From Eledone cirrhosa (lineage: Eukaryota), in the NCBI GenBank assembly GCA_964016885.1, contig OZ024740.1, positions 202,988,001 through 203,052,000 on the forward strand: 64,000 bases of DNA. Reading direction: 5' to 3'. Below are positions 1 to 64,000 of this stretch, one piece after another. How positions within the stretch are numbered: the stretch's first letter is position 1; each line of letters starts with the position of its first letter. Both the position numbers and the translations under genes were made by a program. The notes under the pieces are model-generated. The model was given only the letters and a program-made list of their open reading frames with translations, was not told where the DNA came from and searched no databases.

Positions 1-222
1 CTCCAGTCCACTCGGCTGGTAAAAATGAATTGTACCTGTAATTTAAGGTATCAATCAGCCTTGTCACACATTGTGTCACGCTGAATTTCCCTGAGAATTG
101 TGTTAAGGGTGCACGTGTTTGTGGAATGCTTAGCCACTTACACGTTAATTTCACGAGCAAATTGTTCCGTTAATTGAATCAATTGGAGCAGTCGTCGTCG
201 GAAACGACGGAGGTCCAACAAC
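1..222 (+). mobile_element. 3' portion of a tRNA-derived SINE (same family as 48290-49780, 40900-41100, 51500-51630, 52088-52185)
   Basis: ctccagtccactcggctgg...gaatttccctgagaa...ggaatgcttagccacttacacgttaatttcacgag recurs, diverged, at the listed positions on both strands. Confidence 0.7.
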
Positions 223-424
223 ACACTTCATGCAAAGTACTCCTCTCAAGCATTTTTCAAGCACTCCACTGCATTATTTCTTTCTTCGTTGCTATATATT
301 TGGACATATATTAAATCTAGACAACTTGCTTCGCTAATGAGTCATACAGGAACGAAATATGTCCATTGCTTTCACAAAGTTGGCTTATAGACAATGTCCA
401 CATGCGCTGCACTGTTCAAAAAGA

Positions 425-515
425 TTTGGATCAGGTATTGCCGTCGAATTTGTCTCCTTTGCTTCTCATTACCTGAGCAACCCTAAAAGCAGGTTGCGGG
501 CATAGTCCCAGTTAA
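425..515. repeat. 91-bp direct repeat, copy 1 (copy 2 at 1236-1326)
   Basis: tttggatcaggtattgcc...catagtcccagttaa appears identical at both sites. Confidence 0.9.
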
Positions 516-582
516 TTGAAGGTTTTTCCTATCACCATATTCAAAATATGAGACACTCTCGTCTCTATACAGATATATAATA

Positions 583-665
<83 letters not shown>

Positions 666-843
666 ATGAAAACTCACACGGTTACATAACATGAACTGAC
701 AAATGCATTGTTACCTCGTCAGCCACCTTACTGGCAGTGCAGTTTAACGCATTAAGGTGGCACTGCATTTGCGCAATAAATCGGAGTGTTGATGTGATAC
801 ATATGAGACGATAACAAAACAACGAATAGACAGGGTACATTTG

Positions 844-896
<53 letters not shown>

Positions 897-901
<5 letters not shown>

Positions 902-998
902 CTCAGAGAGTGGGATTAGTCAAGTGCATGACCTGCCTAAAAATGCACCAAACTCTATAATCTGACAAGCGATTGTAACACTCTTAGCAGAGTTTTTA

Positions 999-1005
<7 letters not shown>
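897..1005 (+). mobile_element. 3' end of an RTE-related element inserted in (TA)n
   Basis: aatctgacaagcgattgtaacactcttagcagagtttttagccatcat resembles the terminus at 7728-7775. Confidence 0.5.
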
Positions 1006-1031
<26 letters not shown>

Positions 1032-1235
1032 GAAAATCGTAATTGACAATATGCTCAGAAATTGAAGAGGGACTGTGTTACGCTCTCTTCTGTAATCAGT
1101 AAAGTAATCCATGATACATTTAAAAAAGATGATATATATAAACTGCATTATGGTGAAATGTAATGAAAACGAAAAAGGAGAAAATTAACGACGGAAATAT
1201 AAACGTTATGATATAAAGATACAAATATATTAACG

Positions 1236-1326
1236 TTTGGATCAGGTATTGCCGTCGAATTTGTCTCCTTTGCTTCTCATTACCTGAGCAACCCTAAAAG
1301 CAGGTTGCGGGCATAGTCCCAGTTAA
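1236..1326. repeat. 91-bp direct repeat, copy 2
   Basis: Matches 425-515. Confidence 0.9.
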
Positions 1327-1482
1327 GGGATATGATATATCATAACCGGAAGTATTGACATTTGAAAATTTTAAAAGTTAATCTTAAAATAAGCAATCAT
1401 TATATATAAGAATGTTTATGTTTAATCAACAGTTACGAAATTTAGTACATAAATTATGTAATATTCATTCATTATTTATTTG

Positions 1483-1668
1483 GATTGGCTATATCGGTAG
1501 AGGGTCGGACGCCATGCTTTGACGCATAGAGTTACAGCCCTTTATGATCTGAGTTCAAATCCCGCCGAGGTTAACTTTGCCTTTCATCCTTACGGGGTCG
1601 ATAAAATAAAGTACCAGTAATGCACTGAGTAATTGCTGGCCTTGTGCCAAAAGTAGAAACAATTATTT
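1483..1668 (+). mobile_element. tRNA-derived SINE with Nin/Deu-like central domain (family A)
   Basis: Box A-like tggctatatcggtagag, box B-like gagttcaaatcc, core ctttgcctttcatccttacggggtcgataaaataaagtaccag, tail gtagaaacaattatt; roughly 10 full or partial copies in the window. Confidence 0.85.
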
Positions 1669-1818
1669 ATTGAAAGTAATCCAACTTATTTTACTAACGA
1701 GATAAAAAAAATATATTCAGGACACAGTGCGGCACTCCTTCCTCTATTATATTATGATTTCAATGGCCAGGTTGCGTAGAATCCCGGTGACATCACCAAA
1801 CTTCAATAAATACATATA

Positions 1819-2073
1819 CAGGGGTGGTGGAAGCATTTCTGAATTGGAGGGGGGTGAAGTGGCAAATTTGGTCAATTTAGATATAGTGATTTAGTTTAGC
1901 TCTTTGAACTCTAGAATGGTCAGAAAACTCCGATATCCGATAAACATAACATATACATAAATTATAGCGCATATCCAAATAGATGTGTGTTTTGGTAGTT
2001 TGGGGAGAAAAATGTAATTATTAAGGGAAAGGGGACATGGCTCCATGCCCCCTCCCACAGTTCCATCGCCCCA

Positions 2074-2074
<1 letters not shown>
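1819..2074. mobile_element. Possible MITE with imperfect TIRs
   Basis: caggggtggtggaa ... ttccatcgccccag (11/14 inverted match), TA-flanked; internal 1965-2022 recurs at about 3405-3460. Confidence 0.4.
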
Positions 2075-2124
<50 letters not shown>

Positions 2125-2283
2125 TTGTGCTCTGTACCCTTTCCTAAGGGGTTAATATATCGAGCTTCTTCGCATTTGGTAATAAGCTGGTATTATACCC
2201 AATATACTCATCTCATATAAATATATATATATATATTATTCAAAATGTTAACAAATGAAAAATATTCTCATAATCAAAATATA

Positions 2284-2346
2284 TATTTTATTATACATAT
2301 TTCAAAGGTACAATGGTGTTTAAGTACGTTTTCATCAGACAAAATA
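2284..2346 (-). ncRNA. Minimal type I hammerhead ribozyme (mirror of 2458-2520)
   Basis: Reverse complement of the + strand motif. Confidence 0.75.
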
Positions 2347-2457
2347 TATGATTTGATAAGTGACATACCGCTACGGTCTTGATTATTCAATTCCAGTACT
2401 GCCAATACTGGAATTGAATAATCAAGACCGTAGCGGTATGTCACTTATCAAATCATA

Positions 2458-2520
2458 TATTTTGTCTGATGAAAACGTACTTAAACACCATTGTACCTTT
2501 GAAATATGTATAATAAAATA
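2458..2520 (+). ncRNA. Minimal type I hammerhead ribozyme, PLE type
   Basis: tattttgt CTGATGA aaacgtac..gtaccttt GAAA tatgta TA ataaaata: stems I and II pair; stem III is 1 bp plus a near-palindromic loop. Confidence 0.75.
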
Positions 2521-2789
2521 TATATTTTGATTATGATAATATTTTTCATTTGTTAACATTTTGAATAATATTAAAAACTCCAGGAAAATCCACTGTTGAG
2601 TGCTTCTAATCTATTGTAATATTGTATTCGTTGAGTAATTAACGAACCATACTTATCTTTGGGTATATATATACAATCATTTATTATGGCTATTGGTGAA
2701 ACTCTAGAGTTTCACCTGGGCACTCACAGGATCACCAGTCTTATGTAATGATCCACCAAACTCTTCTCCTCGCCATCACACAAAACTCT

Positions 2790-3395
2790 GTTCTAATCTA
2801 CTTATCTGTATCTACTAAAACCAAACACTACCCCTCTCTATATCTACCATGACACCACCTCACTTATACCCTTCTCTATATTTAACATTAATACACTCAC
2901 CCCTCCATATAAATATAAACACGTATTTCTCTTAATCCCCTCTATATATAAATCACCCCTAAACTCTCACCCCATCGATATCTACCACACGGCACTATCC
3001 CATTATCCCTTTCTCTATATCTACAACCACCAGATTCTTCCCCTTCTCTATATCTAACATAAAATTCACTCTCCCAATCCCCCTCTTTATATCAATCATC
3101 TCCAAACTCACCATCTCTACCACACTCTCTCGTAATTGTTCTCTCTCTATCCATCATAAAGGCCCCCTCTATACCTTTTACGACAATGTCTCATCCCAAA
3201 CCCCTCTTTATATCTCCTAGAATTGAAATCTACCCCTCTCTATGACTACTGCTTGGAACTCTCTTTCAATTACCCTCTCTATATCTAGTAACACCATACT
3301 CTCCCTTTCTCTATATCTACTACACGGAACTCTCTTCTAATCCCTCTCTCTATATGACTTAACACCAAACTCTCCTCCTCTCTATATCTACATGT
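2790..3395. repeat. Degenerate pyrimidine-rich tandem repeat (ccctctctatatctac-like units)
   Basis: Motif recurs at roughly 45-50 bp spacing. Confidence 0.6.
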
Positions 3396-3659
3396 ACATA
3401 AATTGTAGCGCATATACAAATGTGTGTTTTGGTAGTTTGGGGAGAAAAATATAATTATGGGGGGGGGGGGTATGCAAACAAGCCTCAATTTTATAGCCAT
3501 GTCAGTAGAATGAACCCTTCATTCTTGCTCTTGTGTTGGCATGCGAACAGAACTGCAGACACTAATATTTATGCGTATCACCCTTCATCAGTACAGCTGA
3601 CTGTTCACTGCCAAACTGTCAGAGCTAGTGAAAATATATGTTATTTTCAAAAATACACA

Positions 3660-3775
3660 GTGACTGATCGGCCTGATTTGTATGTCAGCAGACTGGCTGA
3701 TCAGTCAGATCTGCATATTAGCAGATGCACTGATCAGCCAGATTTGCATATCAGTAGACTGGCCAGTCAGTTTCC
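3660..3775. repeat. Degenerate 33-bp tandem repeat, about 3.5 copies
   Basis: ctgatcagccagatttgcatatcagtagactgg-like units (ORF shows repeated DQPDLHISR). Confidence 0.65.
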
Positions 3776-5073
3776 TGTATACAAGCTATCAGTATACAAA
3801 AATTTTATTGAATACTGAATTGCTTCCCAAATAACCCCTCAATGCAATGTCACTAAAATTTCCGAAGCAGATTAGACATCTTATATAAAAAAAATAAAAT
3901 ATAGAACATACAATCAGATAGAACAAGGAAATATTCCTTTACATTAGCAAGATATTGTTTACCAGTACACCCAGACAGCTGTTTCTAGCTCCGAAGAACA
4001 TGCGATAATTACCACAATTAAATTGACAATTAGCGCGCCTAGATTGGAGGTTTCGTCAGTGGGCCAATCTTAGTTAATTAATCAACCGATCAGTTAATCT
4101 TTAATCAATAAACTAATCAACCAAATATACAAGACATCTAACCGTCATCGAAGACGTGTGAGACAAGGTTTCACCACGTGTATCGTGTAAGGCGGAAAAA
4201 ACTCTTTTTCCGCCTCATACGATCTTTTTTCTTACACAGATCTGAAGGGCCTTTATCGACAGGGCCGGAATCTTTTTGCTAAGCGCTGCATCGCGCTACT
4301 TGCTCGAGCAGGTGGAAATGATGCTTCTCTTCCGAGGAACCAGAGTGGAATAACCCCAAGAAAACTTATCTCGCCTCACCTCAAGCCGGCCAGCTTCTCC
4401 AGACGACTGACGCCGACCGAGATAAAGAGAAATAGCAGCCAGATATCATTTGGGGGTCAGTATGTACGAAGTCATTTCGCTACAGATCTATCTTTCTATT
4501 CCTTCTACTATCTGTCATCCTATATCCGATAAAGGAGTAACGTTCGAGACGTTAATTATTTTCCTACCATATCAAGCGTTAAACTAATATATATCGTCAT
4601 TAAATTGTAATGTTCTTCCGTGTTGGCTTTCCTTGCTGACATTTCTGTCTCTCTCTCATACGTACCCACACACCACACACACATATATGTAATATATCAT
4701 ATGTAATAATATATATGTGTGCGTCTGCATGTGTATCTGTGTGTGCATGTGTGTATGTGTCTTTGTGCGTGTGAGTGCGTATGTGTGTGCTTATGTGTGT
4801 GTATGCATATATGTGTATGTGTGTGCGTATGTGTGTGTGTATGTGCTTGTGAGTATTGTGTGTGTGTTTGCGTGTTTGTGTGTGTATGTGCTTGTGTGTG
4901 TGTGTGTGTGTGTGTGCTTGTGAGTATGTGTATGTTTGTGTGTGTGCTTGGATTCACATTGCTGTGATTGGTGCGATATATTACAGTATCATCAAATATC
5001 AGAACACTCTTTTCATTGATATGTGTATTAGACAACTCACTTTCATACACACACGTATATATATACATATGTG

Positions 5074-5682
5074 CAAGGGCCTTATTTCAGGGGGGTAGCA
5101 GAGGATAACACACACACACACACACACACTTTTTCAAACGTCTATGTTTTATTATTTGTTTATTTGATATAATAAATTCTTTTTAAGGTCATTTTTTTAT
5201 ATCTGAACTTCATTTGAATATATAAAATTTAATTAGTGTAAAATGTTTACTTATGTGAAAGGCACCATAAGTAATTTATGCTCCTTTAAGAATCAACAAA
5301 TGTTGGTTTGTCCCTCCTCACATTTTTAAGGCAAACGGGGGCCTCTGCATATGTGTGTATGTATGTATACACATATACACATATATACAAGGGCCTTGTT
5401 TCAGGGGAGTACCGGGACACGCCCCCCCACCCCTCACCCACCCCACCCCCCACCCAAACACACACACTTTTTAAAACGTCTATATTTTATTTTTTCTTTA
5501 TTTGATATAATAAATTCTTTTTAAGCTTATTTTTTATATCCGAACTTCATTTGAATATATAAAATTCAATTAGCGTAAATAGGGTTCGCGAAAGGCACCG
5601 TAAGTAGGGTTCGCGAAAGGCACCGTAAGCAATACTAACATGCTACTTTAAGAATCAACAAATGAGGCAAATGAGGCCCCGG
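5074..5682. mobile_element. Two tandem copies of a MITE-like element (5074-5347, 5388-5682)
   Basis: Both start caagggcctt(a/g)tttcagggg, share ttttaaaacgtctat...gaacttcatttgaatatataaaat...ctttaagaatcaacaaatg, and end in g(a/g)ggcc(c/t)c(g/t)g. Confidence 0.55.
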
Positions 5683-5705
5683 CATATATACATATATATA
5701 TGTAT

Positions 5706-5738
<33 letters not shown>

Positions 5739-5834
5739 CATATATATATACACACACACATATATATATGTGGATATACATACATATGTATATAGATACA
5801 TACATACATATATATACATGTTGAATGTGTGTGT

Positions 5835-6250
5835 CATCATCATCATCATCATCACCGTTTTACGTCCGTTCTTCCACGCTAGCATGGGTTAGACGAGTTG
5901 TCCTGTTGTGGGCAGTGTCTGGTCAGCTGACCATGCCTTGCTCATACAGGAACTGATCTGGCTTGATTTCTACAGCTGGATGCCCTTCCTAACACCAACC
6001 TCATTTACAGTGAGTGCTGGGTGCTTTTTCCGTGGCGCCTACACGTCCACTTTAGAGTGTGGGCTGGGTGCTTTTTTGCCGTGGCACCTCCACGACCACC
6101 TTGCAGTTGGAGGGTGTGGGGGCATATTGTCTATATGCTTCAGCTTGTACCCACTCTGTATTATTGCGTGACGCCAGAGGTCACGGTCGTGTGTCATCGC
6201 CTTTGGGAGGTGTAATTGGGTAAGGTCGGCTTTTATCACCTCATCCCAAG
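5835..6250 (-). mobile_element. 3' end of an RTE-clade LINE
   Basis: C-terminal WDEVIKADL...AMTHDRDLWRHAI, 3' UTR ggttggtgttaggaagggcatccagctgtag, (GAT)n tail. Confidence 0.7.
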
Positions 6251-6299
6251 TGTGTATATATGTATATATGTGTGTATATATGTATATATATATATTTTT

Positions 6300-6489
6300 T
6301 TTTTATCGATCGACTTTCGTCAAATCGGACCGAGGAGACAATGCTTCCGTTGGTCTTTCCAGTTGCTAGTACTATCTATCGGTCGCAACTCCAGGTAGAA
6401 GGAGCAACGCATCGCCCGGTCCAGGAATCGAACTCACAACCTCAAGATTGTCAATCCAATTCTCTAACCACTCAGCCACACGCCTTCAC

Positions 6490-6490
<1 letters not shown>
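6300..6490 (-). mobile_element. tRNA-derived SINE head
   Basis: ggcgtgtggctgagtggttagag (box A-like) ... gagttcgattcc (box B-like). Confidence 0.65.
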
Positions 6491-6558
<68 letters not shown>

Positions 6559-6768
6559 GCACAAATATGTGTGTGGTGAGATGTTACACACACACACTGA
6601 CATACACTCACATACACACAAACACTCACATACACGCACATACACACACACACTCTCTCTCTCACACACACACACTCACACATACAGACACACACACGTA
6701 GGGAGAGAGATAGTCCAAGGAGGGTTGTGAAGAAAGCATTAGGTATGTATTATTTATATATATGGGTA

Positions 6769-6813
<45 letters not shown>

Positions 6814-7419
6814 GTGTGAGTTTTCATATCTACGTATGTATGTGTAAACCTACCTTTATATATGTACACGCGCGTGTGTGTGTGTGTGTGTGTGCGTGCG
6901 CGCGCGTGTGTGTGTGTGTGTATAAATGTGCGTGAATAGGTAAGCACATGTACGTATGTAGAAATATACACACCACACGTTAATTATATGTACACGTGAG
7001 TGTATATTAAGTCGGATCATGTCAAATACTGTGTGTTCCTCGTTGCTCTGATATATATGTGTAAGAGTGCATGTGTGTGTATACGTGTGCGTGGTGTGTG
7101 TACATGTGTCTGTGTATATATGCGTGGCCTGTGTTTGTGTGGATGGGTGTGCGCATATGTGAGTGTCTCTATGTATACGCGTGAGGTGTGAGCGCGTGTG
7201 AATGCATATGTATGTGTGAGTGCACCGTAATTATGTGTGTAGGTTTGTGTGTATGCGTATGAGTATAGTGCGACTATGTATATGTGTGTGTACACGTATT
7301 ACGAGCATATGTATGTATGTGTGTGTATATATATATGTTTTGTTTCATGTATGCATGTATAAATGTATGTATGTATGTATGTATGTATGTATGTATGTAT
7401 GTATGTATGTTTTATGTAT

Positions 7420-7775
7420 GCATAGAGCACGAGAAGATCAAACGAGATGTGCGTAAGCAATGCCCTGGTGTATCTCTCGAAACGATCCATTGAATTGAAG
7501 TGCCCCGAGTGTGGAAAAATTTGCTCAAGCAAATCTGGTCTCAGGAGCCACAGTTGCAGCCATGTTCAAAGAGAACCAGTGAACTATGATCTCCACGGTA
7601 TTGTGAGGGTTCATGGGCAACCTGATGCAGGACCTCAAGCCAGGGAGATCCATAGTTGTCGTCAGTGTGTGAAGGAGTGCAAGTCTCTAGCAGGCTTGAA
7701 AAGCCATATCCGAGCGTCACACATCTGAATCTGACAAGCGATTGCAATACCCTTGGCAGAGTTTGCAGCCATCAT
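7420..7775 (+). mobile_element. RTE-type 3' terminus with two C2H2 zinc-finger remnants and (ATGT)n tail
   Basis: CPECGKICSSKSGLRSH and CRQCVKECKSLAGLKSHIRASH, then gcagccatcatgtatgtatg. Confidence 0.65.
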
Positions 7776-7817
7776 GTATGTATGTATGTTTGTATGTGTG
7801 TATGTATGTATGTATGT

Positions 7818-8052
7818 AAAGCTTCACGGCACAGGCATTGCTTTATATCTGGAGATCTCTCTGCACTTGCCGTCACATGGTACCATGGGCCCAGCACTAT
7901 ATGTCAATAATTGTCACAAGTGTAGTGTTTGTACCAGAGTTTTCAACACGCTGGCTGGACTAAAAAGTCACACTCGTTCAGCGCATCGGTGTGGGTTCTC
8001 CTACACGGATATAAAGTAGTGGCCGTACTCGAAAACGGGTTGGCAGCCACCA
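7818..8052 (+). mobile_element. 5'-truncated copy of the RTE-derived element at 11910-13030
   Basis: Matches 12104-12338; encodes CSVCTRVFNTLAGLKSHTRSAH; (ATGT)n tail. Confidence 0.75.
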
Positions 8053-8169
8053 TGTATATATGTATGTATGTATGAATGTATGTATGTATGTATGTATGTA
8101 TGTATGTATGTATGTATGTATGTATGTATGTATGTATGTATGTATGTATGTATGCATGTGTGTATGTAT

Positions 8170-11100
8170 GTTCTGGTTTTATAATTTCACAAATGTTTGC
8201 CAATAGAGAGAGAGTCGGTTTCTAACATAGTCACAAGACTCTCTCGTTAGATTTAACCAAAATCAACTATTTGTATGCATATCTGCATGCATGTGTGTGC
8301 AGGTATGGATGTTATTGTATGTGTGGATGTGGATGTTTTGAGTTGTATGTGTGCATGTGCACACGCTTGGTATATGTACAAGGGTATATGCAGTTATTAG
8401 ATGCAGAATTTTTTTAATGTTTTACATATTTTTACTGTTCCATTAATGGATTGCACTTGTAATTTCCTAACTAGTCGTCTTCTTTCTATTTCTGTGAAGC
8501 CCAGATACTCAAGATTTGTATTGAGGCAGTTACTAACATACCCCAGTGCCCCAATAATCACAGGCATAAATCTGAAGGTATAGTCAGGGTGGAGTATCTG
8601 CAGATTTCTCATCAATTCTGCATAAATGTTCTCCTTTTCACTAATCTTTGATATTATATTGGCATCTGCTGGGCAGCTAACCTCCACTACTGTGCAGTCT
8701 GCACTTGTTGTCACATTTAGGTGTTTTGCCTGCATCCCTATCTCTTTTGTGAAACAGGTATTTTGTCTGATTTCCTGTTCTTGGATTGCAAAAGCGTATC
8801 CTTCAAAGTGGGAGCCAATATAGCGGTTGTTGGTTCAAGATAGACTACTTTCCTTATCTATATTACTCTCACTCTGGAGTTTCCTGGCAACATATCCATG
8901 CATGATTTTTTGCTGATGAGCATGCAGTTTTTCATCCATGGATTCACTGCGATACTGCTGAGCGACTTCCCTGGGTGTTAATTTTTGATTATCACACAGA
9001 GAATATCTCTCGAGGAATTCATTCCCAACTCTCATGATCTTATCTGTTTAATGCAGATAGACATGCTCGAGAAACGGCCTCCTACGCTTCGAGGTTCGTA
9101 GATGTTGTCGGAGAGATATGATGCGACATTCAAATGTTGTCTGGACTGATGTTAGGCCTCTGCCTCCCTGCTTACGTTTCAAGTAAAGGCGGTCTATGTC
9201 ACTGTTGATGTGGAAGTTTCTGGTGTTGTTTAGTATTTTTCGAGTTCCAGCATCAACTGCTCGGATTTTGTCTATCGTCCAATTGAGTATTCCAAACGTT
9301 GGTGTTAGGACAGGCACAGCAAACACATTGTGAGCCATTGTTTTGTTTTGCGCAGAGAGTTCCGATGACCAGATCTTTCTTAATCGGGTGTAGTATTCTC
9401 TGGTTACGCGTTCTTTATTACAGATACCATTATAGGATATGTTCTCATCTATCCCTAGGTATCTGTAGCAGTCCTTATCAGATATCGGTGAAACAGTTAG
9501 GCCATTGATGACAATGTTGCTAGATTGGGTTGTTGTTTTTGCCCGCTTTACAGTCATGTATGAGCATTTATCTTGGCCAAACTCCATTACTATATCCTTT
9601 GAGAACGTTGTAACCAGGTCAAGATTTTTCTTCATCCATCCATGTTCTTGGCATAGAGTTTCAGATCGTCCACAAAGAAATTATGGGTTAGGTTCGTATT
9701 TCTGTCCTCCTGTGAGCCAATGATGTATCCCTCACATTTCGTGAGCAGAAAGGACAAGGGGTTTAATGACAAGATGAATAATATCACAGAGAAACTGTCC
9801 CCCTGAAATATACCCCTGCAATATTTTATTTTATCAGTGAAAATAGAGTCCTCCCTCTCTGTCTTTAACCTTAGGATAGTAGCCCAAGAAGAAGACAGCC
9901 TCTCTATGGCTCTGACAATAATGTCTGGGACTTTAGTAAGTTGGTGGGCCTCTATCATCCAAGAGTGTGGAACAGAATCGAAAGCTTTCCTATAATCCAG
10001 CCAGACTGTGCCATATTCCACCTAAGTTGTCGCACCTCCGACATAGCAGTTTTGTTGATTAGGAGTTATTCAGCACATCCCCAAACTCTTTTCTTTCCAG
10101 CTGCTAGTTCATCTGTGATGATGTTATTATTTTCACAGTGATCTTGGAGGAATAGGTTCAGGCAGGCTGTAAACATCTTATACATCAGGTTCTGGCATGC
10201 AATGGGTCGGTTTTTGTTCTTTGTTCTTTGGGACCGTAATGTTTGTGCTAATGTTAACTATTCTGGTATAAGTGTATCTCCCTTAAGAACTTGTTGGTAG
10301 AGGTCAGTAAAATACCTCCGATAGAATATCAGTTTTTGTACCAGTAGCCGACAATCATGTCTCTTCCTGGTGTTTTCTTATCAAGGGTACCCTCACTTAT
10401 TTCGTATGCTTTTGTTGTAGTGTAGGAGCAATAGTTCTTTCGGATTTCTCTTAGCCACACTACATCGTGGTTGAAATTCTTCTTTTCACCCCATCTTGGT
10501 TGAAATTCTTCTTTTCACCTCCAAAAGGAATCTATGTCTTTCTGGGATGGGGCCTCTGACACTTATTATTTTATTCTTCATATCTCTATAGACTGATGTT
10601 TGGTTTCGTCTGAATCTTTTATTAAGCACTTTTCTCTCATCTACCTTCTTCAGGTATCGGCGTTTTTCGCTAACAGCTCTGAATTCTTGTTTCAGAGTGA
10701 TCAGCTTATATTGAAGAGTTCTGGTTCTACTGTTACCAAACATCGTCTCTATTTTATTTTTCACTCTTTGTTGGTGAGGAGTGAGGTTTTTTTGTGTTTC
10801 TTTGCATGTAAGGAGCATATCCTATGGTTTTTCGTAGGTCAGCAATCTTTTTTTCTATTTTAGTTATATATGATGGTATTTTTGGTGGTGTTCTGTTCTT
10901 ATTAATATCTCTGCTATCACCAAGATAATGCTTCACTGTCGTTGCTAGGGCATATAAACAGGCGTTGATTTGCCAAAATGTTGGGGTTTTTATCCGTCGT
11001 AAATATTCATCCCCTATTTCGTCAATAACACGTAATATTTCATTATTTAGTTTTTTATTAAACATTGTCGTTTTAATACGTTCAGCAAGAGAGATATTTA

Positions 11101-11905
11101 TACATGAATTAATTTCTCTCTGGAAGATTTCGTTGAGAGAAATTTTCAATTGTTTATACTTTTGATTATTATCATTATCGATAGTATTTTCCGCAACAGT
11201 CGAGGTAGACTCGTATGGTACACGTGGTGTCAAATTTCTTCGATTATTATTATTATCGATAGAGTTTTCCCCAGCATTCGAGGTAGACTTAGATGGTACA
11301 GGTGGTGTCAAGTTTCTTACAGGCATAGTAGACCTGTAGCACGTGTTGTTGATCCCATGTTTGTTGTGGGGGACTTACAATTAATAATATTTATCTTATT
11401 TTTACGTTCAACAAACGTCGCTTGTTGGCGAAATTGTTTCGCTGTGAAATAATTTAGCTCTGGGTGTATTTCGTCCTAGTGTAGCTTCATTCTGTTCATA
11501 TAGCCAATGGAGGGATTGTTTTTTGCCATTTTATAACAATTAAATAAATCATTATTAAGTTCCCAACTCCAAGAGAAATGCGATTTATAATTTCGGTCTC
11601 TTCTGTAGCTACAACTGAATAAAGTTTATTTACCTTTCTTGTTGTTTGTCTTCGATACTTCCTTAATTTTGTTGTTGATGTTGTGTTCAGCCATGCTGTT
11701 TGTAGCAAATCCTTGTAAAATGAATTATGTATTTAGTCGGATATCTCTACGAATTCGAATAAAAGGTGTCTTCAGAAGATATAGTTAGAAAAATAACCAG
11801 TTATTCAACATGACTGTAGTTGTGGCATTATTGTCGGAGATAGTATTCATCTTAAATTTAATAAATAGTCTCCCACGCCAAAATATGCGACTGATCGCGT
11901 TGACT
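8170..11905 (-). mobile_element. Degenerate R4/Dong-like non-LTR retrotransposon (RT + restriction-like endonuclease)
   Basis: RT motifs WLDYRKAFDSVPH, GIFQGDSFS..LF.LSLNPLS, HNFFVDDLKLYA; RLE motif VVEVSCPAD..K..EK...Y.EL...PVIIGALG; frameshifts and deletions; (TACA)n at both ends. Confidence 0.85.
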
Positions 11906-11909
11906 ATGT

Positions 11910-12338
11910 ATGCCATCCAAAATCACCGGGAGAGATGACCCCTTAGCCTTTGTCAAGGCAGAATTCTAGGAGAAGGAAAACTCTGATATAGCACCTGCAA
12001 CCCTGATGGTATCCAATGATATTGACTTGTTCTTCTTTTTGGTAAATATCATCTTGGTTAAGAGAGCGGGACTGGCTTTGTGCAGTGCCTTTGCTCACTA
12101 TAAAAGCTTCACGGCACAGGCATTGCTTTATATCTGGAGATCTCTCTGCACTTGTCGTCACATGGTACCATGGGCCTAGCACTATGTGTCAATAATTGTC
12201 ACAAGTGTAGTGTTTGTACCAGAGTTTTCAAGTCGCTGGCTGGACTAAAAAGTCACACTCGTTCAGCGCATCAGTAGGGATTCTCCTACATGGATATAAA
12301 GTAGTGGCCGTACTCGAAAACGAGTTGACAGCCACCAT
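11910..12338 (+). mobile_element. Non-autonomous RTE-derived element, copy 1 (5'-truncated)
   Basis: Near-identical to 12604-13030; C2H2 remnant CSVCTRVFKSLAGLKSHTRSAH; (ATGT)n tail. Confidence 0.75.
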
Positions 12339-12421
12339 GTATGTATGTATGTATGTATGTATGTATGTATGTATGTATGTATGTATGTATGTATGTATGT
12401 ATGTATGTATGTATGTATTAT

Positions 12422-13030
12422 GTCAGGTCACCAGTTGGTGCTACTGGTAACATGTATCCCAGTACAACCTGTCCTATGGTCGGGTCGTTGGCGACTAAAC
12501 TGGCAACCCCACCAATGTTTCTTGGTGAGGAGGGTGACTTAGGACATCCTGCAGGTCTAAAAACAAAACCTGTCAAAGGGCAAAGGAGCTCTTAAAAGTC
12601 AATGGCCATCCAAAATCACCGGGAGAGATGGCCCTTTAGCCTTTGTCAAGGCAGAATTCTAGGAGAAGGAAAACTCTGATATAGCACCTGCAACCCTGAT
12701 GGTATCCAATGATGTTGACTTGTTCTTCTTTTTGGTACATATCATCTTGGTTAAGAGAGCGGGACTGGCTTTGTGCAGTGCCTTTGCTCACTATAAAAGC
12801 TTCACGGCACAGGCACTGCTTTATATCTGGAGATCTCTCTGCACTTGTCGTCACATGGTACCATGGGCCCAGCACTGTGTGTCAATAATCGTCACAAGTG
12901 TAGTGTTTGTACCAGAGTTTTCAAGTCGCTGGCTGGACTAAAAAGTCACACTCGTTCAGTGTATCCATAGGGGTTCTCCTACATGGATATAAAGTAGTGG
13001 CCGTACTCGAAAACGAGTTGGCAGCCACTA
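12422..13030 (+). mobile_element. Non-autonomous RTE-derived element, copy 2 (longer, with 5' leader)
   Basis: Starts directly after the (TATG)n tail of copy 1; RTE-like leader ...gcgactaaactggcaaccccacc. Confidence 0.7.
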
Positions 13031-13154
13031 TATATATATGTATATATGTATGTATGTATACGTGTATGTATGTATGTATATATGTATGTATGTATACGTG
13101 TGTGTATTTATCTGTGTATGTGTGTTATTTAAGAATATTGACCTTTTATCTTCA

Positions 13155-13785
13155 GCACCACACCACCACGACCAACAACAACAACAGCACCACGCCAGCA
13201 CGACCAACAACAACAATAGAACCACACCACCACCACGACCAAAATCAGCACCACCACCACCACCACCACCACCATGACCAACAACACCACCACCTCCACC
13301 ACCACCACCACCACCAACACCACGACCATCAACAACAACAACAACAACAACACCACCACCTCCACCACCAACAACAACAACAACACCACCACCACGACCA
13401 ACACCACCACGACCAACAACACCAACAGCACCACACCACCACCACCACCACCAACAACACCAACAGCACCACCCCACCACCACCACGACTAACAACACCA
13501 ACAGCACCACCACCACCACCACGACCAACAACACCAACACCACCAACACCATCTCCATCCCAACCCACCATCATCAACACCAACAACAGTACTAACACCA
13601 TCACCATCAGCACTCCCATTACCACAGTCATCGCCAACACTATCATTACCATCACCATCATCACTAACATCATCAACACTACGGCCACCATCACCATCAT
13701 CACTACCATCATCAACACTAACAACAGCATTAACACCGCCACCATCACCATTATCAACACTATCACCACTATCACCAACATTACC
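13155..13785. repeat. (CAC/CAA/CAT)n degenerate trinucleotide tract
   Basis: Seen directly. Confidence 0.95.
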
Positions 13786-13946
13786 GGCTCTGTCATAAAT
13801 CTCTCACCTTAACAAATGTCAGTTAGTTATTTATTTACTATATACAACGATACAGGCTGTAGTTGAAGCAGTTCACTTCGTAGTCACATGATTTTCGGTC
13901 CAGTCCCTCCACGTGACTCTTAAAGCAAGTGTCTCCACTTTCTTTA

Positions 13947-14030
<84 letters not shown>

Positions 14031-14034
<4 letters not shown>

Positions 14035-14366
14035 GTAATTCCGTCGGAAAAGTCCAGGAAAAAAGAGTGCTCTATGTAGGTAACATAGCTTAATAGTTAT
14101 GTAATAAACAACATAAGGCTATTATTTCATTTGATTGGCAGTATCGGTAGAGAGTCGGACGCCATGCTTTGACGCATAGTTACGGCCCTTGCCATTCTGA
14201 GTTCAAATCCCGCCGAGGTTAACTTTGCCTTTCATCCATACGGGGTCGATAAAATAAAGTACCAGTAATGCACTGGGTAATTACTGGCCTTGTGCCAAAA
14301 GTAGAAACAATTATTTCATTTACCAGTGGTTTCTTAAAAGCAAACAAATTTTGCTTTCAATCATCA

Positions 14367-14367
<1 letters not shown>
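14031..14367 (-). mobile_element. PLE pseudo-LTR fragment with an HHR (14315-14372), interrupted by a SINE
   Basis: CTGATGA ttgaaagcaaa..tttgcttttaa GAAA ccactgg TA aatgaaa on the - strand; tail 14031-14100 matches 45030-45097. Confidence 0.75.
14133..14309 (+). mobile_element. SINE family A with 12-bp target-site duplication
   Basis: attatttcattt at 14121-14132 and 14310-14321. Confidence 0.9.
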
Positions 14368-14732
<365 letters not shown>

Positions 14733-14734
14733 CA

Positions 14735-15321
14735 AATATAAATTAGCGAGAATCGTAATTTCGGCTTAGGAATTAACGAAAAACAACTTCCGAGATGTGT
14801 GACAAGCGCTCGATGATTCAGACAGCCAAAGAAACGACCAAGCAATTCGGGTCAAACAATAAAAATATATGTGATTGAAAATGTATATATATATAGTTAT
14901 GTAATAAACAACATGAGGCAATTATTTCATTTACCAGTGGTTTCTTAAAAGCAAACAAATTTTTTGCTTTCAATCATCAGAATGAAAAAATCCTGGTGTA
15001 TTTATTGGCATTGGATTTTAAAAACAAAAATATAATCTATATGAAAGTGAGGCTGGAAAAGGAAGAAGGAAAGGAAAAATAAACACACATGCAAACACAC
15101 ACACTCACACAATTATATACATACTCATATATATATACATACACACATACATACACACACACATATACACGCACGCACACATATATATTTGTATATATAT
15201 ATATACATACACATACATATACACATACATACACACACCAACATATATATACACATATATATATGTATGTATGTACGTGTGTATATATGTGTGAATGTAT
15301 GTGTATGTATATATGTATGTG

Positions 15322-15404
<83 letters not shown>

Positions 15405-15690
15405 ATATACATACATATATACATACACATACATTCACACATATATATACACACGTACATACATACACATACATACACACATATATACATGCATACATAC
15501 GCATGCACAAATATAGAAATATGTACACACACCTACATACTCACACACACAAATAAATATAAGACAAAATATAATAATAAAAATACCATCACATAAGAAT
15601 AAAAATGAATATAAAGATTATTATAGTGTTGACAGCGATACAGGCAACAAATAAATGAACAAACGCACGTGGTAAGCAATACACACAATA
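14735..15690 (-). mobile_element. PLE pseudo-LTR/3' region containing microsatellites (inverted copy of 23445-24455)
   Basis: Unique blocks match 23445-24455 in reverse complement; contains an HHR. Confidence 0.8.
14925..14987 (-). ncRNA. Type I hammerhead ribozyme
   Basis: tttcatt CTGATGA ttgaaagcaaa-loop-tttgcttttaa GAAA ccactgg TA aatgaaa; 7-bp stem I, 11-bp stem II. Confidence 0.85.
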
Positions 15691-15699
15691 GCATTCTTG

Positions 15700-17965
<2,266 letters not shown>

Positions 17966-18029
17966 ATAAACATTTATACCCTTTTCTTCTAATTATTTTT
18001 TTATTTATTATTTGTCGTATTCCCAACTT

Positions 18030-18177
18030 TTTATTTTTATTTTTATTTTTATTTTTATTTTTATTTTTATTTTTATTTTTATTTTTATTTTTATTTTTAT
18101 TTTTATTTTTATTTTTATTTTTATTTTTATTTTTATTTTTATTTTTATTTTTATTTTTATTTTTATTTTTATTTTTA
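18030..18177. repeat. (TTTTTA)n hexanucleotide microsatellite
   Basis: Seen directly. Confidence 0.95.
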
Positions 18178-18486
18178 TATATACAATACTTAGGTTTTTT
18201 TATATATATAATATTTATGTTCTTATATATATAATTATATGTGTGTGTGTGTGTGTATGTATGTATGCATACGTATGTGTATGTATATGTGTGTGTAGGT
18301 ATATATATATATATATATATATGTATATGTATATGTATATATGTGTATATATATATTTTTTTTTTAGAGTTAAACAAGGTTCATATGAATATATCTAAGA
18401 ATGAGTTTTACACATACATATGTGTGTGTTTGTATTTGTATGTATGTGTTTGTGATATGTATGTATATGTTTGTGTATGTATGTAT

Positions 18487-18524
<38 letters not shown>

Positions 18525-18655
18525 GTGAGGTTTTTTTTACAAAATGAAAAATAACCGAGGTGTCCTACACGAGTGAAATTATAAAGAACAAGAGATGAAA
18601 TCGAAAATGCAACTGGAGTCTTATTTTTTAAAAAAATATATATATTTATTTGGTT

Positions 18656-18693
18656 CCTTTACCGGTTTCGCAGTTCTTCTGCTTTTCAAAGGG
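18656..18693 (-). ncRNA. Minimal hammerhead, U3-A8 core variant (3' pLTR copy)
   Basis: ccct TTGAAAA gcag aagaa ctgc GAAA ccgg TA aagg; one stem I mismatch. Confidence 0.65.
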
Positions 18694-19835
18694 TGAGTTG
18701 AGATGGAGGGTCTGTGGTTTTTCTCACATCTGGTTGGTCTCTGAATGTTACTTGTTTTATATGGAAAAAGTGGCTCGAAATGCCAGGTTTTTCGAGAAGT
18801 AATTTGATTGGTTTGTCAATAATTATAATAAATTTCGCGCCAGTTCGCGTTACAATAGTTCTTCAAATAAGAGGGGGGGTTGTCACAGGTTGTTTTTTCA
18901 TATATGAGTGTTTGAATTTCTTTTTACTTGAAAAAGGGGGCTCACGAAGGCTTTTTGGGGTTGGTTATAAATGAAATTATGGCTGTCACGTGAACAAGTT
19001 TTCATTAAATTTCCGTGCCCTTATTTGGAAATCCATTCTGTAGCCTTTTTAGAGAATTTTATGATAAGTGAAAGATAATGGTCAAGAGAAAGGGATGGGA
19101 GAATTGTTCTGGTTCAGTGAATATGGTTAATTCGCTGGGGTGTCAGAATTCAGATTTTCTATTGAATAAAGAAAGTAAAGATATGTATGTTTATTTGTGT
19201 GCTTGTGTGCGTGTGCGTGTGTGTGTGTGTGTTGTGTGTGTGTGTTTGAATTTCTTTACTTAAAAAAAAGGTGGCTCACGAAGGCTTTTTTTTAATAAAC
19301 GTGATTTGATTGGTTATAAATGAAATTTGGCTGTCACGTGAACAAGTTTTCATTACATTTTTGCGCCCTTATTTGGAAATCTATTCTGTAGCCTTTATAG
19401 AGAATGTTATGACAATTGAAAGATAGTGGTCAAGAAAAATGGGATTGGGAGAATTGTTCTGGTTCAGTGAATATGGTTAGTTCGCTGGGGTGTCAGAGTT
19501 CAGATTTTCTATTGAAGTAAAGATATGTATGTTTATTTGTGTGCTTGTGTGCTTGTGTGTGTGTGTGTGTGTATTGGAAGATGATTCTATTAGTAGAAAT
19601 GGGGGAGGGAGTTGTGTGTGTATATGGGTGTTATGTGTGTGTGTGCGAGTATGTTAAGATGGAGAGAATATATATTTTGTGTGTGTGTATATATGTGTGT
19701 AGGAAAGTGGTTCTATTATTAGAAATGGGGGAGGGGAGTTGTGGGTGTGGGGGTTGTTATGTGTGTGTATGGGTGTTATGTGTGTGGGAGTATGGTTAGC
19801 ATGTTAAGATGAAGAGAATATATATATATATATAT

Positions 19836-19870
<35 letters not shown>

Positions 19871-20006
19871 GAAAATGATTCCTTTAGTAGGAATATTTTT
19901 GAGTGAACATATTTTCCTTATTCGTATTTGTTCTGTTGTATTGTCAGTGCAAACGTATGTTAAGGTTTATTTAGTTCGGGTTTTTATTTTCTAAAGTAGA
20001 AGGTGT

Positions 20007-20044
<38 letters not shown>

Positions 20045-20070
20045 ATATTATGGTGTTGACATAATGTATA

Positions 20071-22341
20071 TTAAACCATATTTAATGTTGGTCTATATTT
20101 TTGAATAAACATATTTTCCTTATTTATTCGTATTTGTTCTGTTGTATTGTTAGCGCAAAGGTAAAATGGGAAGACTTGGATTTTGGGTGTCTTATTACTT
20201 GCGCAAATGTCTAGATATGCACTTAGTGGTATCTGTCTCGTGGTTGGATCTCGTAATTGTTGGCGATGAACTGTCATTCTGTTTCTGAGTGTGAGTTTAG
20301 TTTGTCCTATATAATCTTCATTGCATCTTTTACATTTAATGGCATAAATTAGATTTTTTGATGAGCAAGTGAAGTGATTTTTTACAGTAAAATTTTGTCC
20401 TGATTTAAATGTATACGTGTTGCCTTCAATGAGGTGAGTGCAGGTTCCATAATTAGAGCGACCACATTTTTTTATACTTGGTTGTGGGTTTGTGGTAGGT
20501 AATTTGGCATTGGTGAGTAATGTTTTCAGTGATTTTGGTTGTCTTTTGCTTTTGATTATTTTGTGTGTTTCAAGGGCTTTTTTCATTCTTGGGTTTTGTT
20601 TTAGTAGTGGGATGTTCTTGTGAATAGTGTTGTAAGCTTCCGCATTTCTTGGGTTGTGTGTTGAGATATATGATAGAATATTGGACGTACCTTGAATTTG
20701 TTTCTGTTTCTGTAATTCATCAATGCCTATTGCTTTAGCCCTTTCTATTCCATTATTTATTAGTAATAGTGGGTACTCTCTCTCAAGTAGAATTTCCTTT
20801 AATTCTTGAAGTCTTTTATTTCGCGTTTCATAATTGGAGACAATTGTGCAAATTCTTCTTGCTAGGTTAAAAGGAATGTTCGTCTTCGTGTGCTTTGGAT
20901 GGTTGGAGGTGAATAGCAGATATTGTTTGGAATCTGTTGGTTTGTAGTGTATGTCAGTTTCGATATTTGTGTCTTTTTTTAAGATTAAGATGTCCAGAAA
21001 TGGGAGTTGATCTTGGCTGTATTCCATTGTGAATTGGATGTGGTTATTGATACCGTTTATTAAGTTTTTGAAATCCTTCAGTTGGTCGAGTGTGTGGGAC
21101 CAAAGAATGAGGCAATCATCCAAGTAGCGTTTCCAATTCTCTGATAAATATTTGTGGAAGTTCAATCCGTATTTTGATTTGGACTGTTCATATATCTGGA
21201 CTTCTAAGTATGCCATGACTAAGTTGGCATAAGTTGGAGCGGCTTTTGTACCCATCGCAGTCCCCGATATTTGCTTGAAAGTATTGCCATCGAAATCAAA
21301 AAAGTTGTTCTGTAAGATGAATTTTAATCCCTCGGTGATGAAGCTTTTTTCTATTCTGTCAGGTATCTCATTGGGATATTTCTCTAGCCAGAATCCTATT
21401 GCTTCTAGTCCGTATTGGTGTGGGATCGTTGTGTAGAGATTCACTACATCGAAAGACACAATAATAGTGTTGTTGTTGAAATGTTTGGGGAGGTGGTTTA
21501 AGAGGTCCAGATCGTCTCTTACAAGGCTTGGTATGTGTTTCAGTATTGGTTTCAGTAGTATGTCTATAAAGTTGCTCAGTCTGTGTGTTTCACATTGTGG
21601 ACCCGCTACAATTGGTCTTAATTTAAGGTATGTGGGGTATTGTGTGTTCACGCAGGCTGAGGTTGATTGTTTACAGGCATCGTTGATTATTTTACACTTG
21701 TGGATCTTCGGAAGTCCGTAAAGGTTGCTGGTTTTGTATTCAAAATTTGTTAAATAATCGCGTTCCTTTTTAGTTAGGTCTTCCTGGTATTGATAAATCA
21801 GTGTGTTTAATTTGGTCATTATTTTTGATTGCTGGTAGTTTTTTACTCTTTCATAGTAATTAGTATTTTGTAAGAGAGAGAACATAGAATTTTTATATTT
21901 TTCAGCCTCCATAATGACAACAGTACTTCCCTTGTCCGCTTCCTTAATTATAATGTCCGTATTGTTTTTTAGTTCATGGATAATCTCCCATTCCCTTCGA
22001 CTCGTGTTGGGTTTGGGTTTAGGTTGCGGTAGTTCATGGTATGGGAAGGTAGCTATGTGGTCACAAAATTTGTCCAGAACTCTGTTTCTACCTTTTGTTG
22101 GGTTGTAGCTGCTTTTATTCCGTACAATTGATTCGTCGTTATTCTCCTTGTCAAAGAATTCCTCTGTGAGACGTAATTTACTACAGAAGTGTGATATATC
22201 GTCATTTATCTCATTGGGGTTAGAGTATTGTGGTGTTGGTGTGAATTTCAGTCCTTTGGAGAGAATTTTTACTTGTTGGGCTGAGAGGTTTGTATTTGAA
22301 AGGTTAATTATTTTCGGTTTTTCAAAATCGGTTTGTGCCAC
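20071..22341 (-). CDS. Penelope-like reverse transcriptase with C-terminal GIY-YIG endonuclease
   Basis: LYGLPKIHK, LRPIVAG, SFDVVNLYTTIP, KQISGTAMGT, WKRYLDD, LPFLDI, NLIYAIKCKRC..YIGQT..LRNRM..H; the N-terminus probably continues in frameshifted ORF 22308-22817. Confidence 0.93.
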   Translation of the reverse strand: MAQTDFEKPKIINLSNTNLSAQQVKILSKGLKFTPTPQYSNPNEINDDISHFCSKLRLTEEFFDKENNDESIVRNKSSYNPTKGRNRVLDKFCDHIATFPYHELPQPKPKPNTSRREWEIIHELKNNTDIIIKEADKGSTVVIMEAEKYKNSMFSLLQNTNYYERVKNYQQSKIMTKLNTLIYQYQEDLTKKERDYLTNFEYKTSNLYGLPKIHKCKIINDACKQSTSACVNTQYPTYLKLRPIVAGPQCETHRLSNFIDILLKPILKHIPSLVRDDLDLLNHLPKHFNNNTIIVSFDVVNLYTTIPHQYGLEAIGFWLEKYPNEIPDRIEKSFITEGLKFILQNNFFDFDGNTFKQISGTAMGTKAAPTYANLVMAYLEVQIYEQSKSKYGLNFHKYLSENWKRYLDDCLILWSHTLDQLKDFKNLINGINNHIQFTMEYSQDQLPFLDILILKKDTNIETDIHYKPTDSKQYLLFTSNHPKHTKTNIPFNLARRICTIVSNYETRNKRLQELKEILLEREYPLLLINNGIERAKAIGIDELQKQKQIQGTSNILSYISTHNPRNAEAYNTIHKNIPLLKQNPRMKKALETHKIIKSKRQPKSLKTLLTNAKLPTTNPQPSIKKCGRSNYGTCTHLIEGNTYTFKSGQNFTVKNHFTCSSKNLIYAIKCKRCNEDYIGQTKLTLRNRMTVHRQQLRDPTTRQIPLSAYLDICASNKTPKIQVFPFYLCANNTTEQIRINKENMFIQKYRPTLNMV

Positions 22342-23117
22342 CGGGTGTCGTGTGTCCTGTAACCTTGGTCTAAAAAATGATTTTTCTGGAATGTTTTTTC
22401 AATGGTATTATTATATCTAATGGTATTTCGCCTGTTGTTGTGTGGTCTTGTATAGAAGTTTCGGACGTATTGAGGTTCGGTTTGTTGATAGTCCGAGTTG
22501 TAGATTTTGTTCCTTTGTGTGGGTTGGGATCTACGGTTTTGGAACAGGCTCTGTGTGGGCAGGGGTCTACGGTTTTGGAATAGGTTTTGTGTGGGTTGTG
22601 ATCTGCGGATCAGGTCCTGCCTTGTGTTCGGGGATCTTTGGTTTTTGTTAGTAGGGTTATAGTTTTGTCTATGGTTTCTGGGATTATCGTTATAGTTTTG
22701 CTGGGGGTATGTTGGACGTTTTGTTACTTTTTTTGTTATTTGTTGTGCATGTGGTGTGTGAGTTTTAGTTTGTTTTAAAAATGGGTTACCTGTATGTTGT
22801 TCATTTTTGAAGTCCATTTCGTAGTTGTTGAACCAGGTGGCGTTTTTTTCCCATCGCTGGAGGGATGTTAGTTCTTCATCCTCACAGTTTTCTTTCTAAA
22901 GTTTTATGGGTCTTTTGTAGAGTAGGCCTTCAGAGTGCTCTTATTTGAAGAACTATTGTAACGCGAACTGGCGCGAAATTTATTATAATTATTGACAAAC
23001 CAATCAAATTACTTCTCGAAAAACCTGGCATTTCGAGCCACTTTTTCCATATAAAACAAGTAATATTCAGAGACCAACCAGATGTGAGAAAAACCACAGA
23101 CCCTCCATCTCAATTCA

Positions 23118-23155
23118 CCTTTTGAAAAGCAGAAGAACTGCGAAACCGGTAAAGG
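23118..23155 (+). ncRNA. Minimal hammerhead, U3-A8 core variant (inverted pLTR copy)
   Basis: cctt TTGAAAA gcag aagaa ctgc GAAA ccgg TA aagg; ACCGGT palindrome in stem III. Confidence 0.72.
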
Positions 23156-23224
23156 AACCAAATAAATATATATATTTTTTTAAAAAATAAGACTCCAGTT
23201 GCATTTTCGATTTCATCTCTTGTT

Positions 23225-23324
<100 letters not shown>

Positions 23325-23444
23325 GTGTGTGTATATATGTATATGTGTGTGTGTGTATATGTGTATGCGTATGTATGTGTATATGTATTTGTATATGTAT
23401 GTGTATGTGTGAGAGTGTGTGTATGTATTTATTTTTACGTATGT

Positions 23445-23757
23445 ATGTGTACGTTCTATTGTGTGTATTGCTTACCACGTGTATTTGTTCATTTATTTGT
23501 TGCCTGTATCGCTGTCAACACTATAATAATCTTTATCATTTTTAATCTTATGTGACGGTATTTTTATTATTATATTTTTTCTTATATTTATTTGTGTGTG
23601 TGAGTATGTAGGTGTGTGTACATATTTCTATATTTGTGCATGCATATGTATGCGTGTATATATGTGTGTATGTATGTGTATGTATGTACGTGTCTATATA
23701 CGTATGATTGTCTGTATGTATGTATGTGTATGTATGTATGTGTATGTATATATGTAT

Positions 23758-23810
<53 letters not shown>

Positions 23811-24448
23811 GTTATATATATGTATGTGTGTGTATGTATGTGTATATATGTTTATGTATATATATATATGCATGTATATGTGTGTGTGTGTGTGTGTGTA
23901 TGCACGTTTGTGCATTTGTATGTATGTGTATGTATGGATATGTTGATAATTATGTGTGTATGTATGTATGTGTATATGTATGTGTATGTATATGCATATA
24001 CACATATATATGTGTGTGTGTGTGTGTATGTGTGAGTATGTATGTGTGTATGTATATATATATGTGTATGTATATAATTATGTGTGTGTGTGTGTTTGCA
24101 TGTGTGTTTATTTTTCCTTTCCTTCTTCCTTTTCCAGCCTCACTTTCATATAGATTATATTTTTGTTTTTAAAATCCAATGCCAATAAATACACCAGGAT
24201 TTTTTCATTCTGATGATTGAAAGCAAAATTTGTTTGCTTTTAAAAAACCACTGGTAAATGAAATAATTGCCTTATGTTGTTTATTACTTAACTATATATA
24301 TATACATTTTCAATCACATATATTTTTATTGTTTGACCCGAATTACTTGGTCGTTTCTTTGGCTGTCTGAATCATCGAGTGCTTGCCACACATCTCGGAA
24401 GTTGTTTTTCGTTAATTCCTAAGCCGAAATACGATTCTCGCTAATTTA

Positions 24449-24455
<7 letters not shown>
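23445..24455 (+). mobile_element. PLE pseudo-LTR/3' region; HHR at 24203-24263 has GAAA mutated to AAAA
   Basis: tttcatt CTGATGA ttgaaagc..gcttttaa AAAA ccactgg TA aatgaaa; inverted relative of 14735-15690. Confidence 0.8.
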
Positions 24456-24542
<87 letters not shown>

Positions 24543-24928
24543 AATAAGGGTGCTGCGGAGTTGCAAATGGGTTACATATGAAAAAAGTTTGTCCTTCATC
24601 AGTGATCTTCCAACTATCATAGGCATTTCATCGCTTTAAAGACCATATACCTCCGGTTGGTGCGAGCAACGGCTAAAAAAAGTCGTTGGGACACGTAAAT
24701 AAAGGGGACGTGAGGGTAAACAAACAAAATGGTGAAGCAACAGAAAGTGAGGAAGAAGGAGACAAGTCCCAGATTTCTATGAATTTAAGTTCGGTGAAAT
24801 CGTGAACGAGAGAATAAAGACCATCAAACCTGGTTGAAATGTGAGCAAGGAAGGAATTTCGCACAGGTCTAACGGGAGGAAGAAGGGGTCTGGTCTGCGA
24901 ATTCGGTAAACATAAGTTCTGTGAAATC

Positions 24929-24994
<66 letters not shown>

Positions 24995-25205
24995 CGAAGG
25001 AAATGTGGTAAGGAACCAGGTGGACCATAACGCACCAAAGTACTCAATACTTGAGGTAGTAGAGTGGGTAATAGGAACCAGTATATAACTATATATATAT
25101 ATATATATATATATAAATGTAAGTATGCATGTATACATGCATACTTACATTTAAGTAAGTGCCATACTAAGAGTGAGAAATGAAATTTCGTTTTCATTTT
25201 GTTTC

Positions 25206-25288
<83 letters not shown>

Positions 25289-25295
25289 TATATAG

Positions 25296-25328
<33 letters not shown>

Positions 25329-25357
25329 CGGAGAGGGAGAGAGAGAGAGAGAGAGAG

Positions 25358-28300
25358 ATTTCTTTATTAGCCACATGGGCGCACAAGAAAAGGGGACAAA
25401 ACAAAGACGTGCCGGGGATTTTACATACAATCGTGTAAAAAAAATATGAAACAAACAATTATAACAATCGAAATCCCCAATACGGGGGAGGCGCCACAAA
25501 TGGGTTGTTTAATACCCCGTCGATAGAACAACCCTCAACTTCAGGAGCGTGTTGTGCAAGTGGACCTTTCTTCCTTTTGCTATCTTCTTCAACCTACAGG
25601 TTTATATACAGAGGGCCCAATCACTCGGACCTCTAGAAGTTGTCCATAGGTCCCGGGCGGAAAGTCCTACCAAACAGACTGGTGAGTTCGTCGTCTTCGA
25701 CGCCTAGAGTCTCTCCGAGCACGTCGTCACCCTTGTGACGTACTAACCCTTTATAGAATGTCGAAGTGGAGACTCCACTGATTGCCGTGCCCGCTTGACA
25801 GAGGACTGTGAGCGCCTGAGCGCATTCAATGTGCCAGGCGCCCATCTTCTTTGGTCTTCGCTTGACCCAGACAAGTTGCGGGAAGGCCTGTCTCACAAAC
25901 GGTGCTCACACCGGTTGGGGGTCGGTGAGGAATACCTGTAGATGCCGTAGCCTCAGCGCATGCTTGCGCATCATCAGCCACAGCATTCCCAGTCCTCCGT
26001 TGGAAGGGTGCTGACAACAGACGGATCTCCTCACCAGTGGAGCCTGCTTCTTCCAAAGGAACTGGAAGAGCATGCGTTCCATCTTGATAAGGTGTTCACA
26101 GGGACAAGGCACGACGGTCAAGCGGTAGTAGATGACGGACGCTATGAAAGTGTTCGCCACCTCCGCTCGACCTTTCAAGGATAGTTTGCACTCTGCCCAC
26201 TTCTGGGTGAGCGCAAATACCTTGACCGTGACCTCGTTCCAGTTTTTCTCCACCTGGAGGTCCGGACCGAATCAAACCCCGACCAATTTCACCGGTCCGT
26301 CCGTCCAGCGTCCGACGACGTTGTCAGACGGCATCGGTTTGCCTCTCTACGTTCCGAGTAGTAGCTCTAGAGTCAGTACGTACAGAATGGAGGAGAGAGG
26401 GCATCCCTGTCGGATGCAAAGCGTGATTGCGAACGGCTCCGATATGTAGCCGTTTACCTTGACCATCGAGCAGTTGTTGGTGTGTATTGCGGTGATCCAG
26501 GCTCTGAAGACGGGTCCGAAACCGGTCGCCTTGAGAACCGCTTCCAAGTATCGATGGTCGACCCTATCGAACGCCTTAGACTGATCTAAATTGATCAGAG
26601 CCCCATCAAAGCCGGGTTTACACACTACCCTCTCTATTATGTATCGCATGAGGTGGAGGTTGTCGTGTATAGACCTGGTCGGGATTGTACACGTTTGCGC
26701 TTTCCCTACCAGGTTCTCGACGACAAGCGCCAACCTCGTTCCCGACACCTTGGCCAAAATCTTTAACTGTGTTGAGCAGAATTATGGGCCTAAAGTTGCT
26801 TAGTTCGTCCCCCTTGTTCTCGTCTTTCCTGATCAGCGTTACTACGCCCCTGCCTGCAGAACTGGGAATTCTTCCGTTCTGCTGCCAGTTGCAGTAGACG
26901 GCCTCGAGGGCGCCAGAGAACAAGTCCGGCATGCCTATGTAAAACTCATAGGGTAGACCATCTAGACCGGGTGATTTGCGTTTCCCGCAGCGGCCCAGAA
27001 CGTCCCGTATCTCAGTGGCTGTGATCGGTCTTTCGCAGAACTCGGCGTCCATGCTCGAGAGACGCGGAAGGCCGACGAGGTATGAACCGAAGTCCATTGC
27101 TCCGTTCGATGCACCACCACCTTGCTCGAACAGTTGCGCAAAGTACCGCTGAAAGGCCGCGCACATCCGCTTGAGGTCAAGTAGTACGCGTGCGTTTTGG
27201 TCTTTCAAAGACAGAATCGTGGACTTGTTGCCACTTTTCGCCTCTGCCACTCGGGCCCAGCTAACAGCTTTCGCTCCCTCGTTTCCTAGAGCACGTGATT
27301 TACTTCTGACCACGCAGCCTTCGTGTTTCGCGTCGAAGAACTGGTCCAGTGCCGTTCTCGTTGGTAGCACTCTAGCTACGTTTCCACTCCTAAGCGCCGT
27401 CTCTACCTTGGCTACTAGTTCCCTTTCTGTTTTGTTTCTCTCTAAGGCAAACTCTCTGCTAAAGTCTATCGACTTTACTCTAATTGCTTTCTTGAGGGAG
27501 TACCACCATCTATTGTTGACGATGGCTCCCGTCAATCTACTTATCCGTTCACTGTAGGCTTTACGTATCGGTAGCGACACGTTCAGCTTCCAGTATCCGT
27601 GTCCTTGTCTATGTATTCTATCGCGGTTGACTATATAGATGACTAGTTTGTGGTCTGAATAGGCAACCATGTGCATTTCTTCCACGTCCACTGTGGTGCA
27701 GTCGGGAAATCCAGTCGATACCTGGCTAGTTGGAATTGGCCGATTAAATTTTTGAGGCTGTTGCACCCCCCTCTACTGGGGCATGATCCTATATAGTCCC
27801 ATCATGCATCTAGGATACCATTCCAGTCCCCCACTAAAAGCAAGGAGCGAGACATTCCCAGGAAAGACACTAGACGCTTAAAGAAATCTGGCCGCGATTG
27901 CCCAGTCGGGGGCATAAACGGCCACCAGTCTGAAGGCTCCACTTCCAACACTGTTCACGTCTAAGTGGACTTGATGTACTTCGAGGTCCAGGTTTTTCCG
28001 AAACATGACAGCTACTCCCCCTCCACCTCCTGGCTGACAAAGAGATGCATAGATCTCAAAGTCATTGAAGATAGGGGTCAGCTGCTGCCTGTTGTCGATC
28101 CTGGACTCGGTGGTGGTTATCACATCCATATCGTGTGACCTAAGGTCGTTTAAAATTGGCCCTGTTTCCAGGGCATCCCTAAGCCACGCACATTCACACT
28201 TCCAGCTCGTAAATTAGCCATGTTGGTGGAGAAGAGTTGGCAAAAATGGACGAAAAGATGCACTTACCTTTTCGTTTCCTGGAGATCGGGTTGTTCGATC

Positions 28301-30450
28301 TCCATTTGGGTGTTGGAGGGGGTGTTGGGTGGGGTGGGGAACCATTTTAACAGGACACGGTTGATTGGTTTCTGGCACGGGTTGCCCACGTCCTGCGAAA
28401 ATTTATTCTTCAGGTCACTATAGGTCTCCATAGAAACCCTTATAAGTTTAAGGTGTGGAGACGAATCCGCCTTCACAAAAGTGTTACCCTCGGTTTCCAC
28501 CTTGGGGTTTTGGGAGATGACCTCCATCAAACCCTTGTTGTTTGTGTTGACGTATGCGTATTGTCTGTGTTTTTGTTTGTTGTTCGTTCGGGAGTTTTCT
28601 TTTTATGGTGGGTGCTTGTGTTTGGGGTGGTGTTGGTGCTGGTTTTGCTGGTAGAGGGATGTTTGACTGTGGTGTTGTTTGTGTTGTTGTTTGTGTCTGT
28701 CGTTGTGTGTTGGTGTTAGTGATTGGAGTTTTGGGGGTTTTGTGGTGTCTCTTTTTTTTGTTTTTTGGATTTCCAGAGCTCTCCTTCTTCTTCACTTAAA
28801 GAAGGAGAAGCAGCCTCATCTATTAATGAATAATCATCGTCAGCAGTGTGGAGTAGGGGTATGTTGTGTGGTGATGGTGTTTCGGTGTGTGTGTTTGTGG
28901 TAGTGTTTGATGGAGTGGGATGGGGTGGGTCTCTGTTCTTCGGGGTAGTTGTTTGTGTTTTTCCTGCTGTTGTTGGTTGAGTGGCTGTTTGTTTTGGTGT
29001 TTGCTTGTTTCGTGTGTTGTTGTTGTGGTGGTGGTGGTTTTGGTGTTGGTGTTGGTAACAGTGTTTTCTTTTGGATTGTTTTGTTTGAGCGTGTTTGTAA
29101 AGGGCAGGAGGCCTTTAGATGTGTGGTGCTATTACAACGAAAGCAATGTGGTTTTCTGCCTTCAACCGAAATGCTTATGTGGCTGTTGTTGTCCACCAGC
29201 ACTTTTTCGGGTATTTTGGAGATTCTCTCCGGGCTCATTTGCACCAGAATCTCCAAATTTGTACCAGACCACGTGTGTCTGGTTGACTTTTTGATGGAGA
29301 GAATGGTGTCTTGTTCCTCCTCTAAAAATTCTACCAATATCCACCAAATATTAATATTTGGTGGTATGTTTGCAATTCTGATCTTCTGAGTTCTTTTTCC
29401 CAGGTATGTAGGAGAAAAGGTGTATTTTTTTGACAGTATTGGCGTCACTGAATATTTCTGTGCAAGGGCCTTGCTTTTGAGGTGTACCGAAATACTCCCA
29501 TACTGTTTGACCCTCTGCATAAAGTCAATGTTTGGCAATATCTCCTTCAAGGTTGCCTCAATTTCCCCTTGACGGAGGAATGCCGGTCTTTTTGTTTCTG
29601 AAGCTAACTGTCCTTCGAAATGTTTCAAGACGAATTTCTGGAGGTGAGTTTATTTGAAACCCACCGTTTCACCGAAAATGGTAAACTCCTTTTCTTCAGA
29701 GAGCATCTGTCTCGCATTGGAGATATTGAGATCCTTGAACTCTTATTTCTTGATGACTGTTTGCGCAAAAGTTATTTTTTTTTGTGTTGTTGTTATTGTT
29801 GCTGTGGTTGTGGATTTTTCCGTTTGTAGTGTCAATCGTTTTATTTTCTGTTGTTTATCTGTTGCTTTTGGTGTCAGTTGTACACTGTGCGGTTCAATCT
29901 TGTTTTTATTATTGTTGTCCATATTGGCTTCCATAGTGACGCCAATACATGCGGAGTTTGAGATAACGTTAACTTTGCTTTTCATCCTTACGGGGTAGAT
30001 AAAATAAAGTACCAGTAATATACTGTGTAATTGCTGGCCTTGTGCCAAAAGTAGAAACGATTATTATTTGTGACTGTTTCTGTAAAAGTTATTTTTTTGT
30101 GTTGTTGTTGTTGTGGTTGTCGGTTTTTCCGTTTGTAGTTGTGTCAATTGTTTTTTTCTGTTGTTTTTGGTGTCTGATGTACACTGAATGGTTCAATTTT
30201 GTTTGTGTTGTCTACTTCACTTTCGTTAAACAAAACTTTGTTGTCACTACATTGATACAGGAAAAGCTCTCAGCAACGTTAAAGTCTACTTTTTCTTTTC
30301 TTTTTCCTTCCTCAACGTTCGCTAGCGTTCTTTGTACGCTTGCCATTGCTGATGGCAAAATATTAACAATTTTCTTAACAGTTTTCAAATTAGTTTCAAA
30401 TTAAATTTTCGCCCCAGTGGGGGCGAAAAATGAGATTGCCACCCAGCTGA
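25358..30450 (-). mobile_element. Near full-length, degenerate Tx1/L1-clade LINE (ORF1 + APE-RT ORF2) ending in (TC)n
   Basis: ORF1 28840-29628 with CCHC knuckle CFRCNSTTHLKASC; APE motifs (SVNVRGL, AYSDHKLV); GYWKLN; KSPGLDGLPYEFY; RT LDQSKAFDRVDH, RQGCPLS; the YADD segment and part of the 3' end are deleted. Confidence 0.9.
29950..30065 (+). mobile_element. Partial SINE family A inside the LINE 5' region
   Basis: aactttgcttttcatccttacggggtagataaaataaagtaccag...gtagaaacgattatt; flanked by diverged duplicated blocks (about 29752-29910 and 30066-30215). Confidence 0.75.
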
Positions 30451-30581
30451 CAATTCAACCTGGCGGATAGTCTACAAAACAATGTGTTTTTTTAAACAAG
30501 AATTTCTGTTTTTTGTAAATAAATTGACAGAAATTTACCAGCAAAATTGTATGCGTCCAGCTACCAAGATAGATAGATAGA

Positions 30582-33500
30582 TAAATTTCTTGATTAGCCA
30601 CAAGGGCACAAAAGAAGGGGACAAATACAAATGGGAAGTTTACATACAGGTATATGAAAATAAAACTATTAATAAAATAACAAATAACAATTGATATCCC
30701 CAATAGGGGGGGGGGTACACAGGGGTTGTACACACCCCGAAAAAATGTACAACCCTCATCTCCAGGAGCACCAAGAGTGAGTACTCCCTTCCTCTCTTCC
30801 TCTTTTTCCGCAACCTACAGGCTTATATAGAGAGAAGGCCCAACCACTTGGTCCATCTTTGCCACATTCACCCACCTTTTATAAAATTTGCTGGGGTACA
30901 GCACCTCTCTCTCTCCATCCTGATTCTTCTTCCAAAATGATATTTGAGAAAACGAATCAGTTATTCGCCGGAGAGAAAAGTGTCTGACCTCAGCCCTTTT
31001 AACCTCGTCCACCGTATAACCTCTTTCACCATAGCCATAACACATAGGAAAACCGCCTCTCCTTCGTTTTTGAAGGAGAGTGGCGGTTTGATCATGACAA
31101 TGGACTCGGTGGTCAACTGGATTGGTCCCACCCGCGACAAAAGTCGTTCTACATAGCCCCACAGGACGATAACGCCCGGGCAGTGTACAAAAGCGTGCGC
31201 GACGGTTTCCTCGTTGCGCACGCATCTCGGACAGAATTTTTCGAAGGGTCCCTGCTCGGGCGCCCGTGTCTGTAGAGCTTGTCTGGAACTGGTAGAGCTC
31301 GTCAGTAGCACTGCCAGGCCAGGGACTTTTGGAAGTTGTCCATCGGTCCGGAGCTAAAGGTCCTACCGAACAGACTGGCCAGTTCGTTCTCCTCTACGCC
31401 TAGAGCTTCTCCGAGCGCGTCGTCGCACTTGCTACGGACCAACTCTCTATAGAATGACGAAGTGGAGTCTCCACTGATCGCCGGGTCCGTTTGCCAGAGG
31501 GCTGTGAGCGCCTGAGCACATTCGATGTGCCAGTCGCCCATTTTACTCGGTCTTTGCTTGACCCAGGACTGCAGCTCGGTCAGCGAGACGAGTCGTGGGA
31601 ATGCTCGCCTCAGGAACGGGGCCCACACCGGTTGTCCGGTGAGGAATACGTGGAGATGCCGCAGCCTGAGCGCGTGTTTGCGCATCGTCAGCCACGGCAT
31701 CTCCAGCCCTCCGTTAGAAGGGTGTTGGCAGCAGATGGATCTTCTCACCAAAGGAGCCCGTTTCTTCCAAAAGAATTGGAAGAGCGCGCGCTTCATTTTG
31801 GTGAGCGTTTTGGCTGGACAAGGCACGACGGTCAAGCGGTAGTAGATTACGAACGCTATAAAAGTGTTCGCCACCTCCACTCGACCTTTCAAGGATAGTT
31901 TGCACTCAGCTCACTTCTGGGTGAGTGCAAACACCTTGGCCGTCCACTCGTTCCAGTTCTTCTCCACCTGGAGGTCCGTACCAAACCAGACCCCGAGCAG
32001 CTTTACCGGTCCTTCCGTCCAGCCTCCGATGACGCCATCGGAAGGCATCGGTTTGCCTCTCCACGTTCCGAGTTGCAAACCGACGGATTTGTCCCGGTTC
32101 AGCTTCGCTCCTGTGAACCTTTCGTATTCCTTCAGTAAGGTGCCGAGCTCCCCGATTTGCGAGGTGCTCGACACCATTACTGTCACGTCGTCGACTTTTC
32201 GCAGTCCCGGTTCCAAAGGGATGCCCTGCAATAGCTCCAACTTCCGCAGTAGTGGCTCGAGAGTCATTACGTACAGAAGAGAGGAGAGAGGGCATCCCTG
32301 TCGGATGGATCGCGTGATATGGGACGGCTCCGAGAGGTAGCCGTTCACCTTGACCCTTGAGCAGATGTTGCTGCTGTGCATTGCAGCAATCCAGCCCCTG
32401 AACACAGGTCCGAAGCCTGCCGCCTTGAGCACCGCATCCAGGTACCGATGGTCAACCCTATCAGTCTTAGACTGATCCAAGTTGATCAGGGCCCCACCGA
32501 AGCCGGGTTTACACCCTACCCTCTCTATGATGTATCGCATGAGGTGGAAGTTGTCGTGTATGGACCTGGTCGGGATTGCGCATGTCTGCGCTTCTGTCAC
32601 CAGGTTTTCGACGAGAAACGCCAGCCTCTTTGCCAACACCTTGGCCAAAATCTGTAACTCTGTGTTTAGCAGAGTTATGGGCCGGAAGTTGCCTATGTCA
32701 TCCCCCTTATTCTCGTCCTTCCTGACTAAGGTGACTACGCCCTTGGTCACAGAACTGGGAATTCTCCCGTTCTGCTGCCAGTTGCAGTAGGCCGCTTCCA
32801 GGAGACCGGAGAACAAGTCCGGCATTGCTACGTAAAATTCGTATGGTAAACCGTCGAGACCTGGAGATTTGCGTTTGCCGCATTGGCTCAGTGCGTCCCC
32901 TATCTCAGCGGCCGAAATCGGTCTTTCGCAGAACTTCGCCTCGCTGTCCGAGAGTCGCGGCAGGCCGTCAAGGTATGGACCGAAATCCATAGCCCCCCCC
33001 CCCCCCCCCCCGGCGCGGCGCCCTGCCCGAACAGTTGAGCAAAGTGCCGCTGAAAGGCCGCGCACATTTGCTTCGGCTCACGTATCATGCATCCATCTTG
33101 GTTCTTCAAAGACCGAATCGTGGACTTGTTGCCACTTTTCGCCTCCGTCACCCGGGCCCAGCGAACAGCTTTGGCTCCCTCGTTTCCCAGAGCACGTATT
33201 TTGCTGCTGACAACGCAGCCTTCATGCTTTGCGTCGAAGAACTGGTCCAAGGCCGTTCTCGTCGCTAGCTACGTTGCCACTCCTACGTGCCTCTTCTACT
33301 TTATTTACCAGTTCATTTTCGGTCTTATTTCTATCTAACACTAATTCTTTACTAAAACCTATCGAGTCTAATCTAACTGCCCTCTTGAGAGAGTACCACC
33401 ATCTGTTGTTGACAATGGCCCCCGTCAAGTGCTGCTTAACTAAAGTGCTAATCCGTCTACTGTAGGCTTTGCATGTCGGTAACGACGAGTTCAGCTTCCA

Positions 33501-33994
33501 GTAGTCGGGTCCCTGTCTATGGGTTCTGTCAAGGTTGACTAAGCAGGTCACTAGTTTGTGATCTGAATAAGCAACCATGGACATTTGTGGACAGCTTAAC
33601 ATGTCCCTATCACTAACTCTAACTAGAAACCTATCTAGGTACGATCTAGATGTTCCGCTGTGGTTGGTCCACGTCCACAGTGGCACAGTTGGAAAATCTA
33701 GTCGATATCTATCGGCCAGTTGAAATCGGCCGATTAACTGTTTGAGGCTGTTACACCCCCTCTATCGGGACATGCTCCCACATAGTCCCAACGTGCATCT
33801 ACGATTCCATTCCAGTCCCCCACTAACAGCAGGGAGCGGCACGTTCCCAGAAAAGTCTCTAAACGTTTGAATAAGTCTGGCTGCGGTGTCCCGGATGGGG
33901 CATATGCGGCCACCAGCCTGAAGGCTCCACCTTCACTACCGTCAACGTCTAGGACCACCAGTCGACCCTCCGGGTCCAGATGTATCGTCTGTGT
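30582..33994 (-). mobile_element. Second Tx1/L1-clade LINE, 5'-truncated within the endonuclease, with 14-bp TSD
   Basis: APE (LVGDWN, SYLDRFLV, AYSDHKLV), RT (FRPITLLN, RQGCPLS, degenerate VDDVTV), C-terminal CPRC..EETVAHAFVHC; taccaagatagata at 30562-30575 and 33995-34008. Confidence 0.92.
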
Positions 33995-35014
33995 TACCAA
34001 GATAGATATATAGATAGACAGATAGATAGGTAGATTTATATCAGAAAGTGTGTGGTAAAAAACAGGTAGACCATAACCCACCAGAGTACTCGATACTTAG
34101 GGTAGTAGAGTGAGTAATATGAAAAGATTCTTTAATGATGTTTCTGAATATACTTTTGATGTCTGTAATATTTCTTCCTAATAGACTATATAGACATTAT
34201 AAATTCATACATATAAATGTATATATCATTAACATATGCATAGATATAAGGAATGCTATCTAAATACATATATAAAAGAATTTTTATCTTAAAAAATATG
34301 TAATATATGATACTATAAAATCATATATAAAATAATATATAAAATTCTTTTACATATATTTTATATATATCTTAATTAGAATATTTTTTAAAAAGTAAAT
34401 TCTAGAATAAACGGTAAATATAACTTAACTATTTTAACTAAGAAATATTGTAACACGCTTACACATTTCTTCTAAGTAACAACTAAACTTTACATAAATA
34501 TTAAAATTTTTTTGTATAATTTCGTTAAATGTATTCCTATCTTGATGTAACTATTGAATGTGCAAAATAATCTTCTATAATAAAATAGAACTACTTCCTT
34601 TTTCTTAAATATATATTGAAAATGTAAACAAGAAATTCACCGTAACTCTCCACATATAAAAAATATGTAACTTATCTATCTATTACTAAAAACAACATAT
34701 ATACTCACCAAAATTATTTATATAAATATTTATATAAATAACCTGTTGTAATATAATAAAATAAAATATACTTACAACCCTAATTCTTCATAAAATATAC
34801 TTATAAATATTATCTCTATAATATTAAAACTCACTATTAGAATAGACCCAATAATTAGTAGTATCTCTCACTTTTTAAAATTGATATTCTACCACTTCAA
34901 CACATTCATATTATATTATAGATACTACCAAAATATATAATTATATAATTAAATAAATTAATTAATATAATTATTTCACACCATCACTAATACAATCCAT
35001 ACATTTATATATTA

Positions 35015-35192
35015 ATAATTGTTTCTACTTTTGGCACAAGGCCAGCAATTACCCAGTGCATTACTGGTACTTTATTTTATCGACCCCGTAAGGATGAAAG
35101 GCAAAGTTAACCTCGGCGGGATTTGAACTCAGAATGGCAAGAACCGTAACTCTATGCGTCAAAGCATGGCGTCCGACCCTCTACCGATACTG
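35015..35192 (-). mobile_element. SINE family A
   Basis: Reverse complement of the 14133-14309 type sequence. Confidence 0.88.
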
Positions 35193-35480
35193 TCAAAATA
35201 GTCTATTTCTAACTATAATATACTTTTTTCTTATATTCTTTCCTTAAATTTTCTTACACCCTAATATTCATATTAACCTCTCTCTCTTCTTCCCTTAAAA
35301 AATAACTCTAATAATTATTTAAATTTACCTAGCGTCTAAATATAACGATCTTTTTCAACTTTACGTTATCCTTATTAACATATTCATCCTAAGATTTGAA
35401 TGTCTTTCACTATTCAAACAGAACTTAAAACGATAAATTCTTGTTTTTGGGATATGTCACTATCTATAAAACAACTTTTG

Positions 35481-35542
35481 TATTTTATCTGATGAGAGCG
35501 TACCAAACATTTTGGTATCCTTGAAATATATATAATAAAATA
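35481..35542 (+). ncRNA. Minimal type I hammerhead at the end of an AT-rich pLTR-like region (about 34130-35570)
   Basis: tattttat CTGATGA gagcgtaccaaa-cat-tttggtatcctt GAAA tatata TA ataaaata; 35569-35599 is an inverted copy of its 5' half. Confidence 0.85.
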
Positions 35543-35593
35543 AATATGGTTTTATAAAGATAGTTTCCAATGTTTGGTACGCTCTCATCAGAT

Positions 35594-35696
<103 letters not shown>

Positions 35697-36575
35697 CCGA
35701 GGCAATCTCTTGGTTCCAAGAATTGCCCGATAAACGCTACACTCGCTTTCTACAAATCGACATAGAAGACTACTACGCTTCTATCTCAGAGCCTCTATTG
35801 AAGGATGCACTTGCTTTTGCCAGGAATTTTATCACCATAACCGACGCTGAGCAGGATGTGATCCTCCACGCCCGTAACCTTTCTACACTACGAGGGTTCT
35901 TACTGGATTAACAAGAAGTCTCAGACCCCTTTTGACGTCAGCATGGGAGCAAGTGACTCGGCCTAAGTTAGCGATCTCGTGGGCCTGTACATCTTATACC
36001 ACCCGAATAACCTCTTCACGGGCCTAACCGGAGAACTATACCGAGATGATGGCCTTTTCGCCTTGCACAAAGTAAACCCCAGAACCACTGATGGGTTTCG
36101 GGGAAACTTAAGCTCGTTCTTTCGTAATCTAGGATTTAGAATAACCATAGAATCAAATATGAGTAGGGCCAACCTTTTAGATGTCACTCTCGACTTAGAT
36201 ACTTCCCTCTATTACCAGTACCACAAACCTAACGAATCCCTCAGATATATAAATGTTAATTCGAACCACCCCAAAAACATTACAGATAACTTAGTTAAAA
36301 ACGTCTCACTCAGAATTTCCGGCCTCTCGGCCAATGAAGATATCTTTAGCACCTTTGCCCCTTACTACAACGACGCCCTCGCCCGCTGTGGCTGTAAAGA
36401 AAAGATTACTTATCTAGATACCACCCCAAAACTACCTTGGAGAAATAGGCATAGGCAGATTAGTTGGTACAACCCCCCCTTCAATAGAGAGGTTTCTACA
36501 CCTATATCTAGGACTTTCTTCATACATATTCATTGTTGAATACACACTCCTCCACACAACATAGGTACTACACTA
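35697..36575 (+). mobile_element. Naiad-like PLE RT fragment (pseudogene)
   Basis: [59 protein letters not shown]. Confidence 0.85.
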
Positions 36576-36949
36576 TCTTTCGCGAGTGTGTGGGGGTGAG
36601 GGCTTTATGTATGTGCGGGTGTGAATGTGTTAGTAGACAACTGAACATAGGCATTGTTAGCTTAAGTGAACCTTAAAAATCAGGAGTGGCGCCTCCAAAG
36701 TGAACCTGTCTATAAAATTCTTTCTGCCTTTGTTATTCTAAATATAGTTTTTGAAGAATTCCCTTTTCTTTAAAACCATCAATCAATGTCCTCCACCCAT
36801 CCCAATCACTACCCTTTCCTACCAGCAAAAAAGATATAAATACCACAATACAACCGTATGAACGCGCATGCGTAGAAACGGTCACTTCAGCCAAGCGATA
36901 CAATGCCACGGGCGAAAGGTGTAAGGGAGATAACTGCGAAAGTCCGAAA

Positions 36950-37600
36950 AGTAGTTCGAGTTGATAAGAAAATTAGAATGTTGTTATTCAATCCGGATCT
37001 TTGAAGTTATGTAAGAGGTGTTTCCAAATATGTGGACAACGTGTGAAGATTTCATTTCTTGTATTTAGAAAATCGCTATTGCGTCATCTCCTTAGAATAT
37101 TTATCCGTTCATCAATACATAGTTCACAAGAGGGATTGCCCCTTGCGAATGGCTTGGACTTAGTGATGGCTTTCCATTGAATGGAGTAGTCTATACCTGA
37201 GTCTTTGAGGGACTATACTTGACTCGCGAGTTTCGTGGATGATCGTTTGTCCGGGTACCTAAAGGTCGACTGTTGGTTCAGGAAGCGTTCCTTAAATCGG
37301 CCCTCCGCCATACCCACATATGATTTGACCTCCTGTGGTTCATTTGGTCGGTTGGAAGTGACCACAGCTTCATAAACTGCAGCGGGTGTGTTGCATTCTG
37401 TTGAAGAGGACAAGCTTCAGGCTTGCGGCAAGAGCACCCTGGTGGGGTGCTGCTCTTAGGGCTGTTGGGGATGTGGGCCTTCATATTCTTAGCGCAGGAG
37501 TACGCTAGTTTTACTCTGTGTCTGTTAAAGATGGAGCGGTATTTCTGACCCATGGGAAAGTGTCTATTTAAGACATAGTGGCCACTTGGTAATACATTGC
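36950..37600 (-). mobile_element. Naiad-like PLE GIY-YIG fragment (pseudogene)
   Basis: IFNRHRVKLAYSC, CSCRKPEACPL, AVYEAVV..YVGMAEGRFKERF, CELCIDER..FLNTRNEIFTRCPH. Confidence 0.85.
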
Positions 37601-37954
37601 ACATCTCCAGTCAATCTATGAGGAGTGAGAGTGGGGGGGGGGATACGACGTTTCGGACATAAGCCCTTCATCATATATATGCAGAAACAGGACTGGCTAA
37701 TTGGATTTCAATAAAAACCAATAATGGAACCCATGGGGACATCTTTACAATGGAGGAGGAAAGAGAAGACGTTTCAGTGAGAGAGAGGGAAGAGAAGATA
37801 CTACTACTGTATGTTAAACCCTCCCTCCCACTACTACCCTTCCTCCTCCCACAACTCTGTCCTCCAAAACGAGGCAACACTTATTAGAAATATACATAAA
37901 GAAATTTCAAACACAGACGACAATCTAATTTTGGTTGACGACTGAACAGATGTC

Positions 37955-38022
<68 letters not shown>

Positions 38023-39152
38023 ATCCACTGATATGGATTCTGAACAGGTGCACACGCTTAGGTCACATTAAGGTCACTGCAGGAATCGGTGATAAGTTAC
38101 AAAAAAGTGTGATGATCGATGACCTGGAAGTTGGCTTATCATGAGATTAGTCCGGAGAATAAAACCCAAATCGTATGTTGACGAATATTCGTACTCCCGG
38201 CATGTTAATTGTAACATGCCGTCTTTGAGAGTAGAGTTTATTTTGTTGATATTTTGAGGTGTCGGATCGTGGGAAGATTAACACGAATTAAGAAGATGTA
38301 ACTTCTCTCCCATTATTGACACTTTGCAACAGTGAACGTTACAAGGCCCTCTTTAGGGCCAACACTTCTGATTGTTTATCCGACTTATGGTGTTTTCTCA
38401 AGTTATGTCTACTATAGGGGGAAAACGGGATGGTTTTATTGAATTGCTTCAGTCATTCGAAGGGCTTTACAAACGGTGATAAACAGGGTGAATATGTTCA
38501 CTTGTTTATAATAGTACCTGAATATGTTCACTTGTTTATAATTTCTTCAATAATTGCGATGACTTCATCAATTGTTCTGTGTCTGTTCTTGAGCGCTAAG
38601 GCAGTAAGTTTGCTATTCTTATACATAAGTTTGTTGAATAAGTTCGATACTCTTAGGCGCTCAAACTTCCCCGGCTTATTCACTGTGAATGAAGAAAGCT
38701 GGATGGCAGAAGGACTTATGACTTAAACAGCTATTGATAGTTCCACAAAAAAAAAATTGATCTGCCAAAAACACACCTAATAAAGGTTGCTATTGAAAAT
38801 CCAGTATGGGGACCCAGGGTCACTAGCATTTTCAGGCTCACCCTGGGAACTGCGAATAACCCCACCTTTCCCAGGTATTGCAGCTAGTATACCCTTTTTT
38901 TTTTACAGCCGACCATGTTATTCTTCACTCTTTCACTAGTCACTATTATTACTCAAAGAATAACCTGCATGAGAATTCTCGCAAACTCGCTGCCTAACTA
39001 AGGAAACCTCTTGTTGAGTCAAACAACGCCGTACGTTAAAACTATCCATAGTACGGAGTACTCACAGCCTCTAACTGGATTACCTAAAACGATAACTTGT
39101 TATCCCATATATATATATTTATGTGTGTGTATGTATGTAAACACACACACAT

Positions 39153-39187
<35 letters not shown>

Positions 39188-39313
39188 CTTAATACATTAA
39201 CAGAGAAAGCTATTAGCGATACTCCGACCAACTTCCATCTCACTCAACAAACATTAGGAAATACCTAAGTATATTCCCAATTATACGTTTGGGGTGCTAA
39301 CTATATTGTATTA

Positions 39314-39492
39314 TGGCAGTATCGGTAGAGGGTCGGACGCCATGCTTTCCAGCATAGTTACGTCCCTTTACGATCTGAGTTCAAATCCCGCCGAGATTGA
39401 CTTTGCCTTTCATCGTTACGGGGTCGATAAAATAAAGTACCAGTAATGCACTGGGTAATTGCTGGCCTTGTGCCAAAAGTAGAAACAATTAT
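39314..39492 (+). mobile_element. SINE family A
   Basis: tggcagtatcggtagagggtcggac...gtagaaacaattat. Confidence 0.88.
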
Positions 39493-39545
39493 GTGGAAAG
39501 TCGGCTGTATTATTTTATATGAGACATAATTAAATAAATCTCACT

Positions 39546-39669
39546 TTCCATACGATCGTTTCGTTATAAGATTTCTACAAGGTGGGAGAAAAAAGTCCAA
39601 GTTATGTAGAAGCTTGCATATGATCAACAGATTTACTTGCAAGTGAGCCCTTATAACTCTTCAGTTGAA
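39546..39669 (-). ncRNA. Type I hammerhead with an extended, branched stem II
   Basis: ttcaa CTGAAGA gttataag...cttataac GAAA cgatcg TA tggaa. Confidence 0.72.
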
Positions 39670-40659
39670 TGCCCAAGCAATATCAATATAAAATATAAAA
39701 AATTATATCGATATTAATATTCAGCGATATTCACCGTCAGTGCTAGAAGAACCACAAAGTTTGAAAGCCCAGCAGTCCTTCAAAAAAAATTTCTCACACT
39801 GTCCCCAAATGGGAAGGGGAGGTTATCGTAAAATATAAAATAATATACACGCAGGTCATTGAACCCTGTTAGGAATCCAAACCACGTGTTAAGAACTCAA
39901 CTGGATAATAAAAAATAAATATATGTACGTATTATTTAAGTATACATATAAATATTTTCTCAGGCAAAATAACAGACATGAGATACAGGCAGAATCAATC
40001 AATATTTCATATAAAAAATAAATAAAGATAGTCATACCTAAATATCTGGAAATTTCATGTCAGGCCATCCAAGATAATAATACTTAATACATTAACAGAG
40101 AAAGCTATTAATATATATGTGATGGCTGCCCCCTCGTTATCGAGTTTGGCCCTTGCACGATATACCATTCATTATTAATAATTATTAGATAAAATAAAGT
40201 ACCAGTAATGTACTGGGTAATTGCTGGCCTTGTGCCTAAAGTAGAAACAATTATTAATTAATTCTATCGTGCAATGCCAGTGCGTGAAGATATTTTTTAA
40301 AGTGAGGAAAGACTGCGCATACATTCACGCAGAGAGTGGAAAAGGTTGGAAGTCTATTGGGTGTTTTTGCCATAGTTTTTTCACTACCACCCTTCCTCCC
40401 TTTTACACACACATACACACATACATTCACACACATACACACATATACTCATACAGAGCTTTGTGCAAAAGTTGAAACGCTGTTTGATTTTTTTTTTTCA
40501 CCGTAGAATTTTCACCATCCCACTTCCATGTGAACTGACACACGGACTAACGGACACGATTCGACTTTATTTATATAGATATATATCAATAGAGAAGAAC
40601 CAAGTTATACTTGAAACATTTTTATTCTATATCTTTACCAGGATCTATATTGAGAAACA

Positions 40660-40860
40660 CCAATATCACCATATATATATGGAAGTCGGACCTTCGTAAA
40701 GACCTGAAGATCCGTCTCTTCGTTGCTGTAGTGGAGTCTGTACTGCTGTACTGGTCTGAGACTTGGACACTGACCTAGAAACTCACTCAGATGGTGGACG
40801 GGTGCTACACGAGAATACGAGAATGCTGAGGATGGCTCTGAACACACACACATATGTGGC
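40660..40860 (+). mobile_element. RTE-type LINE C-terminal fragment
   Basis: LKIRLFVAVVESVLLYWSETWTL..VDGCYTR. Confidence 0.65.
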
Positions 40861-41104
40861 AGACTAAATTGGGCAGACTAAAATTGGACAGACTAAAACA
40901 CTTTGGAAGTCCCTTGGGTGGACAGTACCTATAATTCAAAGGCCTATCCATGTTACACATTGGATCCCACTGAACCTCGTTGACAAGTACGTTAAGGGTA
41001 CACGTGTCTATGGAATGCTCAGCCACTTACACATTAATTTCACAAGTAGGCTGTTCCGTTGATCGAATAACTGGAACACTCATCGCCGAAACCAACGTAA
41101 ATCT

Positions 41105-41310
41105 TTTTATTTCTTGTCCAATTCTTTAAAGTTTTATCTTAGTTTCTTGTCCTATTCTTTTAAAGTTTTATCTTAGTTTCTTGTCCTATTCTTTTAAAGT
41201 TTTATCTTAGTTTCTTGTCCTATTCTTTTAAAGTTTTATCTTAGTTTCTTGTCCTATTCTTTTAAAGTTTTATTTTAGTTTCTTGTCCTGTATTTTTAAA
41301 GGTTTATATT
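41105..41310. repeat. 34-bp tandem repeat, about 6 copies
   Basis: taaagttttatcttagtttcttgtcctattcttt. Confidence 0.9.
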
Positions 41311-41628
41311 CCAACAATATTACTTTTTTTTGCTGTACGCATTTTTCTATCTGATCTACTATTTTTTAAGGCAATGCAAGCAACAACTATCTAATAATTA
41401 AATGATCATAGTGAATTACTAACAAGTGATTGACATTTTAAAGTTCTTTTGAGTATAATTGCAATCTAGTTGAGGCAACTGGCTTAATGACAAAGCTAGT
41501 AAATCATGAATGCATTTGAGATGATTAGTGCATAATAGTGAATTGGTGAAACTTGTGCATTTCAATGGTGTTACAACAATAGATGTAAGTTATATAGTAG
41601 TAATACTTTATCATTTTAACTTTTTAGA

Positions 41629-41988
41629 ATGGACAAAAACCCATGCAAAGAAATGACTTTGACTGCAGTGATTCTCTCCAATTTACTTACAAAGCAAAAC
41701 GTGGTCAAATACCTTATCATCTCTGATAAAATGCCCATTGAATCACTGAAAATCGGATGCATGGAATTCCTCATAAAATGCACCTATGAATCGGAAGCCA
41801 TCACATATATCAATGGATATAGGGAGTTGTTCACACTGGAGGACCATCACTTCATTTGTGACTTCATCAGTTATCTCCACGATTATCTCAGACACCCAAT
41901 GCCATTGATGAGAGGTGATCCAATGTGTGAACATGTAACTAATCTTATAGAAGTTGTTATCGACCACCTGGCTTTTAGTGACATTTGA
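41629..41988 (+). CDS. Possible terminal exon with a BTB-associated (BACK/SPOP C-terminal-like) helical segment
   Basis: Normal-complexity 119-aa ORF directly after acceptor-like tcattttaactttttag; LSNLLTKQNVVKYLIISDK..IESLKIGCMEFL fits the L..eNv...l..ad.....Lk..c..fi pattern. Confidence 0.4.
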   Translation: MDKNPCKEMTLTAVILSNLLTKQNVVKYLIISDKMPIESLKIGCMEFLIKCTYESEAITYINGYRELFTLEDHHFICDFISYLHDYLRHPMPLMRGDPMCEHVTNLIEVVIDHLAFSDI

Positions 41989-42628
41989 CTGATTTGACTG
42001 ATAATGATGTATTTTTTAAAAAGTCTGTGTACATTCTTGTTACTATTTTAAGGCAATGCAAGCAACAACTATTTAATAAAATTTAAATTTAAAAATGACC
42101 ATTGTGCATTACTAGTATGATGACATTTTATTAAGTCACAAAATTAGTCAGTCAGCCATAGAACAAGGATCAGGTGGCAAAAACATTGGCAAAAATTTGT
42201 GTCAATTTAAGATTTCCAACATTGTTCAAATGAATCATATCTGGTTTGAAGTCAGATTTGTCAAATTTTGACCAATTTTCAATGTTGTGAAGATTGGGCA
42301 AGTTCAATTTTTGAATCATTTCTTTCATGCAGTAATTAAACTTTTCCAAACGTCGTCATTTCTGGATTACCTCCCCTAGCGTCACGCTTACTACTCACTC
42401 ACTTGAACACAAGATTTATCAGCAAACTTTGATTATAAACTTTTTCCCGCTGGACCAAATTTCAAGATTTTTAAGCCAAAAGATGCGTAATGATCTACTG
42501 TTCATGCTCATATAAGTTTTATCTCAGTTAAATAAAGTAGAGCCGCGCTGTACTGTCGTAAACAGACGATTGCCAACGAAAACACGACCACTACAATATT
42601 ACTAAACGGACTACCGTCCGTTTAGGAT

Positions 42629-42659
<31 letters not shown>

Positions 42660-42768
42660 CGTGCGCGCGTGTGTGTGTGTGTGTGTGCGTGCGTGCGTGT
42701 GTGTGTATATATATATACACACACGCAATTATATATACGTATGTATGCATATACAATCTGTATATATG

Positions 42769-42842
<74 letters not shown>

Positions 42843-42847
42843 CGTGC

Positions 42848-42878
<31 letters not shown>

Positions 42879-43089
42879 CACACACGCAATTATATATACG
42901 TATGTATGCATATACAATCTGTATATATGTATATATATATGTGTGTGTGTGTGTGTGTATGTCTGTGTGTATGTGTGTGTATATGTGTGTGTATGTGTGT
43001 ATGTGTGTGTGTATATGTGTGTGTATGTGTGTATGTGTGTGTGTATATGTGTGTGTATGTGTGTATGTGTGTGTATTGATTGATAGGTA

Positions 43090-43350
43090 GATACTGACAC
43101 ATATGGCGATGAATTGGCAGTCCAAAGCAAAGCCATGTTCCAACCAACCTCACACAGCGAATAATGTGGTCAATGGTCAGAAGCTACTGACCGTTCACAG
43201 GTTCTCATACATAGGCAGTATACTTTCAAGAACCGCTTATATCAACACAGCAGCTAAATTAAGGGCTTCAGCACCACCTATGGAGTTCAACCTCCAAACC
43301 AAATTAAAGGTCCTTAAGGAACGGTTGTCCTACCAGATTTTGTGTTTACC
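43090..43350 (+). mobile_element. RTE LINE RT-thumb fragment
   Basis: VVNGQKLLTVHRFSYIGSILSR..LQTKLKV. Confidence 0.55.
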
Positions 43351-43989
43351 TTTGAGATGTTCCAGGTCGTATATACCCCATGGCCAGGACCCTAGGCTTT
43401 CAGGTATTTCAGGGTTCCTCAAGTAATCCATTCTTTCAACCACCCTATAGATGAAAACAATTAGCAGCCCTTAATCCTGGCAGGGCCCTTAGGCTTCAGC
43501 CTAGTCAGCCTTATGAATAATACGTCCCTGGAGATATGAACTATTTACAGCAGGCACGTCAAGTAGATCAATAGATTCCAAACTAACTGCAACTCCCCGC
43601 CACCAATTACCCTACCTACTTGCTCTCAAATAACTGAAACCAGTAAAAGTAAAGAAGAATTCAAGGGCAACAGCCATATCAGGAGATTGTGTTTCGTGTA
43701 TTGAAAACCTGGCGGAGACCATCCTGCTTCAGCTTTGAACAGAATTGATTTCTTACGGAGAAAAACAGAGTGGGAGTGAGAGCGAGAGAGAGGAAGTAAA
43801 AAGGATATATAGAGGAGGAATCGACCTCAGTACATTCATCGATCTGGAAAGTCTGAAAGGTGAAGTTGACCATAGTAGTATTTGAACTCCCACTACAGAG
43901 AACTGGAACAAATACCACGAAGGCTGTCTAACGAGTTTAAAAATTCACCGCCATTACGATATCGCCACTTGGGTATAAATTCTCCAGAG

Positions 43990-44125
43990 CTAATCCATGT
44001 TGTTCTGGGGTTAACAAAGGTTGTATAGAGATTATGTTGGTGCTCACGACATTTCTCTTGTACATGGAGTTCTACAAAAGCCATGTTCACTTCACTGCGT
44101 TCCTTTCTAAATCCACACTGGCTTG
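43990..44125 (-). mobile_element. RTE LINE RT fragment
   Basis: SQCGFRKERSEVNMAF..QEKCREHQHNLYTTFV. Confidence 0.65.
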
Positions 44126-44648
44126 AGCTCTGCCGTCGGGGATTCATTCCTTTATCTCAAATTAGAATTCACCACTCGGGCTAAGAACGAAAGACTTGCT
44201 GAAGAAGTAAATCCTATGTTCTGTCGTCAAAAACCATTATATTGCAGACTCCTGCAATAGGAATTTGTCGATCTTGGATTTGCAGAAACTTAGCGCTGAT
44301 GTTGGATGCTATATGTGATCGATATTGTTGATATACGATGTAAGTTATATATTTTGCACTCAGCCTCACCGCTATGTCCGGGTCAGTATAAAATCTTTTC
44401 CTGGGTCCTGTATTTTCGTTGCTCTAGTGATGCGGCTGGACTGCCGACCGCTATATCTGATTTGCTAAGCTATCTGAACGCAATGTTATTACTCTGGGGT
44501 CTTTCCTCATCTGAGTGCTCAAGCTACAAACCGATTATGCATATACGCTAGCTTGGCCGTATTCTAAAGCCTCGTCAATGCTGTACTAAAATTTATATAT
44601 ATATATATATATATATATGTAGGCATGTATATATGTATATATATATAT

Positions 44649-44679
<31 letters not shown>

Positions 44680-44832
44680 CACATACATACATACATACAT
44701 ACATACATACATACATACATTTATATATATATACATATGATGTGAAACGTATTTCAGTAGCAATAAACATACAACAAACAAAAATCAACAGCATGCGGCT
44801 ATATATATATATATCTATATATATATATATAT

Positions 44833-45032
44833 ATTATTATTATGTAATAAACAACATAAGGCAATTATTCCATTTACCAGTGGTTTCTTAAAAGCAAAAG
44901 GTTTTGCTTTCAATCCTCAGAATGAAAAATCCGCATTTTTCATTCTGAGGATTGAAAGCAAAACCTTTTGCTTTTAAGAAACCACTGGTAAATGGAATAA
45001 TTGCCTTATGTTGTTTATTACATAATAATAAT
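44833..45032. repeat. Palindrome, 98-bp arms, 4-nt loop, carrying mirror hammerheads (44868-44927 -, 44938-44997 +)
   Basis: tttcatt CTGAGGA ttgaaagcaaaa-cc-ttttgcttttaa GAAA ccactgg TA aatggaa and its reverse complement. Confidence 0.92.
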
Positions 45033-45099
45033 AATTAAGCTCTGTTGCTTACATAGAGCACTCTTTTTTCCTGGACTTTTCCGATGGAATTACTTCATT

Positions 45100-45207
<108 letters not shown>

Positions 45208-45309
45208 TATATATATATATATGTAAAGTTATATTTAAAATTGTTGGGTTACAACTAGTAAATATTTATAACTGATATAAAAGCACTCGACAAATATTTG
45301 GAGTATATT

Positions 45310-45694
45310 TACAATATTAAATAAATGGAAAACTATATTTATAAAACCATATTTATTTCATTATATATATTTCGGGGATATCATATTAACAATATGCTAT
45401 GCCTTCATCAGACAAAATACAATATAAACAGTTTTATAGATAAATATATTCGACATACCGTAATAAACATCAACTTCATTTGAAGAGGTTTACGCTAGCA
45501 GACTGCTAGCGTAAACCTCTTCAAATGAAGTTGATGTTTATTACGGTATGTCGAATATATTTATCTATAAAACTGTTTATATTGTATTTTGTCTGATGAA
45601 GGCATAGCATATTGTTAATATGATATCCCCGAAATATATATAATGAAATAAATATGGTTTTATAAATATAGTTTTCCATTTATTTAATATTGTA
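45310..45694. repeat. Palindrome, 192-bp arms around a single base (45502), carrying mirror hammerheads (45354-45419 -, 45585-45650 +)
   Basis: tattttgt CTGATGA aggcatagcatatt-gtt-aatatgatatcccc GAAA tatata TA atgaaata; same family as 35481. Confidence 0.92.
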
Positions 45695-45845
45695 TATATA
45701 TATATATATATTTATATATGTAGGAGGTGAGTTTTATTGTAGTACAATAAAGCAATGCAGATATCGGATAAGAAGCACTCTACAGTTTGTAGGACTGGAG
45801 TATACATAATATATAAGATCAAAAGATGGTTAAATGAGTTCCATG

Positions 45846-45916
45846 TATTTTATTATGCGCATTTCAAAAACAAATATCATCATGAAATAACATTTGTGTT
45901 TTCATCAGATAAAATA
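45846..45916 (-). ncRNA. Minimal type I hammerhead
   Basis: tattttat CTGATGA aaacacaaat..atttgttttt GAAA tgcgca TA ataaaata. Confidence 0.85.
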
Positions 45917-46756
45917 GGAGGACATGATATGAAGGTTAAAAAACACTTGTGGATAGTGCAGTTTTAAATCAACATATGAAAAGTAGTTTTAGATTGATGT
46001 GTGATATTTGGAAAAAAATTTGAGGGGGTGGGGGGTGGAAAGGATGAAAAAGAGGAGGAGATGAGAGTAAAAAGTGGAGGGGGAGGAGTATAGTGAGGAA
46101 GGATGAGATAGGAGGAGAGATGGGTGATAGAGAGAGCGAGAGATAGCTTTTATAACTGAGAAAAATATATTGTTTTACATAAAGAGGTTGAAAAAACCGT
46201 TGGAAGATAATGTATAAATTAAAAGAATTTGAAAATTACCGAAGAGAAAAATAATGTAAAGTTAAGGTTTGTATATTGAAGGGTTTAATAATATGTGCGA
46301 TGAAAAGAAATTGTTAATATGTATTAAGAATAATATTTAAGGGTTTAATAATATGTGCGATGGAAAGAAAATGTTAATATGTATTAAGAATAATATTTAA
46401 GGGTTTAATAATATGTGCGATGGAAAGAAAATGTTGATATGCATTATTAAAAAAACAGAAGTAATGTAAGTAAGGATATATTGTGAGATGAGCATGAATA
46501 AGTTAGATGAAAGGGAGAAAAAAATAATGAATAGAGGATGAATAATCTAACGTCAAAAAATGTTTATGTTTACGAAGGATTTTTTCAAGGTGATATGAAG
46601 TAAGAATATGGTGTATTGTGTAATAATTGTTTCTATGTTAGGCACACTGAGAAAAGGTACAGATTAGGGGTTAGAAATTAGGAGTGATGTAGAGTATAAT
46701 AAATATAATAAATAACTTTGAAATAAGGTAGAAAGATGGGTATATTTTTAAAGAAG

Positions 46757-46788
<32 letters not shown>

Positions 46789-47529
46789 CCTTTGAGAAAA
46801 GGATTCTGAATTGATAAAGTTTATCATATTAGCTGTATACTTTATGGAAAATTCTGTGGAATTTATGCAAGCAGATAGAAAACAAGTCAGTGCGTCTATT
46901 TATTATAGAATCTAAATTAGAAATAATGGTAAATTTTTCATTTAGACAGAGATTGCAAGTCTTGGATAGAGAACTGTTCAAGTTTGAAGAAGCAGAGGAA
47001 ACCTTTTTCCAAGAGATGTTATATTTAATATTTTTGTCTTTCAAGGACCATATTATTATTCTTAATACATATTAACATTTTCTTTCCATCGCACATATTA
47101 TTAAACCCTTAAATATTATTCTTAATACATATTAACAATTTCTTTTCATCGCACATATTATTAAACCCTTCAATATACAAACCTTAACTTTACATTATTT
47201 TTCTCTTCGTTAATTTTCAAATTCTTTTAATTTATACATTATCTTCCAACGGTTTTTTCAACCTCTCTATGTAAAACAATATATTTTTCTCAGTTATAAA
47301 ATCTATCTATCTCTCTCTCTATCACCCATCTCTCCTCCTATCTCATCCTTCCTCACTATACTCCTCCCCCTCCACTTTTTACTCTCATCTCCTCCTCTTT
47401 TTCATCCTTTCCACCCCCCACCCCCTCAAATTTTTTTCCAAATATCACACATCAATCTAAAACTACTTTTCATATGTTGATTTAAAACTGCACTATCCAC
47501 AAGTGTTTTTTAACCTTCATATCATGTCC

Positions 47530-47600
47530 TATTTTATCTGATGAAAACACAAATGTTATTGCATGATGATATTTGTTTTTGAAATGCGCATAATAAAATA
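47530..47600 (+). ncRNA. Minimal type I hammerhead (inverted-arm copy)
   Basis: Same as 45846-45916 with one loop substitution; TGCGCA palindrome in loop III. Confidence 0.85.
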
Positions 47601-47665
47601 CATGGAACTCATTTAACCATCTTTTGATCTTATATATTATATATTTATATATATATATATATACA

Positions 47666-47766
<101 letters not shown>

Positions 47767-47861
47767 CCCACATGCTGTTGATTTTTGTTTGTTGTATGTA
47801 TATATATATACATATATACATACAACAAACAAAAATCAACAGCATGTGGGTATATATATAT

Positions 47862-47894
<33 letters not shown>

Positions 47895-47896
47895 CA

Positions 47897-48021
<125 letters not shown>

Positions 48022-48289
48022 GCCGCATGCTGTTGATTTTTGTTTGTTGTATGTTTATTGCTACTGAAATACGTTTCACATCAGTAGCTTAGCTTGGAAA
48101 CTTAACTTAGTAAAGTCAACCCATTGCCATTTAACTGGATTATCTCATGGATTTCAACAGTTATAATGTAATTTTCTTATAATGTCATTCCGTTATTGGG
48201 ATTCTGTTATATGCATGCATGGGCAGCTGCTGGCCTTCCACGAAACACTTTGCTAGACTCCTGCCAAAGGGAGGAATCTTCCACATGTA

Positions 48290-49780
48290 AGCCCATGGGC
48301 AATTACAGTGGTTAGAGTGTTTAGCTGATGATCTTAAGCTCATGAGTTCGAGACCCATACAGGGTAGGGCGTTGTGACCTTGAGCAAGACACATCATTTC
48401 ACGTTGCTCTACTCCACACCACTCCTCTCCACTCCATTCCACACCACACCATACCACTCTACTCCACACCACACCACACTACATCACACCACACCACACT
48501 ACATCACACCACACTACTCCACTCTTCACCAAACAATACCACTCCACTCCACACCATTCCACTCCACACCATTCCACTCCACACCACACCGCACCATACC
48601 ACTCCACACCACACCACTCCACACCACACCACACTACACCACACCACACCACACTACATCACACCACACCACTCCACTCTTCACCAAACAATACCACTCC
48701 ACACCACACCACTCCACTTCACACCACACCACACCATACCACTCCACTCCACACCACACCACTCCACACCACACCACTCCGCATCACACCACTCCACTCC
48801 ATTCCACACCACACCACACCACACCACACTACATCACACCACACCACACCACTCCACTCTTCACTACACCACACCACTCCACTCTACACCACACTACACC
48901 ACTCCACATCATACCACTCCACTCCACACCACACTACATCACACCACACTACTCCACATCACACCACACCACTCCATATCACACCACACCACTCCACTCT
49001 TCACCACACCACACCGCTTCACCCCACACCACACCACTCCACTTCACACCACACCACACCATACCACTCCACTCCACTCCACACCACACCACACCATACC
49101 ACTCCACTCCACACCACTCCACACCACACCACACCACTCCACATCACATCACACCACACCATACCACTCTACTCCACTCCACACCACACCACACTACATC
49201 ACACCACACCACTCCACTCCACACCACACCACTCCACTCCACACCACTCCACTCCACAAAACACCACTCTACTTAGCTGGCAAAAATGAGTTGTACCTGT
49301 AATTCAAATGGCCAGCTTTGTCACACATTGTGTCTCACTGAATCTCCCTGAGAACTACTTGACAGGAGTATCTGAATCTCCCTGAGAACCACGTGAAAGC
49401 AGTATATATGGATCTCCCTGAGAACTACGTAAAAGAAGCATATGAATCTCCCTGAGAACCACGTGAAAGGAATATATATGAAACTCCCTGAGAACTACGT
49501 GAAAGGAGCATATGAATCTCCCTGAGAACTACGTGAAAGGAGCATATGAATCTCCCTGAGAACATGTGAAAGGAGCATATGAATCTCCCTGAGAACTACG
49601 TGAAAGGAGCATATGAATCTCCCTGAGAACCATATGAAAGGAGTATATGAATCTCCCTGAGAACCACGTAAAAGAAGTATAAGGCCAGTGGAATGCTCAG
49701 CCACCAGCACGTTAATTTCACGAGTAGTCTCTTCTTTTCGGACAACTGGCTTATACATTGACGGTGTCCTCGACGGTCTA
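48290..49780 (+). mobile_element. tRNA-SINE expanded by two internal tandem arrays
   Basis: Head cagtggttagagtg..gagttcgagacc..ccttgagcaagacac..cacgttgctct; (CACAC/CACTC)n at 48408-49272; about 32-33-bp gaatctccctgagaactacgtgaaaggagcatat units at 49340-49680; tail matches 1-222. Confidence 0.8.
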
Positions 49781-49959
49781 ATAACTATTCTGTTATAATA
49801 GAATTCTATTATAATGTAATTCTTCTACAACGTAATTCTATTATTACGATATAGCAATAATGTTATTCTAATATAATGTAATTCTGATAAAAGGTAATAT
49901 CGTATATTGCGTAATCATAGCACCAACCCTACACCTATCCCCTTCTCCTACATACTTTA

Positions 49960-51200
49960 TTTTCTTCTTCTTCTTCTTTTCTTCTTCTTCTTTTCTCCTT
50001 TTTCTTCTTCTTTTCTCATTCTTCTTCTTTTCTCATTCTTCTTCTTTTCTCATTCTTCTTCTTTTCTTCTTCTTCTTTTTCTACTTCTTTTCTTCTTCTT
50101 CTTTTCTTCTTTTTCTTCTTTTTCTTCTTTTTCTTCTTTTTCTTCTTTTTCTTCTTTTTCTTCTTTTCTTCTTTTTCTTCTTCTTTTTCTTCTTCTTTTT
50201 CTTCTTCTTTTTCTTCTTCGCCTTTTTCTTCTTCTTTTCTTCTTTTTCTTTTCTCCTCCTTCTTTTCTTTTCTTCTTCTTCTTCTTCTTCTTCTTCTTCT
50301 TCTTTTTCTTCTTCTTTTCTTCTTCTTCTTCTTCTTCTTCTTCTTCTTCTTCTTCTTCTTCTTCTTCTTCTTCTTCTTCTTCTTCTCTTCTTCTTTTTCT
50401 TTTCTCCTCCTTTTCTTTTCTTCTTCTTCCTTTTTTTCTTCTTTTTCTTCTTCTTCATTTCTTCTTCTTCTTCTTCTTCTTCTTCTTCTTCTTCTTCTAC
50501 TACCACCTTCACCAACACTACCACCGCCACTACCACCACCACGTCTACCGCCACTGTAATCACTTACTACCAACTACCAACAACGCAACTACCTCAACTA
50601 TCACCAACAACCACCATTATCTCGACTACCACCACCACAACCATCACTCTCATCACAACAACCACCACTACCACCACCACCATCACCATCACTACCATAA
50701 CTACAACCACCACCACCACCACCACCACTACCACCACTACAACCACCACCACGACTACAACCACCACCATCATAATAACCACCACTACCACCACCACCAC
50801 CACTACAACCACCACCACCACCACCACTACCACCACCACCACCACCACCACTACCACCACCACCCCCACCACTATAACCACCATCACCACAACTACCACC
50901 ACTACCACCACTACCACCACTACAACCACCACCACCACCACCACTACCACCACTACAACCACCACCACCACCACCACCACTACCACCACTACCACCACCA
51001 CTACCACCACCCCCACCACTACCACCACTACCACCACCACTACCACCACCACCACCACTACCACCACCACCACCACCACCACTACCACCACTACCACCAC
51101 CACCAACACTACCACCACTACAACCACCACCACCACGACTACCACCACCACCACCACCACCACTACCACCACCACCAACACTTCCACCACTACCTCCACT
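49960..51200. repeat. (TTC)n tract followed by (CAC/TAC)n tract
   Basis: Seen directly. Confidence 0.95.
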
Positions 51201-51663
51201 ATTCATGTTTTTGTTGTATTTTCCGTTTGTCTCCCCTCAGTTGGTACCCCCCGCCCCACACACTCTTCAAGTCTTTATCATAATGGAATTTATGTAGTAA
51301 TGTAATAACCTTTACTATCTCAACTATACCAACCATTACAGAGAGTTCTACCATTTTATACCACCAACCCACTCTCCTATTTTCTATAGTTTCCATGGTT
51401 TCAATCCAGAAAAAGCAGCCTCTTCCTCCCTATTACGAAGATGGATCCTTCCGTGGTTACTATGATGAGTGAGTATTTAGTAGTTCAATCAACTGCAATA
51501 TCCATTCGTAAATTAGCGCGCGTGGTTGAGTATTCCGCAGACATGTGAACCCTTCACGTAATTTTCTGGCAAGACCAGCGTGACAGAATATGTGATGAAC
51601 GACTTTGTATTACCTGAATTACCGGTACAAACAATCTTGTATTATAAGTTAAAAGGGGTGGTG

Positions 51664-52075
51664 GATTGGCAGTATCGGTAGAGGGTCGGACGCCATGCTT
51701 TGTAACATAGAGTTACGGCCCTTTATGATCTGAGTTCAAATCCCGCCGAGGTTAACTTTTCCTTTCATCCTTACAGGGTTGATAAAATAAAGTTCCACTG
51801 GGTTAATTGCTGGCCTTGTGCCAAAAGTAGAAACAATTATAAGTTATAAGGGGTGTTGGATTGCCAGAATCTGTAGAGCGTCGGACACTATTCTTTGCAG
51901 CATAGTATTACGGCCCTTTACGTTCTGAGATCAAATTCCCGCTGAGGTTTGTTTTGCCTTTCATTCTTACGAGGTCGATAAAATAAAGTACCAGTAATGC
52001 ACTGGGGCCAATTTAATCGACTTTCCCCTCACCCAAGGATTGTTGGCCTGGTGCCTAAATCACAAACCATTATAG
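51664..52075 (+). mobile_element. Two tandem Nin/Deu-like SINEs (51664-51840 family A; 51857-52075 related subfamily)
   Basis: Each has box A/B-like motifs and the cctttcat(c/t)cttac..gataaaataaagt core. Confidence 0.85.
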
Positions 52076-52619
52076 TATAAGTTATTGTGTATTCCACAGA
52101 CACGTGTACTTTAAATGTAATTCTCAGGGAAATTCAGCACAACACAGGGTCTGACAAAACTGTACTTTGAATTACAGGTACAATCCAACCAAAATGTAAC
52201 CATACAATATCAGAGGGAACAGCACCTCTGTGGGCCAGAGGTTGGAGAATGTCAATATGTGTCTTTACACTGACTAGTAATGCTCTGGGGTAATTGCTGG
52301 CCTTGTGCCAAAAAGTAGAAACAATTACTTATTCAAAGTAATCCAACTTATTTTACTAATGGGATAAAAAAAATTATAAACCGTACGCAGTCCCGCGCTC
52401 CTCCCTTTATTATAGTTTAGATTAGCTGAGTGTCGTTTATTTTCAGGAAAAAAGTTGACCACTTTTCTGTCTCGTCTTTTTTTTTCTCCCTCTCAAACAT
52501 ATTTTCTTCTCTGTGTATCTACTTTCTGTTGAAAGACTTGCGTCTGAAACGTTAAACGTCTTTTCTACTTCTAACAAGCGTTATAATGTATTGTCCTCTG
52601 ATAATTATTTTCTTATTTT

Positions 52620-52668
<49 letters not shown>

Positions 52669-52938
52669 GTATATGTATATGTCTCACTTCTTTGGAGAGC
52701 GTTTGGCTTATGTCAGATGGTGTGACCCCGGATGGACCAGCAGTACTGTTGGTAGGCGTCGAAACTGCCCAAGTCCATCTCAACGGCCGATGACCATGGA
52801 GCTTTGTCTCCTTCGTTCATATATTTATTTTACAAAAATAATTCTTTAAGGTTTCCCCTTAAAACAATTGTTTTTCGATTTGTTTTGTTTCCTTTCGTTG
52901 TCTTGTCCTTTGATAATTTTTTAAAGTTTATATATATA

Positions 52939-53861
52939 CTAGCAGTGGTACCCGGCGTTGCACGGGATAAGGTATTTTGGAACGCGGGCCGCCAACAGAC
53001 CTAATCGTGGGAAAACTGCATACCTGGACAATATGTAAAGAAAATAAACCGAATAGTCTGATGGCTGGATAATCTTTAAGATTTTCCTCGATGAAGCAGT
53101 AAAAATGCAGGTCTTCACCTAATGCGGGCCCTAGGGGATCAATAAAATGAATTTTTTTATGTGCATAATAGGCCTTGGAATTTCTGGAAAATCGGCTAGA
53201 CGTAACGCTTCAAAAAAGCCCTAAAAAGCTGAAAAAATGAAGTTTTTCACCTAATGCTAGTCCATAAAAAAAGTTGGATTTTCTTTGCTCGCGGCATGAA
53301 GAAGAGACTGACTAATACATAGTTACAATTTAAAGGAAATCAGTCTGACGTAACGCTCCAAAAAAGCCCTAAAAACCTGAAAAAACGCAGTTTTTCACCT
53401 AATGCGGGCCCTAGGGGATCAAAAAGTTGGATTTTTTATGTGCATAACACTCACTGAAGCATAAGTAATACGCATGTAAAGTTTGAAAAAGGTCGGTTGG
53501 GTACTTCTCGAGTTTTAGGGATTCAAACTCACAGACACACACACACACAGACAGACATCCTGATGGAAGTGATGTAATGCAGACAGTCAGACATACAGAC
53601 AGATATTATAAGGGCGCGACGTTATATGTATGTATCTATCTAAAAAGAGAAATACTAAGAATTATAGAGAGAGATCGCTAAATCGCCTAATGCGATCCCT
53701 AGGGCATTGAAAATTTGAAATTTTGTTTTGCTCAGAACACTCCCTGAAACATAAGTATTACATGTGTAAAGTTTGAAAACAGTCGGTTGGGTGCTTCTCG
53801 AGTTTTAGGGATTCAAACTCACACACACACAGACAGACATCCTCAGTTTTATATATATAGA
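52939..53861 (-). mobile_element. Non-autonomous Helitron 1
   Basis: 5' TCtatatatataaaa..(gtct)n at 53861; 3' hairpin cccg-tgcaacgc-cggg followed by CTAG|T at 52939; internal direct repeats. Confidence 0.75.
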
Positions 53862-54908
53862 CTAGCAGAAATCCACCCGGTGGGCGGTTTTCTGCTAGCA
53901 AATCTAGTGTATATACTGATATTGTTGAGATTTGGATGAGAAATGTTTTCGGCACCACATGTTCACCGTCTCTCGGTGTGTCTTTTATGCATGTATAAAT
54001 ATATGTTATCTATACGGTGAAATCTTTGAAATATGTTAAAACGAAAAAGGAGAAAATAAATAACTGGCGGTTAGAAAAAAATATTCCTATGAAATTTTAA
54101 TCATACCATTAGGTATGAATAAGGAAATATTTTTTTATTGTTAAAACAAATGTTCAAAAGTTAAACTTCAATTTTTTGAATTATTTCCAATTTTTTCATG
54201 AAATTGAACACTGGACATTGGCTGCTGGAAATGGAAATTAAATCGTATTTAATTGTATTTAAATTTCTAACCTTATTTTATTATTTATATTTTTTCAATA
54301 AGAAATAAAAAAAAAAAACAACAAAAAAAATTGAAGAAAAAAATTGAACAAATCAAACGTAAGTTATGGAACTGCGCAATCTGATTAATAAATTACCTCA
54401 TCAGCAGCAACCTTCTTCAAATGGTCCTTATTATCAGCAGCAACAACCACAAATTCAATGTCAACCTTCTTCAAACCACAAATTCAATGGCAACCTTCTT
54501 CAAACCACAAATTCAATGGCAACCTTCTTCAAATGGTCCTTATTATCAGCAACAACAACCACAAATTCAATGGCAACCTTCTTCAAACCACAAATTCAAT
54601 GGCAACCTTCTTCGCATGGTGTCAAGTCAGAACCGCCTCGAACTGGTTACTTCTGGCTTGTGCAAGGTGTCTCTATAGCAACCAGCGATTCCCTCGGCCT
54701 CAGTGACCAAAATCAGTGGAGAGAGGAAGGTAATGTTTCTATAGCACATGTTTTAGCGTCTATTCACTCTCTCTCTCTCCCTCTCTCCCTCCCGCTATCC
54801 CCCTCTCGTAGTCTGTCTCTTTCTTTCACTCTCACTCTCTCTCTACGCACGTGTTTCCACTGTCGGACAGACAGACAGAGAAATTGCTGGTTATATAGTA
54901 TAAGGAGA
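53862..54908 (-). mobile_element. Non-autonomous Helitron 2, head-to-tail with Helitron 1
   Basis: A|TCtccttatactatataa..(gtct)n at 54908; terminal hairpin ending CTAG at 53862; internal 29-bp minisatellite at 54410-54612. Confidence 0.6.
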
Positions 54909-55271
54909 TATATGTGTGTGTGTGTGTGTGTGTGTGCATATATACGAAGGGCTTATCCACAATTTCCGTCTACCACTCACAGGGCTATAGCTGCCCAAGA
55001 TGCCGCGCAGTAGGACGGAACCCCAAACCACATAGTTGCTAAGCGAACTCCTAGGTTATACGGCCATACTATGGATTATTCCGCTTGTACTGTTTTCAAT
55101 AGTTAATAGTTATAATTATAAAATGTGTGATTTCAGAATATTTATTCATTCAGCCGTATTTCACAGCTTGGAGCAGTTTAATGAAATAATCAAATATTCC
55201 TTTATCCCTTTATTCTATTATTCATCTAATCTTTTATTCTTTATCCTCGGTAGACTACATATTTAATAGGC

Positions 55272-55337
<66 letters not shown>

Positions 55338-55424
55338 ATATGCGCGCGCGTGCGCACATGTGTATGTGTGTGTGTGCACGCGCGCGTGTGCATATGCACA
55401 CACTCTCACACACTCACACACACT

Positions 55425-55462
<38 letters not shown>

Positions 55463-55554
55463 AAATTATACATGAATGTATTTATATACATAGAATGACG
55501 CATATGTATATATATGCATATATATATCTGTGTGTGTGTGTATCTTCACCTCAT

Positions 55555-55593
<39 letters not shown>

Positions 55594-56054
55594 CATATAT
55601 ATACATATATATACATATATATATATACATCGCTGATGTTATTTAGTGGGTACTTTTAATTTCTCTTTTTTCTTTTTTTTTTTGTGTGTGTGTATGGGGG
55701 GGGGGGCGCTTCATTTTGTTCGGTTTTGTTTAATGCTGTTCAGTATTTTATTTGCTTGTTTTTCGGATTAAATTAGTCGAAATATTCCGGAGTCTAAATC
55801 ATAATAAACATTGATTCGTTTGCATTTAGCATCAGAGGTTAAAGTGACATTAATATGTATACCCATGCTTAGTAATTATATGTATTGTATGTAAGGTCCC
55901 GTAACTCCTGATGTAGTGGTCGGGGCGCCGCATACGGCGTTTCTTAGGTATTTTAAACCTGGAAGAGACCATCCCTCTACCAGGCCTGAGCACACTAGGT
56001 TTCTTCCAGAGAAAGATAGAAAGTGAGAGAGAGGTAATAAGAAAGAGATATAGA

Positions 56055-56344
56055 GGAAGAATCGACCCCAGTACTAGACTGGTACTTTTTTTATCGACCT
56101 CGAAAGGATGAAAGGCAATGTTGACCTCGGCGGGATTTGAACTCCGAGAGCAGAGAGCTGTAACGAATATCATAAAGCATTCTATCATATTATTTATGCT
56201 TTGCATCATAGAGTTACGGCCCTTTGCGGTCTGAGTTCAAACCTGCCGAGGTTAACTTTGTCTTTCATCCTTACGGGGTCGTTAAAATAAAGTACCAGTA
56301 ATGCACTGGGGTAATTGCTGGCCTTGTACCAAAAATAGAAACAA

Positions 56345-56350
<6 letters not shown>
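56055..56350. mobile_element. Two divergently oriented partial Nin/Deu-like SINEs (56055-56180 -, 56195-56350 +)
   Basis: Core motif present on both strands. Confidence 0.75.
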
Positions 56351-56386
<36 letters not shown>

Positions 56387-56397
56387 GTGTGTGTGTG

Positions 56398-56490
<93 letters not shown>

Positions 56491-56491
<1 letters not shown>

Positions 56492-56718
56492 AAGTCTAAA
56501 GTCTGTATTAAGCCAGAAGGTTCATTTGGCCGGTACTTATCCCGGTTTCATGGCGTGAAGCGACTGAGAGTACAAGACTCCCCCTGGACAGGACGCCAGT
56601 CCATCGCGGGGTTAAACCCCCAGCTATTGCTGGTACTCATTTTCAGCTGAGTATACTAGAGCAACGTGAAATGAAATGTTTTGCTCAAGAACACAACACA
56701 CAACCCAGGAATCGAACC
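56491..56718 (-). mobile_element. SINE with V/Meta-like domain (3' part also at 60058-60190 +)
   Basis: ggttcgattcc..cttgagcaaaac..gcgatggactggcgtcctgtccaggg..gtcgcttcacgccatgaaaccgggataag. Confidence 0.7.
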
Positions 56719-57164
56719 ATATATATATATATAGTTACAGTTTCGTGTTATAAACCAAAGAATTTAAGGTTTAAGGCATTTAAAAACCGACAATTATTTC
56801 TACCCAGGTTATGCTACATTCATTATTTAACTATATAACAGCTCTGCATGAGTCTATCACTCCATTGAGCTAAAGAACACTTAGTAAATGTGTAAAAATG
56901 ACTCACATTCATGCATGGAATTTAGAGAGTTCGCTGGGTGCGTCAGTCGCGAGCAGCCAGTTTGGGAAGTGCTGTAATACATGTCGGATTTTAATTTCGT
57001 CCGATTTCAACAATGATCCCGTGTTCCTGAATTCCGTGATAACTGCATATGAGCCGTGGAAACAAAAGCTCAGTCCTCACAGTAATAGCATCCAAAGTCG
57101 CCAAAACCCCCAAAAGCACGTCAGTGCGGGGAAAAATCTAAGTGATGCTGAATATTTTCTTTGA

Positions 57165-58170
57165 CTGGTGTTGCGCAAATACGTTACAAAGAGGTTTAAG
57201 TACTGTGAAGAGATACCATTGTCTTCGTCAACCTTCCATAGAGATTTCCGATGGATGTTGTCAAAATCATTTTTGAAGTCTATAAAGTTGTCTGACAGGA
57301 CCTGTTGGAACTCTATGCTCTCTTCCACGATGTTTCTCAGTGTTAACATTTGTTCAGTTCAAAGAGCGGTTAGAAAGGAACTGTACGTGTTTTTCTCGTG
57401 ATATTTAATCAATTCCCCCATCGGAATCTGTTCAGTAACACATCACAAAAAACTTTTCCTGGCGCAGAGAACAATGTAATTCCTCTTGTAATATTCTGTT
57501 TGGGGAAGCTTCACAATGAGTCGTCTCCTCCAATCAACCGAGACTTGCTGTTATTTCTGACACTTGTTGAGCAAGTTACTCAACGATGTTACACATTTCT
57601 GCTTCACCATACTTCAAGAACTCAGAGGAAATTTTATCATATCCACCAGCTTAGTGTTTCTTTAGTTTTTTCGATGCTTGGTGTATTTCCTTCTCTGTGA
57701 TATCACCAGTTCTTACTTGCAGGAGTTGTTCAGCTGGTGGTTCTGGATTAAAATCAAAATGTGAGACTGGATCTGGCGGGTCAATGGTCTCATGAGAGCG
57801 TTCCAGCTGTGTTATTTTGTTCTTCTCCTGATAACAGGATCTTTTTCCAGTTTTGTCTTTTACTGGTACACAACTGTTACATTTTGAACTAGTAAGCGTT
57901 ACAGCGTCTTTGTGTTCTTTCGGTTATTCGCGACTTCTGCTTATTGTCACTTTCTTTCTAACCATTCCTTTCTGTCGGTCTTCCGCTCCACTTTACCACA
58001 TTATTCAGCAGTAATTCGTTCTCTCTCTTCTGCTGTTTTGGTCAATTCTCTTCTGTTCTTTGCAACCCTCCACGGATCAATTACGGTTTATGATATTTCC
58101 CCTATCCACAGTTCCCTTCTTGATCCTCTTCTGCATCAAATAGTACAATTTGTACTTTTATTCTTGTTCT
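57165..58170 (-). mobile_element. Degenerate RTE/CR1-type LINE RT fragment
   Basis: RGITLFSAPGKVF; MLTLRNIVEESIEFQQ..NFIDFKNDFDNIHRKSLWK. Confidence 0.7.
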
Positions 58171-58337
58171 GAACAAAACCAACTTCTCTTCTACACTGTT
58201 GACGTTCTGATAAGGCCGGACTGGTGAAGTTCCCTTAAAGTTTTATTGTTGCGAAAACACCATATATATTACAATGGACAGGTGGTGAACCACCAAACTT
58301 CAATGTATATCTATCTATCTATATATGTGTGTATGTG

Positions 58338-58429
<92 letters not shown>

Positions 58430-58707
58430 CGCGCGCGCGCGTGAGTGTGTGTGTACATGTATATATATATATATACATACTGAAAAAATATCCGTGGGAA
58501 GAAATAGGGAAAAAATACTCAATCTAGTGCAAATGTTAATTTAGTATTTATTAATGTTCATACACGTAAGAGGCCATTAGTGGTAGCTATGATGAGACTT
58601 GGAAACCTAAGGTACCGCAATACATGTTACTTGTATGAACATTCACAAATACGATATATATACATATATGTGTGTGTATGTATATATATATATATATATA
58701 TATACGC

Positions 58708-58773
<66 letters not shown>

Positions 58774-58987
58774 AGCAAGGTTGCTTGGATGCGTCCATAG
58801 GCGGTATGCCAGTTGAGCATTCTATGCTTCTTCGGAGCAGAATATAATAATATGGAAAACGATGCATCACTGATTCTTCGTTTTCTATATTATATATATA
58901 TATATAACAAACGAATTGTGGTAAGGAACCAGATGGACCATAACGTACCAGAGTACTCAATACTTAGGGTAGTAGAGTGGGTAATAG

Positions 58988-59114
58988 GAGAAAGTATGAC
59001 CCCGACGGCAGAGCTCAAACCGTTTCGACGGTTTATTTCTGGACTATTTCTGACTTTAGTCCAGAAATAGCCGTCGAAACGGCTTGAGCTCTGCCGTCGG
59101 GGTCATACTTTCTC
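58988..59114. repeat. Imperfect palindrome made of two hammerhead 3' halves
   Basis: atagccgtc GAAA cggc-ttgagctct-gccg TC ggggtca and its inverse; no CTGANGA. Confidence 0.8.
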
Positions 59115-60210
59115 ATATATATATATATGTCGTTGTTAGAAGCATGTGAATAAAATATGAGTGTAGATGTTAAAAATACATATGTCTCTTTTTTGTACTT
59201 GCAACATTCATTTCTTTTAATATGTCGATATTAGAGCTGATCGGCCTTTGGCCATGATAAAATAGAAATAACGATTGAAAAGTAATGTTTCAAACTGTCG
59301 GAGAACAGAATCTGTCAATTTACATAATTTTAGAGTTTTATAGGGTTAGCTAATTTAATTATATATTATAATAAATTGTACACTAAACCGTTCTTCATCT
59401 TTATCAATCTTTATCAATCTACGGAGATAAGTAAATAAGGCGTCCTTGCATGTTTACATATATAAAATGTGTGAGAGTTTACATAGAACAGGCTTGACAA
59501 ACTCTAAAATCTCAAACGGGGAGTACCATGAAAAGAATTGAGCAAAATGGGGAGATTTTACATAATGAAAGCTATACTCATTTTCACAAGAGAAAACATC
59601 TCATACCCACCCCAAAGTGGGTGGGAGATCTCCCCGTTGGACAGGAAGAGTTGATAGGTCTGATACACGTTTCTCGCAGCTTCGGTGAAATCGTGTACTA
59701 TTTGTATACAATATATTGTTTTCAATATACCCCCAGCTGCTTATTCACAATATGATATATAATTTAATTAACTATCACGTTAGGAGCTACAATTATGAAA
59801 ATTAGTCGATCAGTTCTCTAGTTCTACCATATTTCATATTATATAATGTCTTTAGTCAGGTTAAAGATCTAGATAGCATCTGACGGGGATTCCAACAATG
59901 ACCAAAACTCATGTCAAGCTTTTCATCGTTTTTAGTCTTTGGAATATACATAAGACACGTATGAATGTTTCATTCTCGATGAGTCATCCACCTTAATGAA
60001 TTTCATGCGAATTTTCCTTTTTGAATTCAATTATATTCCAATTCCAATAGCGTTGGTTCCTGGGGGTTTAACCCTGCGATGGACTGGCGTCCTGTCCAAA
60101 GGGTATCGTGTACTCTCATTGCCTCACACCATGAAACCGGGATAAGCACCGGCCTAACGAACCTTCTGGCTTAAGACACACTTTAGACTAGAATCAGATG
60201 CTATTAAATC

Positions 60211-63065
60211 ATGGCACATTTCTAACATTAATACAAGGTTATACCCCATTTCTAACACTAATACCAGGTTATACCACATTTCAAACATTAATACCAGGTT
60301 ATACCACATTTCTAACATTAATATCAGGTTATACCACATTTCAAACATTAATACCAGGTTATACCACATTTCAAACATTAATACCAGGTTATACCACATT
60401 TCTAACATTAATATCAGGTTATACCACATTTCAAACATTGATACCAGGTTATACCACATTTCAAACATTAATACCAGGTTATACCACATTTATAACATTA
60501 ATACCAGGTTATACCACATTTCAAACATTAATACCAGGTTATACCACATTTCAAACATTAATACCAGGTTATACCACATTTCAAACATTAATACCAGGTT
60601 ATACCACATTTCTAACATTAATACCAGGTTATACCACATTTCAAACATTAATACCAGGTTATACCACATTTCAAACATTAATACCAGGTTATACCACATT
60701 TCAAACATTAATACCAGGTTATACCGCATTTCAAACATTAATACCAGGTTATACCACATTTCTAACATTAATATCAGGTTATACCACATTTCAAACATTG
60801 ATACCAGGTTATACCACATTTCTAACATTAATACCAGGTTATACCACATTTCAAACATTGATACCAGGTTATACCACATTTCAAATATTAATACCAGGTT
60901 ATACCGCATTTCTAACATTAATACCAGGTTATACCACATTTCAAACATTGATACCAGGTTATACCACATTTCAAACATTGATACCAGGTTATACCACATT
61001 TCAAACATTAATACCAGGTTATACCGCATTTCAAACATTAATACCAGGTTATACCACATTTCTAACATTAATATCAGGTTATACCACATTTCAAACATTG
61101 ATACCAGGTTATACCACATTTCTAACATTAATACCAGGTTATACCACATTTCAAACATTGATACCAGGTTATACCACATTTCAAACATTGATACCAGGTT
61201 ATACCACATTTCAAACATTGATACCAGGTTATACCACATTTCAAACATTAATACCAGGTTATACCACATTTCTAACATTAATACCAGGTTATACCACATT
61301 TCAAACATTAATACCAGGTTATACCACATTTCTAACATTAATACCAGGTTATACCACATTTCAAACATTAATACCAGGTTATACCACATTTCAAACATTA
61401 ATACCAGGTTATACCACATTTCAAACATTAATACCAGGTTATACCGCATTTCAAACATTAATACCAGGTTATACCGCATTTCAAACATTAATACCAGGTT
61501 ATACCACATTTCAAACATTAATACCAGGTTATACCACATTTCTAACATTAATACCAGGTTATACCACATTTCTAACATTAATACCAGGTTATACCACATT
61601 TCAAACATTGATACCAGGTTATACCACATTTCAAACATTGATACCAGGTTATACCACATTTCAAACATTAATACCAGGTTATACCACATTTCTAACATTA
61701 ATACCAGGTTATACCACATTTCAAACATTAATACCAGGTTATACCACATTTCTAACATGAATACCAGGTTATACCACATTTCTAACATTAATACCAGGTT
61801 ATACCACATTTCTAACATTAATACCAGGTTATACCACATTTCAAACATTAATACCAGGTTATACCACATTTCTAACATTAATACCAAGTTATACCACATT
61901 TCTAACATTAATACCAGGTTAAACCACATTTCAAACATTGATACCAGGTTATACCACATTTCAAACATTGATACCAGGTTATACCACATTTCAAACATTA
62001 ATACCAGGTTATACCACATTTCAAACATTAATACCAGGTTATACCACATTTCTAACATTAATACCAGGTTATACCACATTTCTAACATTAATATCAGGTT
62101 ATACCACATTTCTAACATTAATACCAGGTTATACCACATTTCAAACATTAATACCAGGTTATACCACATTTCTAACATTAATACCAGGTTATACCACATT
62201 TCAAACATTAATACCAGGTTATACCACATTTTAAACATTAATACCAGGTTATACCACATTTCAAACATTAATACCAGGTTATACCACATTTCAAACATTA
62301 ATACCAGGTTATACCGCATTTCAAACATTAATACCAGGTTATACCGCATTTCAAACATTGATACCAGGTTATACCACATTTCAAACATTAATACCAGGTT
62401 ATACCACATTTCAAACATTAATACCAGGTTATACCGCATTTCTAACATTGATACCAGGTTATACCACATTTCTAACATCAATACCAGGTTATACCACATT
62501 TCAAACATTAATACCAGGTTATACCACATTTCTAACATTAATACCAGGTTATACCACATTTCTAACATTAATACCAGGTTATACCCCATTTCTAACATTA
62601 ATACCAGGTTATACCACATTTCAAACATTAATACCAGGTTATACCACATTTCTAACATTAATACCAGGTTATACCACATTTCTAACATTAATACCAGGTT
62701 ATACCGCATTTCTAACATTAATACCAGGTTATACCACATTTCTAACATTAATACCAGGTTATACCACATTTCAAACATTAATACCAGGTTATACCACATT
62801 TCAAACATTAATACCAGGTTATACCACATTTCAAACATTAATACCAGGTTATACCACATTTCTAACATTAATACCAGGTTATACCACATTTCAAACATTA
62901 ATACCAGGTTATACCACATTTCTAACATTAATACCAGGTTATACCACATTTCAAACATTAATACCAGGTTATACCACATTTCTAACATTAATACCAGGTT
63001 ATACCACATTTCAAACATTAATACCAGGTTATACCACATTTCAAACATTAATACCAGGTTATACA
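60211..63065. repeat. 30-bp tandem satellite, about 95 copies, no indels seen
   Basis: ataccaggttataccacattt(caa/cta)acatt(a/g); phase stays constant across all 60-nt lines. Confidence 0.98.
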
Positions 63066-63630
63066 CCCACTCTAGATTCCGAAGATGAACTAAACAACTA
63101 ATTTTATCATTTACTTGACAAAAGAAATACAGGCCAAGCGTTAGTCGACAGGCTGTGATAAGTGGCAATTTTAATGCAAAAGTGGGTCGTGACCATCACT
63201 TATAAAAAGATATTTTTGGACGTCCTACGTAATTTTCATGTAAGAGTAAGGAGAGAGTACCAAAAATGGGACGGTGTATTAAGTCACTTTTGAAAAGGTA
63301 ACCTCACCTCCAATAGACAACTCCTGGAGATATGTAGTGGATATGATTTAGCCGCGACGTACAACTTCTAGCTCCGTAAAATGTGTTTTTTACAGCTAGT
63401 ATTACCTGTGGTCGAAACCATGTAAGCTGTTAGACTATGTACACAACTGGAGGAGCAACATTGCAGACATATGCTATATCCGTGCGTGCTGGCTGTTCCA
63501 CTGATCATGTACTCATATGCAACACATGCAAATTGCCCGTGAAGCTAAAGTGCAAAAATGTTGGCAAAATTGCACCAAAAAGATATTAACCAATGAAAAT
63601 ATCCCGAGTGGTAACAATTTAAAGATGCTG
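63050..63630 (+). mobile_element. Degenerate LINE apurinic endonuclease remnant
   Basis: GYTPTLDSEDELNN*FYHLL, GNFNAKVG, RAGCSTDHVLI. Confidence 0.7.
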
Positions 63631-63668
63631 TTTGATAATGTGTATATATAAGGTGTATATATAATGTG

Positions 63669-63759
<91 letters not shown>

Positions 63760-64000
63760 CAAGGGTAAATGGTTTATGCTTCGCGATTTATTTGGTAAAA
63801 CATATTTCTAATATGATAATGGAATTAATGGAATATGTATGGAGGAAAATGATTATTATTATCGCCAGGTAAAGTATATTTGAAGTTTTCGTTAAATTTT
63901 AATATGCTACCTCTATAACTCTGTGTTCTTACACTCTACAAATTGTCTCCTGTCAATGTTTGATATGTTTCATATATATATATGTCAACCGACTTTTAAT

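Follow-up and report, generated by a model that had tools for sequence, protein, structure and literature searches.

A two-hammerhead palindrome in Eledone cirrhosa as a probable twin-primed insertion of a Hydra-clade Penelope-like element

By what route does a short, coding-free palindrome with a hammerhead motif in each arm arise within a (TA)n tract, and is it copied as a unit or built anew at each insertion? The question is raised by positions 2233-2571 of a 64,000-nucleotide stretch of Eledone cirrhosa DNA (the window) from a 3.0-Gb genome. An earlier, sequence-only reading had proposed an extremely 5′-truncated Penelope-like element (PLE) insertion made by fold-back or template switching of the nascent cDNA. 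Recomputed arm coordinates bear out the geometry it gave: two 166-bp arms (2233-2398 and 2406-2571) with their only mismatch at 2267/2537 enclose a 7-nt loop (2399-2405). The description as coding-free agrees with the finding of no ATG-started frame longer than 45 codons within 2233-2665, and the left arm does stop in (TA)n. The insert sits within (TA)n on both flanks, and a check for target-site duplication places both of its ends in (TA)n. The features, in window coordinates, are:

2215..2232, no strand: (TA)n target, left side (from the sequence)
2233..2398, minus: left arm, an inverted pLTR front end with outer end S1 (a fixed end class) and without tail
2281..2349, minus: type I minimal hammerhead motif, predicted cut after 2292 (descriptor scan)
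2398..2398, plus: +1, the base of the inner-end pile-up and putative capped transcription start (end counts)
2398..2571, plus: right arm, the pLTR front end from +1 to S1 (family comparison)
2399..2405, plus: 7-nt loop, corresponding to +2 through +8 in the right-hand copy, with 1 nt of microhomology at the junction
2455..2523, plus: type I minimal hammerhead motif, predicted cut after 2512 (descriptor scan)
2572..2664, plus: tail between S1 and S2, the first part of the parent 5′UTR (common to family copies)
2577..2605, plus: hairpin A motif, built of a 4-bp stem, a 2-nt bulge and an upper stem, shortly 3′ of S1
2664..2673, no strand: (TA)n target, right side (from the sequence)
44833..45100, plus: second Hydra-type family, a palindrome with right-hand tail and hairpin A at 45039
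45225..45700, minus: third, young Hydra family, a palindrome centred on its own +1 with the tail on the left and hairpin A at 45304 (minus)
58905..59118, minus: further Hydra-type family, with the palindrome centre within the hammerhead, a left-hand tail and hairpin A at 58978 (minus)

The recurrence claimed for this design holds in part. The same arrangement is found at 44833 and 45304, whereas the palindrome at 58988 is centred inside the ribozyme, so that each of its arms contains only the hammerhead 3′ half.

A descriptor scan located hammerhead cores at 2466 (plus) and 2338 (minus), both reading outward, which agrees with the one outward ribozyme per arm noted earlier and identifies a type I motif in each. 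The motif comprises an 11-bp stem I, a stem II of 7 pairs and a short, self-complementary stem III. Its conserved core, long stem II and palindromic stem III match the minimal type I hammerhead that PMC4209133 describes for PLEs and proposes to work as a dimer. In the family of the 2233 palindrome (family 1), the G10.1-C11.1 pair is absent, and stem II opens with A-U pairs and contains an internal mismatch. The ribozyme identity of both motifs rests on the descriptor match, and they are treated here as putative. Unconstrained folding of a single motif did not yield the hammerhead fold, and no hammerhead appeared among the 150 of 214 Rfam matches listed, which are microsatellite-driven miRNA noise and count for neither side. 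Among 163 arm 5′ ends in family 1, no peak occurs at the predicted hammerhead cut.

Non-LTR retrozymes, as described in bioRxiv 10.64898/2026.07.22.740005 and PMC4209133, are likewise non-coding, PLE-derived and equipped with a type I minimal hammerhead. They form head-to-tail tandem arrays on one strand, whereas the ribozymes of the palindrome lie on opposite strands, so no transcript carries two in sense. Identity as a non-LTR retrozyme was rejected on this arrangement, head-to-tail sense hammerhead units being absent. Elsewhere in the genome (G000:C2:169702714-169703470), five head-to-tail repeats with 183-bp spacing include the tail end of the 44833 family and possibly form a retrozyme-like array.

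The tail to the right of the palindrome links it to a larger element. A query of right arm plus tail returned 3210 first-look genome candidates, 40 of which were scored. The tail, previously called unique, is shared at least in part by all 29 other loci from this search, reaches query position 267 or more in 27 of them and continues into a parent 5′UTR and ATG. Exact patterns matched the genome 495 times for the ribozyme core and 623 times for the arm end. Past the palindrome centre, 212 exact matches extend upstream into a common body of more than 3 kb, which carries RT and endonuclease frames in the ribozyme sense. In L172 and L173, the tail runs on for ~50-60 nt to an ATG and is thus the start of the parent 5′UTR.

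The pLTR-linked body leads to RT and endonuclease (EN) frames in L103, and a 750-aa frame is present in the related L178. RWR and DKT occur in L188 and L270, DKT in L178 and L187, and RWR with EKT in L172. Overall, the parent ORFs are characterized by RW[RK], a CxCX5C linker and, at the C terminus, a GIY-YIG-type endonuclease without CCHH; an RWK motif, the change of DKG to DKT, the CxCX5C linker and the absence of CCHH are given as Hydra-clade features in PMC8557442. Judged by these motifs, the parent is a Hydra-clade C-terminal EN+ PLE; a Pfam search of the L103 parent frames returned no match. The family is therefore linked to PLE ORFs, the association on which the sequence-only reading had made its case depend, and continuity into a Hydra-type parent 5′UTR confirms a very short PLE insertion. 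Like the published Hydra clade, these elements contain a hammerhead in the pLTR and insert into (TA)n. They differ from that description in their length (>3 kb) and ~2 kb 3′UTR, in a tail of ~93 nt in family 1 versus 30-40, in a hammerhead distinct from the Hydra-1_Obim row, and in the paired hairpins and +1 pile-up described below (PMC8557442). The young family at 45304 retains an intact 737-aa ORF. Classification of the 44833 family as non-autonomous was abandoned: five long loci were without ORF, but the ORF of the family was found later.

Another PLE in the window, at about 18580-23231, had been presented as the same design around a full ORF. The ORF does encode a PLE RT and GIY-YIG domain, but it belongs to another clade (DKG motif) and is not the parent of the 2233 palindrome. 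With the window ORF 20071-22398 as tblastn query against 170 loci, only 4 scattered matches were obtained, none of them in the 20 long body-bearing loci, and the ORF was rejected as parent. This element (18520-23231; RT, GIY-YIG and DKG, split ORF 20071-22895 on the minus strand) shows the same architecture: its inverted arm stops in (TA)n at 23231, and a tail of roughly 60 nt lies at the opposite end. Its hammerhead-like core reads TTGAAAA instead of CTGANGA, possibly a compensated U3-A8 variant, and the Hydra hairpin motif is absent from it.

Family-wide comparison of copy ends was based on two samples. Family 1 was represented by 107 loci including 2233, 86 from the first 100 of the 495 core matches and 21 from arm-end matches, after 4 + 9 duplicates had been dropped; all lie on contigs C1 and C2, taken in position order. 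The young family was represented by 56 loci drawn from among the first 100 in a set of 3040 matches (14 overlapping dropped, 2 without match), partly picked as close pairs, which inflates pair frequency and leaves end classes unaffected. BLAST ends can overshoot through microhomology; hence a 10-nt margin was applied.

Outer ends fall at two fixed points, S1 (2571) and S2 (~2664). Among 46 head-to-head pairs of family 1, 39 combine S1 with S2, one is S1+S1, none is S2+S2, and six have one decayed end. Under independence, mixed pairs are predicted at 37% among the 40 fully classed pairs (p ~4e-16; 4e-11 at 50%). The young family follows the same rule in 31 of 33 pairs, as do all six long inverted copies checked. 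Such strict pairing implies that both ends of one insertion were made together, using different sites, and it supports the earlier suggestion that the asymmetry records integration. Pairing is not obligatory: solo copies make up 57 of the 107 family 1 loci (37 S1, 12 S2, 8 other). Raw reads of other samples also contain family copies ending in (AT)n at 2571. An inverted, 5′-truncated pLTR placed head to head with a one-sided tail matches the published shape of EN+ PLE inverted insertions. A few tail-to-tail pairs (L152, L126, L293) are probably separate insertions into one (TA)n tract. In the window at 35430-35600, a hammerhead at 35489 (plus) precedes a brief stretch that repeats its 5′ half in inverted orientation, with (TA)n coming next; this layout resembles tail to tail and falls outside the twin-priming model presented below.

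The inner ends define a third fixed point. Of the 163 arm 5′ ends in family 1, 62 lie in a 13-nt window around 2398, a density of 4.8 per nt compared with 0.9 or less elsewhere. Young-family inner ends cluster at the homologous position, within an Inr-like TCACT motif; the 44833 family gave no sharp +1 pile-up in 25 loci. Genome-wide, the young family has 59 A/T-flanked ends at +1 versus 3 at internal position +22. A TCACT motif of this kind is also present in rotifer pLTRs (PMC3846280), and the Drosophila Penelope transcript starts within the upstream pLTR (PMC2377424).

Copies starting at +1 after six A/T bases, with templated C excluded, frequently have a G at -1 where the element has C: 25 of the 59 ends, and 47 among the first 100 of 169, or 43 of 88 without 12 body mutants, both sets having been counted by hand. 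Background G frequency is 9-12%, and none of the three ends at the internal control position has a G. RTs copy the RNA cap as an extra G, and the untemplated G at inner ends is likely such a copied cap. We infer a capped start at +1 and, for the short copies, an origin by run-off on uncut sense RNA. With ends piled up at one base and bearing a cap-like G, truncation is not random. The same G occurs on solo S1-ended copies (L113, L135, L206, L274), which indicates that S1 behaves as a start on RNA. A first count on the sampled loci (2 of 22 in the young family, no excess) was discarded, having kept duplicates and misclassed body variants. At body junctions, 12 rows (4 G, 7 T, 1 A) lend no support to a cap G retained as a trace of strand transfer. 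By eye, a downstream promoter element could be made out at +28 to +32 in two families; it was dropped, the majority allele of family 1 lacking it.

Relative arm lengths bear on how the two halves were joined. Among the 39 S1+S2 pairs of family 1, the tail-less arm extends inward past the tail arm by more than 10 nt in 20, four of them without overlap; the tail arm is longer in 7, and the arms are equal in 12. In 31 young-family pairs, the tail-less arm is longer in 8 (3 non-overlapping), the tail arm in 8, and 15 are equal. Where arms do not overlap, neither contains the sequence of the other, so one folded cDNA is insufficient unless a later central deletion occurred. Long palindromes are prone to asymmetric central deletion, which could mimic unequal arms, and the older family has the higher share of these (27 of 39 versus 16 of 31). 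Junctions overlap by BLAST in 27 of 39 pairs, overshoot included. Snap-back does happen, with 12-44 nt inverted snippets at the 5′ end of 7 of 57 solo copies, and is a minor route. Fold-back of nascent cDNA, as first proposed, is thus not supported as the main route, given the 20 of 39 and 8 of 31 pairs in which the tail-less arm is longer. The 2233 locus alone, where the tail arm is longer, is compatible with fold-back or twin priming. Three young-family tail-only arms (L221, L271, L277) all stop at 240-241, possibly an RT pause or collision point.

Both arms appear to derive from one source. Across 38 family 1 pairs, the arms share non-consensus bases at 2.6% of sites versus 0.75% when shuffled (maximum 1.4%), and differ at 4.1% versus 7.8% in shuffled pairs. 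In 28 young-family pairs, the shared fraction is 0.48% versus 0.03%. Very few shared variants are private to one locus (2 of 116 in family 1, 3 of 22 in the young family), which speaks against subsequent conversion between the arms. A young-family copy, L267:731-4670, is hyper-edited, with 165 A>G among ~220 sense-strand substitutions and only 6 T>C. Its two pLTR arms carry the identical 10 A>G changes, with one mismatch over 1170 overlapping columns. These shared edits, likely ADAR editing of the RNA before copying, point to one sense molecule and against an antisense model. Because the tail arm is longer there, L267 demonstrates a one-molecule origin, not twin priming.

The parent 5′UTR offers a structural counterpart to the two outer ends. 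In the parent, +1 is followed by the hammerhead, S1, hairpin A, S2, hairpin B and the ATG. The bulged hairpin (RCTCY ... GAGY) occurs twice, at a distance of 5-8 nt past S1 and of 7-9 nt past S2. Hairpin B sits within a long stem that shows two-sided changes between families. The pattern drawn from three window families also matched just past the arm end in two others, giving hairpin A after S1 in 5 window families and 8 pattern matches in the window in total. An isolated motif match at 17932 is assigned to none of the families. Among 20 parent regions anchored on the RW motif, 7 have both hairpins, 5 one match and 7 none, most of these truncated. Two pattern matches occur in 8 of the 20, one of them overlapping, against 0.0005 matches per region in shuffles. 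In an alignment of 17 hairpins, all 94 cells pair and two-sided changes occur at 3 of 6 pairs, a score that leans to structure, the alignment having been picked by a pattern demanding the stem ends.

A forward test for RCTCY after S2, in two families with unseen parents, returned 176 and 71 matches, mostly at one spacing. The predicted GCTCC was found at fixed spacing in both; in one of them, 9 of 15 loci had hairpin B complete. Both families have Hydra-type ORFs, 31-46% identical to those of the young family. In the 44833 family, the strict hairpin B pattern was found in none of 15 loci; in 11 of the 15 (by eye), its closing half lies ~70 nt away, a long-loop form. Just 3′ of the tail, L348, L352 and L357 of that family contain an insert of ~60 nt in hairpin B with its own stem, the closing motif being kept. 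The 2233 palindrome retains hairpin A, whereas hairpin B lies beyond S2 in the parent and is absent from the insert.

This loss bears on whether the palindrome is itself mobile. Family 1 presents 41 distinct end combinations in 46 pairs, with 3 combinations seen 2-3 times, and arm lengths grade continuously up to whole ORFs. The exact 2233 junction recurs at L111 with the tail on the opposite arm, and the same exchange of arm roles at an identical junction links L081 with L111, L259 with L262, and L248 with L253 and L264. Shared loop positions, earlier expected to mark a mobile unit, are therefore signs of an RNA end. A non-autonomous element with two ribozymes, self-contained and multiplied as a whole, the propagating class once suggested, would be consistent with the recurring junctions and with the near-equal spacing of ~13 of 23 young-family close pairs (by eye). 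It is nonetheless scarcely probable given the 41 combinations, the swapped roles, the continuous size range, the missing hairpin B and the rarity of S1+S1 (1 of 46 and 1 of 33 pairs). Varied ends, exchanged roles, continuous sizes and loss of hairpin B together suggest that palindromes are rebuilt at each insertion, and a product with hairpin A but without hairpin B is likely a dead end.

The palindrome is probably a short, head-to-head Hydra-clade PLE insertion in (TA)n, twin-primed on one capped, uncut sense RNA. The proposed steps all derive from genomic copies. The element protein, probably as a dimer, would bind both 5′UTR hairpins and cut both (TA)n strands; S1 would then serve as the priming site of one DNA end and S2 as that of the other, both sites lying 5-9 nt 5′ of their respective hairpins. 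With starts only ~175 and ~270 nt from the RNA 5′ end, both cDNAs would in most cases reach the cap and run off, or end before it. Where the two overlap, the S2 cDNA would displace the S1 cDNA, and the two 3′ ends would join by short microhomology, followed by fill-in. The proposal covers short head-to-head copies; full-length ones may come from read-through RNA, a circle or strand transfer. By a slight balance of the evidence, we further favor a duplicated 5′UTR hairpin, one per RT subunit, directing each start to a different target strand; twin priming would then be the normal first step of integration, and palindromes its ‘double strong-stop’ products. If so, twin priming with one hairpin per subunit would explain the PLE tail and the inverted pLTR in one mechanism.

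Several other routes must be weighed against this. An S2-primed cDNA could run to the RNA 5′ end and fold back, the endonuclease resolving the second strand at S1 and central deletions following later; endonuclease resolution is suggested as the tail origin in PMC8557442. This fits the 2233 locus and those 19 of 39 pairs in which the tail arm equals or exceeds the other in length, accounts for variants shared between arms, and agrees with the snippets at 7 of 57 solo 5′ ends and the excess of unequal arms in the older family. It remains unlikely, requiring a secondary deletion in half of the pairs, and is opposed by the three separate young-family loci whose tail-only arms end at 240-241, by the cap-like G on solo S1 copies, by the separate hairpin at similar spacing for each of S1 and S2, and by the use of both tail-bounding sites as RT starts in vitro (PMC11167929). 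Twin priming on two different RNAs, held by a protein dimer or a hammerhead dimer, would remove the need for strand displacement; minimal hammerheads have been proposed as dimers (PMC4209133), and transcripts of one active locus would share subfamily variants. The private hyper-edited pattern common to both L267 arms makes two RNAs improbable, and two whole templates give no reason for strict S1+S2 pairing.

Self-priming on an antisense transcript is the reading of head-to-head junction palindromes proposed in PMC3846280. Here it is highly improbable: the extra G marks the sense +1, the L267 changes are A>G on the sense strand (165 of ~220, with 6 T>C), and sense RNA is the template in vitro (PMC11167929). 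The chance of an assembly or amplification artefact is smaller still. None of the compared reads or contigs spans the whole palindrome, but two fixed biological ends, an inter-arm mismatch, the same rule in dozens of loci of several families and the raw-read ends at 2571 from other samples all stand against it. Read starts at 2392 and 2412 were set aside as library cuts, being AATT sites of RAD libraries.

The twin-priming reading can be compared with two known systems. In LINE-1 twin priming, a single RNA is the template for primers from both target strands, and the two cDNAs meet in head-to-head orientation; the second primer anneals at variable sites, yielding an inversion without duplication. 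Unlike LINE-1, both starts are fixed here and the cDNAs usually overlap, producing a palindrome. Poseidon PAc in vitro cuts and extends both strands, uses uncut RNA, is modelled as a dimer, and starts RT at two internal sites bounding the tail, with hammerhead cleavage dispensable (PMC11167929). It has a single AC-rich stem-loop, in contrast to the hairpin per start seen here, showed no start-site difference between strands and no strand-by-site pairing, and the main text of PMC11167929 contains no analysis of inverted products.

The palindrome shape itself is already published, and the locus is an ordinary Hydra PLE stub, repeat debris. The 2233 copy represents the minimal end of the size range of published EN+ PLE inverted insertions, which share the head-to-head inverted pLTR and the tail at one end only (PMC3846280, PMC8557442, PMC2377424). 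Published explanations invoke antisense self-priming or endonuclease resolution, whereas the present data point to a sense, capped template with two RT starts (PMC3846280, PMC8557442). The origin of PLE tandem and inverted structures and of the tail is named as an open question in the same two sources. A literature search, with subscription papers outside its scope, found no report of twin priming, cap run-off or paired hairpins for PLEs; the RNA fold in Fig. S2C of PMC11167929 may bear on the hairpins. The copies supply exact, testable coordinates for the RNA start, two RT starts and two hairpins, the latter kept between families whose proteins are only ~31-46% identical, and the young family with its intact 737-aa ORF offers an in vitro system. 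PLEs are the sister group of telomerase (PMC8557442), and an RNA element that fixes the template start at a set distance would bear on template finding by telomerase-like RTs.

Other repeats in the window were recorded alongside. A non-LTR-type RT frame (Pfam RVT_1) at 31911-33077 on the minus strand is unrelated to the palindrome. A palindrome with 88-bp arms at 47721-47896, centred on a short (TA) run, is related to ~44770-44800, and no hammerhead was found there. Finally, a longer inverted pair of a further family occupies 45750-47620, with arms of 477 nt plus ends and a 658-nt spacer; both arms contain a hammerhead, and hairpin A lies at 45801 (minus).
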